Positions 1 to 64,000 of a stretch of DNA of 64,000 nt are shown in pieces (positions within the stretch are counted from its first letter, which is position 1; each line of letters begins with the position of its first letter). The stretch lies in the sequence record PX418213.1; one strand, 5' to 3'. Made by a program: the position numbers and the translations under genes. Below the pieces are notes generated by a model. It saw only the letters and a list, made by a program, of their open reading frames with translations. It had not been told where the DNA came from and made no database searches. Source of the DNA: a phage.

Positions 1-122
1 GTCCAGTGGGTTGGGAGAGAATACTTAGTCTGCTAACCGCCACCCCCGTTACTATTACCATGCTAAATGTTTCACCCTGCAACCATTTTAATTGCAAGGT
101 GAAACAATTTCAACTTTAATTA

Positions 123-899
123 TTACGCGACTTTTAGTTTCTCAATATATTGTTGCGGGCTGCAACTATATTCTGCGCGTTCTTCTTCTGTCATACTTTC
201 CCAACATAGTTTTAAGCGATCGGCTAGGAACTGATAATCATTATCATCCTCGAGCGATTCATCAATAAAGGTTCCGCCTATCAATGCCACGCCGATTGAT
301 AGAATATCATTAACGGCTTGCGCGTCCAACGTTTTAAATCCGTATGATGCCGCCGCTGATAATACACCTTTATGATCATCAATCATTGTAAAATCAGCGT
401 TCGGGTATAGCTGTTTAAATAATCCAAAGTAGTAACTTTTATATACTGCGTCCTTGCTGTGGTATATTTCGCTAACCTTATCAGCTTCAAAATATTTGTG
501 CAGTGTATCGCGGGAAAATACACGGATATTACTATCCCCACGCCCGCGCAAGCCTTGCTTGCGTAGGAAGTAATAATCTGATTTGCTCATCAGGCGAGCG
601 GTACAAATAAGGTTTAAGGTATTTGCGTCATTCATGCATTGGCGCATATATTCAACTAATGGTAATAAGGTGTCTTGCATTATTAAATGATGCTTGCAAG
701 CCTCGTTTTTGTATTTATTTAAATCTAAATTCCCGTCGCTATCAAAGCAAGGCGCTACGCGATGGAATGAGTTAACGATAGTGCCATCAAGATCCCAAAT
801 CATGACGCGGGAAACATGAGGAAAGCTACGGGTAATATTCGTTTTAACTTGATTCATTTTGTTACGTTCTCCATTAAAGGGATGTAGTTTATCCAGCAT
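123..899 (-). CDS. dmp: HAD-family 5'-deoxyribonucleotidase-like phosphatase (T5 dmp-like)
   Basis: 258-aa ORF; HAD motif I (IWDLDGTIVNS) near N-terminus; sits beside A1-like gene as in T5 pre-early region. Confidence 0.6.
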   Translation of the reverse strand: MLDKLHPFNGERNKMNQVKTNITRSFPHVSRVMIWDLDGTIVNSFHRVAPCFDSDGNLDLNKYKNEACKHHLIMQDTLLPLVEYMRQCMNDANTLNLICTARLMSKSDYYFLRKQGLRGRGDSNIRVFSRDTLHKYFEADKVSEIYHSKDAVYKSYYFGLFKQLYPNADFTMIDDHKGVLSAAASYGFKTLDAQAVNDILSIGVALIGGTFIDESLEDDNDYQFLADRLKLCWESMTEEERAEYSCSPQQYIEKLKVA

Positions 900-937
900 T
901 GCCCGCTATCTATCAGCGGGCAATAATAAATCAACTA

Positions 938-1330
938 TTAAAGACCAAAGGCCAGCGCATCAGCGATAAAACTAATATCTTCTCCTGATACGTGGGAACG
1001 AATGCCCGCGCATGTAAATACCTTCGCGCTCATTAGTTGATCATCAAGACAAGCCGGACAAGGCGCGACAACTGCAAACGCTAGGCCGGATTTCACGGCG
1101 TCGATGATAATCGTTTCCTGCTTCACCGTATCAACATAAACGCCTGCGGCCTTGATGTGACTACTTGCGCGGCCTTGCGTATAGGCGAAAGTCGTGATCT
1201 GCAGCGCCTCGTTAAACTCGAGTAAATCATCAACAACGTGACCGGCCTCAACGTGATACCGCTCCCCATTAGAATAAACCAGAACGATTGAGGATTGAGC
1301 GCGATCGAATGGAATATTTTGCTTTTTCAT
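938..1330 (-). CDS. hypothetical pre-early protein
   Basis: 130-aa ORF co-directional between dmp-like and A1-like genes; no recognised motif. Confidence 0.5.
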   Translation of the reverse strand: MKKQNIPFDRAQSSIVLVYSNGERYHVEAGHVVDDLLEFNEALQITTFAYTQGRASSHIKAAGVYVDTVKQETIIIDAVKSGLAFAVVAPCPACLDDQLMSAKVFTCAGIRSHVSGEDISFIADALAFGL

Positions 1331-1397
1331 AGTTATAAAACTCCAATTAATTTAATAAGGGAAATAAGCGAGGTATATACCCCGCTTATAAATTTAA

Positions 1398-3083
1398 TTA
1401 TGCGAAAAACTTACCGTTTTTAAAGTCAATCAAAGTGCGCTGGCCGTTCGCATAGGTAATTAAATGCGTTTGCGTCCAGCTTGACGCGCCAACGTTATAG
1501 CCCATATCTAGGGAACCAGCAACGCCCGCCGTATATACGCCGCCGTAAATGCTGGCGGTGTGAGTGTGCCCCGTGTTTAACTTGCCCAATTTCTTAAACT
1601 GCTTAGGATTGCCACGGCTGCCGTTTATGCCGTTGTGACCGTGTACGCCGCATTCAATGCCTGCAATCTTGAAAGATTGATCAGTCGTTAGGAAAATCGC
1701 GTTAAACTCGCAACCTGCGACGGTACGCAGCGCATAATCTAGCACGTTGAAAGTATCATCCTGCCTTGCAATAGCTGCATAGATAGCGGCATTCAGGCGG
1801 TGATATAATTCCGCGTTTGCTGGATCGTCTTTAATGTTAGCATTGCGATCATCAAGCCAACGGGATAGCGCCAGATCGTGGTTTGATTCCACAATGATTG
1901 TTTGACTAAAATCACGTTCCATTGATTCCAGCACGCGCCCGGTATCGATGAGATCATCCAGAACCTTATCACGTCCGGCTGCATACTGTTTCGCTAGAAA
2001 TACACCAGAAGCGCGGTTATGGTGGTTGCGCGATGTAAAATCATGCACGTCATGCACAAATTGATATTTTGGCTTGAGAATATCCACTAGCCCATAAGTA
2101 TCACCGTGCCCCCATGACGCTGCGGCGCACTCCTCATCAAGTTTTTCGGCGTGTATGTCGCCATATTGCAAGCCTAAAACATGCCCCGACGTTTCAAAGC
2201 ATCCGGTGGGAGTAGCGCAAACGTTCAGATCGTAAAACATGCCGCTTTCGTCCATCGTTTCAAGCTGGCGCACAAAAAACTCACCGTCTTCGTCGAACTC
2301 AACAATCAGCGCACCGAAATTATGCAATGCTTCCGCTTTCTGTCCTGCTTTCTGCTGAATGTAGTTTTTAAGCGTTGCCGTTCCGGTGGAATACATGCGG
2401 CGCACTACTTCACCTTTGAGAGCTGGCACGCTTTCGGCGGTGATTTTAGCGTGACCAATTGCCAGACCTTCCAGATTAAGCGCGGTTGCAGTTTCTGCGA
2501 ATCCAGACAGCGGATAGTCTGCGGTGGGCAAAACATTAATTTCAGCCATGAAAGCGAAACGGCGGTTATTTAAAAACACGTTTTTACTGCAAATATATTT
2601 ATCAAACGCGGAATCATATTTGATTCCGTCTGCGCCTTCCCCATTCTGGAATCCGTTTTTATTATAAATATACTTGCTAACCAGCAAATCAGCGCCGATA
2701 AATTGGGCGTATTGCTCCAACGCGGCTAAAAAGTTTTTATGCGGGAAAGTATTATTTTGAATCGACGTTAGAATAAAGCGTTTACCTTGTTTTACTTCCC
2801 ACTGTTCCACCGTGCTAGAAATAATTCCAGCCGCTTCGGGGCGCTCGTCGTTTTTAATGGCTTTTGCTACTTTCGCCGCTTTTGGTTTCGCTGGTTTATT
2901 TGCTTCCAGCCAATCACAAATCGCGGTGGAGTGTTTTGCAGTATCGTAAACCGCTTTCGAAATATCGTCACAAACTTCCAGCTTGGTGGCGCGCAGACGT
3001 TTACCATAGAAATTAAAGTCAGCGGCCAGCTTCAGGATAACGGTTTGCTTTTCTGCGGAAATAATCATAGTAATAAGCTCCAT
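1398..3083 (-). CDS. A1: A1-like pre-early protein, calcineurin-like metallophosphoesterase
   Basis: 561-aa ORF; phosphoesterase motifs GDIHAE, SNHD, GHTHT; size and position match T5 A1. Confidence 0.6.
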   Translation of the reverse strand: MELITMIISAEKQTVILKLAADFNFYGKRLRATKLEVCDDISKAVYDTAKHSTAICDWLEANKPAKPKAAKVAKAIKNDERPEAAGIISSTVEQWEVKQGKRFILTSIQNNTFPHKNFLAALEQYAQFIGADLLVSKYIYNKNGFQNGEGADGIKYDSAFDKYICSKNVFLNNRRFAFMAEINVLPTADYPLSGFAETATALNLEGLAIGHAKITAESVPALKGEVVRRMYSTGTATLKNYIQQKAGQKAEALHNFGALIVEFDEDGEFFVRQLETMDESGMFYDLNVCATPTGCFETSGHVLGLQYGDIHAEKLDEECAAASWGHGDTYGLVDILKPKYQFVHDVHDFTSRNHHNRASGVFLAKQYAAGRDKVLDDLIDTGRVLESMERDFSQTIIVESNHDLALSRWLDDRNANIKDDPANAELYHRLNAAIYAAIARQDDTFNVLDYALRTVAGCEFNAIFLTTDQSFKIAGIECGVHGHNGINGSRGNPKQFKKLGKLNTGHTHTASIYGGVYTAGVAGSLDMGYNVGASSWTQTHLITYANGQRTLIDFKNGKFFA

Positions 3084-3164
3084 TAAAGGGATAAAAAACG
3101 TTTGTTATTGGCAAATGTTGCCAAATATAACGCCTCCAATAATAGGCGTTATAATTTGCAATAT

Positions 3165-3410
3165 TTAACTAATAGGCATCAGGCTAGAACTAACACCGCA
3201 AACAACGGCGGCAATAAAACAAATCAGGCCCAAACGCTTCGCTAACTTAGATTTGCGTTTAAAATAATACGAATCTAAATCATTTTGAAAATATGCGAAC
3301 AATAACGAGGCCGCCACAATAAATAGGCCTAAAATTAAGGATTCAGTAGGAAAGAAAATCATTTTAATAACTCCAATTAAAGGGAAATTATAGTGGGGAA
3401 TAATCCCCAC
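3165..3410 (-). CDS. small membrane protein
   Basis: 81-aa ORF with two hydrophobic segments. Confidence 0.5.
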   Translation of the reverse strand: MGIIPHYNFPLIGVIKMIFFPTESLILGLFIVAASLLFAYFQNDLDSYYFKRKSKLAKRLGLICFIAAVVCGVSSSLMPIS

Positions 3411-3419
3411 TAATTAAAT

Positions 3420-3827
3420 TTATTCACCTGCGGCTTGTTTTACCTCATCGGCAACGCCTAACAACTGCGCCACGGCGTCCAGCGTTTCCAGCTTCGCGCT
3501 TTCAAGGCTTGCCAGATCATCGGCGTCCTTGATAATGCCGGAATCGATAGCGTGTTTTGCAATTACTCGCACATAGTGAGCTTTACGGATTGAGCTGCCG
3601 CCGCCAACCTTGCGCGGCTTGTCGCTTTTTTGGTAGGCTTTCGCGCTGGTCAATTTCGAACGAACTGACACGGGAGAAGCCGCACCAACTGCTTTCGCGA
3701 TCTCTTTCAAGCCGTCGCTATTTGCGAATTCTAGCCCGTTTTCATTGATTAACTGCTGATACATGGAAACAGCCTGCTGGGTGTTTTCTTCGTTCCAGGA
3801 AAATTTTGCGGCTTTAACGTTAGTCAT
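3420..3827 (-). CDS. hypothetical protein
   Basis: 135-aa ORF, co-directional, tightly packed. Confidence 0.55.
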   Translation of the reverse strand: MTNVKAAKFSWNEENTQQAVSMYQQLINENGLEFANSDGLKEIAKAVGAASPVSVRSKLTSAKAYQKSDKPRKVGGGSSIRKAHYVRVIAKHAIDSGIIKDADDLASLESAKLETLDAVAQLLGVADEVKQAAGE

Positions 3828-3927
3828 GGTAAAAACTCCAATTAATTTAATTTAAGGGATTAAATGATTAACTAATGTTAATCGTTATATGCCCCGAACT
3901 ACTGGGGCATATAAAGTTAACACTAAT

Positions 3928-4179
3928 TTATAAAACGGCTTCCCATTTTTCGTTGCGTTGAACAACCTTTACAACGTCGCCGGATTTAACGCGAACGTTA
4001 TAAATCGGCTTGCCGTTGTTACTGCGCTCATTTTCAGCGTATACCGCGTCGATTGTATCGAACGGCATGAGCGCCGCGCCTTTAATACGTTCGGCTTTTC
4101 CGGTCAATTCATCCGTTTTAGTAACGAAAGGAATAAAAACGGATTGACCAACTTTCGGCGCATTAATAACGTTTTTCAT
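3928..4179 (-). CDS. hypothetical protein
   Basis: 83-aa ORF. Confidence 0.5.
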   Translation of the reverse strand: MKNVINAPKVGQSVFIPFVTKTDELTGKAERIKGAALMPFDTIDAVYAENERSNNGKPIYNVRVKSGDVVKVVQRNEKWEAVL

Positions 4180-4408
4180 GGTATAAACTCCAAGTTATTT
4201 GTGGATTGTTCCGCATTATCTGCTACTTTCTAGCAGACAATAAGAAAAAATCCGCTAGCCATTATAAAATCAATTTAAGGAACTCCACGCGGGCCGCTAT
4301 ATCCCAGTTAGGGGGCGGGATGCATTATGGTAAGCACCGACCGTCAGATTTTATCAAGTTATCGCTCTTATCGAACTGGGTACATCTTAAAGCCTATCGG
4401 CTAGGGTG

Positions 4409-4585
4409 TCAAATAGTTTTTTCGTTTTCTTTTAAGTTAGGATCTTCCCAACTGAATAGCATTTCGCAAAATATTTTCCCATCTTTATGATGGTAAGCTA
4501 TTTCACTTCCGTGGTTAGCACAAAAATTAATCACCGCTTCAGCTTGTTCTACCGTGATATTGTTAGCCGTTTCTTTGATTTTCAT
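4409..4585 (-). CDS. small hypothetical protein (58 aa)
   Basis: hand-translated MKIKETANNITVEQ...; AAGGA RBS 9 nt upstream; below ORF-track length cutoff. Confidence 0.3.
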   Translation of the reverse strand: MKIKETANNITVEQAEAVINFCANHGSEIAYHHKDGKIFCEMLFSWEDPNLKENEKTI

Positions 4586-5010
4586 ATCGTCGATTCCTTA
4601 TAATGTAATAAGTTTACCGCCGATAGGCTTTAAGATATACCCAATTTTTAAAGAGCGCGGCGGTAAACTTCCCGCCGTGTAGTTCGTCATTGCCGCCCTA
4701 CGAGATAAATAATAACAAACAACGAAAAAGGCGCAACCTTATATTTGTAAAGAAATGTAAAGACAAACGCCACCGGACACCGTGCGGCGACCTGGGCGCA
4801 GCGCATTAAAATTAAAAGAAACGGGCGCGCGAATAACACAAAACATAGCAGATAGGCAAGTAATTTTTTCACTTATATTTGCTTTGGGGGTATTGACAAA
4901 ATCTAAAAAGCTCGTGGCAGCGATAAACGACGTGGCCCCTTATGATTGGATGGCCAAAAACTTTATTGCGTTCTGGGGCGTTTTAGGCGCATTCTAGCCT
5001 TGTTGATAAC

Positions 5011-5076
5011 TTATCCACAGAAGCAAAAATGAAATTTTCCTAGTTATCCACTTGACTTTTATTTTCCAGTGGATAA
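5011..5076. promoter_or_regulatory. DnaA-box-like cluster with perfect inverted pair
   Basis: TTATCCACA at 5011-5019; AGTTATCCACT (5042-5052) and AGTGGATAACT (5068-5078) form an 11-bp inverted repeat. Confidence 0.5.
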
Positions 5077-5275
5077 CTACTTATTTTATGAAATAAATTA
5101 ATTGACTTTTATTTGCTAGTATGCATCGGAAAGATAGCAGACTAATAATTGCTAGGATGATGATCATGCTGGTGGATTGTAACGGCCTGAATTATTAGCA
5201 GACTGTTAATCAGGGAAAATCTCATTAGCCAACTAACTATTTCATGATATATAATATACTTATAAATTAATGAGA

Positions 5276-5360
5276 AATAATAACTATAAGAAATCATCAT
5301 CATTATAATAATAACTATAAGAAATCATCATCATTATAATAATAACTATAAGAAACTATC
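5276..5360. repeat. 31-bp tandem repeat, about 2.7 copies
   Basis: unit aataataactataagaaatcatcatcattat repeated head-to-tail. Confidence 0.7.
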
Positions 5361-5365
5361 GGCAT

Positions 5366-5497
5366 AAGTGAGAACCACTATCATTTAAGTTATCCACAAC
5401 GTTATCCACAGCACAAAATAATTTGACACGATAGGCGGCGATATGAGGGCTTTTACACAGACTTATCCACAGGTTATCCTACTGTATAAATATACAG
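5366..5497. repeat. left arm of ~130-bp imperfect inverted repeat with three TTATCCACA boxes
   Basis: reverse complement closely matches 8755-8886 at both ends (gtgagaac...ttatccaca...ctgtataaatatacag). Confidence 0.65.
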
Positions 5498-5786
5498 GGT
5501 AAAAAGGCAGTGTTAACGACTGCAATCAATTTTAGGCGGCCTAAAACGCTTTCTAACGAGCTAAACGCTGCGGGGTAATATTAAAGTAAAGACCCAACAC
5601 GTCGCCCTGATGGCTTCAGTGCGTCGCCCTGGTGGCTTCGCCGTGTTTTGCTCGTTACTACACCGCTGCGCGGTTAGCATAAAATTAGGCGTTAGGCAAG
5701 AAAAATAAAAAAGTAAAATAATCTTTGCCTATGCTAGAAAATTACCTTTATCATTCACTCACCGATTAACGAGAGGGGCCGAACAA

Positions 5787-6773
5787 ATGAGGCTATATAA
5801 ACCAGATAACGCAACCGTCTTAAAAGGTGCGCTGCGTAACCTGCTGGACGGTAGCAGAACAACCAGCATTAAGCATTTTGTTTTCAATATTGAAACTATT
5901 CATCAAAACTTTTTTGATGATTATGATGCTTATAATATGAATAGTTTTCTACCGTTATATAAGCAAGGGGCAACGCTTGTTTTATATAATCAGGATTATC
6001 AATTACTTACTAGTCGGGGGCCGGATACTGATTTCATAATAGTAAAAGGCAACACAGTAAAAGCCTATGATACTGGGGCGGGCCTAGAAGTTTTTTCAAT
6101 AGAAAACTATGAGGCCAATGATAATGATCTTTATGACGTAGAAAATTTTCTCGATTCATTTTGGCGTTATTTATCAGTTGGCTGGAATCGGTCGGATTCT
6201 GATGGGTATCGTTTTGCGGCTATAATGGCCTTTGATGATAACGGTAATTTTTTGCTACCGTCGGAGTTATATAATCGGGTATATGAAGGCGATATTGTTG
6301 ACGCCGGATTTTCTTTCGAAAGGGAAGAAAGTATTGGCAATATAGAAAAACATGTTGTAAATTCTAACACTAAAAACGTTCACACTCAAACTACTGAAAA
6401 CAAAGGAAAAAATACCATGACCAAGATTGCTAACATCGTTGCCGCTAATAAATCCGCCGTTGTAAACGCTGCAAAACTGGAAGCGGGTAAAATTGCACTA
6501 ACTCAAATCACGAAAGTAGCGGCTAAAAAAGCACCGTTCATGATCAGAGGCTATATTGATACGCCGATTGGTCGCGTAGTGATCGCTAACCTGCTGAGTG
6601 TAGCGGTTGACCAGTACGCCCCGAGTAACCAGAAAGCGAAAGCGGTAGCAAGCGCGGCAATGGAAGCGGCTATGTTAGAAATGGTGCAATCTTTTAACAT
6701 CGCTGAGATGATCGATGAAATGGTAAAAGGTATCGATATTTCTACTTTTACCAATAACACCGAAAACGAGTAA
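5787..6773 (+). CDS. hypothetical protein (328 aa)
   Basis: long plus-strand ORF with GAGAGGGG RBS; first gene of inverted-repeat-bounded block. Confidence 0.6.
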   Translation: MRLYKPDNATVLKGALRNLLDGSRTTSIKHFVFNIETIHQNFFDDYDAYNMNSFLPLYKQGATLVLYNQDYQLLTSRGPDTDFIIVKGNTVKAYDTGAGLEVFSIENYEANDNDLYDVENFLDSFWRYLSVGWNRSDSDGYRFAAIMAFDDNGNFLLPSELYNRVYEGDIVDAGFSFEREESIGNIEKHVVNSNTKNVHTQTTENKGKNTMTKIANIVAANKSAVVNAAKLEAGKIALTQITKVAAKKAPFMIRGYIDTPIGRVVIANLLSVAVDQYAPSNQKAKAVASAAMEAAMLEMVQSFNIAEMIDEMVKGIDISTFTNNTENE

Positions 6774-6890
6774 TAAATAATCTAATGTAAAGTTTTGTAA
6801 AGGTCGCCTTTTATGGTGGCCTTTTTTGTTATAATGCCTTTACACCGTTCGAGGACGGTTGAAATTTTCCCAAAATTTTGGAGGCTTAAA

Positions 6891-7121
6891 ATGGTTGCTT
6901 TTTCTTCTGCTAGTCATCTTTTCACTGGAAAAGGCTGGGTATCAAATCGCTGGATCATTCAAGAAATGGTGCAAGAGTACGGCATCGCTAAAACTTATAC
7001 TACCATACAGGCGCTTTATGATAATGATCAGATTGATCAGCAAACGGCGGGCTTTTTACTGGATACCCTGAAGGCGGAGCACTGTACCAAAAAACAAGCG
7101 GCCAAAATTATTTTAATGTAA
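6891..7121 (+). CDS. hypothetical protein
   Basis: ORF 6813..7121 with start moved to ATG 6891 behind GGAGG RBS. Confidence 0.5.
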   Translation: MVAFSSASHLFTGKGWVSNRWIIQEMVQEYGIAKTYTTIQALYDNDQIDQQTAGFLLDTLKAEHCTKKQAAKIILM

Positions 7122-7170
7122 TCAATAACGGGGGATATAATATCCCCCACTAACTAGGGGAGTATTACAA

Positions 7171-7350
7171 ATGGTTATTTTTCGAGCTTTTTTAGCGGGT
7201 ATCTTGGGCGCTATTCTTACTCTTTTTGCTACCGCTTACGGTATCCAAGATTATTGCGGCTTAGTAGTCACAAAACCTATGGTTACTATTGGCGCGGGTA
7301 TCGCTGTATTTTCTTATCTGCTGGGCTGCATGACTAGTAAAGGAGAATAA
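7171..7350 (+). CDS. small membrane protein (59 aa)
   Basis: hand-translated MVIFRAFLAGILGAILTLF...; GGGGAG RBS; hydrophobic. Confidence 0.45.
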   Translation: MVIFRAFLAGILGAILTLFATAYGIQDYCGLVVTKPMVTIGAGIAVFSYLLGCMTSKGE

Positions 7351-7352
7351 AA

Positions 7353-7565
7353 ATGATCCGCAACGTTTCTCTTGCACGTTCGAAAGGCTTTGCGCTGGTG
7401 GATGCTAACACGTTCGAGCGTCCTGATTGTAAAATTGAATATGTAGCACGTAATAAAAATGCCTTTCGTGTTACTGAAAAGAAATTCGACAAGCGCGGCA
7501 ACGTGATCCTTGAAACGGTCAGGCACTTTGCCACCTTTTACGCTGCGTTTCGTGGGGTACTATGA
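7353..7565 (+). CDS. hypothetical protein
   Basis: 70-aa ORF with AAAGGAGAA RBS. Confidence 0.55.
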   Translation: MIRNVSLARSKGFALVDANTFERPDCKIEYVARNKNAFRVTEKKFDKRGNVILETVRHFATFYAAFRGVL

Positions 7566-7693
7566 AAAGCGTTATTGTTGTTCTCCTTGCAATGGCTGGC
7601 GGTTTTATCGCCACCTTATTTAGGAATGACCCCGTTTCGCTGGGGATCTTTATGCTTTTATCTGGATACCTGATCGGGAGGTTATGCAAATGA
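7562..7693 (+). CDS. small membrane protein (43 aa)
   Basis: ATGA start/stop overlap with upstream gene; hydrophobic MKSVIVVLLAMAGGFIATLF. Confidence 0.35.
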   Translation: MKSVIVVLLAMAGGFIATLFRNDPVSLGIFMLLSGYLIGRLCK

Positions 7694-8034
7694 TCATTTA
7701 CGAGGGCAATCGTTTTGTTGCTAACTGCCGCCCGGCATTGTTAGCAAACTATTTAAACCAGCTTTCGCCAGCTTATAAGGGCGTTATTAATATTTATGAG
7801 GGCAAGGCGCATTATAAAATCAATGCGGTCGTTGCCCGTGAACTAGCGTTTCAATTTTTAACCTTCGCATCTTGCGACGTTCAGGTAATGGGTGAGGCAT
7901 TAATCGCAGAAAATGAGGATGATTTTATTAATATTTTTCGCAAGATATGCACCGAGCGCCTGATAATGAAAGGCGCGTATATTCAATCCACGGCTGATAG
8001 TATTGAAACAGCGTTTCGAAAGGTGGCGCAATGA
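7684..8034 (+). CDS. hypothetical protein
   Basis: 116-aa ORF, overlapping-coupled with neighbours. Confidence 0.55.
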   Translation: MQMIIYEGNRFVANCRPALLANYLNQLSPAYKGVINIYEGKAHYKINAVVARELAFQFLTFASCDVQVMGEALIAENEDDFINIFRKICTERLIMKGAYIQSTADSIETAFRKVAQ

Positions 8035-8246
8035 GTGAAATTACTTGGAATATGTTGCTGAAGGTTAAACGGGTAAAATTAACGCAGGATTTATGGGGAG
8101 TAGGTAAAACTGGGGATGTATTCACTGTGTTTAAAGACGCCCATCATAGGTTTATAAGAAGGAATAACAATACCGGTACAGCGTTTTATTTAATTGATTT
8201 AATCAAATTACATGGTGAGGATATTTTCAAACTAGAATATGAGTAA
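8031..8246 (+). CDS. hypothetical protein
   Basis: 71-aa ORF, ATGA overlap with upstream gene. Confidence 0.5.
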   Translation: MSEITWNMLLKVKRVKLTQDLWGVGKTGDVFTVFKDAHHRFIRRNNNTGTAFYLIDLIKLHGEDIFKLEYE

Positions 8247-8301
8247 CTATATAATTTTGGCGTATTGCAATGAGATAGCCAACTAATAACGGAGCGTTAT
8301 T

Positions 8302-8496
8302 ATGAGCAATAAAATTGTTGTAACCAAAACTACTACGATGGTAGACGTTTTTTACGTGCCCAATACGCCGGAGAATCGACAAGCGGTTGAGCGTGGGGAA
8401 TATGATAAAGTGATCTATGATCACGATGGTTATTATCAGTATTTGGTGGATTCATACGGGGAGGAGGAAAAGATCACGCATCAACTACCTGACTAA
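8302..8496 (+). CDS. hypothetical protein
   Basis: 64-aa ORF, last gene of plus-strand block. Confidence 0.5.
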   Translation: MSNKIVVTKTTTMVDVFYVPNTPENRQAVERGEYDKVIYDHDGYYQYLVDSYGEEEKITHQLPD

Positions 8497-8754
8497 TAAT
8501 CACGGGGCGCAACTATCCGGGAGTGCCCCCAATTTTCAAACGATAATCATTCTCATTTGACCGCGCTCGCGATGGTTAGCCTGCTAATGGTTCGGGTGTT
8601 ACGTGTCGCCTTGTGTGATCGTTAGCGTGCTAACTAATTTTCAAGCCTCCTCCAATTTTGCCCTTGTTTTAGTATCTCCACCAAAATAAAACGCGTTAGA
8701 ATGCGTTTGAGAGCGTTTTAGCGGTATATTAGAATTATTCACTACATAGGAATA

Positions 8755-8886
8755 CTGTATATTTATACAGTAGGATAAGCTGTGGATAAGTCTGTTAATA
8801 ACGCCTCAAAATGGCTAGGATTCTGTCAAGTCAAATCGTGCTGTTAATAAGTCTGTGGATAACTTAAATAACAGTGTTTCTCACTT
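8755..8886. repeat. right arm of ~130-bp imperfect inverted repeat with TGTGGATAA boxes
   Basis: ctgtatatttatacagtaggataagctgtggataag ... tgtggataacttaaataacagtgtttctcac mirrors 5366-5497. Confidence 0.65.
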
Positions 8887-8889
8887 CCG

Positions 8890-9125
8890 TTCTTAAATGA
8901 GAATCATTATCATTTGCATTTCACTATCTAACTAATAATCATTCCACTTTTTAAATGAGAATCGTTCCACTTCCTGAATAATTTTCGTTCCACTTTCTAA
9001 ATGATAATCGTTATCATTTGCATTCCTCTTTCTAAATGCGAATCATTCCACTTCTTAAATGAGAATCGTTTCACTTTTTAAATGAGAATTATTATCATTC
9101 TCATTCCGCTTTTTAAATGAGAATG
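8890..9125. repeat. array of about 7 TAAATGAGAAT-type motifs
   Basis: taaatgagaat and variants (taaatgataat, taaatgcgaat) at irregular 23-60 bp spacing in AT-rich DNA. Confidence 0.6.
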
Positions 9126-9148
9126 ATTCTTATTATCATTCGTATTTA

Positions 9149-9170
9149 GCGCAGGGCAATTGCCCTGCGC
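9149..9170. promoter_or_regulatory. perfect 22-bp palindrome GCGCAGGGCAATTGCCCTGCGC
   Basis: exact palindrome between the two repeat arrays. Confidence 0.6.
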
Positions 9171-9174
9171 TTTT

Positions 9175-9397
9175 GTGCAAATCCGACATTGCTCCACGGG
9201 TGTTACGTGCGGGCGTGTATGTGCGAATCCGACAATTTTTGGTAGTGTGCAAATCCGACTCGAAAAATTTTTATAGTGTGCAAATCCGACAATGAATTTT
9301 TCTAGAAACTCCAGCAATCTCGAACTGCGCATCAATCCTGTGGAGTATGTGCAAATCCGACATGGTTTTTCTAGGATTAAGATGTGCGAATCCGACA
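9175..9397. repeat. six direct copies of GTGC(A/G)AATCCGAC, each followed by a T-run
   Basis: copies at 9175, 9221, 9247, 9278, 9349, 9384. Confidence 0.7.
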
Positions 9398-9725
9398 AGA
9401 TTTTTGTGACTTCGATGAGAGGGTGTGTGATTGTGTGAGTTTGAGGAGAAGTTGAGAGAGCGAGTGAAACTTGGGGGAACTGCGAGAGGGGCGCATGTTT
9501 GGTGCAGGGCACCTGATTTGCGGGGATTTTGGGGAAGAGTTGAGAAGATTTGGGTTAATTTGAGATTAGGGGAGATAAAGTAAAATTTTATTAGCAAAAT
9601 GGGGCAAAATAGCTTGACAAGTGAAAATTTCTGTGGCTCTAAAAACTCAGGCAATCATGGGCCTTCGGCCCGAAATAATGCTGCTATTTTCAGGAGATTA
9701 TATGTTCCTAAAAACTTAGGCAATT

Positions 9726-9774
9726 GTGCAAATCCGACCATAAATTTCTAGAAACACAATGTGCGAATCCGACA
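9726..9774. repeat. two further GTGC(A/G)AATCCGAC copies
   Basis: gtgcaaatccgacc at 9726 and gtgcgaatccgaca at 9761. Confidence 0.65.
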
Positions 9775-10284
9775 GTAATTTCTGGAAATGTGTTTTCAAA
9801 AAATGTCCCCTAGAAATAACCGCCCTCCTCATAACCGCCCTGTATTAAACCGCCTAGTATATGTTCCTAGAAACTTAGGAGAACCGCCCACTAGAAGTGT
9901 AGTATCTCGTGAGTATTTCGTGAGAACTCTGGAGTTTCTAGGAAAGTGTTGTGCCACCCTAGCAGATGAGCGGCAACAGGTGTATCATCTTGAATGTAAA
10001 TTATGTGGTCAAAAGTTTTACTTTTATTTTAAATATAAGATCCCCCAGGGTTCTCATATAGAGCTTTGCCCCCGCCAGAAGGTCTCGTGGTGTTTCTAGC
10101 AATTTATATTAAATTACTTATTAACTTGTCCTGTCGCTCCGTATCCTCCGCTACAAGTTAGTAATTTTAAATTACTGAACCACCACACCTTCTGTGTGGC
10201 AACTCTAAATGGTTAATTCTATTAACTCATAGAGTTATGATAACATACATTTAGCTATCTGTCAACGAGAGTTTGTATTTGAGT

Positions 10285-10309
10285 CTCGGTACAGATATTG
10301 TGCACCGAG
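10285..10309. other. stem-loop at boundary of repeat region and early genes
   Basis: CTCGGT (10285-10290) pairs with ACCGAG (10304-10309), 13-nt loop. Confidence 0.4.
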
Positions 10310-10321
10310 ACATGCAGGATC

Positions 10322-11206
10322 TTACAGTAACTCTTGGTATGCTTTTTGATACGCCTCAGTGTCAGTAGGTGTATCTTTTGCTAGTGCAATTAGTTCATCT
10401 GTTATCTGAATATTCGTATTATAACGTGAGTGGAACTCGTTAGGAATTTCTAGGTATCTATTGATGAATGCTGCAGCAAGCGGTGTGACTAAACCAATCT
10501 CTAGAGATAGCTTAACTTGTTTTTCGTAGATTAAATATTGAGAATCAGATGGGGTTGGTGGGGTTACATCAGTTTTCTCCGGTTCTTTTTCTGGAAGCAA
10601 GGGATTATTATATAATGCTTCATCTGGAAGCACAGATTTACGCTCTTTAAATATATAAGTTTCTAGATCCGATGCTTTAGATCCTGAGTATACCGCAAAG
10701 ACGCTAGCTTTACCCTGGGATGCCCTAACTGGTAAATAACTAGTAGGATAGCTTCTTAATGCATCATGGAATGGACTTCCTGAGTACTTGTACGTATCCC
10801 CATAGAGATCATCAATATTCATTCGTTCATCTTCAAAAATGTGAAAAGAGCTAAATGATGGGATAGTAAAGTATTCCATCTGTAATCCATAAACTAAGAA
10901 ACGATGTGCATATGCGCTAATCTTTAAGACTGTGAATGCTTTTTCACCTTCTTTATGGGCGTTGCCTTTTGAAGTAACTTGATAACGTTTACAAAACATC
11001 TCTACTAGACGTTTCTCATTAATACTAAGGGTGGAGTATAGTCGTCCACTTAATCCTATAAGTGCATCGAACATAAATGCTAGTTTATCTTTTTCTTCCT
11101 GAGATAGTTCTGGAAACGGTAATACTTTCGCATTAGGAACATTATTGTTCTCTTTAGGTTTTGTTTTACCAGCATTTTGTCTTAGTTTATCTTTAAAGTT
11201 ATACAT
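10322..11206 (-). CDS. hypothetical protein
   Basis: 294-aa ORF. Confidence 0.6.
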   Translation of the reverse strand: MYNFKDKLRQNAGKTKPKENNNVPNAKVLPFPELSQEEKDKLAFMFDALIGLSGRLYSTLSINEKRLVEMFCKRYQVTSKGNAHKEGEKAFTVLKISAYAHRFLVYGLQMEYFTIPSFSSFHIFEDERMNIDDLYGDTYKYSGSPFHDALRSYPTSYLPVRASQGKASVFAVYSGSKASDLETYIFKERKSVLPDEALYNNPLLPEKEPEKTDVTPPTPSDSQYLIYEKQVKLSLEIGLVTPLAAAFINRYLEIPNEFHSRYNTNIQITDELIALAKDTPTDTEAYQKAYQELL

Positions 11207-11285
11207 TATTATCTCCCATTTTTAAGGTCTGGATGACCTTCTTTTTATTTTAGAGCCTCCGTAGAGGCTCATGTATTAGGAATTA

Positions 11286-11888
11286 TTAATCCTTTTTACT
11301 CTCATTAATAGCAGCTCCCAACGCCTCCATAATAGCATCTTCTAAACTTCCATGTTGACTAGGATTATTAAAATGAATAGTACAAACAGAACTCCTAGAA
11401 ACTCCAGCATCCGCAGGTGCTACGCTTCGCATATCAGATTCAAAAGCTTCTTGAGTATGTTTCAACTGTACAGAAGGGCCGTAATCTTCCCCAAATTTAT
11501 ATGACTGCGTACTACTTACCACACCCCCACAAGGAACATTGTGCATATCCGATGATTTATTCAGCATTGCGATTGTCCCCGACTGCCACGGATCCCGAAT
11601 AGTTACTGGAGTACTAGGGCGGTTCACCTCAGCCTTCACAAGTTTGTACCCTGCATCGATTAATGCGTTAATTAGATTATCAGCTGGGATGCGAGCCTTA
11701 CCAAAAATCTTGCGAGCGTCTTCGAGCTTATCCTCAAGACCTTTACATGCTCTAAGGTCAGTGTGTGCAAAGGTTAGCTTCATAGATTTGAATTGTACAG
11801 TAGCAGTTAAATCTTTAAAGCTATAATCCCATGTATTCAGTTCATGATCTGGTACTACTTGAATAGATTGTTGCGCATTAAAAGTCAT
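11286..11888 (-). CDS. hypothetical protein
   Basis: 200-aa ORF. Confidence 0.6.
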   Translation of the reverse strand: MTFNAQQSIQVVPDHELNTWDYSFKDLTATVQFKSMKLTFAHTDLRACKGLEDKLEDARKIFGKARIPADNLINALIDAGYKLVKAEVNRPSTPVTIRDPWQSGTIAMLNKSSDMHNVPCGGVVSSTQSYKFGEDYGPSVQLKHTQEAFESDMRSVAPADAGVSRSSVCTIHFNNPSQHGSLEDAIMEALGAAINESKKD

Positions 11889-12073
11889 TATTTATTCTCC
11901 AGTTTGTCTAACAGTTTATGGGCTGCGATGTTATATTGTTTAAGTTCACGATTAAGGATTTGGTTCTCACACTTTAGCTCTAGATTCTTATTATTAAGAA
12001 TGTTGCAGATTAGTAGAAGTGCTAGTATTAGTAACAGAGAACCTATGAGCATTAAAAGAAAAAGAGTTTCCAT
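11888..12073 (-). CDS. small membrane / coiled-coil protein
   Basis: 61 aa; N-terminal hydrophobic LMLIGSLLLILALLLI then charged helix. Confidence 0.45.
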   Translation of the reverse strand: METLFLLMLIGSLLLILALLLICNILNNKNLELKCENQILNRELKQYNIAAHKLLDKLENK

Positions 12074-12513
12074 TATTTGATCTCCATTCTTAACTTTGAA
12101 AACTTATTATACCAAACTATATGATTATCGTCAATTACAAATTTATGATAACATGCTGGTACGGTATAAGTTCCATAATCCGTGACACGCTGCACAACCT
12201 TGTGTGCACACAGTCGACAACCATGCCCTTCTAAATGAGATCTAGCAGTTTGCCAATAATACCCTTCATGATCTGGACAATAGATCTCGACTTGCTGTTG
12301 CATTGTTTTGTAATTTACTCGCTCATACCCAAAGAAAGCTCCATGAACTGCAACAGCTTTCTTGATAAATATAAGGTTTAGTGCTTCTTGTTGAAAGTCG
12401 GGATGTAGCTGTTTAATCTTAGTTCTATTAATAGATCCATCCGATTTGATAAACCTGTTTATTGGAAAGTTGTTAGCTTCCTCGATTAGTAATTCATTTA
12501 CTTTTTCTCTCAT
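12073..12513 (-). CDS. hypothetical protein with Cys/His cluster
   Basis: ORF 12073..12615 trimmed to internal Met to avoid overlap; motif CPDHEGYYWQTARSHLEGHGCRLCAH. Confidence 0.45.
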   Translation of the reverse strand: MREKVNELLIEEANNFPINRFIKSDGSINRTKIKQLHPDFQQEALNLIFIKKAVAVHGAFFGYERVNYKTMQQQVEIYCPDHEGYYWQTARSHLEGHGCRLCAHKVVQRVTDYGTYTVPACYHKFVIDDNHIVWYNKFSKLRMEIK

Positions 12514-12514
12514 A

Positions 12515-12739
12515 TTAGATATTCTCACAGCTAAGGTAGAAACATTCGTAAGCATCACCAGTAAACTCTTTATCTTGTAGTATACACTTAGCCTGGTCTT
12601 CTGGTACTCCAGCATCTAATAATTGTTGTTTACTTGGCTTTTCAGCGAATACCTTTACAAAATATTCACCATCCTGATTATACTCATTTATATCTCTAGT
12701 AAGGACATATACTTGCATCTGAAGTTCCTTGAAACACAA
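12515..12739 (-). CDS. hypothetical protein
   Basis: 74-aa ORF. Confidence 0.5.
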   Translation of the reverse strand: MCFKELQMQVYVLTRDINEYNQDGEYFVKVFAEKPSKQQLLDAGVPEDQAKCILQDKEFTGDAYECFYLSCENI

Positions 12740-12772
12740 AAGGCCAGAACAATCAAGTCCTGGCCTCTAGAA

Positions 12773-13144
12773 TTAATGAAGTTGTTTACCACTTCTTAAA
12801 ATAGTGGCCGTTTCCATAAGACCTAGCGTAGCATCACGCTTATTGATCTGTTTACCAAGTTCATCAGTACGTTTACCGATATAAGCATTAATAGCCATAT
12901 TCATAGCTGTAGCGAGATCTTCTTTGGTTATCTCTTCATCATCTAAAGCTAATTTAGCCAAAGAATCGAAAGTACTAGAAAGCCCTATAAGATCAGAAGC
13001 TTCCCCAGCCAAAATAGGATTTATATTATCTATTGTTATTTCTAACATGGAGTTAACAATATTTTCTCCGTCTACTAGACCAGATTCAATATTACTCTCC
13101 CATTCCTTCATCTGCTCCAGCAATGGATTTTTCTTTTCTGTCAT
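12773..13144 (-). CDS. hypothetical protein
   Basis: ORF 12773..13210, start assigned to internal Met (MTEKK); true start ambiguous. Confidence 0.45.
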   Translation of the reverse strand: MTEKKNPLLEQMKEWESNIESGLVDGENIVNSMLEITIDNINPILAGEASDLIGLSSTFDSLAKLALDDEEITKEDLATAMNMAINAYIGKRTDELGKQINKRDATLGLMETATILRSGKQLH

Positions 13145-13553
13145 GGTAGAGGTTTCCTGTGTCAGTTGGTAAGAAGGACGATTGAGCTTTAGGTGGATGT
13201 TGTTTAGCAATCCAGTTAAGAATCAGTACACGACTAGGAACAATATCAGTGTTGTACCAAAAATCATGAACCCATTGACGAGCATCCTCAAACTTACCAA
13301 ATTTATATGCTTTCTTAAATAATTCAAACCCAAAACAATCTGGTGTGAAGTCTACTTCACGATACTGAACTACTTTGGAACCGGTTAGGTCTTGGATCGC
13401 TGCATTAATTTCTGTATGCGAGAATTTTGTTTCGTGAAACTTGTTAAAGAATCGGTAGTTGAAGCGTCCGTTCGTTTCGACAAACAACTGGATGAAGAGA
13501 TCGTTAAATTGGTTATCAAACCAGTAATTCTGTAGTTGTTGTAGTGCTGTCAT
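13092..13553 (-). CDS. hypothetical protein
   Basis: 153-aa ORF. Confidence 0.5.
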   Translation of the reverse strand: MTALQQLQNYWFDNQFNDLFIQLFVETNGRFNYRFFNKFHETKFSHTEINAAIQDLTGSKVVQYREVDFTPDCFGFELFKKAYKFGKFEDARQWVHDFWYNTDIVPSRVLILNWIAKQHPPKAQSSFLPTDTGNLYHDRKEKSIAGADEGMGE

Positions 13554-13750
13554 TTACGAACTCCGTTAATTGCCACGATGATGCCTTCGTACATAAAAGG
13601 AAGTAGTCCAGAAGTGTAGAAGATATTTTCTGTTATTCCTAGATGTCGAAAAAGTATATTAAATAATGCTGTTAGAAATACAATCTGAGGCAGTAATACA
13701 AAATACTCAGTTACAATCTTTGGTGCCTGATAAACAAGACGTTTTATCAT
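13550..13750 (-). CDS. small membrane protein
   Basis: 66 aa, hydrophobic. Confidence 0.45.
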   Translation of the reverse strand: MIKRLVYQAPKIVTEYFVLLPQIVFLTALFNILFRHLGITENIFYTSGLLPFMYEGIIVAINGVRK

Positions 13751-13849
13751 TGTTTTTAAGTCTCCTTATTACTTTGGCCTGCTCCACAATAATAAAAACT
13801 GCAAGCACTAATAGTGCTATTAGCCCAGCAGTAATTGGTACTAAATCAA

Positions 13850-14182
13850 TCATGGGAGACGCCATACGTAATTAGCTGTCTGTAGGATCTTAGGAGTATC
13901 GCCTTGATGCATTACTACAGACTCTGGTGAATAACTGTTAGCTAGTTCTTTACGAATCATCTTACATTCTTTACCAGTATCAATATTTTTAACAATCACT
14001 TTCATATTAAGTGGTGTTAATACAGAAAGTGGTTTCCAGGAATCTTCAATTTCAACTGCTACCTTTTTCTCAATTACTGTGAGAACTTCTAGTGTATCGT
14101 CTGGCATAGTGATATAGTCATTAGTATTCACAAACTGTAATAGATCAAGTAAGGTATTTAATTCATTAAAATTAAGCTTCAT
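13850..14182 (-). CDS. hypothetical protein
   Basis: 110-aa ORF. Confidence 0.5.
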   Translation of the reverse strand: MKLNFNELNTLLDLLQFVNTNDYITMPDDTLEVLTVIEKKVAVEIEDSWKPLSVLTPLNMKVIVKNIDTGKECKMIRKELANSYSPESVVMHQGDTPKILQTANYVWRLP

Positions 14183-14417
14183 CTTTAAGAATATCCTCTA
14201 CCATATCACAAGACTGCTGCAATTCATCAGCAATACGCTTAATATCGGTTTTTGTTACTTTACCAGCTAACATCACTAGTAGCATAGAAAAGATAATAAG
14301 TGGAACTGGAATAACAAATAAAGCTACCTTAACAACATTCTTTGGTGCCCATGTGTGGTATTTAGTAATCAGTACACCAACCACAATTAGATAAAACGCT
14401 AGAATAAACATCATCAT
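14172..14417 (-). CDS. small membrane protein
   Basis: 81 aa, two hydrophobic segments. Confidence 0.5.
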   Translation of the reverse strand: MMMFILAFYLIVVGVLITKYHTWAPKNVVKVALFVIPVPLIIFSMLLVMLAGKVTKTDIKRIADELQQSCDMVEDILKDEA

Positions 14418-14695
14418 CTTTTAATCTCCGTAATTATCTGTGCACGCATTACTTTATTAGGTAATTTTGTATTCCCAGCTATTGCTTCAATATTGTTTAA
14501 TTTTTCTTTTAGAATATCCGAGCGTCTCTGTGCTAGTTCAATATCTTGTTCTTGTTCTACTAGGCGGCAGTGAAGTCCGCTATTAGTAGTAAGCATACTC
14601 TCTATATTTTTTCGCATGCTTACAATACCAATAATCCCACCTATAGCTACTAGTGTCATAAGCACTAGCAATCCAATGAGAATTTCAGTTAACAT
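14414..14695 (-). CDS. membrane-anchored coiled-coil protein
   Basis: 93 aa; N-terminal TM (ILIGLLVLMTLVAIGGIIGIV) then charged helix. Confidence 0.5.
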   Translation of the reverse strand: MLTEILIGLLVLMTLVAIGGIIGIVSMRKNIESMLTTNSGLHCRLVEQEQDIELAQRRSDILKEKLNNIEAIAGNTKLPNKVMRAQIITEIKR

Positions 14696-14717
14696 TAATT
14701 ATATACTCCCTTAGTCC

Positions 14718-15014
14718 TTATTTCTTACCTTTCAGTTGCTTAACTTCACGCTCAAAGCTAGCTGCTCGGCGTTCTGCCACTGCTTGATGCTCCTTAGCAA
14801 AGCGTGCCTCTTGTTTTGCTAAGTTAAAGGCCATAGCGTTCTTGTTAAGAGAATCATACATCTTCTTCATCGCCGGAATAGACATCTTCATGAGCTGACC
14901 CTCAAAACCCTGCATGTCGAGGAGAATTGCTAATACATTGGCCATTTCAGTCTTGGTAAGGTTAGAGGCGTCGAAGTCTTTAGTCATGTTTTTCATTAGA
15001 ATTTCCTCTCTCAT
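14718..15014 (-). CDS. hypothetical protein
   Basis: 98-aa ORF directly downstream of promoter 15029-15057. Confidence 0.55.
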   Translation of the reverse strand: MREEILMKNMTKDFDASNLTKTEMANVLAILLDMQGFEGQLMKMSIPAMKKMYDSLNKNAMAFNLAKQEARFAKEHQAVAERRAASFEREVKQLKGKK

Positions 15015-15028
15015 TAATTTATGAACTT

Positions 15029-15057
15029 ATTATACAGAATTTTAAGGCTTAAAGCAA
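15029..15057 (-). promoter_or_regulatory. T5-type strong sigma70 promoter
   Basis: minus-strand TTGCTT, 17 bp, TATAAT in A/T-rich context. Confidence 0.6.
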
Positions 15058-15074
15058 CTGAATTTTTTAATTAC

Positions 15075-15503
15075 TTACCAATCGTTAACAACGCCGGAGA
15101 ACTCAGAAGCAAAAACTTTTTCAAATTTCTCTGCAATTTCAGGATGATCTTTGCAGATCAGCTCAATACAGGCTTCTGGAGTCATTCCTTCATCTTCAGG
15201 ATCACCGTAGTATTTATTCCAAAGATCATTAGGAATGATGCGTTCAGCTAGGTCTTGGAAATAAACTGCCTGATAACGTGGAGCCTCTTCAGTAAAAAGT
15301 TCTTCGATCTCTTCGTCTGCCTCACCCCTGTAATATGCCATTAATAGGGCATCAGTTGCGTAACATTCCCAAACCATCAAACGTTCAGAGATAGGATTAG
15401 ACTTATCTTGAACGTAAGACTGGAACAAGGTTCGGAAAGTTGCCTTAACTTGTTCAAACTTATCTGCTGCTGCGAAAACTAGAGCTTTGTCAACTTTGTT
15501 CAT
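15075..15503 (-). CDS. hypothetical protein
   Basis: 142-aa ORF downstream of promoter 15534-15562. Confidence 0.55.
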   Translation of the reverse strand: MNKVDKALVFAAADKFEQVKATFRTLFQSYVQDKSNPISERLMVWECYATDALLMAYYRGEADEEIEELFTEEAPRYQAVYFQDLAERIIPNDLWNKYYGDPEDEGMTPEACIELICKDHPEIAEKFEKVFASEFSGVVNDW

Positions 15504-15533
15504 TTTGATTCCTTCTCATCAATTTATAAAGTA

Positions 15534-15562
15534 ATTATACAGAAACTTAAGCATTTTAGCAA
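15534..15562 (-). promoter_or_regulatory. T5-type strong sigma70 promoter
   Basis: TTGCTA, 17 bp, TATAAT. Confidence 0.6.
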
Positions 15563-15670
15563 ATAAAACTTTTAATTAAAATGCCTAATCCCGTGCCAAT
15601 AGCAATACAAATGAGTATAAGTATTGCTATCGCTTGTATGATTCGTTTAATAATAGCCTCAGCTATATAC

Positions 15671-16192
15671 TTAGACATTTAACATCCAGCTAGTTTTATC
15701 ATGCGAAGTGTACTTACCACTCATGATGTCTTCCAGGCGTACTGGTGATTTTGCATACTCGACACAAACGTTAATATAACGAGGATCCCCCATTAGCTCA
15801 AAGTGAGTATGCCCATGTAAGTTCTTCTTACCTCTCAGCTCCCCATGGTGTATTGGGGCATGGGAAAGCCAGAAGTTTTTATACTTAACTAGTGATTGTA
15901 CGTTATCTACAACCCCTATTAAGTCTTTGAAAGATAATCCTTCTCGTTCTAAGTCGTGGTTTCCCAAAACTAACGTAGTTCTAACATTGCCAAAGAGTTT
16001 TTCGAACTTCTCCAAACCATTTCTAGATACAAATGCGTCTCCTAAAATATAGAATAATGTACGCTTATTCTTCACGGATGTAATAGTATCCATAATAAAT
16101 TCGTCATGCTCTTCCATAGTAGAGAAGATTGGTCTGAATTTAGTAATATTTGCATGTCCCAAGTGGAGATCACTCCAAAAGCTAACTTTCAT
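15671..16192 (-). CDS. calcineurin-like metallophosphoesterase
   Basis: motifs DLHLGH, GDAFVSRN, GNHDLE, HGHTHF. Confidence 0.65.
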   Translation of the reverse strand: MKVSFWSDLHLGHANITKFRPIFSTMEEHDEFIMDTITSVKNKRTLFYILGDAFVSRNGLEKFEKLFGNVRTTLVLGNHDLEREGLSFKDLIGVVDNVQSLVKYKNFWLSHAPIHHGELRGKKNLHGHTHFELMGDPRYINVCVEYAKSPVRLEDIMSGKYTSHDKTSWMLNV

Positions 16193-17067
16193 TAAAGAAT
16201 CCTCTGTACACCGCAGCTATTATTTTTATCAGTGGTAAATGTGGTGATTTTGCCAGTTTCATCGTTAACTTGCGCAACCGTCAACTGCCCGTTGAAAACA
16301 CCGCCAGTATCCAGATAAACACGGTTCTGATATAAAACCGGGTAGGGTACTCCAGTATGCCCATGAAATACAAAGTCTACTCCATTAACTGGGGGTACTT
16401 CTACCATGTATTTTTCTTTAAATCCTGCATAACGCTGGAAATATGGGTGTTCCTCACCATTTTTGGATAAGTAGAAGCCTATTTCTTGGATTACATCTCG
16501 ATCCCATAAATATGGTTCAACATGATATTCAGGATGGTCATGGGGGTCTTCCTTAGCTGCTTCTACTTGCGCAATAAGATTATCCCATACTGGGGTTTCT
16601 ACTTCATTACCACATTCTTTGTACGTAAAAGGTACACCACCATGAACAACACCAAATTTCTTACCACGATGTCTAACAGTTAGGAATACTGGCATTTTTT
16701 CAGCCATATCTTCGGCAATACTTTTAATGGTGTCTGCATCCAATTCATTCATGGCCCACATACCACCATTATACATCCAATTAGCCCAATCTCCTGCAAT
16801 CATAAATTGGTCATGATTACCACGGACACTGATAAAACGTGGATTATACAGGAATTTGGCTAAAACTTGTAGATTTTGCGTGCCTCGATCAATTAAGTCA
16901 CCAACACATACTACGCAATCTTTTTTGCTATTATACCCAGCCAATTTCAACGCATCTTCTAGCAAATCATTGCATCCATGAATATCACCGACGAAAAACA
17001 AGTTGGCGTCATCCGGCACTACTAGAGTTTTATGTACATTGAATTCTTTTTTCATAATTATTCCCAA
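16192..17067 (-). CDS. serine/threonine protein phosphatase (PPP family)
   Basis: motifs GDIHGC, GDLIDRG, GNHD. Confidence 0.75.
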   Translation of the reverse strand: MGIIMKKEFNVHKTLVVPDDANLFFVGDIHGCNDLLEDALKLAGYNSKKDCVVCVGDLIDRGTQNLQVLAKFLYNPRFISVRGNHDQFMIAGDWANWMYNGGMWAMNELDADTIKSIAEDMAEKMPVFLTVRHRGKKFGVVHGGVPFTYKECGNEVETPVWDNLIAQVEAAKEDPHDHPEYHVEPYLWDRDVIQEIGFYLSKNGEEHPYFQRYAGFKEKYMVEVPPVNGVDFVFHGHTGVPYPVLYQNRVYLDTGGVFNGQLTVAQVNDETGKITTFTTDKNNSCGVQRIL

Positions 17068-17303
17068 ATAACGGTTAAAATAGTTGTGCCATAATCATTA
17101 GATAGTTGGAGAGTATAACCCTCTTTATAGAGGGCTTTTATAGCTTCATAACTAATTTCATCACGATTAAACTGCACAAAAGAACCCCCAATCCCCACAG
17201 AAGAAACTATTCTCTTTTTAACATACTTATATGGTTTCTTCCTGCTATTAAGGAGTGCAGCTCTATTTATCCTGGCTAAACGTTTTGCTTGTTCCGCTAA
17301 CAT
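17058..17303 (-). CDS. hypothetical protein
   Basis: 81-aa ORF. Confidence 0.45.
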   Translation of the reverse strand: MLAEQAKRLARINRAALLNSRKKPYKYVKKRIVSSVGIGGSFVQFNRDEISYEAIKALYKEGYTLQLSNDYGTTILTVIWE

Positions 17304-17330
17304 TTAATCCTCCAATCAATTTATATAACT

Positions 17331-17359
17331 ATTATACCAAAATTTTTAGCAAAAAGCAA
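17331..17359 (-). promoter_or_regulatory. T5-type strong sigma70 promoter
   Basis: TTGCTT, 17 bp, TATAAT. Confidence 0.55.
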
Positions 17360-17360
17360 G

Positions 17361-17392
17361 TAAAATAAAAGCCTGATCAGCTAAGATCAGGC
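17361..17392 (-). terminator. rho-independent terminator
   Basis: GCCTGATC...GATCAGGC hairpin with U-run on minus strand, after thioredoxin-like gene. Confidence 0.6.
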
Positions 17393-17400
17393 TTTGTTTA

Positions 17401-17691
17401 TTAGTCCTCCGGATTATCATCCAGGAAATTTTTAATAGCTTCGTGCATAGTTTCTTTACGAAGCTGACGTCCAATCAGAATATGATTAGCTTCTACTCGA
17501 CCATTAGGTAAGCGATCCGCCAGAACTACTACGGGAACTTGGCGCACACCAAATTTCTGCATTAATTCTGTATTATCAGTCTCTTTATGGATTTCCAAAT
17601 TATAGTCACTGACTACTTTATCAAATACTGGCTCGAAAAGTTTGCAAGGGTTGCAAGTGGAACCTTTTAATAGATATACTAATTTACTCAT
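17401..17691 (-). CDS. thioredoxin/glutaredoxin-like protein
   Basis: 96 aa; CxxC motif (CNPC) near N-terminus; terminator downstream. Confidence 0.6.
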   Translation of the reverse strand: MSKLVYLLKGSTCNPCKLFEPVFDKVVSDYNLEIHKETDNTELMQKFGVRQVPVVVLADRLPNGRVEANHILIGRQLRKETMHEAIKNFLDDNPED

Positions 17692-18115
17692 AGTTATTAA
17701 TGGCCTCTAAGAAGTTTCTCATGGTTTTTACGGTTGCGGTGCTTAGATCAAGATTTACACCCAAACACTCGGTTAATGCTTCCTGATAAGGAGCCTTCAA
17801 TCTGCCTTCTGGGACTTCTACCTTTTTATACTCTTTATTTTTGACCTTTTTAATCATAGTCTCTAGTACAAGAAGCGGTAATTTAGCACCTTCAATATCA
17901 GTACCCAAAAGTTCAGTTAAAATTTTATTAAGATCAAGACGAGTTAACTTTTTGCCCTTAGACATAGATGCACCTACCTTTGTATCAATAGATTTTTCCG
18001 CTTTCTTTTCGAGCTTTTTGTACTCAGGAGAGTCATGATCACGGAGTGCAATGTTTAGCTCGTAATGTGGTATACGAAAATGTTCCGCCATTTGAGTATA
18101 GAAACGATCAGACAT
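17684..18115 (-). CDS. hypothetical protein
   Basis: 143-aa ORF. Confidence 0.5.
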   Translation of the reverse strand: MSDRFYTQMAEHFRIPHYELNIALRDHDSPEYKKLEKKAEKSIDTKVGASMSKGKKLTRLDLNKILTELLGTDIEGAKLPLLVLETMIKKVKNKEYKKVEVPEGRLKAPYQEALTECLGVNLDLSTATVKTMRNFLEAINNYE

Positions 18116-18190
18116 AATATATACCTCTCTTAACTAATTTATGTATATATTATATAATAACTAGGGCTAAAAGTCAAATACTTTTTTATC

Positions 18191-18607
18191 TTAATCCACT
18201 GCATGTATAAATCTTTTCCTAACTAGATACATAGTTATTGGGTAAATTGAGTACATAAGTATCGGGGAGAAAAGGGTGAAATACGCTGTAACTCCCCCAG
18301 CTAACATCAAAGGTATTAATGCTAGAGTAAGGGCCATAAGAATCATGCCGAATGAAACAGCCAAAGCTATGGATATAGGATTCTCTAGTTCCATCCATAA
18401 CCAACAATATTTCGTATCTCTATGGCAATTGCATTTACAAACGCCGAATGAACCCATAATTATATACTCTAGTCCGTGAATAACCTTTATTAATAAGCTA
18501 TTTCGGGTAGTTAATGCAAGGATAGTAAAGACTATCATTAAAACGAATACTACTAGACTTATTTTCCAGATACCTAGCAGCATCATAGTGAATAGTTCTG
18601 CAAACAT
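18191..18607 (-). CDS. polytopic membrane protein
   Basis: 138 aa, about 4 hydrophobic helices. Confidence 0.5.
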   Translation of the reverse strand: MFAELFTMMLLGIWKISLVVFVLMIVFTILALTTRNSLLIKVIHGLEYIIMGSFGVCKCNCHRDTKYCWLWMELENPISIALAVSFGMILMALTLALIPLMLAGGVTAYFTLFSPILMYSIYPITMYLVRKRFIHAVD

Positions 18608-18684
18608 GGCTTTCTCCTATCTTCAAAAATTATTAAAGCCCCCTTTGCCTAAAAAGGCGGGAATATTCCCGCCTAAGTTATTAA

Positions 18685-19098
18685 TTAAACTAGTTCGACA
18701 TGACCGCCATCATAGGTACCACGTTTTATTTCATCGTGATAATCTCCCGAAGCATTCCAATCAGCACCAAAACGAAGTTTAATGCCTAGTTCTTTACCAG
18801 CTTGTTCAAAAGCCTTTTTAACTGCCCAAAATGCTTCTAAATCATTCCAATCAATTTTGCCATTAATGTATGGAGCAAAATCAAGGGCATCCCCAGTAAT
18901 ATGCTTGCTTTTACTAGGATCTTTTAAAAATGAAGTACCATTAGCAATATTCTGGGCACTTTGTGCTACTGTACGAATACCCTGTACGATCGTGAAATCA
19001 TATGGAGATAATTCTAAAGCTCTACGAGCTACTTTTTGTAGCTCTGGCTTAACGGTAGCTAATTGTTTTTCGCTATTTTTACCAAATTTAAAACTCAT
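18685..19098 (-). CDS. lys: endolysin, L-alanyl-D-glutamate peptidase type (T5 Lys-like)
   Basis: 137-aa ORF matching T5 endolysin in size and sequence character; immediately downstream of holin-like gene. Confidence 0.7.
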   Translation of the reverse strand: MSFKFGKNSEKQLATVKPELQKVARRALELSPYDFTIVQGIRTVAQSAQNIANGTSFLKDPSKSKHITGDALDFAPYINGKIDWNDLEAFWAVKKAFEQAGKELGIKLRFGADWNASGDYHDEIKRGTYDGGHVELV

Positions 19099-19751
19099 AT
19101 TGATCTACCTAAAGATCTCTGTTGTGGGGAACAGAGCTTTGTTAAATACTCGTTAAATTTCTCAGAATCGGCTGCATCTACAGGATTATCTTTCCAAGCA
19201 ATACCAATATATCCAGCATAGATATTGTTTAGATTGAAATACGGACAAGTGTATATATAATTAAAAGTAACGTTCTTAAACGCAGGTATATTTAACCCCA
19301 TGTATTTATTTACTTTTACACTTAAATCCGACGCGTAGTTAAAGCCGTCTAAGTGACGTCTATATAGCTCAGACGTCTTATTTACCGCTTTATCGGCCAA
19401 GTCAGCCCTATCTAATTGCGCATTGCTTTCCCATGCAATAATGTTAGAATAATCATTAATGGCATCGGGTTTATACTTGACTACAAAAACAGCATCCGCA
19501 CCCGTTTGGGAAAAAAGCACCATGCTCTTTTCTCTAGCTACGTTAGGAAAATTACTTATCCTTTGAGTTTGAACATCCTGTAGAACTGCAGACGTGGAGA
19601 AAGTCTTTAAGAACGACATCACCTCACTAGTATTACTAACAAATAAGAAAATAATGACAGCAACTAAGATAGTTAGCAGACGTTTAAGAAGCGATGCTGG
19701 ATCTTTCGCTTCTTGGAGCAGTACCGTTAATAATTGTAAGAACTTTTCCAA
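19095..19751 (-). CDS. holin (T5-type, 218 aa, single TM)
   Basis: N-terminal TM LLTILVAVIIFLFV; ATGA-coupled to endolysin gene. Confidence 0.6.
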   Translation of the reverse strand: MEKFLQLLTVLLQEAKDPASLLKRLLTILVAVIIFLFVSNTSEVMSFLKTFSTSAVLQDVQTQRISNFPNVAREKSMVLFSQTGADAVFVVKYKPDAINDYSNIIAWESNAQLDRADLADKAVNKTSELYRRHLDGFNYASDLSVKVNKYMGLNIPAFKNVTFNYIYTCPYFNLNNIYAGYIGIAWKDNPVDAADSEKFNEYLTKLCSPQQRSLGRSI

Positions 19752-19922
19752 TTGTAACCTCCTCTAACCAGTACCATTATACTAATTTTGGAGGAAAATT
19801 ACAATGTGTTTTTAAAGATCACTTCTGGAGCATAAAATTTTGTCGTTGTCAAGAAGAATTTTACATAAAAGAAAAGCCAGGGTCGTTAAACCCTGGCTTA
19901 AAACTACTTACTCTTCGTTATG

Positions 19923-20507
19923 CTACTCTGACTGAGGTAACTGGGCTTTATTATATTGCTCAGATCGATATTTTGCCAAGATTTCAATACGCTTATGGAT
20001 TTCTTTGCTATCTAGATAGATATTTTTGTTGTCTTTTACCATCTCGTCGATTTCGTCTATTGAGAAGAACGGATAGTAGACATCTAGCATCATATCTTCT
20101 ACGAACTTGTTGTAAGATTCATAGGCTTTCTTGATTTCTTGACCCTTCTCACAGAATCCGCCAGAGAACGTGTGTCCCATTAGCGTAGCATGTGGATGTA
20201 CTACCCACCCATGGCAGGATAAGAAAATTGTGCAGTAAGCAGAAGCACTAGGACCAACCAGATGTCCTATAACTGTTCCACGGCAATTAGCAATTAAGTT
20301 AGATAACTGTGCAGCAGTATCAACATAACCACCAGGGCCATTAATCATCAGATTAATTTCGTCGTCCTCATTTGCTTGCATAAGTACCATTGATAAATCA
20401 CGGTATTCATCCGGCGGACCTAATTCTTCATCAAAGAAAAAGGTATACTCATTAGATTGGCGAATGGAGTGAAACAGGTTAGTCTTTTCTTCTTTTTTAT
20501 TAGTCAT
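19923..20507 (-). CDS. ClpP-like serine protease
   Basis: INGPGGYV and GPSASAYC motifs resembling ClpP oxyanion and Ser regions. Confidence 0.5.
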   Translation of the reverse strand: MTNKKEEKTNLFHSIRQSNEYTFFFDEELGPPDEYRDLSMVLMQANEDDEINLMINGPGGYVDTAAQLSNLIANCRGTVIGHLVGPSASAYCTIFLSCHGWVVHPHATLMGHTFSGGFCEKGQEIKKAYESYNKFVEDMMLDVYYPFFSIDEIDEMVKDNKNIYLDSKEIHKRIEILAKYRSEQYNKAQLPQSE

Positions 20508-20519
20508 AGCGATCCTTGA

Positions 20520-21272
20520 TTATCCAACTAGTGGTTCTAGCTCTAAGTCACAGAAGTTATAAACTTCTAGTTTAAGGTTATTGATACCATCGAATTTATT
20601 AACTAATTCGTGAGTAATATATTTTGCAGGAATACCACTTTCAGATGGATGATCTGATTTAATAGTAAACTTCTGCTCAGCGGGTACTACATTTACTATC
20701 AAAGAATCCATATCTAAATGGTTTGTTTCTCTGAGTAGCTCTCCTTCATTGGGGAATCTAACATCTGTTATTACGGCGACGTCTGGGTCGTCTTTAGCGA
20801 TGGATTGCTCCAGAATTATGAGCCAAATGCGTTCGTGCACCAGCTGTCTTCCTAGCTCTGTCCCTACGAGCTGTAACATTTTTCTCGGAGAAATAAATAA
20901 ACTGTAAAGTCCGTCTTCTTTATTCTCTGAGATAAGTTGTTGAGGATTAAGATATTTTTCCTCAAAAATAGGCCAAACGTACGAGAAGTCTTCAAACTTA
21001 TCGATACCGTACTTAAACCACACATCTCTGGCTCGCTCCAATTGAGATTGTGTGACCGTAAACCATTGGTCAATCTCTTTCCCCCTGCGCTCTCCTAGAA
21101 ACTCTGGAGTTACACCGAGGATTACGGATGCAAGTTCATAAACGGGCTTAGCAAAACTATAACGATGAGAAAAACACGTTGGATACGTGTCATTACACCA
21201 ATCGATAATTAATTTTGCAACGGTATCTTTTCCCGAACCAGCTTCACCATGTAAACCGACTAATACTGACAT
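20520..21272 (-). CDS. dnk: deoxynucleoside monophosphate kinase
   Basis: 250 aa; P-loop GEAGSGKDT at N-terminus. Confidence 0.65.
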   Translation of the reverse strand: MSVLVGLHGEAGSGKDTVAKLIIDWCNDTYPTCFSHRYSFAKPVYELASVILGVTPEFLGERRGKEIDQWFTVTQSQLERARDVWFKYGIDKFEDFSYVWPIFEEKYLNPQQLISENKEDGLYSLFISPRKMLQLVGTELGRQLVHERIWLIILEQSIAKDDPDVAVITDVRFPNEGELLRETNHLDMDSLIVNVVPAEQKFTIKSDHPSESGIPAKYITHELVNKFDGINNLKLEVYNFCDLELEPLVG

Positions 21273-21625
21273 TAATCTTTCCTATTGTTAATTGGTGGAT
21301 AATATACTAAACAACGTTTTTCTTGCAAATCTTGGCGATAGAAGCAAACCATACTTGTCAGTCGTGAAATATACGAATATTCTGCCTCACGGCATTTTGC
21401 CAACATATTCCAATCTTTATATGGTACAACAACTACTACGCCATCTTCCCCATTTGTAGCTAATTTCTTTTCAAACCTAAAGTTAAAGCTACAAGGTTGA
21501 AGTCCTTTAGGCCAGTCTACATGAGCTTGCTTTAACTCATGAGATGGCTCTGGTTTTATTTCTTCTGCACAGCCTGTGATTGTGATTGTGGCTGCGAGCA
21601 GTACTCCAAGTTTCCAGTTAAACAT
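21272..21625 (-). CDS. o-spanin-like outer-membrane lipoprotein
   Basis: signal peptide with lipobox (ITGC); 70-bp overlap with upstream i-spanin-like gene. Confidence 0.55.
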   Translation of the reverse strand: MFNWKLGVLLAATITITGCAEEIKPEPSHELKQAHVDWPKGLQPCSFNFRFEKKLATNGEDGVVVVVPYKDWNMLAKCREAEYSYISRLTSMVCFYRQDLQEKRCLVYYPPINNRKD

Positions 21626-22005
21626 GCTAATCTTTCCTCGAACTCTTTATTCTGCTTTTTAGCAATTAATGTTACCAATCCAGGCTTTGCAGCGATAACA
21701 TCTTGACGACTAAGAGCTTTATCTAGCTGCTTAATCTTTTTGTCTAGATCTGCTTGCGAAATATTATTCATTGTGAAATACTGATTCATTCTAGTCTCAC
21801 GAAGTTCGCTTTCAGCTTTCACCTTATTAAGGGAAGTCTCTAGAGAAGAGATCTTTTTAGTAGCTACTGCAAGATCTCCCGCTAAAGTCTCCACTTTATC
21901 TACTAAGTGATAAGCACCGAACCCGATGCCTATCGCTAGACCTGCTCCCAGGATGTACCACTTACCGTGCCATATTCCTGAAAGAAGTTTTTGTATCAAA
22001 TCCAT
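21556..22005 (-). CDS. i-spanin-like protein
   Basis: N-terminal TM (YILGAGLAIGIGFGAY) followed by coiled-coil-like periplasmic region. Confidence 0.55.
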   Translation of the reverse strand: MDLIQKLLSGIWHGKWYILGAGLAIGIGFGAYHLVDKVETLAGDLAVATKKISSLETSLNKVKAESELRETRMNQYFTMNNISQADLDKKIKQLDKALSRQDVIAAKPGLVTLIAKKQNKEFEERLACLTGNLEYCSQPQSQSQAVQKK

Positions 22006-22660
22006 GCGCTGCTAACCTGTCTTTATCTGATACTTTAATCATATCAGGCTCACCAGTTCCTAGTACACCGAAGATATACTGTTCGAGAACTTGGTGTAAA
22101 CGGTATAAGTTACTTTCAATTTCCTGCCACGGAATACCTGACTGATGGAAACGAATGTTAGTCTGAATCACGAAGTTACGAACATCATCGTTATCGTTCT
22201 TTTTAATACCTTTCACATATGCAATCGGTACACGCAGTTCGGATAAGATACGTTCTGCTTTAGGTTTTGCTTCAGCGAGCAAATCACGCATTGTTTCACG
22301 AACATCTCCACGACTCTTATCCATTAAGTAAGAGCGAGCATGCAATCCCATCTCTTCCATTTTATCGAACATAGTGTCGAGATTAAACGTTTTGAAGCTA
22401 AATGCTGGATGCCAGCAGTACAGCTCGTGTAACCAGTAAACTTCACCTGCAACAAATAGTGGGTTTACAAAGTATTCGAAATCACCACGGAAAGATAGCG
22501 AACCATCACGAAATACCTGGCGAGTATGCACAATGTTCTTTTCTGCATCATCGGTTACTTTAACCAGCAACTCCTCAGTTTTACGTTCCCACACACGATC
22601 TGGGTCGAACAAACTGTTCTGCAAATCATACACATCGGCGAACTTAGAAATAATCCTCAT
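21962..22660 (-). CDS. hypothetical protein
   Basis: 232-aa ORF downstream of promoter 22692-22720. Confidence 0.55.
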   Translation of the reverse strand: MRIISKFADVYDLQNSLFDPDRVWERKTEELLVKVTDDAEKNIVHTRQVFRDGSLSFRGDFEYFVNPLFVAGEVYWLHELYCWHPAFSFKTFNLDTMFDKMEEMGLHARSYLMDKSRGDVRETMRDLLAEAKPKAERILSELRVPIAYVKGIKKNDNDDVRNFVIQTNIRFHQSGIPWQEIESNLYRLHQVLEQYIFGVLGTGEPDMIKVSDKDRLAAHGFDTKTSFRNMAR

Positions 22661-22691
22661 ATTTAATCCTCTTGCCTCAATCTATAAACAT

Positions 22692-22720
22692 ATTATACAA
22701 AAGTTTGGGCATTTAAGCAA
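22692..22720 (-). promoter_or_regulatory. T5-type strong sigma70 promoter
   Basis: TTGCTT, 17 bp, TATAAT. Confidence 0.6.
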
Positions 22721-22730
22721 CTAAAATTTT

Positions 22731-22770
22731 ATTATAAAAATAGCCCAGTCGCAAAAGTGCGGGCTGGGCT
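22731..22770 (-). terminator. rho-independent terminator
   Basis: AGCCCAG...CTGGGCT hairpin with U-run on minus strand. Confidence 0.55.
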
Positions 22771-22814
22771 TTGTCATTATTTGCTTTTGCTAGTAAGTTG
22801 ATTTAGCATCAATC

Positions 22815-23195
22815 TTATGTAATATTAGTTTCTCTAGCTTTACGTAGTACCCCTGCATTTCTCCACAATTTGATGTCAGCAACTGTTTCTTTATACGGGG
22901 CAATGGTAGAACCAATTGGGCCAGCAACTAATAGCCCAAAGAACCCTACAATACGCATATAGAACAAACATTCTTTGGCTGTCATACTACTTACTGCTTT
23001 TTTCTGTCTTTCATCTCTAAACTCATGCTCTTGATTATCAATACGTAGATACTTAACAAACCATTCAGCAGAGTATTCGTCCAAATGTCTAATAATAGCT
23101 ATAGCATATCCAGCACCGATTAAAAACCAAGTTGTAACAAGAATTAGTAATATAGTCATATTATCTCCAGTTAGGGCTAGCAGCCACCTCACCAC
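22815..23195 (-). CDS. membrane protein
   Basis: 126 aa with TM segments. Confidence 0.5.
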   Translation of the reverse strand: MVRWLLALTGDNMTILLILVTTWFLIGAGYAIAIIRHLDEYSAEWFVKYLRIDNQEHEFRDERQKKAVSSMTAKECLFYMRIVGFFGLLVAGPIGSTIAPYKETVADIKLWRNAGVLRKARETNIT

Positions 23196-23269
23196 TTACC
23201 GCACTAAGGGGCACGACTCCCTTATCCGTAACAGTTGCAGGTGACGCAACTCGGTCCTACGCGAGTTCT

Positions 23270-23554
23270 TTAGGTATTCTGCATTTCAGCTTTAAATTTT
23301 TTCATATTACGAGTTTTTCTATAAAAGAAGAATACAGATGCTGGGCCTAGCAGAATATCCACAATAAATATCATAGATCTAGCACATCTGAGTAATGTTT
23401 TATCATCAAGAGGTGGCAGATCTAACGGTCGAGTTTTATGTATAACGTATAATATTACATCTTTATTCTTAGAAATATACAGATCATCAACCAAGCTGTA
23501 AATAGCAACTACAGATCCAATGACGAACCAAAGAGCAAATGGAGAGATAATCAT
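23270..23554 (-). CDS. membrane protein
   Basis: 94 aa hydrophobic. Confidence 0.5.
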   Translation of the reverse strand: MIISPFALWFVIGSVVAIYSLVDDLYISKNKDVILYVIHKTRPLDLPPLDDKTLLRCARSMIFIVDILLGPASVFFFYRKTRNMKKFKAEMQNT

Positions 23555-23847
23555 TTCAGATCCTTTTCATTAATTAGAATATTAGTAAACAGTGGAGTAA
23601 ATCCTAGACTCATAGTGGGTCCAAAGGTTTTCATAGCTATCCATAGCTGCATAGTAATCATCCCATCTTTAATCTCTGGATCTTTATATTCACCAATACG
23701 TTTCTTGGCAAAAGCAACTATGTCTGGGTTATTTTTATTTTCCTGAATATAGTCATGCCAAAATTGGGTATTCTCACTACGTAGGAATGTTAAAACATCC
23801 TTAGTTGCGGGAATCTGCACTGTGCTGTTGATGTTTAGTCTTTTCAC
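23551..23847 (-). CDS. hypothetical protein
   Basis: 98-aa ORF. Confidence 0.5.
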   Translation of the reverse strand: MKRLNINSTVQIPATKDVLTFLRSENTQFWHDYIQENKNNPDIVAFAKKRIGEYKDPEIKDGMITMQLWIAMKTFGPTMSLGFTPLFTNILINEKDLK

Positions 23848-24244
23848 GTTCTTCTCTCCTACGTTTACTTTCTTTCATCATATGAGCTGCTACAACTTCA
23901 TGGTAGTAGTCATTAATGTTACCTTCTGGCAAGAAATGCTTAATAGTCTCTAGCTGACAGATAACTCGATGAAGATGGTTATTTGGTAGACACAATTTTA
24001 TACCTGCAACAAATCCAGAGAAGCCTGGAACACTGAACATGGGTTGGGCCTCTACTCTACCTTCAGAGTTGATATTAAGCTCAATTGAGATACCCATTTT
24101 CATACTATAAAGCTGGCAATATTCTCCGTTACCAGACCTTGACCAAATAGTGAAGTCCTCATCAATTTGATCTTGGATTTCTGTAATTGCAAATTTAATT
24201 CTAGGGTCTAAATTATTCATCTTCACCTTCAAAGTCGCAATCAT
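23801..24244 (-). CDS. hypothetical protein
   Basis: 147-aa ORF. Confidence 0.5.
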   Translation of the reverse strand: MIATLKVKMNNLDPRIKFAITEIQDQIDEDFTIWSRSGNGEYCQLYSMKMGISIELNINSEGRVEAQPMFSVPGFSGFVAGIKLCLPNNHLHRVICQLETIKHFLPEGNINDYYHEVVAAHMMKESKRRREEREKTKHQQHSADSRN

Positions 24245-24578
24245 AACGACAAGTAAAAGAACTGGAGCTATTAGTACGTTGAGTGGTTATTTCACCGCGT
24301 TTGCTAATAGTAACGGCTGGAGTAGAGAAGTTTTTATTAGTATATATTTCTACTTTACCATTACGTTCCTTAATATCACGAACTTTACCATACTCGGTAA
24401 TAATGCCGTTCTGTTGGACTTTAACATTACCATTTTTCATAGAAACTTTGGTAGATGCCAGAGAACCGAAACTAACTGCGGAGATCATCAGTGCAATAAT
24501 AAACTTATTCATCTTCATCCTCCCCACTACAATCACGACATACATCATAATCGTTGAAAGAACGTTCGTGGGCTTCAC
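24213..24578 (-). CDS. secreted protein
   Basis: signal peptide MKMNKFIIALMISAVSFGSLAS; acidic C-terminal tail. Confidence 0.5.
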   Translation of the reverse strand: MKPTNVLSTIMMYVVIVVGRMKMNKFIIALMISAVSFGSLASTKVSMKNGNVKVQQNGIITEYGKVRDIKERNGKVEIYTNKNFSTPAVTISKRGEITTQRTNSSSSFTCRYDCDFEGEDE

Positions 24579-24786
24579 ACCACCAAGAACAAGAATCGCA
24601 GAGAAACATTTCGGTTTTCTCCAGTGCTTGACCTAAAAGATCATCAGCTTCCTCAGCAGTAATCTTCAATCCGCACACATCTGCCACACGTTCTTTAATT
24701 AAACGACCTGCTTCGTGGTAAGACATACAGGTTCCTGCAACATCATGTTCAAGAACATGAACAGCACAGTCTAGACGAGTTTTCAT
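24505..24786 (-). CDS. Cys-rich protein with acidic tail
   Basis: CDSCSWWC...CRDCSGEDEDE. Confidence 0.5.
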   Translation of the reverse strand: MKTRLDCAVHVLEHDVAGTCMSYHEAGRLIKERVADVCGLKITAEEADDLLGQALEKTEMFLCDSCSWWCEAHERSFNDYDVCRDCSGEDEDE

Positions 24787-24816
24787 TTCAAACCTCTCTC
24801 ATCAATTTATAAACAT

Positions 24817-24845
24817 ATTATAGCAAGAAAAGAGAGGTTTAGCAA
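24817..24845 (-). promoter_or_regulatory. T5-type strong sigma70 promoter
   Basis: TTGCTA, 17 bp, TATAAT. Confidence 0.6.
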
Positions 24846-24862
24846 ATGAATTATTTCAGAAT

Positions 24863-25210
24863 TTAGTCATAGCACCACCATAACCCGCGTTTACGCATGT
24901 CATGATCGCGATTATAATCATAATTTTCTGGATCTTTCATCACGCGGTGGAGTTCTTGACGATTCCCTTGACGAACCATTTTATTAGAATGCCACTTAAC
25001 ATTCTTACTAATAGAATTCCAGTTATAACCATCCTTTTTCTCATTACGAATGGTTGCTTCCTTCATTTCTTTTTTGATGTCGTCCCAGGATTTGGCATAA
25101 ATAACACGAATCCAGTAGCCATTTTCTTTGAGGAAAGAAAATTCTTGAGAGAATTGTTCTTTAGACTTCCACCACTGATCACCAGATTGTCTACGATAAG
25201 TACGGCTCAT
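24863..25210 (-). CDS. hypothetical protein
   Basis: 115-aa ORF. Confidence 0.5.
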   Translation of the reverse strand: MSRTYRRQSGDQWWKSKEQFSQEFSFLKENGYWIRVIYAKSWDDIKKEMKEATIRNEKKDGYNWNSISKNVKWHSNKMVRQGNRQELHRVMKDPENYDYNRDHDMRKRGLWWCYD

Positions 25211-25331
25211 ATTACCTCCATTAAGTCTTTTAAATTAACCTAATGTGGATGAATTTTATTATACATATATTATGTACCTTTATACAGAAAAACCCCAGAC
25301 TACTTATTCAATAGCTGGGGTTTGTTATTAA

Positions 25332-25637
25332 TTACAGATCGGGGCGTTCATCTTCGAACGCTACGAAGCCATCAAATTCATCGTTTGAAATACCACCAGT
25401 ATAGGTGGTGTCCGCAATCATCGCTTCCATTTTCCGGATCTCCGAGGTTTTCATGCCTGCTTTACTATTCTTATAATACTTGCGAGGGTTCCCACACATC
25501 CAACAAGAACAGATGCAAGGAGTAGTAGTGATAATACCTAACCGCTTAGGGCTTTCTTCATGTGGAAAGACTGTCCAATACTTCTTGCGGTTGTTCTTCA
25601 CACGTTGCCGGTGATGGCGTCTTAATGCTCGATCCAC
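25332..25637 (-). CDS. basic protein with Cys cluster
   Basis: N-terminal RRHHRQRVKNNRKKY and CICSCWMC; not a canonical CxxxCxxC radical-SAM motif. Confidence 0.5.
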   Translation of the reverse strand: MDRALRRHHRQRVKNNRKKYWTVFPHEESPKRLGIITTTPCICSCWMCGNPRKYYKNSKAGMKTSEIRKMEAMIADTTYTGGISNDEFDGFVAFEDERPDL

Positions 25638-25718
25638 ACATTTCTCCTAAAACTTGGGAGATAAACGGAGTTTGCTCGACTACCTTGCGTAGCTGGGAGA
25701 AATCGTATCCAAACCCCA

Positions 25719-26087
25719 TTACATCGCCTGAGTAAATGTACGACTAATAACGTCGTTCTGTTGTTCACGAGTCAATGCGTTAAATCGAACAGCATAGCCA
25801 GAGACACGGATAGTCAATTGAGGATATTTTTCAGGATGTTTCTGTGCATCCAAAAGCTGATCACGGCTTAACACATTGACATTTAGGTGCTGTCCACCTT
25901 CGATTTGAGGGGCGACTTCCACTTTGACTTCACGGAAGGCTTCGGGATCGAATTGTGGCGTGATACCTTCTAGATCTTCAACTAGAACTTTCTGTTTAAG
26001 TTCACCATTGTCGGAGTATAGCTGAATAATCTGATTTTCATGAACAAGGTTAATTACGCCAGATTTAAGATTTTGATATGCTTTCAT
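25719..26087 (-). CDS. grcA: autonomous glycyl radical cofactor (GrcA/YfiD-like)
   Basis: C-terminal ...[10 protein letters not shown]...[28 protein letters not shown] matches the GrcA/PFL glycyl-radical signature (RVSGY). Confidence 0.75.
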
Positions 26088-26129
26088 TAGATCTCCCCGA
26101 TGTTAGAATTTGGCTCAGCTCTTTATTCT

Positions 26130-26324
26130 TTATACTTTTCCATAGTATACGGAAACTGTCTTACCAGTTTGGTTCATGACATATGCTACTTCATCTTCTT
26201 TTAAAAAGATGGCTTGGTCTACTCCAACTATAGCCAATCTTTTATTTCTAGGATTAAAGCTTACACTTCTGCCTGTATGAATCTGTTCCCCATTCTTGGC
26301 TGACATTATTTTAATTGTTAACAT
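26130..26324 (-). CDS. hypothetical protein
   Basis: 64-aa ORF. Confidence 0.45.
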   Translation of the reverse strand: MLTIKIMSAKNGEQIHTGRSVSFNPRNKRLAIVGVDQAIFLKEDEVAYVMNQTGKTVSVYYGKV

Positions 26325-26361
26325 AGCTGCTCCTAAATTTAGCTATCTCTAGCTCTTTTAA

Positions 26362-26437
26362 TGGTAGTTAGTAGTGGATTTGAACCACTGTAGTCACTCC
26401 GTATGAAGGAGGTGCATAACCGCTCTGCCAACTAACT
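26362..26437 (-). tRNA. tRNA, anticodon CAT (Met or Ile2)
   Basis: T-arm GGTTCAAATCC, acceptor AGTTAGT/ACTAACT, CCA encoded. Confidence 0.6.
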
Positions 26438-26533
26438 GTTATGTTTTACTAGACTAAGTAAGTATTCTTTATACTCTTTAGACCAATTAGCTTTTTTAAA
26501 CTTTCCTGGACGCATAGTCTTAATTCCTAAATT

Positions 26534-26610
26534 TGGTACTCCGGGAGGGATTTAAACCCCCGATCTCTCGGTTATCAGCCGAGTGCTTTAGATCGCTAAG
26601 CTACCGAAGC
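26534..26610 (-). tRNA. tRNA-Ile (GAT)
   Basis: acceptor stem pairs; anticodon arm CTCGG-CTGATAA-CCGAG; CCA encoded. Confidence 0.65.
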
Positions 26611-26611
26611 A

Positions 26612-26839
26612 TTAACATTTTACAGTAGAACGTTTGCCATTTCTAGGTGCACCTGGAAGTCGTGCACGTTCTGCCATTCTTCGCTTAATCTTTGAGATAT
26701 TTTCTAGTGTTTGTTTTTCAAGCTTAATACCTGAAACACTACACCACTGATTACCATCCCATGCGGTAATGATCATAACACCATTACTCATAATCTTTTC
26801 TGTGAAAGTAATTCTCATTATAGCAACTCGTCTAAGCAA
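26612..26839 (-). CDS. hypothetical protein
   Basis: 75-aa ORF abutting tRNA; uncertain. Confidence 0.3.
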   Translation of the reverse strand: MLRRVAIMRITFTEKIMSNGVMIITAWDGNQWCSVSGIKLEKQTLENISKIKRRMAERARLPGAPRNGKRSTVKC

Positions 26840-27111
26840 GAGGTATATTTAAGTTTACCATCTTTATCTACTTTAATTTCGACTTCCGCTCGTGGTACTT
26901 GACGAACTACACCATGAATCATCTTATAGCGAATGCCTTTAGCTGGTTCACGATCTTTTGGAAATACTTGCTTAACCGTTACTACCTTGAAACCCTCACG
27001 CGGTGTTAACACTACTACTTGATCACCTTCTTTGATCTTCCAAGAGCTAGGAAATTCATAGGTATAGCGTTGACCACCAGTTTGGAACACAACAGAAAGA
27101 TAACGTTTCAT
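26818..27111 (-). CDS. hypothetical protein
   Basis: 97-aa ORF downstream of promoter 27142-27170. Confidence 0.5.
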   Translation of the reverse strand: MKRYLSVVFQTGGQRYTYEFPSSWKIKEGDQVVVLTPREGFKVVTVKQVFPKDREPAKGIRYKMIHGVVRQVPRAEVEIKVDKDGKLKYTSCLDELL

Positions 27112-27141
27112 TTGGTTTCCCTCTCATTAATTTATATAAAT

Positions 27142-27170
27142 ATTATAACAATAAATAAGAGAGAAAGCAA
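27142..27170 (-). promoter_or_regulatory. T5-type strong sigma70 promoter
   Basis: TTGCTT, 17 bp, TATAAT. Confidence 0.6.
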
Positions 27171-27178
27171 ATGAATTT

Positions 27179-27346
27179 TTAATAAAGTTTAGTCACTTCA
27201 TAAACTATACTACGAGATTCTTTATTACGTTGTATTAAATTAGCATATGCTTCTTCAGCTTCATTTTTAGTATTAAAGTCTATAACGTGGGAGGTATTAG
27301 CTCTGTTTGATTGGCTATACCAGATAACTACTAGGAGTTTAAACAT
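27179..27346 (-). CDS. small hypothetical protein
   Basis: ORF 27179..27373 trimmed to internal Met with AAGGA RBS so it no longer overlaps the tRNA. Confidence 0.4.
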   Translation of the reverse strand: MFKLLVVIWYSQSNRANTSHVIDFNTKNEAEEAYANLIQRNKESRSIVYEVTKLY

Positions 27347-27360
27347 ACTAATCCTTAAAT

Positions 27361-27447
27361 TGGTGCTGGGCACAGGATTCGAACCTGCAATGGGATTACT
27401 CCTCCTGATTACAAATCAGGTGCATTCAACCATTCTGCCAACCCAGC
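27361..27447 (-). tRNA. tRNA with long extra arm, anticodon TGT (Thr-type) in arm CCTGA-TTTGTAA-TCAGG
   Basis: 87 nt; acceptor GCTGGGT/GCCCAGC; T-arm GCAGG-TTCGAAT-CCTGT; class-II-like length unusual for Thr. Confidence 0.5.
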
Positions 27448-27612
27448 AGAACCCGTTATTTCAACGGGATTTCTTTTTCAATAACAAGAGACTTGTCAGT
27501 CATAACTATCATTGCCATTTGTTGTAGAAATTCAAAGGTGAAGGCTACACGTTCTTCACCAATCTCTACTTCTACACGTTTCTTTTGTTTATCGATCTTG
27601 ACTTTTATGTTA

Positions 27613-27864
27613 TCAGCCATTAGAGAGTACAGTACTGGTAGTTGGCAATACTACAGATGAAGCAACAGTGTTTAAATGCTTTCTCCAGTCTAGGTTAAAT
27701 TGTTTTCGAAACTCTTCATAAGGTTCTTCTGGATAAAAGCTAAAACCCCCTTTCTCATCATTCAGGATAACAGATCCGTCAGTTTGTTCGTATGCTCGGT
27801 ATGTTTCTCCAATAACAATAACTCGTTTATCGGTACTTTTATTACGAAACTCAAAAACGTGCAT
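27613..27864 (-). CDS. hypothetical protein
   Basis: 83-aa ORF. Confidence 0.5.
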   Translation of the reverse strand: MHVFEFRNKSTDKRVIVIGETYRAYEQTDGSVILNDEKGGFSFYPEEPYEEFRKQFNLDWRKHLNTVASSVVLPTTSTVLSNG

Positions 27865-27880
27865 AATGTTTCCTTAAAGT

Positions 27881-27956
27881 TGGAGCGGCTAGAGGGAATC
27901 GAACCCTACTCAGCGAGGCTTGGAAGGCCTGCGACACAACCCATGTGCTTAACCGC
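27881..27956 (-). tRNA. tRNA-Gly (TCC), tentative
   Basis: acceptor GCGGTTA/TAGCCGC; loop CTTCCAA; one mismatch in anticodon stem. Confidence 0.5.
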
Positions 27957-27964
27957 TTATTATT

Positions 27965-28040
27965 TGGCTGGAGAAGGAGGAATCGAACCTACCATTAACG
28001 GAGTCAAAGGCCGTTGTGCTAACCGTTACACTACTCTCCA
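27965..28040 (-). tRNA. tRNA-Gln (TTG)
   Basis: U1-A72 acceptor (TGGAGAG/CTTCTCCA) as in bacterial tRNA-Gln; loop CTTTGAC. Confidence 0.55.
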
Positions 28041-28046
28041 ATTATT

Positions 28047-28122
28047 TGGCTGGAGTGCCTGGGATCGAACCAGGAACCTTCGGAGTCAGAGGCCGACGAT
28101 CTGCCAATTGATCTACACTCCA
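28047..28122 (-). tRNA. tRNA, anticodon CTG (Gln-type), tentative
   Basis: acceptor TGGAGTG/CACTCCA; T-arm CTGGG-TTCGATC-CCAGG; loop CTCTGAC. Confidence 0.5.
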
Positions 28123-28131
28123 AAAATGCTA

Positions 28132-28368
28132 TTAACTAGATGCTGTTTCTACTGGCTGAGACACAGCAGGCTGTTCTAACGTATCTGGTGCTGATACAGA
28201 GAAAAGAGCTTGTAATGCTGCAATATCACGCTCGTAAGTATCAATACGAGTAGTAAGAGTATCTACCATCTGTTTATGGTAGGCTAAGTTATTCTGAGAT
28301 TCATCTCGAAGAGTTTGCAGTTCTGCAAGACGTGTTAACATAATTTCACTAATTAAAGCATTACTCAT
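28132..28368 (-). CDS. coiled-coil protein
   Basis: 78-aa ORF. Confidence 0.5.
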   Translation of the reverse strand: MSNALISEIMLTRLAELQTLRDESQNNLAYHKQMVDTLTTRIDTYERDIAALQALFSVSAPDTLEQPAVSQPVETASS

Positions 28369-28558
28369 TTGTTTCTCCTAAGTTTTCCGGTTCTTCTAAA
28401 CGTTTGCCTTCATGATCTACTCGAATAACTCCGCACCCTTCGCAAATCACAACTGCACCATAACCTTCTTTGACCTCAGCTTCTGTAATCAAACCAGAAA
28501 GATCACCAGTATCTCTGCCCCACATATCAATGGAGCATTGTTTGCAGAAATCAGCCAT
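28361..28558 (-). CDS. hypothetical protein
   Basis: 65-aa ORF. Confidence 0.45.
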   Translation of the reverse strand: MADFCKQCSIDMWGRDTGDLSGLITEAEVKEGYGAVVICEGCGVIRVDHEGKRLEEPENLGETNE

Positions 28559-28583
28559 ATTTTATTTCCTATTTAAGTTAATT

Positions 28584-28660
28584 TGGGGTGGCTAGTGGAA
28601 TTCGAATCCACATAGGCCTGATTCACAATCAGGATCATTAACCAATTATGATATAGCCAC
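28584..28660 (-). tRNA. tRNA-His (GTG)
   Basis: extra 5' G typical of tRNA-His; anticodon arm CTGAT-TGTGAAT-ATCAG. Confidence 0.7.
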
Positions 28661-29029
28661 AATTGAAAACTCGCAGGGTTAGCGAAACCATCCTCAATTA
28701 GCATGTTCTAGAATACTAATCAAGTTATCTCCTATTGCACGCAGCTCAAGACGAGTACGAATTTTCAATTGTGGCGGCTCTCCGAAACTCTTCTACTCTA
28801 GCCTTAGCAGCTTACTCCCGAACGCATGTCGGGAAAGTCTTACTAAGAGTATCAAATAGCACCGTTACACTTTGAGCCATAGGTGTATCAAGAAGCAGAA
28901 GGACTTGAACCTTCACGAGATAGACCATTTATCTCAGCCGCTTTATGAGGTATGTTGCGGGGAGTGGATGTTCCCCATAAACCTTTTAGGCAGCCCCGTC
29001 TACCGATTCCGGCATACTTCAAGATTTTT
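28661..29029 (-). ncRNA. non-coding stretch with isolated T-arm-like hairpin
   Basis: GAAGG-TTCAAGT-CCTTC hairpin near 28898-28914 with no matching acceptor stem; GGGGA..TCCCC hairpin at 28958-28975. Confidence 0.3.
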
Positions 29030-29203
29030 TTATAAACCAGCAGAAGCCTCATTTAGAGCATCAACAATAGCTTCACGTTGGGTCATTCCATACCCGGTGG
29101 AATCTAGGTGTGGCAAATAAGCCATCCATCCCTTATCTGTTTCATGAAGACATGCTTTAAATTTTGTACCATCCTTCATTGTTACAGTAACTGTTTTGCT
29201 CAT
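29030..29203 (-). CDS. small hypothetical protein (57 aa)
   Basis: hand-translated MSKTVTVTMKDGTKFKACLHE...; AAGGAAA RBS. Confidence 0.4.
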   Translation of the reverse strand: MSKTVTVTMKDGTKFKACLHETDKGWMAYLPHLDSTGYGMTQREAIVDALNEASAGL

Positions 29204-29223
29204 AAGATTTCCTTATAGTTAAT

Positions 29224-29313
29224 TGGCAGAAGATAATGGAGTCGAACCATCACCGTATCGCTACAGCGGGCTGGTTTTCAAGACCAGTTACGTACCACTA
29301 CGTCCTATCTTCT
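29224..29313 (-). tRNA. tRNA-Ser (TGA)
   Basis: 90 nt with long variable arm; anticodon arm CTGGT-CTTGAAA-ACCAG. Confidence 0.7.
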
Positions 29314-29326
29314 AGTATTTATTATA

Positions 29327-29674
29327 CTAATAGTCACTCGTACTAGTGAAGTTTTCTACTTTTCCACAAATTTTACAAGTCCTACGATGGTAGTAGGTAA
29401 TTTTTACTTTAGACCAGCCATCGTGATCATTACCTAGGTTTTCTGTTACTCCCCAAGTATGAGAACACTCATTTTCAATTTGCTTAGTAAGAGCGTTATA
29501 GCGAGTATAAAACTCCTCCTGAGCAATAGCAAACTCTTTCTGTAGTTTATCACGAGCAATAATAGCACGTTCCAGATATGTTAAATCTGGCATTCCAGCT
29601 TTTTCAGCAGCATCTATAATCTTATCTTCATCTAAAGATGCTAAAAACTCTAGAGCTTTATCTTTTGCTAACAT
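29327..29674 (-). CDS. hypothetical protein with C-terminal Cys pairs
   Basis: 115-aa ORF; ...CSHTWG...RRTCKICGK. Confidence 0.5.
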   Translation of the reverse strand: MLAKDKALEFLASLDEDKIIDAAEKAGMPDLTYLERAIIARDKLQKEFAIAQEEFYTRYNALTKQIENECSHTWGVTENLGNDHDGWSKVKITYYHRRTCKICGKVENFTSTSDY

Positions 29675-29693
29675 TATTATTACCTCAAGTGTT

Positions 29694-29784
29694 TGGCGGA
29701 AGAGGAGAGATTTGAACTCTCAAGCCGTTTTACCAGTCAGCCACTTTCCAAGCGGTTTTCGTCGCCAATTCGATTTGCTCTTCC
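29694..29784 (-). tRNA. tRNA-Ser (GGA), tentative
   Basis: 91 nt; acceptor GGAAGAG/CTCTTCC; T-arm GAGAG-TTCAAAT-CTCTC; long variable arm. Confidence 0.55.
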
Positions 29785-29804
29785 AATAATAAGATGATGC
29801 CTCT

Positions 29805-29893
29805 ATCACACCAGGCTGTTATGCCTCGCTGGGATTCGAACCCATTAAAACAGCTCAACCGAGATAGTAGGTTTAATTTACTCTGACCATCAA
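29805..29893 (-). ncRNA. degenerate tRNA-like element
   Basis: T-loop GGGTTCGAATCCC at 29831-29843 but no complementary acceptor strand or encoded CCA. Confidence 0.3.
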
Positions 29894-29896
29894 ATT

Positions 29897-29973
29897 TGGT
29901 GCGTGACAAGGGATTCGAACCCTCAAAACCCGACTTCTAAGGACGGTATGTATGCCAATTCCATCAATCACGC
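29897..29973 (-). tRNA. atypical tRNA, anticodon TAG (Leu codon) but class-I length
   Basis: 77 nt; acceptor GCGTGAT/GTCACGC; D-loop GAATTGG (Leu-like); loop CTTAGAA; no long variable arm. Confidence 0.45.
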
Positions 29974-29978
29974 GTATT

Positions 29979-30057
29979 TGGTGGAGAATAACGGAATCGA
30001 ACCGTTCTGATGTCCTCGGTGCAAGCGAGGTGTCCACTCCATGCAGACCCATTCCCC
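29979..30057 (-). tRNA. tRNA-Ala (TGC)
   Basis: G3:U70 pair in acceptor (GGGGAAT/ATTCTCC); anticodon arm CCTCG-CTTGCAC-CGAGG. Confidence 0.7.
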
Positions 30058-30295
30058 AAATTCTTTAGTTTACTAAGGCTATTAGCTCGGCGCAACTACA
30101 GCACCTTCGCTTCGAGCGGAAGGAACTGCGTCATCTCGCAAACCCAATACACTATTCAGTTGCCGCTGAATCTAGTGGACTAATCTAGAACTTCTCCCGA
30201 ATCGTAGGGATCGTGCTTTTTGGCAGCCAGTCCTAGGTCGAGCTAATACCTTAGTGAACTATGATGAGGATTTCTCCTCATCAATTTATATAAAT
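30058..30295 (-). ncRNA. structured leader / candidate ncRNA at 5' end of tRNA transcript
   Basis: no ORF; long-range complement AGGCTATTAGCTCG (30076-30089) with CGAGCTAATACCT (30239-30251); local hairpins. Confidence 0.35.
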
Positions 30296-30324
30296 ATTAT
30301 AACAAGAAATTAAGCATCAAGCAA
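30296..30324 (-). promoter_or_regulatory. T5-type promoter driving tRNA cluster segment
   Basis: TTGCTT, 17 bp, TATAAT; overlaps 3' end of CDS 30317-30685. Confidence 0.55.
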
Positions 30325-30685
30325 GTACATTTTTAGCGATTTCTTGCAGTTCCTTTACATCACGAACGTAAAGGTAATCAGAGCTTCCAGAGTGCATACT
30401 TTGCATAACTACACCTTCATCTGGTGCATTATCCTTCAGAGTAATTCCTAACCAGAACTCGGCAAAACTAGGTGTTATCTCACCTTGACTTGCCTTGAAT
30501 ACATCATATTCTGTAAGTTCTTGACCAGTAGATAATCCCAAATAGACAGAACTAAGATCTATCTCTTTATGAGACTCATAAAACTCCGTTAGATCTTTCT
30601 CCATATCCCAACCATGCTGTAACGCGAACTCCATTGCCACATGACTGAAATAACCTTGAATCTTGCTTGATAATTGCATTTGCAA
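30317..30685 (-). CDS. hypothetical protein
   Basis: 122-aa ORF starting with TTG. Confidence 0.5.
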   Translation of the reverse strand: MQMQLSSKIQGYFSHVAMEFALQHGWDMEKDLTEFYESHKEIDLSSVYLGLSTGQELTEYDVFKASQGEITPSFAEFWLGITLKDNAPDEGVVMQSMHSGSSDYLYVRDVKELQEIAKNVLA

Positions 30686-30704
30686 TTCCTTATTTTGAGT
30701 TAAT

Positions 30705-30778
30705 TGGTACTCGGTGATAGAATCGAACTATCGCAATCGCCGTGTAAAGACGGGGTTCTCCCATTAAACTAACCGAGC
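30705..30778 (-). tRNA. tRNA-Val (TAC), tentative
   Basis: acceptor GCTCGGT/ACCGAGT; T-arm GATAG-TTCGATT-CTATC; loop TTTACAC. Confidence 0.5.
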
Positions 30779-30782
30779 AATT

Positions 30783-30861
30783 TGGTAGATCGCCTGGGAC
30801 TCGAACCCAGAACCTTCCGATTAAAAGTCGGATGCTACTAAACCTATTGAGCTAGCGATCT
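30783..30861 (-). tRNA. tRNA-Lys (TTT)
   Basis: anticodon arm TCCGA-CTTTTAA-TCGGA; acceptor AGATCGC/GCGATCT. Confidence 0.7.
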
Positions 30862-30862
30862 A

Positions 30863-31030
30863 TTAGTAACCATTGTATACTTCTTTAATAGAGTGAATTT
30901 TCAAGTAAGGGTGATTAGTATTAAACTCTGCCATTACTTCATCCCAATTTTTACCGTAATGAGCGAGTAAGGATTTTGATGTATTCTTACCTAAACGTTT
31001 GTCACTTACTACTAATCGAAATACTTTCAT
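30863..31030 (-). CDS. small hypothetical protein (55 aa)
   Basis: hand-translated MKVFRLVVSDKRLGKN...; AGAGGA RBS. Confidence 0.4.
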   Translation of the reverse strand: MKVFRLVVSDKRLGKNTSKSLLAHYGKNWDEVMAEFNTNHPYLKIHSIKEVYNGY

Positions 31031-31050
31031 TTCGAAATCCTCTATTAAAA

Positions 31051-31128
31051 TGGAAGCGGGTGCAGGAATCGAACCTACCTCTTTCTAGCTTATGAGACTA
31101 GTGATCTCTACCAGAGATCTAACCCGCA
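31051..31128 (-). tRNA. tRNA, anticodon CAT (Met/fMet/Ile2)
   Basis: anticodon arm CTAGT-CTCATAA-GCTAG; T-arm GTAGG-TTCGATT-CCTGC; irregular acceptor end. Confidence 0.55.
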
Positions 31129-31134
31129 ATTGTT

Positions 31135-31212
31135 TGGTCTCCGTGGGAGGATTTGAACCCCCGACCCTATCGCCCCAAACGAAACGCTCTGGCCAAACTG
31201 AGCTACACGGAG
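31135..31212 (-). tRNA. tRNA-Pro (TGG)
   Basis: acceptor CTCCGTG/CACGGAG; D-arm GCTCAGTTTGGCCAGAGC; loop TTTGGGG. Confidence 0.6.
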
Positions 31213-31216
31213 AATA

Positions 31217-31375
31217 TTATTTCTTCAACCACAACAAAGATAAGCCCAACATACTAAAGCCGCTAACTAATCCGATACATTTTTCTTCTATAGTAAAAGT
31301 ATCTAGATTAAATGCTGTTATAGCTATTGGCATACACCATAATGCCATAAAAACTTGAGCTATCTTGTGTTTCAT
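31217..31375 (-). CDS. small membrane protein (52 aa)
   Basis: hand-translated MKHKIAQVFMALWCMPIAITAF...; GAAGGAAAG RBS; promoter directly upstream. Confidence 0.4.
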   Translation of the reverse strand: MKHKIAQVFMALWCMPIAITAFNLDTFTIEEKCIGLVSGFSMLGLSLLWLKK

Positions 31376-31407
31376 TTTGCTTTCCTTCTCTTCACTTTAT
31401 AAGATAT

Positions 31408-31436
31408 ATTATACAGAGAATTAAGCAGAATAGCAA
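31408..31436 (-). promoter_or_regulatory. T5-type strong sigma70 promoter
   Basis: TTGCTA, 17 bp, TATAAT. Confidence 0.6.
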
Positions 31437-31439
31437 ATG

Positions 31440-31828
31440 AATTTTTAATAAATTTACTTATTGTGTAGGCCACCTGGAGGCTACCAACCCCACGGCTGAC
31501 AAAGAAGTTTGCGAGACCTCTCTTAAATGCCAGAATAGACCCGCCGATCTATCGGAACCTACATAATAAGTAAACTTTATAGTGTCATTCTAGACAGGAC
31601 TCGAACCTGTTATCACTTGTGCGGACTTACGAGAACCATTCTTTCACTCGAATCGAACGAGCTTCTGCCCTAGCCAAGCTGGTTTCCCCATCAACCACGC
31701 TAGAATGTTTGATTGTTTTCAGTGCAAGAGTCCGAGTCTTGGACACGACCGCTTCGCAAGTACATAGGCAGCTTATCATGAGTCAGCACTTCCGAATTGC
31801 TAGCTCCGTGTTCTGCACTGAAATTTTG
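31440..31828 (-). ncRNA. structured non-coding region with tRNA-like elements
   Basis: no ORF; D-arm-like TGGTT-GATGGGGA-AACCA; two T-arm-like hairpins (CTCG-TTCGATT-CGAG and ACAGG-TTCGAGT-CCTGT); ATTCTAG/CTAGAAT complement about 120 nt apart; separate stem TTCAGTGCA/TGCACTGAA (31719-31727 with 31812-31820). Confidence 0.35.
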
Positions 31829-32176
31829 TTAATTTAATAGTAAAGTACGATCTACTTCACCATTAATTGTTCGGCACTCTTCTGGGATTGCTGGTGTAGC
31901 CTTATATTCCCACCATTCAGAACCGTCGTATTCACCACGTTCTAACCAAGTTCCGTCAGTAAACCATACATTACCATAAAGCAATTGCCCACCGAAACCC
32001 GAGTCATATTTAAAGTCTAGATTATTTAGAAAATCTTCAATATCTTTTTCTGTATAACCTACGGGCAATACCCAAACTTCTTTGTCTCCATAATAACCGA
32101 ATTCTATCTTAATACACTTAACTTCAGAATTAGTATTCTTTAGGGCAAGTAACAACTCTTCTTTAGCATTAATCAT
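31829..32176 (-). CDS. hypothetical protein
   Basis: 115-aa ORF. Confidence 0.5.
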   Translation of the reverse strand: MINAKEELLLALKNTNSEVKCIKIEFGYYGDKEVWVLPVGYTEKDIEDFLNNLDFKYDSGFGGQLLYGNVWFTDGTWLERGEYDGSEWWEYKATPAIPEECRTINGEVDRTLLLN

Positions 32177-32202
32177 AGCATATTTCTCGTGCTAGTTTAA
32201 TT

Positions 32203-32278
32203 TGGTACACCCACTAGGACTTGAACCTAGAACCCTCCGCTTAAGAGGCGGTAGCTCTAACCATTGAGCTATGGATGT
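32203..32278 (-). tRNA. tRNA, anticodon CTT (Lys-type), tentative
   Basis: acceptor ACATCCA/TGGGTGT; D-arm GCTCAATGGTTAGAGC; loop CTCTTAA. Confidence 0.5.
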
Positions 32279-32279
32279 A

Positions 32280-32438
32280 TTAAATTACTTTTTCCAGTTC
32301 ATCAGCTATGGCTTTGATTTTTTCAAAGTTTACATCACTTATAATGATACCTTCCAGTGACAGAGATATTCTAGCATTTTTCATAGCAGATTCTTTTATC
32401 TGCTCTATCTCTTCTGGAGTAAACTCCCTACGTTCCAT
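32280..32438 (-). CDS. small hypothetical protein (52 aa)
   Basis: hand-translated MERREFTPEEIEQIKESAMKNARISL...; AAGGTAGG RBS. Confidence 0.4.
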   Translation of the reverse strand: MERREFTPEEIEQIKESAMKNARISLSLEGIIISDVNFEKIKAIADELEKVI

Positions 32439-32455
32439 AGCTAACCTACCTTATT

Positions 32456-32532
32456 TGGCGCGACCGATGGGATTCGAACCCACATTCCCTCCCGTGACAG
32501 GGGAGTACCATTACCAAGCCAGCCCCGGTCGC
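32456..32532 (-). tRNA. tRNA-Asp (GTC)
   Basis: acceptor GCGACCG/CGGTCGC; anticodon arm CTCCC-CTGTCAC-GGGAG. Confidence 0.75.
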
Positions 32533-32541
32533 ATAATTCAT

Positions 32542-32727
32542 TTACTCAGCTTTGAGTTTTTCAATAGCTGCATTAAGTTCCTTAAGAAACTCTTTTCGTA
32601 CATTAAGACGATTAAGACTTACTAGTATATCATGTTTAAGTTCTTCGATGTATTTCTTCTCAACTTCAATATTGTTGAGAGTGCTATCACGATGAACCTC
32701 TAGCTGCGCAATTACATTCTTGGACAT
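32542..32727 (-). CDS. small coiled-coil protein
   Basis: 61-aa ORF. Confidence 0.4.
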   Translation of the reverse strand: MSKNVIAQLEVHRDSTLNNIEVEKKYIEELKHDILVSLNRLNVRKEFLKELNAAIEKLKAE

Positions 32728-32829
32728 GCTTGTTTCCTCAGTTATTAATGAAAATGGTATCTGTGGCTGAATTCGATGTCAGCAATGATAGCTGGTTGGC
32801 TACCGGTTTACTTAACTCTACACAGAATT

Positions 32830-32912
32830 TGGCGGGCCGTGTAGGATTCGAACCTACGTTGTCTTTCGACATGGATTAACAGTCCACCGCCAAACCGCTT
32901 GGCTAACGACCC
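32830..32912 (-). tRNA. tRNA, anticodon GTT (Asn-type) with 13-nt extra arm
   Basis: 83 nt; acceptor GGGTCGT/ACGGCCC; anticodon arm GTGGA-CTGTTAA-TCCAT; variable GTCGAAAGACAAC. Confidence 0.55.
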
Positions 32913-33064
32913 TAAATTTATATTGCTGACTAGGATTTTCACCTAGACGGAGTTAGCACCGTAGCGTGTAGCGGCATACCTCTCCAAACCGTGCCTCATC
33001 TTTCAATTACGGAGACAGTGTTCCTACGCGTGCCTGAATTGATTTAACAATTCTTTCAGCAAAT

Positions 33065-33140
33065 TGGACGACCGCATGAGATTTGAACTCACATAAAAAG
33101 GATTTGCAATCCTTCGCCTAAGCCATTCAGCCAACGGTCG
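33065..33140 (-). tRNA. tRNA-Cys (GCA)
   Basis: anticodon arm AAGGA-TTGCAAA-TCCTT; acceptor CGACCGT/GCGGTCG. Confidence 0.7.
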
Positions 33141-33188
33141 ATTTATCTTGTTCTGTCATGTTGCTTCTCCAGTTCAATTTATGTAATT

Positions 33189-33217
33189 ATTATACAGAAC
33201 TTTTGGAAACTAAGCAA
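33189..33217 (-). promoter_or_regulatory. T5-type promoter upstream of tRNA-Cys
   Basis: TTGCTT, 17 bp, TATAAT. Confidence 0.6.
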
Positions 33218-33497
33218 CTACATTTTTTAAGAATTTGATGCCTTTCTTTTTCTTCTTATATTTCCACGTTAATGGATTCTGTCGATTATGAACGCTTGAG
33301 ATCTTCGTCTCGTCAAAGTTCTTCAATATCATGTAATCACAAGATAATTGTTCTAGTGGAATGTGATCACCGTCAAAAGCGTATACATAGGGCTGTTGAC
33401 TAGCACGATAATGATAGACTTTGTTAATTCTACGTTTCAGCGACTTATCCGCGCAGTAAATAAAGAAGTTTTCAGGATGCATCAGCAGCTCCTTCAA
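33210..33497 (-). CDS. hypothetical protein
   Basis: 95-aa ORF. Confidence 0.5.
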   Translation of the reverse strand: MKELLMHPENFFIYCADKSLKRRINKVYHYRASQQPYVYAFDGDHIPLEQLSCDYMILKNFDETKISSVHNRQNPLTWKYKKKKKGIKFLKNVVA

Positions 33498-33499
33498 TT

Positions 33500-33574
33500 T
33501 GGTGCACCCTGTTCGTATCGAACGAACCTCTCAAGCTCTTCAGGCAAGCGCTAATCCATCTCAGCTAAAGGTGC
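33500..33574 (-). tRNA. tRNA, anticodon ambiguous (GAA-Phe or CTG)
   Basis: acceptor GCACCTT/AGGGTGC; T-arm GTTCG-TTCGATA-CGAAC; anticodon stem irregular. Confidence 0.45.
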
Positions 33575-33580
33575 AAATTT

Positions 33581-33660
33581 TGGCAAACCTACTAGGACTC
33601 GAACCTAGACCGTACGGTTTTGGAGACCGACATGCTGTCCAGTAACACTCTAGGAATGCA
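33581..33660 (-). ncRNA. tRNA-like element with mismatched acceptor
   Basis: T-arm CTAGG-TTCGAGT-CCTAG, variable hairpin ACCGTACGGT, 3' TAGGTTT-G-CCA; 5' strand pairs at only 5 of 7 positions. Confidence 0.35.
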
Positions 33661-33665
33661 GGAAT

Positions 33666-33742
33666 TGGCGTCCTGTGCGGGGGTCGAACCCGCAAATCCT
33701 ACCTTGAAAGGGTAGTGACTTTACCAGTTTGTCTAACAGGAC
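33666..33742 (-). tRNA. tRNA-Glu (TTC)
   Basis: acceptor GTCCTGT/ACAGGAC; anticodon arm CTACC-CTTTCAA-GGTAG. Confidence 0.75.
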
Positions 33743-33748
33743 TTAAAT

Positions 33749-33835
33749 TGGTGGGGAAAGATGGAGTCGAACCACCCGAGTCGCAATGACAACTGATTTA
33801 CAGTCAGCTCTGCTACCACTTACAGAATATTTCCC
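33749..33835 (-). tRNA. tRNA-Tyr (GTA)
   Basis: long-arm tRNA; acceptor GGGGAAA/TTTCCCC; anticodon arm GCTGA-CTGTAAA-TCAGT. Confidence 0.7.
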
Positions 33836-33967
33836 CATATTTAGAAGTATTCAAAAAATTCTAATTTAAACACTTTTAAATATGTTTCCAAATTAGGTAA
33901 CTATTATACCAAGTTTTAAGGCACTGAGCAAGTCAAATTTTAAAGAACTTGCTCAGTGCTGTATTGG

Positions 33968-34243
33968 TTAGTCGAACTTAGGAGTGACAGTTAAGGAGAA
34001 TGGAAGTTCGAAAACTTCTTCACCCTCATTACTAACAGTAATTACACGACCTTTAAGTTCAGACATTGAAATATCAATATCAGCTTTTGCATCCGGAGCC
34101 ATGCCAGCTTCAACACATTTAGCTTTAATTTCCGGCAGAAGTTCTACATCATAGAAATAAAGCCATTCAATCTCACCTTCCCAGCCTTCCCAGGATTTAC
34201 AGATTGCACTTTCAATACCAGCTGCTATAACACGATTTTGCAT
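33968..34243 (-). CDS. hypothetical protein
   Basis: 91-aa ORF. Confidence 0.5.
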   Translation of the reverse strand: MQNRVIAAGIESAICKSWEGWEGEIEWLYFYDVELLPEIKAKCVEAGMAPDAKADIDISMSELKGRVITVSNEGEEVFELPFSLTVTPKFD

Positions 34244-34273
34244 TCATTAACTCCTTCATCAATTTATATAACT

Positions 34274-34303
34274 ATTATATCAGAAATTTAAAGCAAAAGG
34301 CAA
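34274..34303 (-). promoter_or_regulatory. T5-type sigma70 promoter
   Basis: TTGCCT, 18 bp, TATAAT. Confidence 0.5.
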
Positions 34304-34333
34304 GTACATTTTTAAAAATTCTGTTTGGAGGAG

Positions 34334-34540
34334 CTAAACTCCAGATTCTTCAGCCAAGTCTAGGCTAATAAGAGATATAGCCATAATTGCCGCTCCATGT
34401 TCTTTTTCTCCAGTCTCTTTAGCTAGAGTTATAATGTCAAGAAATTGCTTATGAAAATCTGCAACCTCTTGAGTTATACCTGCCTCAGCAATCATGCCTT
34501 TAAGCATAAAACGTTGTGCAGTAATTTCAGGATTAGCCAT
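34334..34540 (-). CDS. hypothetical protein
   Basis: 68-aa ORF. Confidence 0.45.
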   Translation of the reverse strand: MANPEITAQRFMLKGMIAEAGITQEVADFHKQFLDIITLAKETGEKEHGAAIMAISLISLDLAEESGV

Positions 34541-34700
34541 GTTGTTTCTCCAGTTTCATCTTTAATAGTCTACAAATAAAATCAATGTCTTCATCCGTGC
34601 CTAGATCTCTGTCTTCAAGAGTTGCCTTGAAGTTTTTAGTCAATTCCATGAGGATAACTTCCCTAGAACGACGTGTTGGCGGAGGTGGATGTCTATACAT
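34533..34700 (-). CDS. small hypothetical protein (55 aa)
   Basis: hand-translated MYRHPPPPTRRSREV...; AAGGAAA RBS; stop overlaps next start. Confidence 0.4.
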   Translation of the reverse strand: MYRHPPPPTRRSREVILMELTKNFKATLEDRDLGTDEDIDFICRLLKMKLEKQHG

Positions 34701-34715
34701 CTTATTTCCTTAATT

Positions 34716-34792
34716 TGGTAGGGGTGGTGGGATTCGAACCCACAAAACCTGAATTTTAAGTCCAGTACCTATGCCAATTCGATTACACCCCC
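34716..34792 (-). tRNA. atypical tRNA, anticodon TAA (Leu codon) but class-I length
   Basis: 77 nt; acceptor GGGGGTG/CACCCCT; D-loop GAATTGG; anticodon arm CTGGA-CTTAAAA-TTCAG; no long variable arm. Confidence 0.5.
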
Positions 34793-34893
34793 ATGTAATC
34801 AGTTTATTAGTTGATACATATTATAGCCTAGTGAAAATCCTACTACTAGTCCCACAAACCAACCAATATAATAATCTTTTAGTTTCACAGGTA

Positions 34894-35079
34894 TTATCCT
34901 CTTTCAATATCTAGAGAAATACCACAGTTAGGATTAATACCTGTACCCTTGCAATTTGGGCAAATCCATATATTGCAAAAAGTATCTCCTGCTTCTGCAT
35001 CAGAACTTTCACCAATTCCCCTACACTCAGGGCAGGCGCATTCTTCTAGCTCTTGCTTGAGTTCTTGAAACTTGGACAT
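34894..35079 (-). CDS. small zinc-ribbon-like protein
   Basis: 61 aa; CPECRG...CPNCKG. Confidence 0.5.
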   Translation of the reverse strand: MSKFQELKQELEECACPECRGIGESSDAEAGDTFCNIWICPNCKGTGINPNCGISLDIERG

Positions 35080-35088
35080 ATAGTCTCC

Positions 35089-35277
35089 TTAGTTAATTAC
35101 TTTTGAGGCTTCTAAAGCATTAACGTAGTAAACATCTTCTACATTATACATATAGTCTACTACTTTGTCCATAGCATGGAGTTCGGATGTAGCCTTTACT
35201 AGTCTGTACCCTTGTTTAAACTCGTCCGAACGTTCTCTATCTTGTGCAAATTTAACAGAAACTATGAATAATTCCAT
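35089..35277 (-). CDS. hypothetical protein
   Basis: 62-aa ORF. Confidence 0.45.
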   Translation of the reverse strand: MELFIVSVKFAQDRERSDEFKQGYRLVKATSELHAMDKVVDYMYNVEDVYYVNALEASKVIN

Positions 35278-35296
35278 TAATTGTCCTTATTTAATT

Positions 35297-35374
35297 TGGT
35301 GGCTCCCCGAGGATTCGAACCTACGTACCTTCCGGTTATGAGCCGGGTGCTCATACCATATGAGCTTGAGAACC
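35297..35374 (-). tRNA. tRNA, anticodon CAT (Met/Ile2)
   Basis: acceptor GGTTCTC/GGGAGCC with G-U pairs; loop CTCATAA; T-stem has mismatches. Confidence 0.5.
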
Positions 35375-35380
35375 AAAATC

Positions 35381-35469
35381 TGGCGGAAGAAGTGGGAATC
35401 GAACCCACAAGGCTATATTTCAAACCGACAGATTAGCAATCTGCTGCAATACCGTTATGCTATTCTTCC
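35381..35469 (-). tRNA. tRNA-Ser (GCT)
   Basis: 89 nt long-arm tRNA; acceptor GGAAGAA/TTCTTCC; anticodon arm GCAGA-TTGCTAA-TCTGT. Confidence 0.65.
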
Positions 35470-35484
35470 GAATTTATAAGATAT

Positions 35485-35513
35485 ATTATATTAGAAATTT
35501 AGCTTCATAGCAA
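35485..35513 (-). promoter_or_regulatory. T5-type promoter upstream of tRNA-Ser(GCT)
   Basis: TTGCTA, 17 bp, TATAAT. Confidence 0.6.
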
Positions 35514-36060
35514 GAAAATTTTTCAAGTTTTCGGTAGACATCTCATCCATATCTACGGGAGAAACAAAGCCGTTTAATTTTCTAGCAAATTTTTCACCTG
35601 CAGGGTCATTATCCCCAACAGCTACCAATTTAAAAGGTAGTAATTTCAGTTGCTTTAATAATGCTTTTCCTGGAGAAGAACCCAACATTGCCAGGGCTGG
35701 ATAACCAGCGTTATGTAGCGCCACTGCCTTAAATACAGACTCAGCAATCAATACTACTTTTTCATCTCCATTGAGAGTTTCTAGTCCCCATACACACTGG
35801 GTAGTAGAATAAGTAAAATATTTAGCTTCAAAGGGGCACTTACCATGACCTTTTGGAGCAGAAGGATTATAAGTTTGATAGCCCCTCAACATCCCAGAGA
35901 AGTCATACAACGGGACTGTTAGCCATCCTTCCGGACTTAACCAGCAATGATATTTATCTGTATCAAATCCTCTAGATAAGAGGTGCTGTGTTAGCTCATC
36001 AACATTCATATTTGGTTCCTCTCTCAAATTTATAGATATATTATACTGAGAATTTAGCAT
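35491..36060 (-). CDS. Toprim-domain protein (primase-like fragment)
   Basis: VLIAESVFKAVAL...VAVGDNDPAGEKF resembles DnaG-type Toprim E...DxD motifs; only 189 aa. Confidence 0.55.
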   Translation of the reverse strand: MLNSQYNISINLREEPNMNVDELTQHLLSRGFDTDKYHCWLSPEGWLTVPLYDFSGMLRGYQTYNPSAPKGHGKCPFEAKYFTYSTTQCVWGLETLNGDEKVVLIAESVFKAVALHNAGYPALAMLGSSPGKALLKQLKLLPFKLVAVGDNDPAGEKFARKLNGFVSPVDMDEMSTENLKNFLAMKLNF

Positions 36061-36068
36061 TCAAGCAA
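36040..36068 (-). promoter_or_regulatory. T5-type strong sigma70 promoter
   Basis: TTGCTT, 17 bp, TATAAT. Confidence 0.6.
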
Positions 36069-36184
36069 TCAAATTTTTTAACTTTTTAGAGGAAAATCAT
36101 AGGGCACTTAAGGGTAGCAGATAAGTGGTGAGGACCAAAATTTGTGACCCCACTAAAAATTCAGGGGCAATTTTTAAAGACCCC

Positions 36185-36213
36185 TTGACATTTTCGCTGG
36201 GGTAGTGTAAAGT
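36185..36213 (+). promoter_or_regulatory. sigma70-type promoter for plus-strand three-gene module
   Basis: TTGACA (36185-36190), 17-bp spacer, TAAAGT; AGGAGG RBS before 36266. Confidence 0.4.
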
Positions 36214-36265
36214 ATATGTTATGGATGAGTGATCAAAGAGACACACATTTTCTATATACTAGGAG

Positions 36266-37261
36266 GTGTCAAAAATGACAGAAGAAGTAGCTAAGAGTCC
36301 TGAGACCGTCGCTAGCGTTGCAGCAGAACTGCACCGTCACGAGGAATCAGATAAGAAAAAGTGGGAGAAGGTCAGAGCCTACGAAGAAAAACATCGTGAA
36401 CACGATGATGAAGAAGATGACGATGATGAACATTGTCATAAATATGGAAAACATAAAATGCAAGAACCAGTAAACGTATTTACTAGTGGCTTCCCTGGCC
36501 TACTGGGTGGTTACCCAGCAAACGCAGGTGCTTTCGGTGGTGAAGGTATGGGACTATTCGGAGCTATCCTAATCGGTGCTCTATTAACAGGCGGATTCGG
36601 TGGATTCGGTGGATTCGGTGGACGTGGTATAGTTGGTGAAGGTACCGCAGTTGATGCAGTACTTCAGAACCAAGATACCGCTAGTATTCTAGCAGCTATT
36701 AACACTACTCGTACAGAAGCTAATCAGGGTACTGGGGCTGTTTTAAGCGCAGTTAACAATGGTTTTAGCCAGACATCCCAAAACCAGAGCCGTGATACTC
36801 AGTCTGTACTAACTACGATCTATGGTACAGGTGCTAATCTGTCTAATCAGATCTGCCAGGAAACTCGCAATGTTATTCAGGGTCAGTTCGATCTTTCTCG
36901 CCAGATTGATCAATCTTTCGCAGCTAATCAGATAGCTCGTGCACAAGATAAGTTTGATTCTGCACAGATCGCTTTCCAGCAGACTTTACAAACTAATAAC
37001 CAGTTTGCCGCTGTTCAGGCTCAGATGTGTGCTAACCAGAACTCTCTGGAACGTCAGATCGCTGAATGTTGCTGTGAACTTCAGACTGCGATCGCTGGTG
37101 TAACTACTGCGCGTATCCAGGATGAGTTAGACGCATGTCGCCTACGTGAAGCAATCGCTGCGGGTAGCGGTGCTAACGGTCAGGTAATTAATCAAATCGC
37201 TTTAAGTCTTGGTGCTATCACTCAGACTCTGGCTGGTCTGCAGGCTAAACTGCCGGCTTAA
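36266..37261 (+). CDS. glycine-zipper membrane protein with Q/N-rich coiled-coil-like tail
   Basis: 331 aa; His/acid-rich N-terminus (HREHDDEEDDDDEHCH); GLFGAILIGALLTGGFGGFGGFGG; long Q/N/S/T-rich region with ECCCE. Confidence 0.6.
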   Translation: MSKMTEEVAKSPETVASVAAELHRHEESDKKKWEKVRAYEEKHREHDDEEDDDDEHCHKYGKHKMQEPVNVFTSGFPGLLGGYPANAGAFGGEGMGLFGAILIGALLTGGFGGFGGFGGRGIVGEGTAVDAVLQNQDTASILAAINTTRTEANQGTGAVLSAVNNGFSQTSQNQSRDTQSVLTTIYGTGANLSNQICQETRNVIQGQFDLSRQIDQSFAANQIARAQDKFDSAQIAFQQTLQTNNQFAAVQAQMCANQNSLERQIAECCCELQTAIAGVTTARIQDELDACRLREAIAAGSGANGQVINQIALSLGAITQTLAGLQAKLPA

Positions 37262-37282
37262 TATTAAGGGGAGGAGCCCATT

Positions 37283-37699
37283 ATGAGTAAATATGGTTTT
37301 GTAAATAACGGACTTAATCAAAGTATGGGCTCCCAGCAGCCCGTTCCGGGTCTGGATAACCCCTACTTACAACAGTTGCAACAGCGTTTAGCAGAAGCGC
37401 AACAGATGCAGCAACAACTCCAGCAAAACCCTGGAAGTGTAAGTCCTATGCAAATGATGCAGCAAATGAGCGGGCAGTCGCAAATGTCTCAACAAATGCA
37501 GCAACAGATGCCGCAGCAGCAAGTTCAACAACAAACCCAACAACCGCAGGTTTCTGCGGAAGGACAGGCAGTACTAGCCCTTTTCGAAGACTTCGCAAAG
37601 ACAGAGGATGGGAAACAGCTTGTATCACTTATGGGTAAGTTTAATAGCTTCTGCCAAAGCCAAGTTGCAAAAGCTCAAAATGGTGGTAATAACTCCTAA
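37283..37699 (+). CDS. Gln/Met-rich low-complexity protein
   Basis: 138 aa; central QQLQQRLAEAQQMQQQLQQ...QQMQQQMPQQQVQQQTQQPQ; GGAGG RBS. Confidence 0.55.
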   Translation: MSKYGFVNNGLNQSMGSQQPVPGLDNPYLQQLQQRLAEAQQMQQQLQQNPGSVSPMQMMQQMSGQSQMSQQMQQQMPQQQVQQQTQQPQVSAEGQAVLALFEDFAKTEDGKQLVSLMGKFNSFCQSQVAKAQNGGNNS

Positions 37700-37708
37700 G
37701 GAGAAATT

Positions 37709-37903
37709 ATGTGTTGCAGAAAATCTGTTTCGTGCTGCCCAATGCCTGTAGCACGTTGTTGCTCTCCAGCAATGTTTACGCAAATACCGGCGTTCAATCC
37801 GTTTGCCTTTAAGCCTACTCTTATCCTGCCCCCTAGAGTGGATTTTCAGTCAAGATTGGCCTCCCGTATGGGTGGTTGCTGTACACCGAGAGTGTGGTTC
37901 TAA
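37709..37903 (+). CDS. small Cys-doublet-rich peptide
   Basis: 64 aa with four CC doublets (MCCRKSVSCCPMPVARCC...GGCC); AGGAGA RBS; followed by terminator. Confidence 0.45.
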   Translation: MCCRKSVSCCPMPVARCCSPAMFTQIPAFNPFAFKPTLILPPRVDFQSRLASRMGGCCTPRVWF

Positions 37904-37913
37904 ACCAAAAACA

Positions 37914-37950
37914 AAAGCCCCTGCCGAAAGGTAAGGGGCTTTTTCTTTTG
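37914..37950 (+). terminator. rho-independent terminator
   Basis: AGCCCCT...AGGGGCT hairpin followed by TTTTTCTTTT. Confidence 0.65.
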
Positions 37951-37959
37951 CCTTAAATA

Positions 37960-37994
37960 CAGAAAAGCCCGCGCTCTCGGAGGAAACGCGGGCT
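37960..37994 (-). terminator. rho-independent terminator for SPFH gene
   Basis: GCCCGCG...CGCGGGC hairpin with U-run on minus strand. Confidence 0.6.
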
Positions 37995-38018
37995 TGGTTC
38001 GAAGATTACGTGTAACTA

Positions 38019-38966
38019 TTACTTGTTACGCATATCCATGATCATTTGACCATCGTAGCCAGTACCTACCACAGTCTGAGGTACACCACCTTGATATTTC
38101 TGAGCACGAATCATCTCAACTTCCAGTTGTTTCCAACGAATCATCTCAGGAGTAATAGTACGTTGCAATGCGGCGTTAGCTTCAGCTTCTTTCTTAGCTG
38201 CGTACAGTTTAGCATCTGCGTCACGTTCATTAGCAATAGCTTGGTTGTTGCGAGCTTCACGATCTGCTTCTGCTTGTTTAACCTTCTGCTGTGCTTCTTG
38301 TTCAACACGAGCCAGTTCAGCTTTTGCAGCATTAACTTGCTCTTCACGAACTTTGGTATTCTGTACCTGCTCCATGATTACCGGTGGCAAAGTAATATCC
38401 TGAAGGAACACCTGCTTAACTGTGTAACCATATGGGCGTGCATACTCTTCAACTTCCTGTTGAATTGCAGTTTGCAATTGAGCCTGAATTTTAGCATCAA
38501 ACAAATCTTGTGCTTTAGGTACAGACTTACCAAACTCACGAATAGTAGACAGTAATTTTTCAGTTACATATTTGTCTAACGCTTGATCCTGAGTACCTGC
38601 ATTAATACGGTTAATCGGTGCCTTAGAACCATCAAACTGCAACATAACAGTCAGGTCAACAGTGGATTTAAACTTATCCTGACTAGGAACCTGAAGTTTA
38701 TCTAATTTTAGAGCAATATCTTTTGTACTAAAAGTATCGAAAGAAGCAAAAGGATTTACAATATGAAAGCCGGGTAATACTGGATTAGGGTCTACTTTAC
38801 CCAGGAAAGTCTGGGTTTTAACAGTACCGTCTTGAACAACAGTATAGGAGTTAAGGGCCAGAACTAAACCTACCAAACCAACTGCAGCACCAATACCCCA
38901 ACGTTTGATATTACGCATCAATTTTTGCTCATAAGTCAGTTCTTTAGTGTTTTTAGTAGCAAACAT
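38019..38966 (-). CDS. SPFH/band-7 (prohibitin/HflKC-like) membrane protein
   Basis: 315 aa; N-terminal TM (WGIGAAVGLVGLVLAL); band-7-like core; C-terminal coiled coil. Confidence 0.65.
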   Translation of the reverse strand: MFATKNTKELTYEQKLMRNIKRWGIGAAVGLVGLVLALNSYTVVQDGTVKTQTFLGKVDPNPVLPGFHIVNPFASFDTFSTKDIALKLDKLQVPSQDKFKSTVDLTVMLQFDGSKAPINRINAGTQDQALDKYVTEKLLSTIREFGKSVPKAQDLFDAKIQAQLQTAIQQEVEEYARPYGYTVKQVFLQDITLPPVIMEQVQNTKVREEQVNAAKAELARVEQEAQQKVKQAEADREARNNQAIANERDADAKLYAAKKEAEANAALQRTITPEMIRWKQLEVEMIRAQKYQGGVPQTVVGTGYDGQMIMDMRNK

Positions 38967-39000
38967 ATATTTCCTTTGTTTTAGTTACAGTTAATAAAAT

Positions 39001-39075
39001 TGGCCGAGGTGACAGGATTCGAACCTGCATAAAGGAATTTAGAAGACTCCTGCCTCTCCCTTAGACTACACCCCG
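39001..39075 (-). tRNA. tRNA-Arg (TCT)
   Basis: acceptor CGGGGTG/CACCTCG; anticodon arm GGAGT-CTTCTAA-ATTCC. Confidence 0.7.
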
Positions 39076-39083
39076 AAATTTAG

Positions 39084-39584
39084 TTATTTAATCAGATTAG
39101 CTTGACTTTCCACTGCTTCTGTAGCAGCTTTCTCAGCAATTCTAGCAGCTCGATTTGTCCTAGCTTTAGCAATTATCTTTTTATATTGTTCATCTATTAG
39201 ATCTTCTATCTCGTCATAGAATCTACATTGGTCTAGATAATTTATTGCATCAACATTATAAAGTTTTATATGTAATGCAGAGCTACGACCACCTTTCAAT
39301 GTGCTTTCTAAGATCTGTGGACGATAACGTCTAAGAGTATCTTTTGCCTTTTTAACTTCACCAGTTTCTTCTCCTAATTGGATTAGGTGATAAAGTCGGG
39401 TGTTATCAACGTAGTGCAGTTCAACACTGTGATATTCACCTTCACGAAGATTAAATCCGGTGAGTTTACTCATCTTTTCCTGTGCTTGTTCCAGTGTAAG
39501 CCGCTCCGTAAAATGAACTACGTACAGGATATGAGGACAACACATCTCTTGATGATCAAATATACAAGTAGTTCCTAGATTCAT
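39084..39584 (-). CDS. hypothetical protein
   Basis: 166-aa ORF. Confidence 0.5.
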   Translation of the reverse strand: MNLGTTCIFDHQEMCCPHILYVVHFTERLTLEQAQEKMSKLTGFNLREGEYHSVELHYVDNTRLYHLIQLGEETGEVKKAKDTLRRYRPQILESTLKGGRSSALHIKLYNVDAINYLDQCRFYDEIEDLIDEQYKKIIAKARTNRAARIAEKAATEAVESQANLIK

Positions 39585-39599
39585 AGATATATTTCCTAT

Positions 39600-40396
39600 T
39601 CTAAGTATTTTTAAGAATTCTCATAAAAACTCTTAAAAATACAGACGATACCGGGAGAGTCATAAGTCTCACTCATTAAGTATTTCAAGACAAAATACGG
39701 TAACGTCTATTATTTTCCAGTTTAAGTCAGGGTGACTTAGTGGTTATGTCCTGCGGTATATTGAGGACTCGGTTAGGCTTGGGGTCATGACTTCCCACCT
39801 TTTGCTGCTACTCAACAGGAGTTATCGCGAATTACCTGTGCTATTGTGCACCATTAGTGACATCTCTCATGTCAGCATTTCCCACTTTGTGGATAGCTTG
39901 AAAAACTACTCCGATATGGAGAAAGAACTTCACTATCCTAGAATACCTTCTAAAGTTCTTCTTTAGCCTGGACATAGTTAAATCGTAATAAAACTATTCA
40001 GCAGACTGGTTGGTTAGTCTGGAACCAACTACCGCGTGGTTTAGGCAGTGCGCAACTAACCTCGGAAGCTTTTACGTTAAAAGCACCAGTTATCCAGTTC
40101 TTACCGACCGTAGGATTCGAACCTACATCTTCCACCAGTTACGACTTGATAATACCAATTATACTAGGACGGCAGTGTTACTACATAAGTGATTTCCACA
40201 CCCCACTATTTATAAATTAGAGAAGAGTTTAGGGGAGAGGTTTCAGACGCCTCATTTTACACGTTCTAGCCACTAACCGGGATTGCCGCCCCCTGTGTAC
40301 TAGTTTTACAACTAACCCACCGACTCTATTCAATGCGCTCCGCTTGGGATTCTGCACTCAGCGTAATCGGCTCGCTGTTCCCTAATTTATGAATAT
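39600..40396 (-). ncRNA. about 800-nt non-coding transcribed region with degenerate tRNA-like element
   Basis: no ORF of 60 aa or more; lies between promoter 40397-40425 and gene 39084-39584; T-loop GGTTCGAATCC at 40113-40123 with imperfect acceptor. Confidence 0.3.
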
Positions 40397-40425
40397 ATTA
40401 TACAGAATTTATAAGCATTTAGCAA
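40397..40425 (-). promoter_or_regulatory. T5-type strong sigma70 promoter
   Basis: TTGCTA, 17 bp, TATAAT. Confidence 0.6.
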
Positions 40426-40433
40426 ATAAATTT

Positions 40434-40877
40434 TTAATTAAATTCTCCAGCAATCTGAGCAGCAGTACCACCATCATAACGCCCAGGAAATTCTTCCTTA
40501 ATCGCTTTCATCAGCATACCCTTTGTAATTCCAGGGTTTAGCTTAACTAATTCTGCAAAGTATTTACGAATCTCAGTATCAGATAACTGAGGAGGCAGAT
40601 ACTCCTGCAACCATTTATTTAGAATGTACTCATACTGAGCAGACTGCAAGCTATAACTATCAAGATCTTGACCATGAAGTTTAGCTTTCATCTGGTTAAT
40701 GCTTTTTAGTTGAGCTTTGAGATAAGACACAAATTGTTCAGAAGTGATGAAATCTTTATCAATACGCTGAAGATCCCCAATTATGGTCTGATAGCTTTTA
40801 GCGACTTCTTTATCAGAACCATTAAACTTAGAATCCTGCAAAGCTCTACGCAAAACATCTAAAATATTCTCTTCCAT
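40434..40877 (-). CDS. GatB/YqeY-domain protein
   Basis: 147 aa; C-terminal ...ITKGMLMKAIKEEFPGRYDGGTAAQIAGEF resembles YqeY family. Confidence 0.55.
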   Translation of the reverse strand: MEENILDVLRRALQDSKFNGSDKEVAKSYQTIIGDLQRIDKDFITSEQFVSYLKAQLKSINQMKAKLHGQDLDSYSLQSAQYEYILNKWLQEYLPPQLSDTEIRKYFAELVKLNPGITKGMLMKAIKEEFPGRYDGGTAAQIAGEFN

Positions 40878-41047
40878 TATTTCATTCCTAACGCTTGGTT
40901 AAAAGATTGTTCTGTCATAACTGCTGAGACTTTGGCGAAATCAAACTTTTTAGGGTTCGTAGTGATTTCAGCAACGTTAGAAGTTTTAACAGTTTTCGTA
41001 GTACGAATACCGCGAGTGTTAACACCAATAATTACAACTGATTTCAT
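40877..41047 (-). CDS. small hypothetical protein (56 aa)
   Basis: hand-translated MKSVVIIGVNTRGIRTTK...; GAGGAAG RBS; TAATG overlap with YqeY-like gene. Confidence 0.4.
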   Translation of the reverse strand: MKSVVIIGVNTRGIRTTKTVKTSNVAEITTNPKKFDFAKVSAVMTEQSFNQALGMK

Positions 41048-41078
41048 ATTTCGCTTCCTCTCATTAATTTATGAAAGT

Positions 41079-41107
41079 ATTATACAGAAATTTAAGTAGT
41101 TGAGCAA
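41079..41107 (-). promoter_or_regulatory. T5-type sigma70 promoter
   Basis: TTGCTC, 17 bp, TATAAT. Confidence 0.55.
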
Positions 41108-41115
41108 GTAAATTT

Positions 41116-41565
41116 TTAAGTTTTAGTGACAACAGGTTTATAGAATGTATGTCCCTTAATCTTAGTTGTTTTCTTAAATTTCTTTGTCCAGTAAGGTTTA
41201 TCTTTACCACTATGGAAGTATAGTGCTCCATGTGTAGGATCTTGTGGTAAATCAACGTAGTATATCACTCTAGCTAAATTCTTAGCGGTTTGCCAAGCCT
41301 CATCAGTTTTATCAACTTTTGGTCTCTTAGATACCCAAGAGAACTGGTTAGACTGATATACTACTTTACAGTAGGAATCTGGGAATTTACCGGAGTTTAC
41401 ACGGTTTTTAGTAACATGTGCAATCGCCGTCATTCCCTTTATGCCCTCACCACGACTTTCGAAATAGATATTTTTAGCAATGCAATCTATTTCTTTTGCA
41501 TCGTGCGATGCCTGACTACTAAAGCTGAAGGTAAGGGCAGCTACTAAAAGCAAAGCTGCCTTCAT
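41116..41565 (-). CDS. secreted SleB-like cell-wall hydrolase
   Basis: start moved to Met with AGGAG RBS; signal peptide MKAALLLVAALTFSFSSQA; core ...NIYFESRGE...AIAHVTKNR... Confidence 0.6.
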   Translation of the reverse strand: MKAALLLVAALTFSFSSQASHDAKEIDCIAKNIYFESRGEGIKGMTAIAHVTKNRVNSGKFPDSYCKVVYQSNQFSWVSKRPKVDKTDEAWQTAKNLARVIYYVDLPQDPTHGALYFHSGKDKPYWTKKFKKTTKIKGHTFYKPVVTKT

Positions 41566-41569
41566 TCTT

Positions 41570-41887
41570 TTACTCCTGCCAATCATATTCAACACGATTG
41601 GGATTTTCTTTATACCCTAAGTCAAGCAAATCATTACGCATATTTTGCTTAGCTACTGGGTTCGAGGTTACTAGTACCACTTTCTTTGGTCTCTGCCCAA
41701 ATTCTAAGAGTAAACGAAGAATTTGATAACCTTCCATACCATCTACAGCCAAGTCATTATCCATATAAACGAAATGGCCTGTGGTATCAGTTTTATTCAG
41801 AAACTCTACAGCGGCTTCTGGGGTTCGAATGATAATGTCCATTCCGTGAAGATTACGCACATCATCAATCAAAATATGAAAAGTCAT
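41570..41887 (-). CDS. hypothetical protein, possible receiver-like fold
   Basis: 105-aa ORF; domain call is weak. Confidence 0.45.
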   Translation of the reverse strand: MTFHILIDDVRNLHGMDIIIRTPEAAVEFLNKTDTTGHFVYMDNDLAVDGMEGYQILRLLLEFGQRPKKVVLVTSNPVAKQNMRNDLLDLGYKENPNRVEYDWQE

Positions 41888-41917
41888 AATAGCCTCGTTT
41901 CATCAATTTAAAAATAT

Positions 41918-41946
41918 ATTATACATATAATTTAGTAGATTAGCAA
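41918..41946 (-). promoter_or_regulatory. T5-type strong sigma70 promoter
   Basis: TTGCTA, 17 bp, TATAAT. Confidence 0.6.
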
Positions 41947-42329
41947 ATACATTTTTAAATTGTGAAACTAGTAAACCGATAAACAGCCTAGAGGCGCCAC
42001 AGGCCATATCTTATGAGCCATGTACCTTTGATCTAGGGTTTGAATCATCAACGAATACTTTGCATCTTTTAGCTTTAGAAGTTTAGAAGTTTGAGTTCTT
42101 TAAACTTTTCAGCTTTCATACTTAAATGTTGATCTTTGAAGTTGTGTCGGTAATATCAACGACGCTTTGTTCTTACGTGTCAGCTTAAAAGGCTGGTGTA
42201 ATAAACATAATCTCCAATAGATTATACTTTATAGTATGGTCAGCGGTCCTATTTAACCTCGTATTTCAACCGCTGCTGCGAGGTAAGATGCTTGGGCTTT
42301 CGTCTACCGATTTACTAGCTTTTAAATTA

Positions 42330-42968
42330 TTACTCTACTTCAATGAAGGTAGAGGCGTTAGACTCGGACAGAACAAAGTCAACATTTGTTGCAAAGTCCT
42401 GATATTCCTCGTCATGCTGCTTAATCAGCTTTTCCAGTTCCAGCGGATCAATCAAGAATGGAGTATTCTTGAGTTCCAGCAGGTTGAGCTGCATTTTAAC
42501 TTCATCTTCGGAAGTTTTCTTATCGCGGGTAGCCATGCTATCCTGCAAACGCTCATATTTAGCATCAAACTGTGCTTTCTGCGTATTAAACTTAACCGTA
42601 GCGGCATGGAACTGCTTACGCATATTAGCCAGCAGTTGGGCTTTAAGTTCCATAGAACGCTTAGCTTCAATTGCTTCCGCAACAGTCATCTTACGAGAGC
42701 CAATCTCAACGATTGTTTCCGCATTGCTTTTAATCAGAGCAGATTTGATACGATCACGCTGGGACATCATATCCAGGAGAGATTGGAAATCTGCCTTAAT
42801 ACGAGTAGACAAATCAGCTACTTCGATTGCAGCGCCAACTACAACCTGGTTTTTATCCTTACCTTCGCCAACAGCGATCAGAAGCTGCTGTTCAGTAGCT
42901 TTACGGATTTTAGCTTCCAGAGATTTGATAGTTGCCAGAGCGCGAGTTTTAGAGATACGAGTAGTCAT
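42330..42968 (-). CDS. hypothetical coiled-coil protein
   Basis: 212-aa ORF; overlapping plus-strand ORFs judged spurious. Confidence 0.55.
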   Translation of the reverse strand: MTTRISKTRALATIKSLEAKIRKATEQQLLIAVGEGKDKNQVVVGAAIEVADLSTRIKADFQSLLDMMSQRDRIKSALIKSNAETIVEIGSRKMTVAEAIEAKRSMELKAQLLANMRKQFHAATVKFNTQKAQFDAKYERLQDSMATRDKKTSEDEVKMQLNLLELKNTPFLIDPLELEKLIKQHDEEYQDFATNVDFVLSESNASTFIEVE

Positions 42969-43021
42969 TATTTGCTTCCTTATATGAAGTTTGAGATTTG
43001 AATTTGTTTAAATTTGGTCTA

Positions 43022-43204
43022 TTACAGACCAATTGCCAGCAGAGTGCGCAGAACAGTATCATTACTGTTATCAATTTTAGGATTAGCACGATTTAGCAGA
43101 TCAAAGATCTTCTGGATACCTGATTGACGTTCAGCCATACGACGGATGCCCAGATTACGAGTAGCTTTCTTACCATTTTTACGAACATTTTTAGATACTG
43201 GCAT
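43022..43204 (-). CDS. small basic protein
   Basis: 60-aa ORF downstream of promoter 43245-43273. Confidence 0.4.
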   Translation of the reverse strand: MPVSKNVRKNGKKATRNLGIRRMAERQSGIQKIFDLLNRANPKIDNSNDTVLRTLLAIGL

Positions 43205-43244
43205 ATTTGTTTTCCTTTTATTGTTTTCTCAAATTTATGAGTAT

Positions 43245-43273
43245 ATTATACAGAATTTTGGGGCCGGAAGCAA
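43245..43273 (-). promoter_or_regulatory. T5-type strong sigma70 promoter
   Basis: TTGCTT, 17 bp, TATAAT. Confidence 0.6.
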
Positions 43274-43274
43274 A

Positions 43275-43976
43275 TCAAATTTTCATTTTTTCGATCATAG
43301 CTGCAACACAATAGCTCTCAACTAAGGCATCAAATGCAGGAGCATGCTTAACCGGATAGATCCCATAACGAATGGTGTCCATCTTTTCCATTTTAGCTAT
43401 TGCCCAGCTAATACCTTCGGTCTCTAGAGCTTTATAACTGTATCCAGCTTGCATCCAGAGATTACGAAGAGATCGAACATTGCCCAAATTCCAGAATTTC
43501 CACGGAACTACCTCTTCATTGGTTCCAGCATGGAACGTATTTGCAGAGTAGATAGTCATATCAAACTCTGGGCCATTGCCATAATACAAAGCATTTTCGC
43601 CTAGAGCCAACTCCATAATATTTTGAGCCATAGAGAAGGCAGCATAGTTTGAGCCTAATTTATTAGTGCAATGATGTTTACCATTTTGGAAGGCAATCAG
43701 TTTTGGATTACGTTCCTTCATAGCTTCCATAATGTGGATAGCAGACGGACTATTTTTAGCTTGATCCATCCAGAATGCTAGAGTAGATGCTGTAACTTTG
43801 GCACCAGAATTAAGTTGATCTTGCACATCCAAAGTAACAAATACTAGATCAGGGTCTTTATCAATTCCATGCATAGCCACAAAAGCGAAAGAAGGCATTG
43901 CGATATGAGTAGTACCACAATCTCCTGGAGTTCCTAGAGATTCAATATCTAGCATACCAAATGGTTTTACTTTCAT
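43275..43976 (-). CDS. DEDD-family 3'-5' exonuclease-like protein
   Basis: 233 aa; N-terminal FGMLDIESLG resembles DnaQ-like Exo I motif. Confidence 0.5.
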   Translation of the reverse strand: MKVKPFGMLDIESLGTPGDCGTTHIAMPSFAFVAMHGIDKDPDLVFVTLDVQDQLNSGAKVTASTLAFWMDQAKNSPSAIHIMEAMKERNPKLIAFQNGKHHCTNKLGSNYAAFSMAQNIMELALGENALYYGNGPEFDMTIYSANTFHAGTNEEVVPWKFWNLGNVRSLRNLWMQAGYSYKALETEGISWAIAKMEKMDTIRYGIYPVKHAPAFDALVESYCVAAMIEKMKI

Positions 43977-44004
43977 AACTTATCCTTTATTGTGTAGAAA
44001 ACTA

Positions 44005-44226
44005 TTAAAGAGCTGTCTCTTTAATAGACTCCCACTTCTTGGGGTCTTTAAAACCAGGAAGCATATCCTCACTGACATCCCAGTTCTCTTCCATATAGGG
44101 GTCATCTAAGTCTAACTCATCCACTGCTAAATCCATTACCTCATGACTAGAAAGTCGTGTATAATCCCTAGCTGACTTATGGGTGCTAGCACGGTTAAAA
44201 TCATTCTTTGCTACAAAATTACGCAT
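44005..44226 (-). CDS. hypothetical protein
   Basis: 73-aa ORF. Confidence 0.45.
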   Translation of the reverse strand: MRNFVAKNDFNRASTHKSARDYTRLSSHEVMDLAVDELDLDDPYMEENWDVSEDMLPGFKDPKKWESIKETAL

Positions 44227-44267
44227 AGTTTCTCCAAATAAGAGGGGCTTTCGCCCCCTGATTTAAA

Positions 44268-44483
44268 TCACTTGCCCAGCAGTTTAAGGATATTTTCCAT
44301 AATAGTTTGGGCGGATTTTTCACTCTTGTTGGTTTCAGCCAACTTTAAAGCGAGTTCTTCCTGCTGTTTCTGAATATCAGCTGCGATTTTTTGATCAGCC
44401 TCAATACGAGCTTGAAGCTCATCAGTGATAGTGGTAAAGGAAGCAACGATTTCAGTAACAGAACGTGGTTTCTTAGAGAACAT
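44268..44483 (-). CDS. hypothetical coiled-coil protein
   Basis: 71-aa ORF. Confidence 0.45.
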   Translation of the reverse strand: MFSKKPRSVTEIVASFTTITDELQARIEADQKIAADIQKQQEELALKLAETNKSEKSAQTIMENILKLLGK

Positions 44484-44547
44484 AAAAAATATCCTTGATT
44501 AGTTAGAGAATTAGTCGATTGTAGGGGCTTTCGCCCCTATTTATCTA

Positions 44548-45063
44548 TTACTTCGCTTTACGCTTGCGAGCTGGTTTAGCAGATTTACGAGCAGAATCAC
44601 CCGTGAACTTAATGCCTACACCGTAACACAGAGCACGAACATTATCTTTACTATACTCTACGCCAAAGATATTTGGCTTAACAGAACCAAACTGTCCACG
44701 AGTATCACGCAATACATCTGCTGTTGGTTTACGCTTCTGGTTAACTGCCTTCTCATAGTCTTTCATAGACATACCATTACGAGAGAACAATTCAGCCCCA
44801 GCGTTGAAGCTCAAGGAAACCGGGACAGATTTGTGGCCGTAATTTTCTACATACATAACCATTTTGTAGGATTTACGGGTGGCATTTTTAGCTTTAGGCT
44901 TTTGACGAATCGGAGCCGGGTTATTCAGTGCTTGTGCAGCCTGAGCATCGGTAGGATGCTTACGCAGGTGACGTTCCAGGCGAGCTTTGCGATTAGCCTC
45001 GGTCTGCGGGAAAGTTTTAACTGCCGGAGCTGCTTGAGTTTTTGCGTTTTTCTGCTTAGCCAT
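44548..45063 (-). CDS. basic, probably nucleic-acid-binding protein
   Basis: 171 aa; K/R-rich termini. Confidence 0.5.
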   Translation of the reverse strand: MAKQKNAKTQAAPAVKTFPQTEANRKARLERHLRKHPTDAQAAQALNNPAPIRQKPKAKNATRKSYKMVMYVENYGHKSVPVSLSFNAGAELFSRNGMSMKDYEKAVNQKRKPTADVLRDTRGQFGSVKPNIFGVEYSKDNVRALCYGVGIKFTGDSARKSAKPARKRKAK

Positions 45064-45101
45064 TATTTGTTTTCCTTTTTGTTTATCAATTTATGAAGTA
45101 T

Positions 45102-45130
45102 ATTATACGAGAATTTGAAGCGTTTAGCAA
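45102..45130 (-). promoter_or_regulatory. T5-type strong sigma70 promoter
   Basis: TTGCTA, 17 bp, TATAAT. Confidence 0.6.
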
Positions 45131-45138
45131 ATGAATTT

Positions 45139-45588
45139 TTAATTTATTAACTGTAAGCTTCTTTTAATTTCAGACCTTACCTGCATCAAAAGAACTCCTA
45201 AAGTATTATCCCCGATGCCTCGGCAAACACCCCAATATGTATCTCCCCAGGTATTTCCTTCGATCAAAGTTGCATTTTTTGTTGCTAACAGTTTGTCTCT
45301 CAAATCAGGGATTGCAAACTTTAACCGTAAAAGCTCTAGCATTACATCATCTTTTACCTTATCCCAGTCAGAGCGCAGAGTTAATTTACGTCCTCTACGT
45401 TTGGCAACTCCTGCATTTAGGGAGCGCAGTACATGAGCTACATCATCTTTTTGGTCGGATTTCATAGCCTGAAAAGCATGTTCTACAGTATCAGCATGCC
45501 ATATCTCATTTAGGTATTCGAAAGTAATTGGTGATAAATAAAAGTTAGATAAGAAACTATAAGCACCTTTAAATTCAGTAATCTTCAT
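45139..45588 (-). CDS. NADAR-domain (YbiA-like) protein
   Basis: 149 aa; ...EGNTWGDTYWGVC...GDNTLGVLLMQVR resembles NADAR/DUF1768. Confidence 0.6.
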   Translation of the reverse strand: MKITEFKGAYSFLSNFYLSPITFEYLNEIWHADTVEHAFQAMKSDQKDDVAHVLRSLNAGVAKRRGRKLTLRSDWDKVKDDVMLELLRLKFAIPDLRDKLLATKNATLIEGNTWGDTYWGVCRGIGDNTLGVLLMQVRSEIKRSLQLIN

Positions 45589-45869
45589 TTTTTACGCCCC
45601 GCATCTTTAGCCTCTTCGGCTGTATAGATATACTGATAAGCCCCTTTGGAGTAGGCTGGAGCAGTACACATTTTCTTACGCTCAATCTCTTCTTGGGCTT
45701 TTCTTTCGCGTTCAGCTAATTCTTCATCCAGATAAACTAAACGTTGTTCTGGAGGGGGTGGAAGACGTGTTTCTGGCTCACCAATATTAGCCTTTCTTAT
45801 TTGACGAGGTGATTGTGCACGTTTTCTCAATGGTTTAAATCCTAATGAATTTGAGTTATAAATCCGCAT
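45585..45869 (-). CDS. hypothetical protein
   Basis: 94-aa ORF. Confidence 0.5.
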   Translation of the reverse strand: MRIYNSNSLGFKPLRKRAQSPRQIRKANIGEPETRLPPPPEQRLVYLDEELAERERKAQEEIERKKMCTAPAYSKGAYQYIYTAEEAKDAGRKK

Positions 45870-45896
45870 AAAGCCCTCCTCACTTTCAATACGAAT

Positions 45897-45925
45897 ATTA
45901 TACTAAATTAGAGGGCTTTAAGCAA
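45897..45925 (-). promoter_or_regulatory. T5-type strong sigma70 promoter
   Basis: TTGCTT, 17 bp, TATAAT. Confidence 0.6.
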
Positions 45926-45946
45926 GAGAATTTTTTAATTTATTTA

Positions 45947-46435
45947 TCACATCTCAGCCATTTCAGCTTCAGTAATAACTGTGTTACATAAGGCATCTAC
46001 AGCTTCATTACCACTAATACCAGAATGTCCTTTAACCTTAATAAAGGTAGGGTTAGTATTATGAAAGTTGATATACTGCTGTGTTAATTTAAATGCTTCC
46101 TGCCAAAGTTCTAGATTAAGAGGAACTTCACCATCTGCTTTCTTCCAGCCTTTCCTTTGCCAAGAAAACATCCAACTTTCCATACCATTTTTGCAATAAG
46201 CAGAGTCAGTATAGATAGCAATTGGTCTATTATCTTTTTTAACAGACCAACGTAGAGCTTCTACAATAGCTGTGAGTTCCATCTCATTATTTGTAGTTTT
46301 AGGATTATAACCAGATTTAGAACCTAAACGATCGTCGTTATCATCATAGACAATAAAACCCCAAGCACCTGGACCTGGATTAGACTTACAAGCACCATCT
46401 GTGTAAATGTGGAAAACCGACATTATACCTCCCAA
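45947..46435 (-). CDS. rnhA: ribonuclease H
   Basis: 162 aa; RNase HI motifs YTDGAC, NNEMEL, YTDS, GHSGI.GNE.VD. Confidence 0.8.
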   Translation of the reverse strand: MGGIMSVFHIYTDGACKSNPGPGAWGFIVYDDNDDRLGSKSGYNPKTTNNEMELTAIVEALRWSVKKDNRPIAIYTDSAYCKNGMESWMFSWQRKGWKKADGEVPLNLELWQEAFKLTQQYINFHNTNPTFIKVKGHSGISGNEAVDALCNTVITEAEMAEM

Positions 46436-46704
46436 CTAATTTTAAGACCCATGTCTACAAAGGCGGCTTCTCGGTAGTATTGTGAGAGATGATACCCCTT
46501 ATCCGATAAGGCTTTTAGTACCGATTTAGCCGCTCCTGGCATTTCTCTAGGGTTATATAGCCACCTAGCGTAAGGATTATCTCTAATAATTACTTCTGTA
46601 TTTCCAGACTTAGCAGCTTCTACAATCTTTTCTTCTATAAATTTTAGAAATGCGGGTACTTCTGTTAATCCTGCAAGTTCTTGGGCTTCTTTGGCTGAAA
46701 TCAT
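46423..46704 (-). CDS. hypothetical protein
   Basis: 93-aa ORF. Confidence 0.5.
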   Translation of the reverse strand: MISAKEAQELAGLTEVPAFLKFIEEKIVEAAKSGNTEVIIRDNPYARWLYNPREMPGAAKSVLKALSDKGYHLSQYYREAAFVDMGLKISWEV

Positions 46705-46729
46705 TATATACCTCCAATTTATAAAATAT

Positions 46730-46758
46730 ATTATATTTAAATTTCACTAAATAAGCAA
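46730..46758 (-). promoter_or_regulatory. T5-type strong sigma70 promoter
   Basis: TTGCTT, 17 bp, TATAAT. Confidence 0.6.
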
Positions 46759-46797
46759 ATGAAATTTAAATATAATAGCCCCGAAGGGCTATTTAAA

Positions 46798-47652
46798 TTA
46801 CACAGTGAATGGATATGCAATAGCAGGATGGTGTTTGTAACCACGAACAGTAAAATCATCCTTATTTACCCAGGTCAATACGTCCTCCAGAGTTCGGATA
46901 TTTGGATTGATTTCTAGAGTAGGAGGTGCAAAAGGTTCACGATCGAATTGCTTATGCTCCATCAAAACGTTATACTGATCCTCATAAATATGAAGATTGA
47001 TAATCTTCTGGCGTGCAATTCCTGGTTTAAGGCCTGTAATCTGTGCCATTAATGCTAGAAGCGTATAGCACTGAACCATGTTAAATACTTGGCCTAACAG
47101 GAAGTCATTAGATCTCTGGAAAGAGTTCAGATATAATGTATCTCCCAAAATAGAGAACTGATGAGTGTGCATACATGGACGTAAGCAACCCTTTGAGAAC
47201 TCTCCCGGATTCCAAAATGTTAGAATTTCCCCACGATCATCAATGCCCTTCTTCAGGTTATGATAAATCTTGGCTAGTTGGTCAAACATAAGACCATCGG
47301 AATTAGTCCACTGACGTCCTTGAACACCATAGACTCGTCCCATATCATCCTCACCTTTACGGTATGGATTGTCTAACCAAGCTAAGTTTTCATTTGCATT
47401 AGCATTCCATGTGTTAACACCAATAGCGCGGAATTGTGCTGCTGAATCATACCCGCGTAGATACCCAATCATTTCCATTATTGCTTGTTTTGCAAACGCC
47501 TTACGGGTAGTAATAAGTGGAAATTCACCTGCACCTACGTTAAAAGTAAAGTCTGCGTCAATAATAGTGAGGCAACGAACCCCCGTTCTAGGATTCGTTA
47601 CCCACTGACCTTCTGATAGAATACGTTTTCCAACTTCGATATACTGATCCAT
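46798..47652 (-). CDS. thyA: thymidylate synthase
   Basis: 284 aa; ThyA-like sequence; ATGA-coupled to DHFR gene. Confidence 0.8.
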
Positions 47653-48185
47653 TAATAAGTAACCAATTCCTGTACAAATCGCAGGCTGTTATCACTGTTT
47701 GCGCCAGTTGCGTAAACTAAACGAGTAGATTCATAGTTGTAATCTAGAATCGTATTATCCAGATGTACATCTGCCTCTAGTTTTTGATTACTAAAGATTG
47801 TGGATACGAAAGCACTTTCAATATGTCCATGAATATACATTTCGTACAGTAATGTTGCACCACCTAAAACCACTGTCTGTTGATCTTTTAAGAATGTAGG
47901 TAATGTATCTCCAATCTTTGAAATTGGGGTATAGATACCATGCTTAATATCATCAGGCAGAGGACGATCCGCACGAATAAAGAGGTCAGATTCTCCAATC
48001 ATACGTTGCCGAACAACTTCTGGAAGTGCTAAATAAGTACCCGCACCAATGATGATGTTATCTGGATTCAACACGTCTAGTTGAGAATAGAAAGCATCTA
48101 GTTCTTCTTTGAAGGAACCCCATGGGAGTTTACCTCGGAGGCCGAACTCCCCATTCGGCCCAACTGCATATATTGCTGTAATCAT
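47652..48185 (-). CDS. frd: dihydrofolate reductase
   Basis: 177 aa; N-terminal [25 protein letters not shown] motif. Confidence 0.75.
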
Positions 48186-49327
48186 AAGAAATCTCCAAAT
48201 TCATTACCCAGATCTTTCAAAGTATCCGTAGAGGTCTCAGTTACCTGACCTACACGGTAGGCTGCACCAATCTGGATTTCTTGTGGAGCAGGCTGTAAAG
48301 AGGTGGTATCCAACCAGTTCATGATCCACGGAATAGGGTTTTTGGTGATTACTGGTAAATGACTAGGCCATTCTACACCAATGTGCATAAACGCATTACG
48401 CCCTACAAAATATAGGTACTCTTCTAGAAGTTCTGCATTCAAGCCAATCAGACTACGACCTTTGAAAATGAAGTGGCCCCATTCAATTTCAGTTTTCAGA
48501 GTTTTCAGGAGCTGTGCTGGTGCTTTAGTCACTGCTTCATCTACCAGATCTTTGTCAAATTGCTGAAACATAATCTGGATGATTGCTTTAGACATCTGAG
48601 TGTGTAGAGCTTCATCTTTAGCAATTAATTGTAGGTTTTTAGCAATACCTTGTAGAATATCGTTCTCTGCTAATGCAAAGGTACATGCAAAGGATGCGTA
48701 AAACTGCATTGCTTCCAGACCATAGATCGCAAAATAAGCGTCTAATAGTTTAGCCTGAGTTTCACGTTTAACTTCAGGGAACTCAGTTTCTGGATATGTA
48801 TTGTCTCCACGATGATCGCGTACTGCGATGAAATACTGACCTAACTGGTACAGTTCATCGAATAGTTCAACAGAATCAGCGATGCGTGCGAATGCTTCTT
48901 GGTTTTTGGTTACAGAATCAATAAATTCTGCTGGATCAGTTAGCACATTACGAATAATATTGCTATAAGCACGACTATGCAGATCTTCGAAGTAGCTCCA
49001 CTGCTTGAGCATACCTTCCAATTCTGGACGACTTACAAGCGGCATAATAGCTGCTTCAGGAGCACGACTGATAAAGGAATCAGTTTGAGTCTGCCATGCT
49101 AAGTTCAGGAGTGTAATTTCCTGAATTTCACGTGGGAGATTAGGCCATTGTTTCTTATCTGCTTCCAGACTGATTTCAGTTTCAGTCCAAAATTGAGAGC
49201 GTTGCAGAAGTGCCAGGCGTTCTAGTTCTGGATGTGCTACACGTACATAATCTGCGATACCGAGAGAATCTCCCAGGAAAAGGTCAGCGTTAGTATGATC
49301 CCAATTCAGGTTTAGTAAAGTAGTCAT
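48182..49327 (-). CDS. nrdB: ribonucleotide reductase class Ia small subunit
   Basis: 381 aa with di-iron/tyrosyl-radical motif pattern. Confidence 0.8.
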   Translation of the reverse strand: MTTLLNLNWDHTNADLFLGDSLGIADYVRVAHPELERLALLQRSQFWTETEISLEADKKQWPNLPREIQEITLLNLAWQTQTDSFISRAPEAAIMPLVSRPELEGMLKQWSYFEDLHSRAYSNIIRNVLTDPAEFIDSVTKNQEAFARIADSVELFDELYQLGQYFIAVRDHRGDNTYPETEFPEVKRETQAKLLDAYFAIYGLEAMQFYASFACTFALAENDILQGIAKNLQLIAKDEALHTQMSKAIIQIMFQQFDKDLVDEAVTKAPAQLLKTLKTEIEWGHFIFKGRSLIGLNAELLEEYLYFVGRNAFMHIGVEWPSHLPVITKNPIPWIMNWLDTTSLQPAPQEIQIGAAYRVGQVTETSTDTLKDLGNEFGDFL

Positions 49328-49358
49328 TGATTTTCCTCTTTCTCACTATTTCAGGAAT

Positions 49359-49387
49359 ATTATAGCAAATCTGGTAGCGATTAGCAA
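49359..49387 (-). promoter_or_regulatory. T5-type promoter for nrdB-DHFR-thyA operon
   Basis: TTGCTA, 17 bp, TATAAT upstream of nrdB. Confidence 0.6.
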
Positions 49388-49400
49388 GTAAAATTTCAAA

Positions 49401-49425
49401 GAAAAAGGAGACCCGAAGATCTCCT
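49401..49425 (-). terminator. rho-independent terminator after nrdA
   Basis: GGAGA...TCTCC hairpin with U-run on minus strand. Confidence 0.55.
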
Positions 49426-49433
49426 TGTTTTTA

Positions 49434-51764
49434 TTAAATAGTACAACCACCGGATGCACAACCGGCTGCTTCTTCTCCAGCACCTCCACCATTTGCGGTA
49501 TTGAAGTTAGCATAATACCAAGTTTTCCACCCATACTTAACAGCAGTCATGAAATCACGAACTACTACTGGGCCAGGAATGATTTCATTCTCAAACTTGG
49601 TGTAGTCATAGTACATATTCGTACTGATAGACTGACTGAAGAATTTCTGCATAGTTGCTACCCATTTGATCCACTCGATACGATCTACATCATAAGCCAG
49701 TTTATAGCTCATTAATGTTTCCCAATCGGTTGCACCTGGAGCAATTGCAATTACTTTATTTACTGCACTACCTTTAATAGATACAATCTTACGAGGCGGT
49801 TCGATAGAGTTAGTAACTCCTAGCAGAACAGAAGAACTTTCTCCCGGCATCTGAGCAGTCAGAACAGAGTTACGCATACCATATTTCAGAATATCTGCAC
49901 GTAGAGACTCCCAATCCATTTCTAGACCTACGGATACCAGTTCATCAACAGTTTTCTTGTACGTATCGATTACCAGAATTCCTTTAGATGGTTTAGTACG
50001 ATCAAACCACTCACATGCACCCTGTTCCTTAGCCAGGCGTACAGAGGCTTTATGCAGGAAGTAAGACAGTTTTTCAGCCTCACGGTGAATCCAGTTACGG
50101 GCTTCAATACCTTCGTAAGCCAGACCTTCTGCTGCCATTGCACCTGCTGCATTCATCAGGCCAATACCAACATTACGACGTTTCTTAGCCGTATATTCCA
50201 TAGTTGGGAACGGATAATCCTGAATTTCAATAATTGTATCAACGAATTTCAGGAGGATGTAGCAAGTTTTTTCCCACTCAGCCAGAGACTCCATGCGCCC
50301 AAGTACAACACCACCTAAGTTACACAGAGATACTTCACCAATATCCTCCGGCTTCATTTGATCAAGCTGCTCTTTTGTCTTGTACAGCTCTGTAATGTGA
50401 TGGAACGGGCGCGTAGGCTGAGTAATTTCAACACAAAGGTTTGTCATACGGATCGGATCAAGGAAGTTACCGTGACGATTAGATTCCCCGATGTGATGAG
50501 CATACATACGTCCTGTTTCCATTCGGATACGTAGCCAAGTATCTAGGATTTCTTTTGCAGAGACTTTAGGAGCTGCTGGAACTGTTTTTCCTTCGTGGTC
50601 GATCTTTGTAAGAGATGCCACACGTTTCTCCGCTGCCACGTAGATTTCTTCAAAATTAGCCTCGTCATCACTATAAAACGCTTCATGAACTTCTGGAGCA
50701 TAGAAGTATGACATTAGCGTAATATCTTCGTTTTTAAGATAACGTTTTAACAAAAGATTGTTAAAGCTCAGAGAATAATCCATCTTATCGATTTTATTCT
50801 CATCTGTAGCACGTTGTTGCTTAACCTGCATCAATTGAATGATTTCAGGATCGAAGTATGGATAAGACACTGTAGCAGAACCACCACGAGTTTGCTGAGT
50901 ATTGGCCTTTACTGAGCGGTCAATGTGTCGATAATATGGCAGTTTTCCGGAATGCGGGAATGCCCCATTTCGCACCGGATCAGCAATTGATCGGCTTTCA
51001 AGATGATACCCGATTCCCGCTCTGGCTGCGACCATTTTGAAGACGATGTGCTCGGCGGTGTCGATTGAATCCAACGTGTCAGTGGAATCCACGAGGCAGC
51101 AACTAGCAAATCCACGGTCACTAGAGCGCAGACCAACCAGTGGCGGCGTAGGAACGTTGATTTTGTGGAGTGACATTGCGTTGTAGAGATCGATTGCATC
51201 TAGAATTGTCCAGTTAGGTTGAGATAACATAGCCATTGCCATACCCATGTAGGCAAACTGCGGGGTTTCATAAATTTCACCAGTGGCTATATTACGACGG
51301 GAATACTTATCAAAGAACTGCTTCAGCCCACCACTAGTAAAAAGACGGTCACGATCATGGTCGATAACCTGATTCAGAGCTTCAAATTGCTCATCGGTAA
51401 TCCATGCACTCATGTCTTCCCATGCACCTACGCTAACCATGTGGTCATGGAAGAAGCGTAGAGAAGGTGGTTCGAAGGAATCATAAAGGCGTTTACGCAT
51501 TTGCGCAAGACGTAATTCCTTTGCTGGCACATCATATGCTGGATTATCTTTAATAAGACTTTCAGCAGCTTTAATTAATGCATCCATCAGAGTGTCGGAA
51601 TCTACAACCCCTTTAGGCAGAGTTTTTTGAGCAGCCATAGTAATGGCTGACCAACTTACATCAACTGTTTTGCAACCATACTCTGCCCAACCATTGATTT
51701 TTTCAGGAGCAAAGTCTTCTACAGTACCGTCACGTTTAATTACTTTTTCAATGCGATGGCTCAT
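49434..51764 (-). CDS. nrdA: ribonucleotide reductase class Ia large subunit
   Basis: start moved to ATG 51764 (MSHRIEKVIKRDG, ATP-cone) behind AAGGAAAG RBS; terminator downstream. Confidence 0.8.
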   Translation of the reverse strand: MSHRIEKVIKRDGTVEDFAPEKINGWAEYGCKTVDVSWSAITMAAQKTLPKGVVDSDTLMDALIKAAESLIKDNPAYDVPAKELRLAQMRKRLYDSFEPPSLRFFHDHMVSVGAWEDMSAWITDEQFEALNQVIDHDRDRLFTSGGLKQFFDKYSRRNIATGEIYETPQFAYMGMAMAMLSQPNWTILDAIDLYNAMSLHKINVPTPPLVGLRSSDRGFASCCLVDSTDTLDSIDTAEHIVFKMVAARAGIGYHLESRSIADPVRNGAFPHSGKLPYYRHIDRSVKANTQQTRGGSATVSYPYFDPEIIQLMQVKQQRATDENKIDKMDYSLSFNNLLLKRYLKNEDITLMSYFYAPEVHEAFYSDDEANFEEIYVAAEKRVASLTKIDHEGKTVPAAPKVSAKEILDTWLRIRMETGRMYAHHIGESNRHGNFLDPIRMTNLCVEITQPTRPFHHITELYKTKEQLDQMKPEDIGEVSLCNLGGVVLGRMESLAEWEKTCYILLKFVDTIIEIQDYPFPTMEYTAKKRRNVGIGLMNAAGAMAAEGLAYEGIEARNWIHREAEKLSYFLHKASVRLAKEQGACEWFDRTKPSKGILVIDTYKKTVDELVSVGLEMDWESLRADILKYGMRNSVLTAQMPGESSSVLLGVTNSIEPPRKIVSIKGSAVNKVIAIAPGATDWETLMSYKLAYDVDRIEWIKWVATMQKFFSQSISTNMYYDYTKFENEIIPGPVVVRDFMTAVKYGWKTWYYANFNTANGGGAGEEAAGCASGGCTI

Positions 51765-51906
51765 TTGGCTTTCCTTTTTATAGTTATCAGGATTTAAGGA
51801 ATATTCTACTTTATTATCGGTCATTAGGCAAATAAAATTTTCTGATAGAAAAGGCCCGAGTATTTTCATACCCAGGCCCTGTATATTACCAGTCTAGCTT
51901 TTTAGC

Positions 51907-52128
51907 TTATTCAATTACTTTAGCTCTAGCTACTTCTTTTAATAGAATATCTATGGAGGTGCTCAGCTCATTATAATTGAATGGTTTATTTGGATTTGAG
52001 GTTACAATTTTCCACGCTAGGGTTGTCTTAGGACTTTCTTCCCCTTCCTTACGTGTAATCATATTAGCAGCACTCAGTGAAGTACGATGTATTTTAGTTT
52101 TACGGCTCATATGAACGACGTTTCCCAT
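51907..52128 (-). CDS. hypothetical protein
   Basis: ORF 51907..52197 trimmed to Met with GGAAGG RBS. Confidence 0.45.
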   Translation of the reverse strand: MGNVVHMSRKTKIHRTSLSAANMITRKEGEESPKTTLAWKIVTSNPNKPFNYNELSTSIDILLKEVARAKVIE

Positions 52129-52129
52129 A

Positions 52130-52891
52130 TTACACCTTCCCCATGTCTTTAAAAATATCATAGAATGCTTTAGACTCAACAGAACGAACGTTATCAATCA
52201 ATTCGATCATTGAGAATGGGGCATTTTCGTATTTCTCATAGACTTCCATAAGGAGTGCTAGACCTGAGTCACCTTTAATGTCTTTCTGAGCTATATCTCC
52301 GCAGATAATTAAACGGCAGTCTTGTCCTACACGAGTTAGGAGACAAATCATTGCCTCAACGGAAATATTCTGAGCTTCATCGACAATTACATAGGAGTTG
52401 TTGAAAGTTCTGCCACGAGCATGTTCGATAGCCAAAAATTTAATTTTCTGACGTTCGACATATCCTTTATATGCATGATCGCCAATGGCCCATTTCATAC
52501 CATCAGCTATTGGCTCCAACCAAGGCTCTAGCTTTTCTGCTAGATCACCAGGAAGCATACCAAGAGACTTACCTAGAGGTTCATTAGGACGTACGAGAAT
52601 CACTTGCTCAATATCTGAGTGAATGTCTACGAGTTCCTGAGCTGCAAGAACGGACGGAATAAAGGTTTTACCAGTACCTGGCTCACCGATACCCACAGTC
52701 ACTGTGTTGTTCTTGATCATATTGATATATGATTTTTGCTCGCGGTTTTTACCTACTAGGGATTTAGCAACTGGGTTAGCGTAATCATTAGAAAAATCAG
52801 CCTGAATTACGTTATTCTCATATTTGTTGCCACGCTTTCTTGAACCATTGCGGTTCTCTCTTTTTTGACGTGCTTTTCCCATAAATAACAC
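52130..52891 (-). CDS. phoH: PhoH-like ATPase
   Basis: 253 aa; Walker A GEPGTGKT, Walker B VIVDEAQN. Confidence 0.8.
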   Translation of the reverse strand: MLFMGKARQKRENRNGSRKRGNKYENNVIQADFSNDYANPVAKSLVGKNREQKSYINMIKNNTVTVGIGEPGTGKTFIPSVLAAQELVDIHSDIEQVILVRPNEPLGKSLGMLPGDLAEKLEPWLEPIADGMKWAIGDHAYKGYVERQKIKFLAIEHARGRTFNNSYVIVDEAQNISVEAMICLLTRVGQDCRLIICGDIAQKDIKGDSGLALLMEVYEKYENAPFSMIELIDNVRSVESKAFYDIFKDMGKV

Positions 52892-52955
52892 TCCTATAGT
52901 GTACTTCGCTAACAGAGGATCAACAAAAAGATCTTGTTTATCAACTTACAAATAT

Positions 52956-52984
52956 ATTATACCAATATATACAGTAAAAAGCAA
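52956..52984 (-). promoter_or_regulatory. T5-type promoter for phoH, divergent from nrdD promoter
   Basis: TTGCTT, 17 bp, TATAAT. Confidence 0.6.
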
Positions 52985-53176
52985 CTACAATTTTAAATAA
53001 GCCTATGATATTGCATTTAAATAAAAAATTTGCTTGCTTTTAACGTGAGATGTGTGATAATAGATAATCATTTTATATCGCGTACACGAGTGCGTGATTA
53101 TACAATTTTTAATAGAGATTGACAAATAAAATTTTTTGACTCAGATCATGTTACAGAACTTTATAGTAAAATATTG

Positions 53177-53205
53177 TTGACATCCGCCCTCGAATGAGTT
53201 ATAAT
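53177..53205 (+). promoter_or_regulatory. sigma70-type promoter for nrdD
   Basis: TTGACA, 17-bp spacer, TATAAT; further TTGACA/TTGCTT elements upstream. Confidence 0.6.
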
Positions 53206-53234
53206 AGTAGTCTTAGTTAGAAAAGGAGAGTATA

Positions 53235-55109
53235 ATGAATCGCAATGAAGAACTAAAGTATAAAGAAATGCAGGCGTTAATTAGAAACTGCAAAGAGATT
53301 ATCGAAGGGTCAGCAGATGAAGAGCTGCTGTTTAATAATGCCAATAAACCCTCAGAACGTTTCCCTACACAAAGGGATATGCTTGCAGGTGAATTGAGTA
53401 AGTATCTAATTCTAGAAGAAATGCCAATTCAGATTCGAAATGCTCATATGATTGGGGATATTCATTTCCATGATGCCGATTATGCTGCATTAGGCATGAC
53501 TAACTGTTGTCTGGTAGCTCTGGAAGATATGTTGAAGAATGGTATGAAGGTTGGTAATGCTGAAATTAGCACTCCAAACTCTATCACTACTGCGGCGGCT
53601 ATTACTGCTCAGATTATCACTCAGGTTAGCTCCCATCAGTATGGTGGTACTTCTGTAGATCGCCTTGATGAAGTATTAGCCCCTTATGTTCGTAAATCCT
53701 ATGATAAAAATCATGCGTTTGCAAAACGTTGGACTAAGGATGAAGCCAAAGCATCCGTAATGGCTACGGAGATGACTGAAAAAGAAGTCTATGACGCTTG
53801 TCAGGGTTTAGAATATGAAATCAATACCATGTTCAACTCTAATGGTCAGAGTCCATTTATTACCTTTGGTTTTGGTCTAGGAACTTCTTGGGAAGCACGT
53901 CTAGTACAGAAAGCAATACTGAAAGTACGCATGGATGGTTTAGGTATCAATAAACGTACAGCTATCTTCCCGAAACTGGTATTTGTACTTCGTGATGGTG
54001 TTAACATGAAACCAGGAGATGTTAATTATGACATCAAGAAGTTAGCTATGAAATGTACTGCTGAACGTATGTATCCAGATTATATTAGCTATGACAAGGT
54101 TGTAGAAGTTACTGGAGACTATAAAGTTTCTATGGGCTGCCGTTCATTCCTAGCTGCTACAGAAGATGGTGAAACTGCCGGTCGTAATAACTTAGGTGTT
54201 GTTTCTGTAAACTTGCCTAGAATTGCTATCGAAGCTGAAGGAAATATTGACCTATTCTTTGATTTGCTTGAGCTACGTGTGGATACAGCATTAAAAGCGT
54301 TGGAGTGGAGAGTTGATCGCTTAAAATACATTCAAGCTAAAGCTGCACCCATCCTCTATATGTCAGGAGCCTTTGGGTTACGCTTGGGGCCTGATGAATA
54401 TGTATTCGATCATTTCTATAACCGTGCTTCTGTATCTCTAGGGTATATTGGCTGCCATGAAATGCTACAGTTCATGTTTGGCAAAGATGTAGACACAATG
54501 TCCGAGACCTGCATCAAGTTTGTTCAGCGTGTATTGCAGTACATGCGAGATAGAGTCGATCAGAAGAAGGAAGAGACTAAGTTAGGTTATAGCCTGTATG
54601 CTACACCGTCAGAGTCCCTATGCGATCGTTTTTGTCGTCTAGACCGTGAGTATTTCCCGGAGCATGAAGATATTCTGTCCAAAGGATACTACACTAACTC
54701 TCACCACCTTGATGTGGAACGTAAAGTTGCTCCCAATGTGAAATTTGATTATGAATCTAACTTTACGCCTATTGCCTCTGGTGGGTGTATTTCCTATGTA
54801 GAACTACCGGATATGAAACGATTCCCAGATGCGCTGGAATGGGTTATTAATTATGCTGCTAGTAAGGTTCATTACTTCGGTATTAATACTCCAGTGGATT
54901 CTTGTGGTAAATGTGGATTCTTAGGTGAAACAATAGCATCCGAAGATGGATTTAAGTGCCCTATCTGTGGTAATCATGACCCCGAAACTCTTGAAGTAAC
55001 TCGTCGAGTTTGTGGGTATCTTGGAAATCCGGGTGCTCGTCCATTTAACCCTGGCAAACAGCACGAGGTTATGGGCAGAGTGAAGCATCAGGATATTCGA
55101 GCTAAATAA
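53235..55109 (+). CDS. nrdD: anaerobic ribonucleoside-triphosphate reductase (class III)
   Basis: 624 aa; C-terminal Zn ribbon (CGKCG...CPICG) and glycyl-radical motif RVCGYLG. Confidence 0.85.
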   Translation: MNRNEELKYKEMQALIRNCKEIIEGSADEELLFNNANKPSERFPTQRDMLAGELSKYLILEEMPIQIRNAHMIGDIHFHDADYAALGMTNCCLVALEDMLKNGMKVGNAEISTPNSITTAAAITAQIITQVSSHQYGGTSVDRLDEVLAPYVRKSYDKNHAFAKRWTKDEAKASVMATEMTEKEVYDACQGLEYEINTMFNSNGQSPFITFGFGLGTSWEARLVQKAILKVRMDGLGINKRTAIFPKLVFVLRDGVNMKPGDVNYDIKKLAMKCTAERMYPDYISYDKVVEVTGDYKVSMGCRSFLAATEDGETAGRNNLGVVSVNLPRIAIEAEGNIDLFFDLLELRVDTALKALEWRVDRLKYIQAKAAPILYMSGAFGLRLGPDEYVFDHFYNRASVSLGYIGCHEMLQFMFGKDVDTMSETCIKFVQRVLQYMRDRVDQKKEETKLGYSLYATPSESLCDRFCRLDREYFPEHEDILSKGYYTNSHHLDVERKVAPNVKFDYESNFTPIASGGCISYVELPDMKRFPDALEWVINYAASKVHYFGINTPVDSCGKCGFLGETIASEDGFKCPICGNHDPETLEVTRRVCGYLGNPGARPFNPGKQHEVMGRVKHQDIRAK

Positions 55110-55151
55110 GCTAATCAGCCGGGTTGCTAGTCGACCTGGCTTTTATTTTAT

Positions 55152-55180
55152 TTGCTTTCAGCCAAAAATTTATATATAAT
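55152..55180 (+). promoter_or_regulatory. sigma70-type promoter
   Basis: TTGCTT, 17-bp spacer, TATAAT; near-duplicate of cassette at 62772-62800. Confidence 0.6.
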
Positions 55181-55208
55181 AGATTTATAAATTTGAGAGG
55201 AGAAAGAT

Positions 55209-55589
55209 ATGGAATTAAAGCCCTATATAGTTGAATCTACATGTGGTGGTTTCCATCTGGGTGTGGATGATATTGCTGAGGCTGTCTTTGCTGCCACAGG
55301 TGATTACTCGCACATAGAGGGTGTTGCATACCCTACCATTATTGGCGATTGGGTAGGAACAAATCTAGATGTATCTCCTTATAACCCATATTGCTTGTTT
55401 GATGAAGACAGAGATGAAGTAAAATGTAATCTTGAATTTGTGTATAATAGAGTGTTAAAAGTATACCAACGTAGCCCCAATGGGTACGAAGATATTACTT
55501 GGAGCATTAAACAGTATCTTAAAGATATATACTCTAGTTTTTCTGACGAAGACCTAGAAACAGTTGCAGTGGAGTTTAATAATGACTAA
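55209..55589 (+). CDS. hypothetical protein
   Basis: 126-aa ORF with GAGGAGAAAG RBS. Confidence 0.5.
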   Translation: MELKPYIVESTCGGFHLGVDDIAEAVFAATGDYSHIEGVAYPTIIGDWVGTNLDVSPYNPYCLFDEDRDEVKCNLEFVYNRVLKVYQRSPNGYEDITWSIKQYLKDIYSSFSDEDLETVAVEFNND

Positions 55590-55788
55590 GAATGTGAAAC
55601 ACCTTAAATATCGCTTAATTTACAATGGACGTATGGAAACAGAAGACCTAGCCCAATTAGCTATTAATTCTAATGAGGTTACAGTGCGTGCGCTGGCAAT
55701 TGAAAAGTTGCGTGCCTCTTATGAAAATCGTGTTATGGAACTAGAGGAGAAACTTTATGGCATTCTCGAAGCCGATGCTACCAGATAA
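55564..55788 (+). CDS. hypothetical protein
   Basis: 74-aa ORF. Confidence 0.45.
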   Translation: MQWSLIMTKNVKHLKYRLIYNGRMETEDLAQLAINSNEVTVRALAIEKLRASYENRVMELEEKLYGILEADATR

Positions 55789-55978
55789 TGGTTTAAATGC
55801 CGCTTTGGAAAATGCATTAATGCAGCAGTGGGAAACTGGCTATAAGGATGGTGTTGAATCCTGTGCTACTATGCTAGAAGTTATTGCTAATACCTTAATG
55901 GAGAAAGGCAATAAAGAATTAGCTGAGCTATTAGACAGTATTGGGCAAAACTTCAGAGAACAGGTGAAAAATGCGTAG
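55757..55978 (+). CDS. hypothetical protein
   Basis: 73-aa ORF. Confidence 0.45.
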   Translation: MAFSKPMLPDNGLNAALENALMQQWETGYKDGVESCATMLEVIANTLMEKGNKELAELLDSIGQNFREQVKNA

Positions 55979-56789
55979 ATTAATTATTATTAGCGGTGCA
56001 GGTTTGAGTGTTGAAAGTGGTGTACGAGCTTTTCGTACTGATACTACTAGTGGTAAAGCACTGTGGGATGACTATGATCTAGAAGAAGTATGTAATATTC
56101 ATGCCTTTCGTGGTAATTTTTATCATAAAACCCATATGTTTTACAACAAGCGTCGTGAAGAGCTAAAAACTGTTGAACCCAATCTTGCGCATTTGCGTAT
56201 TGGTGAATGGTATAAACAATATCCAGGTCAAGTAGTAAACTTGACTACCAACGTTGATGACCTTATTGAGCGTGCTGGAGTTCCACATAGTGACATTCTG
56301 CACATTCACGGATATTTAAAAGAGGTTGTTGTAGCTGATAGCTACAATAGTAGCAATAAACGGATTATTGATGTAGGATACAATTCTGTTGATCCAGATG
56401 ATTATAAATGGGTTAAACCTAATGTAATCTTCTTTGGAGAGCATGCTCCTGCATACGCAGAAATGTATAATGTTTTTGATGGTATTACCAGTCAAGATAT
56501 GATCATTGTGGTTGGTTGCTCTAACCAAGTAATTAACTTCTACTGGGAATTATTTCCTGTTCTTAATTTGACTGCTGCGAAACTTATGGTTGTTAACTAT
56601 TATGATAGTGCCCTAGCGGCGGAACCGGGCTATCAAGGTATGACTCGTAGTGAGATGTACCAGCTGGAAGAACGTGGTATCCCTTACTGGAGTAAAGGTG
56701 CAGTAGATGCTTTCAGTGATCCTGATTTTATTGCTCGTGTAGAAGCTCATTTAGAGGGTAGACCTTATGTGTCGAGAAGCAAGAAATAA
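55971..56789 (+). CDS. Sir2-family NAD-binding protein lacking Zn-ribbon cysteines
   Basis: 272 aa; ISGAGLSVESGVRAFR, PNLAHLRIGEW, TTNVDDLIERAG, HIHGYL, KPNVIFFGE match Sir2/CobB blocks; no CxxC pairs. Confidence 0.7.
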   Translation: MRRLIIISGAGLSVESGVRAFRTDTTSGKALWDDYDLEEVCNIHAFRGNFYHKTHMFYNKRREELKTVEPNLAHLRIGEWYKQYPGQVVNLTTNVDDLIERAGVPHSDILHIHGYLKEVVVADSYNSSNKRIIDVGYNSVDPDDYKWVKPNVIFFGEHAPAYAEMYNVFDGITSQDMIIVVGCSNQVINFYWELFPVLNLTAAKLMVVNYYDSALAAEPGYQGMTRSEMYQLEERGIPYWSKGAVDAFSDPDFIARVEAHLEGRPYVSRSKK

Positions 56790-56964
56790 TGAATGGGATA
56801 TTTTTATAACTGAGTCTGGCACTTGGTGTTATAGGTTTGCCTACAGGTTTGCCTACAGGTTTCCTAGTGTAAGAAAACGGTTGGGATACGCATATAAAAT
56901 TATCTATACTATGGATAATATATGGTTATCCTCTGGAGATGAGGAGAAACAGGTATGTCCATAG
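56767..56964 (+). CDS. hypothetical protein
   Basis: 65-aa ORF. Confidence 0.35.
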   Translation: MCREARNNEWDIFITESGTWCYRFAYRFAYRFPSVRKRLGYAYKIIYTMDNIWLSSGDEEKQVCP

Positions 56965-57137
56965 TTAAATCTGTGTATACACATCCAGATGATATATTTG
57001 TATGGGCGGATGGTAGTTGGTGCTATCGCTGTGAGCTGTGGGAAATGGATTATAAATCCGATGACTATGGTGTTATATATGTTGATACGGTTGAGTATGA
57101 TACGTTCTTAGAAAGGAACAGAAATGGAAATAAGTAA
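56955..57137 (+). CDS. hypothetical protein
   Basis: 60-aa ORF. Confidence 0.4.
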   Translation: MSIVKSVYTHPDDIFVWADGSWCYRCELWEMDYKSDDYGVIYVDTVEYDTFLERNRNGNK

Positions 57138-57630
57138 TACTCCAATTATTTTTCTAGACATTGATGGGGTGCTCAATTCGAGCATCTCCCACCATCATGC
57201 ACCTGACGATGAGAAGATTTTCTTTGGAAGTGATTGGGTTTTCAAACCGCTTCTCAAGGCTTTTCAGGACTTTATTCGTCCTTCTCCAATAATGATTGTT
57301 GGAGTATCATCTTGGTTCTCTGTCAGAAATGAGATGGAGAACGTTCGGATTATGACCGGATTAGGTCTTATCGATCGTTTTCTTGGTACAACGGATTTTA
57401 CTGGTGGTGGATTATCTAGGGGTAATTCTGTTCTTCGTTTCGTCGAAAAGCATAAGCTCAAACATTGGTGTGTACTTGATGATGCGGGTGCTATGATGTA
57501 TCAGTATCCAACGGTTATAGTCAACGGTAGAACTGGGATAAATCTTCAAGATTTAAAAGCTGTTAGCTATATGCTAGAATTTAGCCCAGATCTTGAAATG
57601 TGTAAATCCTTACAACAATTTAAGGTGTAA
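57124..57630 (+). CDS. HAD-like hydrolase
   Basis: 168 aa; N-terminal IIFLDIDGVLN (DxDG) and downstream VLDDAG acidic motif. Confidence 0.55.
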   Translation: MEISNTPIIFLDIDGVLNSSISHHHAPDDEKIFFGSDWVFKPLLKAFQDFIRPSPIMIVGVSSWFSVRNEMENVRIMTGLGLIDRFLGTTDFTGGGLSRGNSVLRFVEKHKLKHWCVLDDAGAMMYQYPTVIVNGRTGINLQDLKAVSYMLEFSPDLEMCKSLQQFKV

Positions 57631-57632
57631 AT

Positions 57633-58061
57633 ATGTTCAATAATGTATTCTCTAAAGAAGCTAACCCAATTTTGGTTAACTTTTGGCGTACTCTCCCGGC
57701 TAGCCTGTATAATGAGGCTATTAACTCCTTGAAAATATGGTGTGAGAATAATGAAATCTCCTTTGCTTTTAAAGATGATATTGATGAGGGCCCCTGTATT
57801 GGTTTAACTGTGCAGGTAGAGGATGGTCTTGAAGAGATTGTCGGCTGGAAAGAGTTGGATGAAATGGGCTTAGTTTTTGCGTTAAACTATAAGCTGTTTA
57901 TGCCTAACAAACACCGTATTGCTATTAATTATAAAACCGGTGAATCTCCTGGTTTTCAGGTTAATGAACGTTATGGTTGGTCTTACTCACCAGAAGAAGT
58001 AAATGAGGGGATTCAGAAACTTCGACGTTTCGGGTATATAATCCCAGGTTTAACTGCTTAA
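57633..58061 (+). CDS. hypothetical protein, paralog A
   Basis: 142 aa; shares PCIG, MGL..ALN and IPGL/VPGL blocks with next gene. Confidence 0.5.
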   Translation: MFNNVFSKEANPILVNFWRTLPASLYNEAINSLKIWCENNEISFAFKDDIDEGPCIGLTVQVEDGLEEIVGWKELDEMGLVFALNYKLFMPNKHRIAINYKTGESPGFQVNERYGWSYSPEEVNEGIQKLRRFGYIIPGLTA

Positions 58062-58070
58062 GGAGGCAGA

Positions 58071-58463
58071 ATGGAACAAGTATATTGGCGTCAGATTGAC
58101 CCTAGTTTGGTGAAACGTGCGGAGAAGCTGCTACAACGTTGGTTGGGGGTAAGACAAGCCTCCTTCACTTTTCCGGAACAGCAAATAGATGACCCCTGCA
58201 TTGGTGTTTTCCTGTCTGGATATGCCGGGGAATGGGAATTGGATTGGAATGAATTGTCTGCTATGGGCTTGATTGTTGCCCTAAACTTCTCTATATTCCA
58301 TCCACGTGGTTTGGCCATATGTCGTGTGCCTGATGACGGTTGTTCGCCCCATCTTTTACAGGTGGAAGATGATATTTGGGAGTACACTCCAGATATTCTC
58401 AAAGAGGCTAAAGAACAATTAAACCGTGTTGGGATATATGTTCCGGGATTAAATGATGAATAA
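58071..58463 (+). CDS. hypothetical protein, paralog B
   Basis: 130 aa; same motif blocks as 57633-58061. Confidence 0.5.
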   Translation: MEQVYWRQIDPSLVKRAEKLLQRWLGVRQASFTFPEQQIDDPCIGVFLSGYAGEWELDWNELSAMGLIVALNFSIFHPRGLAICRVPDDGCSPHLLQVEDDIWEYTPDILKEAKEQLNRVGIYVPGLNDE

Positions 58464-58650
58464 GGAATTTTGGAAAATAAAAGGTAAGATTTCTAAGTGG
58501 AATACTACAGGGAAAATTAGTAAGTCTCTAGAGATAGAGATAGCTAGAATGTTTACTGATCCTGATTTTGATATAGGAAAGCTAAGTAAAGTAGATGCTA
58601 AAAAAGTAGATAAGTATATGGAAGAGATTAGAAGTATTTTAAGTGTCTAA
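58453..58650 (+). CDS. hypothetical protein
   Basis: 65-aa ORF. Confidence 0.4.
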   Translation: MMNKEFWKIKGKISKWNTTGKISKSLEIEIARMFTDPDFDIGKLSKVDAKKVDKYMEEIRSILSV

Positions 58651-58657
58651 TCCACAT

Positions 58658-58684
58658 AACCGAGTCATTTTGGCTCGGTTTTAC
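58658..58684 (+). terminator. rho-independent terminator
   Basis: AACCGAG...CTCGGTT hairpin followed by TT. Confidence 0.5.
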
Positions 58685-58726
58685 CCGTACTCAAGACCAA
58701 TGATAGCACCATCCGGAAAATTTTAC

Positions 58727-58755
58727 TTGCAGGATGCCCAAAATCTTGATATAAT
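58727..58755 (+). promoter_or_regulatory. sigma70-type promoter
   Basis: TTGCAG, 17-bp spacer, TATAAT. Confidence 0.5.
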
Positions 58756-58764
58756 ATTTATATT

Positions 58765-59250
58765 GAATTGAGAGACATTAGTAAAAATTGATTTTGCTAA
58801 TTTTTCTTGTTTACAATCCGCGATACGGAACAGTTAGGCTGCCCCATTAAGGGTTGTTTTAACTGTTACGTGTTAGTTTTTAAACAAATAATTAATAGAA
58901 TACTTAGCGATCTACATCCCGTAGGAACCCTGGTAAGGCCTCGAAGCAACCTAGTGTGAGGTGGTTGTGAAGTGAGACGGGAAGAGTGAAAAACTCTGAG
59001 AAGTGATGACGTAAGGTATACTACATCTAGTATGAGCTAGTACATGAAGCATTAGGTGAGCAAATCTGGCTTAGCGGCCATCCTCAAGGATTTGTGCGGT
59101 ATAGTGAAGCGGCAGTGTAGCGTGAAAGGGGAAGTTGCCACCCCCCTTCAGTATTTGCGATTAATTTGTTGAGAAATTGACAGTAACAGTTGTTCTATTC
59201 TTTCTGAATAGTCCTAAAGAAAACTTATTTCATTTCCAACACAGGAGTAT
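58765..59250 (+). ncRNA. candidate purine-rich non-coding RNA / long leader
   Basis: no ORF; downstream of promoter; recurring GTGA(A/G)G units; GGGG..CCCC hairpin near 59128-59148. Confidence 0.3.
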
Positions 59251-59254
59251 TGTT

Positions 59255-62041
59255 GTGTTCTCAATCCTACAAGGTCATGCAGGATTTCATCGCGATTTAG
59301 CCACAGGCAATTGGCGAGAAGTTAAAGCAGAAGACTATCTTTTTGCTAAAAGATTTTCCTCAAAGCATCCTGAAGGTAAACCAGCTTCAATGCCCTTCAA
59401 GTTTGATGTAATTGATGAAGTTGATCCTCAAACCCTAGTAGAAATGCTTCCTCTTATGAGACGTTTAACGTCTGACCCTCATATCGTTGCGGTACGAGGT
59501 CGATGTCTTGCACCTAAAAATAATGTGCGACGTAAGAAGGGCAACTTTAATATATCTAACCCAAGTCATATAATTGCAATGGACGTGGATGGTATTGTAG
59601 ATACAGGTGGTTGTAACAAGTTTGATCTTGTTGGCATGGCTCGACATATTATTAGAATGTTAAATAGTATTAGTGAGGATATGTTTCCTCTTGATGCAGG
59701 GTTTATTGCTCATGCATCGTCTTCGGCTGGACTAAAACCAGGTATCCGAATGCACTTAATACTAGAATCTAATGTTAAAGTAACTCAGGGTCAAATCAAA
59801 TTCTTATTTACATCTATCAACGAAAGTAGTAGACAAAAGTATGGCTTTGATATTGCCGACTTAGCCTATTACTCTTCCGTACAGCTCCATTACTTTGCAG
59901 ATCCGTTATTTATCGATGGTATAGTAGATCCGTTTAAAGCGGAGGGTGCTTCACGTCTGGTATTTGTTAAGGGTTCTAAAGTAAATTTACCCAATAATCT
60001 GGTTGACTATGAAACAACTAGGGGTGAGTTTAAAGAGGAGTTTTACTCTTTACTCGATCAAATTAAAGGTAAAAAAGCTGCCTCTGATAAAGTAGAGGAA
60101 ACTATCAGCGAACTAGAAGAAGCTGAGGATGGAGTGTATCTACGTATCATACCTAAACTCTATCACAGAGCTTTAGAGGATGGTGTTGACTTTGCATGGC
60201 TAGAAAAAGAAATCCGTCCAGCCTTATCAGAGTATATTGCAACTAAAGATAATAGTCGTAATATTCAAGATTACTTTAATAACGGTCGTAAACAGGCTCT
60301 GAAAGCATTTGTTAATAATTCTAAACGTGATATACCGGATGTTTTAAAAGGTATTCCACTTAAAAAACTAGAAACTAATTCTCTAGAAACTGATAACTTC
60401 TTGAAATTAAATACTGTACCACCAGAAGGTTATATGACTTTTGTAAAAGCAAGTCTAGGTACAGGTAAAACTACAGCGGTTGTGCGTTGGTTAGACTCAG
60501 GAGTTATTAAAGGTAATTTCTTAGCAATTACCAATACTAGAGCGCTAGTATCTTCAAATGCTAAGAAATTTAGTGCAGGACAATATGATAAGTCTGTAGA
60601 TATGCTTAATTTTAAGCGTGGTGCTATTGACCGTATGTCCACAACTATTCACTCTTTGCATAAGTTCAAGAGTTTTATTGGTCAAATTGATGCAATCTTT
60701 ATCGATGAATGTGATGCTGTAATGAATGACCTATTATTCGCCCCGGTTGTTAAACAACGTCGTGAATGTATTCAGGTTCTTCGAGACATTCTTGCAACTG
60801 CAAAAATCATTATATTATCTGATGGGGATATTAGTGCAGAAACAATTGAAGCATATGGTTCTTTGATTGAGTTTGATAAACCGGTTGCATTTTATAATCA
60901 TCACCGTAAAATGCTATCAAAAGCTCATGCTTATGAGTTCCCGGATGAATCCAGTATTTGGGTTGCACTTCAGACTTCTCTAGAGATGGGTGAGAAATCT
61001 ATCCTAGTATCTGACTGTGGGCCGGATGAACTGAATGAGAAGGGCATGGCATTACGTCGTAATACGGGTGCGTTAGTTAAGGAAATCCACTCAAACTCTA
61101 CGTCTGATGTAGATATTCGACGTATTCTGGATTACACAACTAATGAGCTAATTGATCAACAAATTGATTGCTTATTATGTAGTCCATCGGTAACAAGTGG
61201 TGTTGACTTTAACTACTTTGATAACGTATTCGTTATTACTAGAACCTCAAACCAAGCGCCAAACATGCGTTTCCAAGCAATCAGGCGCGACCGTGGTGCT
61301 CAGAACATTTATTATTTTATTGATAAATCTACGAGTGGGTTCTCCGCAGGTTCTGAGCAATATAACATTGATGAAGGTTGGCTGGAGTTAGCACAGCAAT
61401 TATACGCACGTCGCAGGGAGCTGGAATCTAGAAACTATACTAGTACTCTACGTTATTACTTGCTTGATCAGGGTGCAACTATTGATATTTTCAGTGAAAG
61501 CTGGGGAAATATCGAAGGTGCAGGAAAAGAGTATACGGAAGAGCGAATCAAAGCTATTTTGTATTCAACTCCTGATTATTGTGCTCCACGCCATGCAGAT
61601 GCGTATGAAGCTAAACTACTTCTTGTTCGCTATTACCATCTTGAGTCTATTAAAGATGTAACAGTTGAGCATGTTGAACAATATATCAAAGATAAACCGA
61701 ATGATCGAGCTGCATTCTTCCATAAGATGCACGAGATGTTCTGGGAAGATATTAAGAAGTGTTCAAATGTCACTATCAAACCCTTTATAGAAGCTCTGAA
61801 AGGTAAGAAGAAAGATTTCTTCCTTAAAACAGGTCAGAGTGCTAACCCAAAATATGCGAGAATGTATCTTGGTATGATGGGTATTGGCAAGGATATGAAC
61901 ACGGAGAATATTGTAGACTGGTACAGAACCTATTGTAAAATCGAGTGTATGCCAATCCCCCTAAAATTCATGACAGAGGAAGAGAAGGCCATGGCAGAAG
62001 AAGTAATGTCCGAACTTGGAGCAACCAATGAAGATACATAA
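59255..62041 (+). CDS. primase-polymerase / helicase-like fusion protein
   Basis: ORF called from TTG 59177; GTG 59255 behind AGGAG RBS preferred; N-terminal IIAMDVDG and IRMHLIL (AEP-like), C-terminal Walker A LGTGKTT and Walker B FIDECD. Confidence 0.55.
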   Translation: MFSILQGHAGFHRDLATGNWREVKAEDYLFAKRFSSKHPEGKPASMPFKFDVIDEVDPQTLVEMLPLMRRLTSDPHIVAVRGRCLAPKNNVRRKKGNFNISNPSHIIAMDVDGIVDTGGCNKFDLVGMARHIIRMLNSISEDMFPLDAGFIAHASSSAGLKPGIRMHLILESNVKVTQGQIKFLFTSINESSRQKYGFDIADLAYYSSVQLHYFADPLFIDGIVDPFKAEGASRLVFVKGSKVNLPNNLVDYETTRGEFKEEFYSLLDQIKGKKAASDKVEETISELEEAEDGVYLRIIPKLYHRALEDGVDFAWLEKEIRPALSEYIATKDNSRNIQDYFNNGRKQALKAFVNNSKRDIPDVLKGIPLKKLETNSLETDNFLKLNTVPPEGYMTFVKASLGTGKTTAVVRWLDSGVIKGNFLAITNTRALVSSNAKKFSAGQYDKSVDMLNFKRGAIDRMSTTIHSLHKFKSFIGQIDAIFIDECDAVMNDLLFAPVVKQRRECIQVLRDILATAKIIILSDGDISAETIEAYGSLIEFDKPVAFYNHHRKMLSKAHAYEFPDESSIWVALQTSLEMGEKSILVSDCGPDELNEKGMALRRNTGALVKEIHSNSTSDVDIRRILDYTTNELIDQQIDCLLCSPSVTSGVDFNYFDNVFVITRTSNQAPNMRFQAIRRDRGAQNIYYFIDKSTSGFSAGSEQYNIDEGWLELAQQLYARRRELESRNYTSTLRYYLLDQGATIDIFSESWGNIEGAGKEYTEERIKAILYSTPDYCAPRHADAYEAKLLLVRYYHLESIKDVTVEHVEQYIKDKPNDRAAFFHKMHEMFWEDIKKCSNVTIKPFIEALKGKKKDFFLKTGQSANPKYARMYLGMMGIGKDMNTENIVDWYRTYCKIECMPIPLKFMTEEEKAMAEEVMSELGATNEDT

Positions 62042-62546
62042 ACCAATGCCTCCTATGGCATTTATCCTGAAAAAGCTTAAGTATGATGAAAGTACTGGGG
62101 ACTTAATTTGGTTATCTGGCCCAAGGAAGGGAAGGGTAGCGGGCTCCAAAATGAAAACTGGGAGACAGTTAGAGTTTACTATAAAGGGAGAGCGGACAGC
62201 TTACTTAGCCCATAGAATAATCTGGTTTATAAAAACAGGCGAAGATCCTGGGGATAAAACTATCGACCACAAAGACGGGGATAACTTAAACAACTTGTGG
62301 GATAATTTACGTAAGGCTACCTACTCCGAAAATGGAAAGAATAAGAAGTGTTCTACTAATTCTACCGGATTCACTGGAGTTGTAAAACGAGGTAATAGGT
62401 ATATGGCCTACGCTTACTGTGATGGAAAGCAGCATATTTTTGGTAGACGAGATACCCCGGAAGAAGCCCATCAGCTATACCTTATGGGAGTTAAAGAACT
62501 GTTTGGTGAATTTAATCCCTCGGAGAGATATGACAGTGAAGAATAA
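62016..62546 (+). CDS. HNH homing endonuclease with AP2-like DNA-binding domain
   Basis: HNH core AHRIIWFIKTGEDPGDKTIDHKDGDNLNNLWDNL; AP2-like GFTGVVKRGNRYMAYAY; overlaps 3' end of upstream gene. Confidence 0.7.
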   Translation: MEQPMKIHKPMPPMAFILKKLKYDESTGDLIWLSGPRKGRVAGSKMKTGRQLEFTIKGERTAYLAHRIIWFIKTGEDPGDKTIDHKDGDNLNNLWDNLRKATYSENGKNKKCSTNSTGFTGVVKRGNRYMAYAYCDGKQHIFGRRDTPEEAHQLYLMGVKELFGEFNPSERYDSEE

Positions 62547-62771
62547 AAAATGGGAAACAAGGAAGTTCCCAGTAAAAGAACGTAAAGTTCCTGCTTACAA
62601 CACTTCGGAAAAGCTATGTAGGGTGGTTCCTGCTAGACTAGCTGGCATCCCTAACATATCCGAGTGGTTACTTAAACAACGGAAAACAAACGTGTCTCTT
62701 CGCATCGGCTTTGAGTTAGATAAAGTCTATGCTGAACTTGCTTCTTTGCTCAAGGAATCGTAAAAATTTAT

Positions 62772-62800
62772 TTGCTTTCAGGAAAATTTTTCTGTATAAT
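62772..62800 (+). promoter_or_regulatory. sigma70-type promoter (duplicate cassette)
   Basis: TTGCTT, 17-bp spacer, TATAAT. Confidence 0.6.
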
Positions 62801-62831
62801 AGATTCATAAATTTGAGAGAGGAGTTTAAAT

Positions 62832-63536
62832 ATGGCTGGTTCTCGCAGAAAGAAACATATCCATGAAATCCCTGATGAAGTCTTTAAAAAGGTTATAGAG
62901 CATCTGGAGAACGGTGGTACTAAGAAAGCAGCATGTGAAATGCTCGGCGTATCATCCAATCCAACTATGGAAAGGATGATTGAGGAGTGGCAAGACCGCC
63001 AGATCCAAGTTGCCGAAATGAAGAAAAAGAAACGCGGCACACTTATTGAAGGCATTGAGTTAGCTAACGTTATTGAGCAGTATTTATCTGGTGATTCTTT
63101 CGAAGAAATTGCCGATCGTAATTACCGCTCTGTAGCAATGGTTAAATCTGTTCTGGAACGATATGGTGCTCTACTTCGTTTGAACGATATTGTAGATCCA
63201 TTGAATCCTCCAATTATTCCTGATGATGCTGTAGCAGAAGAATTTGCAGTTGGTGAGCTTGTTTGGGTTCCTGGATACCAGTGTATTGGTGAAATCAAAA
63301 AAGCAATGGATAATCCTGTTGGTTGCTATCGTGTATGGCTTCTATCAGAAGGCAAACAACAGAACGTCCATTATATGAATTACGAGCTGGCTTCTGTTAA
63401 ACATCTGGAAAAATTAGGGGTTGACGTAAAATCTCTAGGGTACAAGTGGACTCGTGAAGAAGTAATTTCATTAATTAATGAAGCTGTTAAGGCTGCCTTG
63501 AAACTTGATAAAGAAAAAGGAAAACGCCGTGAGTAA
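62832..63536 (+). CDS. hypothetical protein with HTH-like segment
   Basis: 234 aa; GGTKKAACEMLGVSSNPTMERMIEEW. Confidence 0.55.
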   Translation: MAGSRRKKHIHEIPDEVFKKVIEHLENGGTKKAACEMLGVSSNPTMERMIEEWQDRQIQVAEMKKKKRGTLIEGIELANVIEQYLSGDSFEEIADRNYRSVAMVKSVLERYGALLRLNDIVDPLNPPIIPDDAVAEEFAVGELVWVPGYQCIGEIKKAMDNPVGCYRVWLLSEGKQQNVHYMNYELASVKHLEKLGVDVKSLGYKWTREEVISLINEAVKAALKLDKEKGKRRE

Positions 63537-63780
63537 GCTAACAGATTTGCTTAAAGATGGGGAAGTAAAAACTCTGTATCGTAGAAGCTGGGATAATGAT
63601 AATAATGGCTTAGTATTACTAACTCTAGATGCTGACTCAGATGTAGTTACCCAACATACCTGGGTAGCTGGTAATTATCCCTATAGTGAGGTTGTTACGT
63701 TAACAGTATGCGAAGCTATTGCCGACGATTGGGAGGTTGCCAGCATCGATGATATGCTCGCTGTTGGCCTGGTGGAGTAA
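63505..63780 (+). CDS. hypothetical protein
   Basis: 91-aa ORF. Confidence 0.45.
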   Translation: MIKKKENAVSKLTDLLKDGEVKTLYRRSWDNDNNGLVLLTLDADSDVVTQHTWVAGNYPYSEVVTLTVCEAIADDWEVASIDDMLAVGLVE

Positions 63781-63797
63781 CTACAGAAAAATTTCAG

Positions 63798-63826
63798 TTG
63801 CTTAATCCTATAATTCTTGATATAAT
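63798..63826 (+). promoter_or_regulatory. sigma70-type promoter
   Basis: TTGCTT, 17-bp spacer, TATAAT. Confidence 0.55.
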
Positions 63827-63883
63827 ATTCTCATAGTTTGAAAGAACTATTCTGTTTAATTCTTAATTAAGGAAATATAAAAT

Positions 63884-64000
63884 ATGACTACTCCAACTCA
63901 GTGGACTGATGAACTGTTCGAAAAAATGTCTTCCGAATACGTTGCTCGTATGGAGCAATTCCCAGAGGATGAACGTCCGGGTGTTAGCATGGAAATTGTT
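63884..64000 (+). CDS. hypothetical protein (5' partial, runs off window)
   Basis: ATG 63884 behind AAGGAAA RBS; MTTPTQWTDELFEKMSSEYVARMEQ... Confidence 0.4.
   Translation, partial: MTTPTQWTDELFEKMSSEYVARMEQFPEDERPGVSMEIV

What the first reader, a model, noticed from the sequence alone, without database searches (positions are those of the whole stretch)
28661..29029. Non-coding interval with an orphan T-arm hairpin
A perfect T-arm-like hairpin (GAAGG-TTCAAGT-CCTTC) has no partner acceptor stem within tRNA distance. It may be a tRNA remnant or part of a small RNA.
Basis: seen in the sequence. Interest (0 to 1): 0.4.

Follow-up and report, generated by a model that had tools for sequence, protein, structure and literature searches.

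The report
T5 phage tRNA-like RNA1 gene
The "orphan" hairpin is the T-arm of RNA1, a known but functionally uncharacterised tRNA-Leu-like RNA of T5-family phages, and the rest of the "non-coding interval" holds two more annotated stable RNA genes, so the finding is real but not new.

Summary
The window is the tRNA-gene region of a T5-like phage (Tequintavirus; 98% identical to phage phiP4). The hairpin GAAGG-TTCAAGT-CCTTC is real, on the minus strand at 28898-28914. It is not orphan. Its acceptor partner lies 118 nt upstream, because the anticodon loop is replaced by a 48-nt interrupted hairpin and there is a 19-nt variable arm.

The whole interval is accounted for by three minus-strand RNA genes already annotated in the T5 (AY692264) and BF23 (AJ604530) GenBank records:
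- RNA1, "tRNA-like RNA with unknown functions", 28879-29023
- RNAI, 28772-28878
- RNAIII, 28662-28767

Across 40 distinct RNA1 homologues, 96.6% of pair cells are paired. Fifteen of 37 pairs show compensatory changes, against 5 or fewer in slid controls.

RNA1 has the tRNA-Leu D-loop and T-loop. It has no conserved anticodon, no encoded CCA, and scores below the Rfam tRNA threshold (25.2 vs 29 bits). Its 10-nt apical loop AACAUCCACU is nearly invariant, including in Klebsiella phages.

RNA1 is best read as a tRNA-Leu paralogue that no longer decodes and has taken on another role, probably as a tRNA mimic. Its actual function is unknown. Verdict: already known, modest interest.

The parts
28898..28914 (-). 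T-arm of RNA1, the hairpin named in the finding: GAAGG / UUCAAGU / CCUUC
   Evidence: Read directly from the sequence. All 5 pairs are kept in 40 of 40 homologues. The T-loop is identical to that of E. coli tRNA-Leu.
28879..29023 (-). RNA1: a tRNA-like RNA, homologue of T5 and BF23 'rna1'. It is 145 nt here and 144 nt in T5.
   Evidence: Coordinates were transferred from the misc_RNA features of AJ604530 and AY692264 using alignment A1. The covariance model R1 scores it at 182 bits.
29015..29020 (-). RNA1 acceptor stem, 5' strand (GAAGUA). It pairs with 28892-28897 (UGCUUC). U29021 opposite U28891 forms a U.U mismatch at position 1:72.
   Evidence: Four of the 6 pairs show changes on both sides, and 98.3% of cells are paired.
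28996..29012 (-). RNA1 D-arm, CCGG-AAUCGGUAGA-CGG, with the tRNA-Leu-type D-loop
   Evidence: The D-loop GGAAUYGGUAGAC is identical to that of E. coli leuZ and leuV. The stem is paired in 100% of cells.
28937..28994 (-). RNA1 anticodon stem (28990-28994 with 28937-28941), enclosing the 48-nt element that replaces the anticodon loop (28942-28989). That element contains stem 2 (28981-28984 with 28948-28951) and the apical stem (28973-28977 with 28958-28962).
   Evidence: Changes on both sides occur in 3 of 5, 2 of 4 and 3 of 5 pairs of the three helices. The minimum-free-energy fold predicts the same arm.
28963..28972 (-). Apical 10-nt loop AACAUCCACU, nearly invariant
   Evidence: It is identical in 39 of 40 distinct homologues, including those from Klebsiella phages. 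The one exception is an A-to-G change in L039.
28917..28935 (-). RNA1 long variable arm (6-bp stem, 7-nt loop), a class II tRNA feature
   Evidence: All cells are paired, and pair 100:112 switches between A-U, U-A and C-G.
28772..28878 (-). RNAI: a 107-nt stable RNA with a terminal stem (5' GGCUC, 3' GAGCC) followed by G-CCA
   Evidence: Annotated as rnaI in T5, BF23 and DT57C. The terminal stem is compensated in L033, which has GGGCC/GGCUC.
28662..28767 (-). RNAIII: a 106-nt stable RNA closed by a terminal stem of about 10-12 bp that abuts the 5' end of tRNA-His
   Evidence: Annotated as rnaIII in T5, BF23 and DT57C. It is 98-100% identical in almost all Tequintavirus loci. The fold has a z-score of -2.85.
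28584..28660 (-). tRNA-His(GUG), the downstream neighbour in the same transcription direction
   Evidence: ARAGORN and the Rfam tRNA model at 59.9 bits.
29321..29350 (-). Sigma-70-like promoter (TTCACT, 18-nt spacer, TATAAT) upstream of tRNA-Ser(UGA). It is the candidate start of the transcript that carries tRNA-Ser, the small ORF, RNA1, RNAI, RNAIII and tRNA-His.
   Evidence: A consensus scan gave 10 of 12 matches. This is a pattern match only. No terminator-like site lies between it and tRNA-His apart from the RNA stems themselves.

Best explanation
The hairpin is the T-arm of RNA1, a roughly 145-nt tRNA-like RNA gene of T5-family phages. RNA1 is followed head-to-tail by the stable-RNA genes RNAI and RNAIII and then by tRNA-His.

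Shown here:
- RNA1 folds as a class II cloverleaf: a 6-bp acceptor stem plus a U.U mismatch, a tRNA-Leu-type D-arm, a 5-bp anticodon stem, a long variable arm and a tRNA-Leu-type T-arm.
- The 7-nt anticodon loop is replaced by a 48-nt interrupted hairpin capped by a nearly invariant decaloop, AACAUCCACU.
- Selection maintains this fold.
- RNA1 has no conserved anticodon and no encoded CCA.

Inferred:
- RNA1 arose from a phage tRNA-Leu(UAA) gene by a roughly 40-nt hairpin insertion at position 31/32. T5 still carries CUUAAAA at the right place.
- It is transcribed with the tRNA array and cut out by the tRNA-processing machinery (RNase P at the 5' ends of RNA1 and RNAI, then 3' trimming).
- It does not decode. 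It acts in trans as a tRNA(Leu)-shaped mimic: the elbow and core engage a tRNA-binding host or phage factor, while the extended arm presents the invariant loop. I put this mimic or decoy role at about 0.3.
- It is an accessory function, not an essential one.
For: Identity. The 369-nt interval is 91% identical to BF23 AJ604530, where rnaIII, rnaI and rna1 ('tRNA-like RNA with unknown functions') are annotated back to back on the same strand. T5 AY692264 has the same three features. Alignment A1 transfers their boundaries to the window.

Structure. In 40 distinct homologues, 96.6% of cells are paired. Fifteen of 37 pairs change on both sides (128 cells), against 1-5 pairs for slid controls, and 0 of 500 shuffles reach the observed value. 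G.U pairs (U16.G136, U40.G93, U55.G74) make the fold specific to the minus strand.

tRNA-Leu ancestry.
- The D-loop GGAAUYGGUAGAC and the T-loop GGUUCAAGUCC match E. coli leuZ and leuV.
- After RNA1 itself, the best hits of the RNA1 covariance model in the window are the phage tRNA-Leu(UAA) at 31.5 bits and tRNA-Leu(UAG) at 25.7 bits.
- Its best hit in T4 is tRNA-Leu at 31.5 bits.
- Removing 40 nt from the T5 version in silico yields a tRNA that ARAGORN calls tRNA-Leu(taa).

Not a decoder.
- When allowed introns, ARAGORN assigns orthologues the anticodons Phe(aaa), Leu(taa), Phe(aaa) and Val(aac), with different intron positions.
- All 24 tRNAs that ARAGORN called in the window encode CCA, and RNA1 does not.

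Module behaviour.
- RNA1 sits 3-9 nt after either a tRNA-Ser CCA or the stop codon of a small ORF.
- It is present in Klebsiella Sugarlandvirus phages without RNAI or RNAIII.
- It is absent from DT57C.

Dispensable. The viable T5 deletion mutant T5-123 (deletion 29191-32442) removes all three RNAs (PMC11464382; coordinates).
Against: - No expression, end-mapping or binding data were available to me. The BF23 record calls RNAI and RNAIII 'stable RNA' but calls RNA1 only 'tRNA-like RNA', so stable accumulation of RNA1 is not documented in what I could read.
- No partner was identified for the invariant loop. Complementarity to E. coli rRNA and to the phage transcripts is at chance level.
- The acceptor helix continues beyond the U.U mismatches, by 2-3 bp in coliphage versions and about 14 bp in Klebsiella versions. 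That is not what a free NCCA end looks like, and it makes the processing sites uncertain.
- Fragments of the T5-123 deletion other than the tRNA-Lys fragment did not rescue infection of PARIS+ cells, so RNA1 is not the PARIS suppressor.
Confidence: 0.85

Rival explanations
1. RNA1 is a functional tRNA gene interrupted by a short intron, as annotated in phage JLBYU40 (tRNA-Leu(taa), 134 nt). The intron would be removed to give a decoding tRNA.
For: With its intron option, ARAGORN calls every orthologue a tRNA of 131-135 nt containing a 40-41-nt intron. The T5 type carries a perfect CUUAAAA Leu(UAA) anticodon loop next to the 3' strand of the stem. OK272480 carries this annotation.
Against: - The inferred anticodon and intron position differ between orthologues: Phe aaa with intron at 37, Leu taa at 33, Phe aaa at 36, Val aac at 39.
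- The nucleotides that would form the loop vary in sequence and length: CUCAUAAA, CUUAAAA, CGAAAAC.
- The 'intron' is the most conserved part, and its helices covary.
- Forty-one nt is far too short for a self-splicing group I intron, and no intron family matches in Rfam.
- No CCA is encoded, unlike all 24 tRNAs of the window.
- The phage already has a tRNA-Leu(UAA) at 34716-34792.
Confidence: 0.04
2. RNA1 is a decaying tRNA pseudogene or remnant with no function of its own.
For: It scores below the Rfam tRNA threshold, lacks an anticodon loop and CCA, and is absent from some relatives such as DT57C.
Against: - Fifteen pairs show compensatory changes and 96.6% of cells are paired across three genera.
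- The decaloop is invariant in 39 of 40 homologues.
- RNA1 is retained in Klebsiella phages at only about 80% identity, with the structure intact.
A neutral remnant would accumulate helix-breaking changes.
Confidence: 0.03
3. RNA1 acts only in cis. It would be a tRNA-shaped processing signal or punctuation mark that recruits RNase P to separate the upstream small-ORF mRNA from the downstream stable RNAs, with no trans-acting role.
For: RNA1 sits between a small ORF or a tRNA and RNAI with spacers of 3-13 nt. RNAI starts exactly where RNA1 ends, and RNAI carries a tRNA-like GCCA end. tRNA-like punctuation is an established principle in mitochondria and in E. coli tRNA operons.
Against: - A processing signal needs only the acceptor and T-arm. 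Here the extended arm covaries and its loop is invariant.
- RNA1 occurs directly after tRNA-Ser, where the neighbouring tRNA already supplies processing sites.
- It also occurs in Klebsiella phages in a different context.
Confidence: 0.1
4. The interval encodes small proteins. Several GenBank records annotate 'hypothetical protein' CDSs here.
For: Automatic annotations exist in, for example, MT233524 and PQ569713. ORFs of 38-54 aa can be drawn in the window.
Against: - The ORFs are not conserved. The 54-aa ORF of the window is 35 aa in T5 because of a 1-nt indel.
- One ORF overlaps tRNA-His.
- Substitutions are pairwise-compensatory rather than codon-patterned.
Confidence: 0.02

Closest known systems
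Bacteriophage T5 / BF23 'rna1' (misc_RNA in AY692264 and AJ604530: 'tRNA-like RNA with unknown functions'), with neighbours rnaI and rnaIII
   Same: The window element is an orthologue. It sits in the same position, strand and order (small ORF or tRNA-Ser, then RNA1, RNAI, RNAIII, tRNA-His). RNA1 is 85% identical, RNAI 91% and RNAIII 100%.
   Different: The window version is 1 nt longer. It has different, compensated base pairs in the acceptor, anticodon and apical stems. It has lost T5's CUUAAAA Leu(UAA) loop remnant and has CUCAUAAA instead.
Bacteriophage T4 species 1 RNA (rnaC, 139 nt) and species 2 RNA (rnaD), stable RNAs at the end of the T4 tRNA cluster
   Same: These are stable RNAs of unknown function encoded head-to-tail with phage tRNA genes. 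T4 rnaC also folds with a canonical T-arm near its 3' end (CCGGG-UUCGAAU-CCCGG), a long hairpin resembling a variable arm, and a long central arm where the anticodon arm would be.
   Different: There is no detectable homology: the RNA1 model scores 5.6 bits on rnaC. rnaC has no tRNA-type D-arm and no AACAUCCACU loop. The resemblance is in architecture and context only.
Class II tRNA-Leu (E. coli leuZ and leuV; the phage's own tRNA-Leu(UAA))
   Same: D-loop, T-loop, long variable arm, 5-bp anticodon stem and overall cloverleaf.
   Different: RNA1 has no 7-nt anticodon loop and no conserved anticodon. Position 1:72 is U.U, the discriminator is U in coliphage versions rather than A73, and no CCA is encoded.
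tmRNA and other tRNA mimics with a replaced anticodon arm (tmRNA tRNA-like domain; bacterial Y-RNA-like YrlA)
   Same: The concept is shared: a tRNA elbow and acceptor module joined to a non-decoding extension in place of the anticodon arm.
   Different: ARAGORN finds no tmRNA, and no Rfam family other than sub-threshold tRNA matches. RNA1 has no tag ORF, no pseudoknots and no G3:U70. Unlike tmRNA, it keeps a full D-arm.
E. coli 3'ETS-leuZ, a regulatory RNA released from a tRNA-operon spacer
   Same: It is a precedent for a functional non-tRNA RNA excised from a tRNA precursor by the tRNA-processing enzymes. It is annotated next to leuZ.
   Different: 3'ETS-leuZ is an unstructured sponge for small RNAs, not a tRNA-shaped RNA. 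There is no sequence relationship.

Membership tests
T5-family RNA1 (GenBank misc_RNA rna1) | Sequence homology to T5 and BF23 rna1 over its full length | tested here: met
   85% identity over 146 nt to T5 and BF23. R1 model score 182 bits.
T5-family RNA1 (GenBank misc_RNA rna1) | Syntenic position: minus strand, immediately 5' of rnaI, rnaIII and tRNA-His | tested here: met
   Alignment A1 against T5, BF23 and JLBYU40. Annotations.
T5-family RNA1 (GenBank misc_RNA rna1) | Expressed as a discrete RNA in infected cells | not testable with these tools
   No RNA data are available. The GenBank notes give no experimental qualifier for rna1.
Canonical tRNA (Rfam RF00005) | Score at or above the gathering threshold of the tRNA covariance model | tested here: not met
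   25.2 bits against 29. Absent from the gathering-level scan.
Canonical tRNA (Rfam RF00005) | Cloverleaf with acceptor, D, anticodon and T stems and a GG / UUCRANY elbow | tested here: met
   All four stems are present and covary. The D-loop and T-loop match tRNA-Leu. The acceptor stem has 6 bp plus a U.U mismatch at 1:72.
Canonical tRNA (Rfam RF00005) | 7-nt anticodon loop with U33 and an anticodon conserved among orthologues | tested here: not met
   The stem closes a 48-nt element. The inferred anticodons are aaa, taa, aaa and aac in orthologues.
Canonical tRNA (Rfam RF00005) | 3' CCA, which every ARAGORN-called tRNA of this phage encodes | tested here: not met
   24 of 24 tRNAs end in CCA. 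RNA1 continues UUGAUAC after the acceptor strand.
Canonical tRNA (Rfam RF00005) | Aminoacylation (here by LeuRS) | not testable with these tools
   This needs a biochemical assay. The discriminator is U in coliphage versions and A in Klebsiella versions.
tRNA gene with a group I intron (for example cyanobacterial tRNA-Leu(UAA)) | Intron of at least about 200 nt with the group I catalytic core, inserted in the anticodon loop at 34/35 | tested here: not met
   The insertion is 40-41 nt and lies at about 31/32. There is no Intron_gpI hit at E up to 10.
tmRNA | tRNA-like domain plus tag reading frame and pseudoknots, with alanine identity G3:U70 | tested here: not met
   ARAGORN finds no tmRNA and there is no Rfam tmRNA hit. 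Pair 3:70 is A-U or G-C.
T4 species 1 RNA (rnaC) | Sequence or structure homology to T4 rnaC | tested here: not met
   The R1 model scores 5.6 bits on rnaC. Only the general architecture is similar.

The most novel reading that the evidence does not exclude
RNA1 is a dedicated counter-defence tRNA mimic. It would be a tRNA(Leu)-shaped decoy whose elongated, nuclease-proof 'anticodon arm' and invariant decaloop trap or mis-direct a host factor. Candidates are a tRNA-targeting immunity nuclease of the OLD, PARIS or Septu TOPRIM kind, which recognise anticodon stem-loops, or another tRNA-binding factor such as LeuRS or the L/F-transferase. T4 rnaC would be a convergent example of the same strategy. 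Nothing here excludes this reading. The element is dispensable in the laboratory, conserved across hosts, sits in a tRNA array already shown to counter PARIS, retron Eco7 and OLD, and cannot decode.
Probability: 0.2. Interest if true: 0.65.

Novelty: already known. Interest (0 to 1): 0.3.

Why it matters
RNA1, RNAI and RNAIII are annotated in T5 and BF23, with their function recorded as unknown. The array of phage tRNA genes around them has recently been shown to be a counter-defence arsenal against PARIS, retron Eco7 and OLD (PMC11464382; 10.1101/2023.03.15.532788; 10.64898/2026.07.10.737580).

The comparative analysis here adds three things:
- RNA1 is under strong selection for its structure.
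- It descends from tRNA-Leu(UAA) but has given up decoding.
- It displays a nearly invariant 10-nt loop across phages of E. coli, Salmonella and Klebsiella.

This turns a neglected annotation into a testable candidate tRNA mimic. For genome annotation it also matters in practice. Most of the roughly 500 related genomes leave this locus blank, or call it a spurious ORF, or call it an intron-containing tRNA with an arbitrary anticodon.

Tried and rejected
1. tmRNA or two-piece tmRNA. I suspected this from the interval length (369 nt) and a GGGGCUG string. ARAGORN and Rfam find none, and the string lies in the D-stem/anticodon-stem junction.
2. An Rfam family for RNA1, RNAI or RNAIII. None matches at E up to 10 apart from the sub-threshold tRNA hit. 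The Plastid-ycf2 hits are the antisense strand of tRNAs.
3. BLAST of an in-silico 'spliced' RNA1 against 5,426 E. coli genomes. There was no match, so I compared RNA1 with leuZ and leuV directly instead.
4. A base-pairing target for the invariant loop. The exact complement occurs only at the locus itself. The best rRNA match is 8 nt including one G.U (23S nt 23-30), and the matches in phage transcripts are at chance level.
5. Copies in bacterial genomes. The two pattern hits (Bacteroides and Gemmatimonadales MAGs) are chance matches in unrelated sequence.
6. Literature on T5 RNA1, RNAI and RNAIII in the held library. Four searches found nothing specific. The original papers appear not to be held there.
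7. Metagenome scan with the variable-arm/T-arm pattern. Of 56 loci, only about 10 were true T5-like homologues and the rest were unrelated.
8. Homology to T4 rnaC. Rejected.

Full report
**What the window is**

The window is the tRNA-gene region of a T5-like phage. A 1-kb query around the finding matches 507 phage records. These are almost all Escherichia, Salmonella or Klebsiella phages of the Demerecviridae, and the best match is Escherichia phage phiP4 at 98.3%. ARAGORN finds 24 tRNA genes, all on the minus strand. The finding's interval, 28661-29029, lies between tRNA-His(GUG) at 28584-28660(-) and a small ORF at 29030-29203(-).

**Checking the observation**

The hairpin is real but lies on the minus strand: GAAGG, UUCAAGU, CCUUC at 28914-28898. 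The T-loop motif GGTTCRANNCC occurs 25 times in the window, always on the minus strand, against 0.54 expected. It is therefore a genuine tRNA-type T-arm and not a chance hairpin.

It is not orphan. At a permissive threshold the Rfam tRNA model aligns end to end over 28890-29021(-). That alignment contains a 45-nt insertion in the anticodon loop and a long variable arm, and it scores 25.2 bits, below the gathering score of 29. The acceptor partner, GAAGUA at 29020-29015, lies 118 nt upstream of the T-arm. This is why a reader scanning at normal tRNA distance missed it.

**What is already annotated there**

The interval is 91% identical to the BF23 tRNA-region record AJ604530. That record annotates three minus-strand misc_RNAs back to back:
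- rnaIII, "stable RNA with unknown functions"
- rnaI, with the same note
- rna1, "tRNA-like RNA with unknown functions"

. The T5 record AY692264 carries the same three features. DT57C has rnaIII and rnaI but no rna1.

Transferring the boundaries through alignment A1 gives these window coordinates:
- RNA1: 28879-29023
- RNAI: 28772-28878
- a 4-nt spacer
- RNAIII: 28662-28767, abutting tRNA-His

Most other records leave the locus blank, annotate short ORFs, or in one case (JLBYU40) call RNA1 a 134-nt tRNA-Leu(taa).

**Structure of RNA1**

I collected 40 distinct homologues from GenBank phages, IMG/VR and metagenomes. I scored them against a cloverleaf with an extended anticodon arm.
- 96.6% of cells form standard pairs.
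- 15 of 37 pairs show changes on both sides (128 cells).
- Controls with the 3' partner slid by 1-3 columns give 1-5 such pairs and 40-50% pairing.
- No shuffle out of 500 reaches the observed values.

Compensation is seen in the acceptor stem (A-U to G-C and G-C to A-U), the anticodon stem (G-C to A-U and G-C to U-A), both helices of the extension, and the variable arm. Conserved G.U pairs make the fold specific to the minus-strand transcript. Single-sequence folding predicts the same structure.

Layout in window coordinates:

| Element | Coordinates |
|---|---|
| Acceptor stem | 29015-29020 with 28892-28897 (U.U at 1:72) |
| D-arm | 28996-29012 |
| Anticodon stem | 28990-28994 with 28937-28941 |
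| 48-nt element replacing the anticodon loop | 28942-28989 |
| Apical loop AACAUCCACU | 28963-28972 |
| Variable arm | 28917-28935 |
| T-arm | 28898-28914 |

The 48-nt element contains two further helices and A-rich internal loops. The apical loop is identical in 39 of 40 homologues.

**Ancestry of RNA1**

- The D-loop GGAAUYGGUAGAC and the T-loop GGUUCAAGUCC are those of E. coli tRNA-Leu (leuZ, leuV).
- A covariance model built from the RNA1 alignment scores the window's RNA1 at 182 bits. Its next-best hits are the phage's own tRNA-Leu(UAA) at 31.5 bits and tRNA-Leu(UAG) at 25.7 bits.
- In T4 its best hits are tRNA-Leu and tRNA-Ser.
- In T5-type sequences, the seven nucleotides 5' of the 3' strand of the anticodon stem read CUUAAAA, a perfect Leu(UAA) anticodon loop. 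Deleting the preceding 40 nt in silico makes ARAGORN call a tRNA-Leu(taa).

I infer that RNA1 arose from a tRNA-Leu(UAA) gene by insertion of a hairpin at about position 31/32.

**Why RNA1 is not a decoding tRNA**

- When introns are allowed, ARAGORN calls every orthologue an intron-containing tRNA, but with inconsistent results: Phe(aaa) in the window, Leu(taa) in T5 and JLBYU40, Phe(aaa) in Klebsiella phages and Val(aac) in L033. The intron positions differ too.
- The would-be loop nucleotides vary in sequence and length, while the "intron" is the most conserved part and its helices covary.
- All 24 tRNAs that ARAGORN called in the window encode CCA. RNA1 does not, whereas RNAI ends in GCCA.
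- Forty-one nt cannot be a group I intron, and no intron family matches.
- The ORFs that can be drawn here are not conserved.

**Context and distribution**

A sigma-70-like promoter lies upstream of tRNA-Ser(UGA), at 29350-29321(-). No terminator-like site separates it from tRNA-His. The order is therefore tRNA-Ser, small ORF, RNA1, RNAI, RNAIII, tRNA-His, which looks like one precursor cut up by tRNA-processing enzymes. This is an inference.

RNA1 behaves as an independent module.
- In several phages it directly follows the CCA of tRNA-Ser with a 3-nt spacer and without the small ORF.
- In Klebsiella Sugarlandvirus phages it is present at about 80% identity, downstream of a tRNA Ile-Met-Val cluster, without RNAI or RNAIII.
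- In DT57C it is absent.
- Pattern scans of bacterial genomes gave only chance hits.

The T5 deletion mutant T5-123 (deletion 29191-32442) removes all three RNAs by the AY692264 coordinates and is viable. Fragments of that deletion other than the one carrying tRNA-Lys did not rescue infection of PARIS+ cells (PMC11464382).

**Most likely mechanism**

What is shown is a structurally constrained, tRNA-Leu-shaped RNA that cannot decode and that presents an invariant 10-nt loop on an arm roughly 14 bp longer than a normal anticodon arm.

What is inferred is that RNA1 is excised by RNase P and 3' trimming and acts in trans as a tRNA mimic, with the loop as the specific contact. Because E. coli LeuRS does not read the anticodon (established knowledge), a tRNA-Leu body is a natural scaffold for a mimic that tolerates an altered anticodon arm.

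Host immunity nucleases that recognise anticodon stem-loops are countered by T5-family tRNAs. Examples are PARIS AriB, OLD and retron Eco7 (PMC11464382; 10.64898/2026.07.10.737580; 10.1101/2023.03.15.532788). A decoy or anti-defence role is therefore plausible but untested. I put it at about 0.2-0.3.

I found no base-pairing target for the loop above chance.

**Comparison with known systems**

- By homology and synteny, the element is a member of T5/BF23 RNA1.
- It fails three defining tests for a canonical tRNA: Rfam score, anticodon loop and CCA.
- It fails the tests for tmRNA and for group I intron tRNAs.
- Its closest analogue outside the family is T4 species 1 RNA (rnaC). That RNA also sits in a phage tRNA cluster and folds with a canonical T-arm, a long hairpin resembling a variable arm and a long central arm. 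It shows no homology to RNA1 (5.6 bits).

**Verdict**

The feature is already annotated in T5 and BF23. The new elements here are the covariation support, the tRNA-Leu(UAA) ancestry, the invariant loop, and the extension to Klebsiella phages. Interest is modest, at 0.3.

Noticed in passing
window 28662-28767 (-); loci L010, L021, L024, L027, L033: RNAIII is 98-100% identical in nearly all Tequintavirus loci, even where RNA1 and RNAI have drifted to 84-91%. In Epseptimavirus-like loci the same slot, between the CCA of RNAI and tRNA-His, holds unrelated inserts of about 34 to 190 nt. These inserts are always closed by the same terminal stem (CAAUUGAAA...UUUCAAUUG), which is compensated in L033 and L024. 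It looks like a cassette site with a conserved closing helix.
   Followed up: partly
window 28772-28878 (-); alignment A5: RNAI keeps its 5' GGCUC / 3' GAGCC-G-CCA ends and the motif GUAACGGUGC in all types. Its middle part exists in two unrelated versions (T5 type and Epseptimavirus type). L033 compensates the terminal stem (GGGCC/GGCUC).
   Followed up: partly
L011 about 560-700 and L021 about 1920-2100 (minus strand): Some Epseptimavirus genomes carry an extra structured module of about 130 nt inserted between RNA1 and RNAI.
   Followed up: no
window 29897-29973 (-) and 34716-34792 (-): The phage's own tRNA-Leu(UAG) and tRNA-Leu(UAA) are 77 nt long with a 5-nt variable loop. They are class-I-shaped leucine tRNAs, whereas RNA1 keeps the class II long variable arm.
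   Followed up: no
window 29694-29784 (-): This is a class II tRNA-Ser(GGA): GGAAGAG...CUUGGAAAG...CUCUUCC-G-CCA. It corresponds to BF23 tRNAS2. ARAGORN and the Rfam gathering-level scan both missed it, and only the RNA1 model touched it (17 bits).
   Followed up: partly
window 29826-29846 (-), 31590-31612 (-), 27884-27957 (-): There are further T-loop motifs outside the called tRNAs. One is a UGGG-UUCGAAU-CCCA hairpin in the gap between tRNA-Leu(UAG) and tRNA-Ser(GGA). A second is ACAGG-UUCGAGU-CCUGU near 31600. The third lies in a weak tRNA-like hit (30.5 bits to the tRNA-Sec model) where BF23 has tRNA-Gly(UCC). These are possible additional tRNA-like RNAs or remnants.
   Followed up: no
window 35300-35374 (-) and 40102-40173 (-): Two tRNAs score above the Rfam gathering score (40.3 and 35.5 bits) but ARAGORN did not report them.
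   Followed up: no
L002 985-1132 (Salmonella phage vB_Sen_I1): This RNA1 is chimeric. Its 5' acceptor strand is the T5 type (GGAAUA) and its 3' strand is the window type (UGCUUC), giving an A.C mismatch. That suggests a recombination breakpoint inside the gene.
   Followed up: no
L039 986-1132 (121,750-bp IMG/VR contig with T5-type RNA1, probably T5): This locus has the only variant of the apical loop among the 40 homologues: GAACAUCCGCUC, an A-to-G change. The T5 st0 record AY692264 has the consensus sequence. It could be a strain difference or a sequencing error.
   Followed up: no
L101 1909-2047 (T4 rnaC): T4 species 1 RNA folds with a canonical T-arm, a 10-bp hairpin resembling a variable arm and a long central arm (z-score -4.6). 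This tRNA-like layout is analogous to T5 RNA1, with no sequence homology.
   Followed up: partly

What the first reader, a model, noticed from the sequence alone, without database searches (positions are those of the whole stretch)
29897..34792. Two tRNAs with leucine-codon anticodons (TAG, TAA) but class-I architecture
tRNAs at 29897-29973 and 34716-34792 are 77 nt with good acceptor and T-arms and a Leu-like GAATTGG D-loop, but they lack the long variable arm that bacterial tRNA-Leu needs. Their anticodon loops read CTTAGAA and CTTAAAA. They could be non-canonical Leu isoacceptors, or tRNAs charged with a different amino acid that would recode UUA/CUA.
Basis: seen in the sequence. Interest (0 to 1): 0.6.

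Follow-up and report, generated by a model that had tools for sequence, protein, structure and literature searches.

The report
Phage leucine tRNAs lacking the extra arm
This T5-like phage carries two real leucine tRNA genes that lack the long extra arm normally found on bacterial leucine tRNAs but keep every feature the host charging enzyme is known to need, so they most likely just supply leucine for two codons the phage overuses and do not change the genetic code.

Summary
ARAGORN and Rfam call tRNA genes at 29897-29973 and 34716-34792 (minus strand). Each is 77 nt with an encoded CCA, a 5-nt variable loop (GUUUU), and anticodons UAG and UAA. The window is a T5-like phage.

The recoding idea is not supported. 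In 43 orthologs shared with phage T5, the window's UUA and CUA codons align with leucine 96.2% and 95.2% of the time, like the other four Leu codons, and they interchange with those codons.

Both tRNAs keep the published E. coli LeuRS identity set: A73, U8-A14, A15-U48, G18G19, A20a and a 3-bp D-stem. Their D-arm lines up without gaps with host leuZ and leuW; only the extra arm is missing. That arm is reported not to be an identity element.

The best reading is functional armless Leu isoacceptors, charged by host LeuRS, for CUA and UUA. These are the Leu codons most enriched in the phage relative to E. coli.

The architecture is widespread. The genes are near-identical in hundreds of T5-like phages, occur in at least five other phage lineages with strong covariation, and match at least 120 viral contigs and many Actinomycetota genomes. 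Charging is inferred, not shown. Why the arm was lost is unknown; evasion of defence nucleases that cut variable arms is an untested possibility.

The parts
29897..29973 (-). tRNA-Leu(UAG), class-I architecture, 77 nt including encoded CCA
   Evidence: ARAGORN; Rfam RF00005 47.5 bits with full-length alignment; at least 95% identical in about 162 phage records, where annotated as tRNA-Leu.
29937..29939 (-). Anticodon UAG (loop CUUAGAA; A37, not the G37 of host leuW)
   Evidence: Sequence read; covariance alignment; comparison with leuW in alignment A4.
29925..29929 (-). 5-nt variable loop GUUUU ending in U48
   Evidence: alignment. U48 is invariant in 14 phage homologs and in the host tRNALeu genes.
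29947..29964 (-). Leu-type D-arm: 3-bp stem (A10-U25, U11-A24, G12-C23), G13/A22 unpaired, loop A14 A15 U16 U17 G18 G19 C20 A20a U21
   Evidence: Hand-fold of the sequence. Collinear without gaps with E. coli leuZ/leuW and T5 Leu85. All three D-stem pairs show compensatory changes.
29900..29900 (-). Discriminator A73
   Evidence: Invariant in 14/14 phage homologs, 122/122 viral-contig matches and 117/118 bacterial matches.
34716..34792 (-). tRNA-Leu(UAA), class-I architecture, 77 nt including encoded CCA; G1-U72 wobble as in host leuZ
   Evidence: ARAGORN; Rfam 57.4 bits; at least 95% identical in about 325 phage records; G1-U72 seen and in leuZ in alignment A4.
34756..34758 (-). Anticodon UAA (loop CUUAAAA, with the A36-A37-A38 motif also present in host leuZ)
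34744..34748 (-). 5-nt variable loop GUUUU ending in U48
   Evidence: alignment.
34766..34783 (-). Leu-type D-arm: A10-U25, U11-G24, C12-G23, G13/A22 unpaired, loop AAUUGGCAU
   Evidence: Hand-fold of the sequence.

Best explanation
These are two functional phage-encoded leucine isoacceptors, tRNALeu(UAG) for CUA (and probably other CUN codons) and tRNALeu(UAA) for UUA/UUG. They derive from ordinary class-II tRNALeu by loss of the extra arm. During infection the host LeuRS charges them with leucine, because E. coli-type LeuRS reads A73 and the tertiary core (U8-A14, A15-U48, G18G19-T-loop, A20a, D-loop geometry) and reads neither the anticodon nor the extra arm. They raise decoding capacity for the two Leu codons that this AT-rich phage uses far more than its host does. 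Shown here: the genes, the fold, its conservation and covariation, the presence of the identity elements, and the Leu meaning of the codons. Inferred: charging by LeuRS, expression, and the benefit to the phage.
For: 1. They are real tRNAs with class-I geometry.
2. Fourteen homologs from T5-like, Vequintavirinae, Ounavirinae, Schitoviridae, Lahexavirus and other Demerecviridae phages support the cloverleaf: 97.9% of cells pair against 42-52% in slid controls, and 16 of 20 pairs show compensatory changes. G1, U8, A14, G18, G19, A20a, A22, U33, U34, A35, A37, U48, A73 and CCA are invariant.
3. [quoted passage not shown] All of these are present.
4. The D-arm aligns without gaps to E. coli leuZ/leuW and T5 Leu85. 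The only architectural difference is an 8-10 nt deletion in the variable region. No other class-I tRNA in the window has this D-arm.
5. In another bacterial LeuRS, deleting the arm mainly lowers affinity, while deleting U48 abolishes charging (PMC2377443).
6. Codon test: UUA aligns with Leu 151/157 times and CUA 119/125 times in T5 orthologs, and substitutions go to other Leu codons.
7. Codon demand: CUA is 17.8% of phage Leu codons against 4.2% in the host sample, and UUA 21.4% against 10.2%.
8. In at least 120 viral contigs, features the search pattern did not constrain agree: A73 in 122/122, A15 in 118/122, no G3-U70.
Against: No aminoacylation or expression data exist for these alleles. 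The one published test of E. coli LeuRS on a natural bacterial type-I tRNALeu (S. coelicolor CAA) was negative, and its authors describe EcLeuRS as charging only type II (PMC6614811). However, that tRNA has C48, not U48. Loss of the arm probably costs binding affinity. Leu(UAG) has a U30-U40 mismatch in the anticodon stem. Single-sequence MFE folding does not recover the cloverleaf (z = -1.4 and -1.2). The T5 tRNA-rich region is dispensable in the laboratory (PMC11555353), so any benefit is conditional.
Confidence: 0.8

Rival explanations
1. Counter-defence design: the extra arm was lost, and the armless alleles spread, because some host defence nuclease cuts the variable arm of class-II tRNAs. 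An armless tRNALeu would still be charged by LeuRS but would escape cleavage and keep Leu decoding going. This concerns why the architecture exists and is compatible with the best explanation.
For: There is precedent in the same phage group. Retron-Eco7 and Septu PtuAB cleave host tRNATyr inside the variable loop, and the T5-like SP15 tRNATyr resists because of its distinctive variable loop (PMC13096335 and PMC12673091). T5-like tRNA regions carry proven anti-defence tRNAs (PMC11555353). Armless Leu alleles are commoner than the long-arm T5 allele: about 162 against about 52 records. The alleles swap at one syntenic slot next to homing-endonuclease genes. The same window also carries an altered-arm tRNA-Thr.
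Against: None of the papers read describes a nuclease that targets the tRNALeu variable arm. Armless tRNALeu also occurs as lone genes in many Actinomycetota genomes, where a phage counter-defence role is not obvious. Neutral loss of a dispensable arm explains the data equally well.
Confidence: 0.17
2. Sense-codon recoding: the class-I body is charged by a synthetase other than LeuRS, so CUA and/or UUA are read as another amino acid in phage proteins.
For: Only the unusual architecture, and the published statement that EcLeuRS did not charge one natural type-I tRNALeu.
Against: CUA and UUA align with Leu in T5 orthologs at 95-96%, like the other Leu codons (92.6-98.6%), and they exchange freely with CUG, UUG and CUU. 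T5 itself has a long-arm Leu(UAG) and no Leu(UAA) gene. The host class-II tRNALeu(UAG) and tRNALeu(UAA) genes exist and would presumably compete, making any recoding ambiguous. G3-U70 is absent, as are the long arm and G73. The anticodons UAG and UAA are not the anticodons that, from general knowledge of tRNA identity, anticodon-reading synthetases require. A73, A15 and U48 are conserved.
Confidence: 0.02
3. Non-translational or defunct RNAs: the genes are decaying tRNALeu pseudogenes, or tRNA-like decoys or processing signals that are not used in decoding.
For: T5 is annotated with several tRNA-like stable RNAs of unknown function in the same region. The tRNA-rich region is dispensable in the laboratory. 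Leu(UAG) has a U-U mismatch in its anticodon stem.
Against: The genes are near-identical in hundreds of genomes. Compensatory changes occur in all four helices across distant lineages, and the anticodon loop, A73 and encoded CCA are invariant. The anticodons match the two Leu codons most enriched in the phage. A pseudogene would not show this pattern.
Confidence: 0.04

Closest known systems
E. coli class-II tRNALeu (leuZ UAA, leuW UAG)
   Same: Same anticodons. Same discriminator A73, U8-A14, A15-U48, G18G19, A20a, 3-bp D-stem with 13/22 unpaired and the same D-loop length. The UAA species shares the G1-U72 wobble and the A36-A37-A38 motif.
   Different: The extra arm is missing: 5 nt instead of 13-15 nt. 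Leu(UAG) has A37 where leuW has G37. T-loop position 57 is G rather than A. There is no detectable DNA similarity to any of 5,426 E. coli genomes.
Phage T5 tRNAL1(UAG), 85 nt (NC_005859 31624-31708)
   Same: Same syntenic slot immediately downstream of tRNA-Ala(UGC) in the tRNA-rich region. Same anticodon, A37, A73 and Leu-type D-arm.
   Different: T5's gene has a 13-nt variable region and is only about 66% identical. The window's two Leu genes resemble each other more (71%). T5 has no Leu(UAA) gene.
Type-I tRNALeu(CAA) of Streptomyces coelicolor (PMC6614811)
   Same: A bacterial-system tRNALeu with a 5-nt variable loop that coexists with class-II tRNALeu and a single LeuRS.
   Different: Its variable loop ends in C48, its cognate LeuRS does not use A73, and EcLeuRS did not charge it. 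The window tRNAs carry the E. coli-type set (A73, A15-U48) and must work with enterobacterial LeuRS.
Animal mitochondrial tRNALeu(UUR)/(CUN)
   Same: Class-I tRNALeu whose identity rests on A73 and A14, without a long arm.
   Different: Mitochondrial tRNAs have degenerate cores and a dedicated mitochondrial LeuRS. The phage tRNAs have a canonical elbow (G18G19, T-loop UUCGAAU).
Nuclease-resistant phage tRNAs (T5/SP15 tRNATyr against PtuAB)
   Same: A T5-like phage tRNA of a class-II isotype whose variable region differs from the host's.
   Different: For tRNATyr the arm is lengthened or changed, and resistance has been shown experimentally. For tRNALeu the arm is deleted, and no nuclease or resistance phenotype is known.

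Membership tests
tRNA (Rfam RF00005) | Score above the gathering threshold (29 bits) with a full-length cloverleaf alignment | tested here: met
   47.5 and 57.4 bits, model positions 1-71 of 71.
tRNA (Rfam RF00005) | Helices supported by compensatory substitutions in homologs | tested here: met
   16 of 20 pairs have changes on both sides; 97.9% paired against 42-52% in slid controls.
E. coli-type tRNALeu (LeuRS substrate) | Discriminator A73 | tested here: met
   A73 in both genes. Invariant in 14/14, 122/122 and 117/118 homologs.
E. coli-type tRNALeu (LeuRS substrate) | A15-U48 Levitt pair and U8-A14 | tested here: met
   A14, A15, U8 and U48 are present in both genes. U48 and A14 are invariant and A15 is 13/14 in alignment A3. 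The identity role is cited from PMC9976931.
E. coli-type tRNALeu (LeuRS substrate) | G18G19 placement, A20a, and a 3-bp D-stem with 13/22 unpaired (Leu-type D-arm geometry) | tested here: met
   Gap-free alignment of the D-arm with leuZ, leuW and T5 Leu85.
E. coli-type tRNALeu (LeuRS substrate) | Long (class-II) variable arm | tested here: not met
   5-nt variable loop. The arm is characteristic of bacterial tRNALeu but is reported not to be an identity element.
E. coli-type tRNALeu (LeuRS substrate) | Aminoacylation with leucine by host LeuRS | not testable with these tools
   Requires an in vitro charging assay or charge-sensitive tRNA-seq.
Type-I (short-variable-loop) tRNALeu | Leu anticodon on a tRNA with a 4-5 nt variable loop | tested here: met
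Type-I (short-variable-loop) tRNALeu | Sequence relationship to the characterised S. coelicolor tRNALeu(CAA) | not tested
   That sequence was not retrieved. The paper gives its variable loop as ACAGC, which differs from GUUUU.
Sense-codon-reassigning tRNA | Cognate codons occupy positions of a different amino acid in orthologs | tested here: not met
   UUA aligns with Leu at 96.2% and CUA at 95.2% in T5 orthologs; substitutions go to other Leu codons.
Sense-codon-reassigning tRNA | Identity elements of a non-cognate synthetase (for example G3-U70 for AlaRS, or long arm plus G73 for SerRS) | tested here: not met
   G3-C70 in both genes. No G3-U70 in 122 viral homologs. A73 and a short loop throughout.
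Nuclease-evading phage counter-defence tRNA | A host nuclease that cleaves the host cognate tRNA, and resistance of the phage version | not testable with these tools
   There is precedent only for tRNATyr and tRNALys. Nothing was found for tRNALeu.

The most novel reading that the evidence does not exclude
Armless tRNALeu is an anti-defence adaptation. Some bacterial immune nuclease, PtuAB/Septu-like or still undiscovered, disables translation by cutting the extra arm of class-II tRNALeu. Phages across many families have repeatedly fixed or exchanged tRNALeu genes that keep the LeuRS identity core but present no arm to cut. The long-arm Thr and Trp tRNAs in the same clusters could be the converse: decoys or competitors for such nucleases.
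Probability: 0.15. Interest if true: 0.7.

Novelty: new member of a known kind. Interest (0 to 1): 0.4.

Why it matters
Textbooks, and the one biochemical paper on the subject (PMC6614811), treat bacterial tRNALeu as almost always class II and describe E. coli LeuRS as charging only type-II tRNALeu. If these phage tRNAs are charged in E. coli and Salmonella, as their identity elements predict, they are a natural and very abundant confirmation that the extra arm is dispensable for enterobacterial LeuRS. Type-I tRNALeu would then be common in phages, tRNA arrays and Actinomycetota rather than a curiosity. They would also offer a compact natural Leu scaffold for tRNA engineering. Finally, they give a concrete way to ask whether variable-arm remodelling in phage tRNAs, already shown for tRNATyr, is a general counter-defence strategy. 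For genome annotation, the practical message is that these genes are correctly called tRNA-Leu and do not signal an altered genetic code.

Tried and rejected
1. Single-sequence MFE folding did not reproduce the cloverleaf for either gene (z = -1.4 and -1.2). This is uninformative for tRNAs, so covariance-model and comparative evidence were used instead.
2. Whole-molecule pairwise identity to other tRNAs does not discriminate origin, with values of 61-71% for many isotypes. Only the D-arm layout is diagnostic.
3. blastn against 5,426 E. coli genomes found no match, so there is no host or prophage source at that sensitivity.
4. Promoter and terminator scans gave counts near the shuffled expectation and were not used.
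5. The primary papers on T5 tRNA charging (PMC283332) and on minimalist tRNALeu (PMC115294) are not held. The corresponding statements rest on the review and the table.
6. Six literature searches found no description of class-I tRNALeu in phages. This is absence from a partial library, not proof of novelty.
7. Recoding was considered and rejected on the codon-alignment test.
8. A phage-encoded LeuRS was considered. None is annotated in the homologous 50 kb of T5. The window's own ORFs were not scanned for synthetase domains.


Full report
**1. Observation**

ARAGORN finds 24 tRNA genes in the window, all on the minus strand between 26362 and 39075. They include tRNA-Leu(tag) at 29897-29973 and tRNA-Leu(taa) at 34716-34792, each 77 nt. 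Rfam's tRNA covariance model scores them 47.5 and 57.4 bits against a threshold of 29.

The model's alignment shows a full cloverleaf with only five nucleotides (GUUUU) between the anticodon stem and the T stem. The anticodon loops are CUUAGAA and CUUAAAA. The 77 nt include an encoded CCA.

My own fold of the sequences gives:
- A 7-bp acceptor stem, with U7-G66 in the UAG species and G1-U72 in the UAA species.
- A 3-bp D-stem with G13 and A22 unpaired.
- The D-loop A14 A15 U16 U17 G18 G19 C20 A20a U21.
- A 5-bp anticodon stem, with a U30-U40 mismatch in the UAG species.
- U48, a 5-bp T stem, the T-loop UUCGAAU, and A73.

A geometry-constrained pattern matches exactly these two sites in the window, with none expected by chance.

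**2. Genome context**

The region is 94-97% identical to T5-like phages of Salmonella and Escherichia (Demerecviridae).

In reference T5 (NC_005859), the syntenic gene immediately downstream of tRNA-Ala(UGC) is tRNAL1(UAG). It is 85 nt long with a 13-nt variable region. T5 has no Leu(UAA) gene. The T5 gene is only about 66% identical to the window gene, whereas the window's two Leu genes are 71% identical to each other.

Allele counts in the phage collection, at 95% identity or more:
- 77-nt Leu(UAG): about 162 records.
- T5-type 85-nt allele: about 52 records.
- 77-nt Leu(UAA): about 325 records.

Where these records are annotated, nearly all call the genes tRNA-Leu.

Homing-endonuclease genes flank these slots in T5: hegC beside Leu(UAG), and hegA where the window has Leu(UAA). 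This fits allele exchange within a mosaic tRNA-rich region. No similar sequence exists in 5,426 complete E. coli genomes.

**3. Breadth and structural conservation**

Diverged 77-78-nt Leu(UAG/UAA) genes occur in several other phage groups:
- Vequintavirinae (PVP-SE1 and a Klebsiella phage).
- Ounavirinae (FelixO1-like).
- Schitoviridae (Pseudomonas ZC03).
- Lahexavirus.
- Other Demerecviridae genera infecting Vibrio, Aeromonas and Proteus.

On an alignment of 14 such genes, the class-I cloverleaf pairs in 97.9% of cells, against 42-52% when partners are slid. Sixteen of 20 pairs show changes on both sides, including all pairs of the 3-bp D-stem and of the anticodon stem. G1, U8, A14, G18, G19, A20a, A22, U33, U34, A35, A37, U48, A73 and CCA are invariant.

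All 125 matches are called tRNA-Leu at 73-78 nt. Among 122 unique sequences, features the pattern did not constrain agree: A73 in 122/122, A15 in 118/122, and no G3-U70.

There the anticodon is UAA in 105 and UAG in 13, and A73 is present in 117/118. Ninety-four of 120 are lone tRNA genes, and about 16 lie in dense tRNA arrays that also hold short Leu genes with other anticodons.

**4. Which synthetase?**

[quoted passage not shown] Both window tRNAs have every one of these elements. Aligned with host leuZ and leuW, the D-arm is collinear without a gap, and the only architectural difference is an 8-10-nt deletion of the extra arm. No other class-I tRNA in the window has this D-arm.

For Aquifex LeuRS, removing the arm 'resulted mainly in affinity decreases', whereas deleting U48 abolished charging (PMC2377443).

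The counter-example is that EcLeuRS did not charge the S. coelicolor type-I tRNALeu(CAA) (PMC6614811). That tRNA has C48 rather than U48, so the result does not transfer directly. The same paper notes that EcLeuRS contacts the G1-U72 pair of host tRNALeu(UAA). The window's UAA species shares that wobble.

Other synthetases are unlikely. G3-U70 (AlaRS) is absent, as are the long arm and G73 (SerRS). From general knowledge of tRNA identity, UAG and UAA are not anticodons that the anticodon-reading synthetases accept.

**5. Recoding test**

I aligned 43 ortholog pairs between the window and T5 (8,610 codons, mean 91% amino-acid identity). The window's UUA codons face Leu in 151 of 157 cases and its CUA codons in 119 of 125. 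This matches UUG, CUU, CUC and CUG (92.6-98.6%) and Leu overall (95.4%). Where the codon differs, it is usually another Leu codon: UUA faces CUA 21 times, UUG 15 and CUG 7, and CUA faces UUA 16 times and CUG 15. There is no sign of another meaning.

**6. Why the phage has them**

CUA makes up 17.8% of the phage's Leu codons (14.9 per 1000) and UUA 21.4% (18.0 per 1000). In 41 E. coli K-12 genes the figures are 4.2% (4.1 per 1000) and 10.2% (10.2 per 1000). These are the two Leu codons most enriched in the phage relative to the host, and they are the ones the two anticodons read. Supplying decoders for over-used codons is the conventional role of phage tRNAs.

**7. Why armless?**

This is not settled. 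The simplest view is that a dispensable arm was lost and the deletion was tolerated.

A more interesting possibility has precedent in T5-like phages. PtuAB of Retron-Eco7 and Septu cleave host tRNATyr within its variable loop, and the phage tRNATyr resists through a different variable loop (PMC13096335, PMC12673091, PMC11555353). None of the papers I read reports a nuclease acting on the tRNALeu arm, so I give this reading a probability of about 0.15-0.2.

**8. Known or new?**

Type-I tRNALeu is known from mitochondria and from S. coelicolor. In GenBank records where these phage genes are annotated, they are already labelled tRNA-Leu. Six full-text searches found no paper that describes class-I tRNALeu in phages, but the library is partial.

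I classify the finding as a new member of a known kind. It is genuine and mildly surprising, and it is widespread. It gives no evidence for an altered genetic code.

Noticed in passing
window 27361-27447 (-): The gene called tRNA-Thr(UGU) is 87 nt. It has an 11-12-nt insertion forming an extra arm in the variable region, a 3-bp D-stem, A73, G1-C72, C2-G71 and G35-U36 (Rfam 58.9 bits). T5 has an ordinary 75-nt tRNA-Thr at the same slot. The 87-nt allele is at least 95% identical in about 98 T5-like phages. The same long-arm scaffold carries Thr(UGU) in Aeromonas phage AsFcp_1 (L255 151-235) and Trp(CCA) with G73 in Erwinia phage pEp_SNUABM_01 (L256 142-228). In these phages, therefore, long or short architecture is not tied to isotype.
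   Followed up: partly
window 29937-29939 region; alignment A4: All phage Leu(UAG) genes examined, including T5's 85-nt one, have A37 3' of G36. Host leuW has G37. From general knowledge, G37 is the site of TrmD m1G37 methylation, so the phage tRNAs would not be TrmD substrates.
   Followed up: no
window 29897-29973 (tRNA positions 30 and 40); L002, L003: The U30-U40 mismatch in the anticodon stem of Leu(UAG) is shared by T5-like, PVP-SE1 and a Felixounavirus homolog. This suggests horizontal spread of one allele between unrelated phage families.
   Followed up: no
window 35300-35374 (-) and 40102-40173 (-): Rfam finds two tRNAs that ARAGORN misses. The first is syntenic with T5 tRNA-Ile2(CAU). 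The second lies in the region corresponding to T5's stable 'RNAX'. Conversely, ARAGORN's Ser(UGA) at 29224-29313 and Ala(UGC) at 29979-30057 are absent from Rfam's above-threshold list.
   Followed up: no
window 29314-29896 compared with L001 8943-9607; window 34793-35299 compared with L001 14380-15063: The tRNA-rich region is mosaic relative to T5. Between Ser(UGA) and Leu(UAG), T5 has tRNA-Ser2(GGA) plus the HNH endonuclease hegC, where the window has only a 115-aa ORF (29327-29674). T5 has the HNH endonuclease hegA near the place where the window has Leu(UAA). The window also lacks T5's tRNA-Gly(UCC).
   Followed up: partly
window 32830-32912 (-), 29979-30057 (-), 30783-30861 (-): Several other tRNAs are longer than usual: Asn 83 nt (78 nt in T5), Ala 79 nt (75 nt in T5) and Lys(UUU) 79 nt (one search compared).
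   Followed up: no
loci L135-L254 (bacterial genome contigs): Lone 73-78-nt tRNA-Leu(UAA) genes with A73 and A15 are common in Actinomycetota chromosomes and MAGs. Dense tRNA arrays there also carry short Leu genes with CAA, GAG, CAG and UAG anticodons. Type-I tRNALeu therefore looks much more widespread in bacteria than the single published Streptomyces case suggests.
   Followed up: partly
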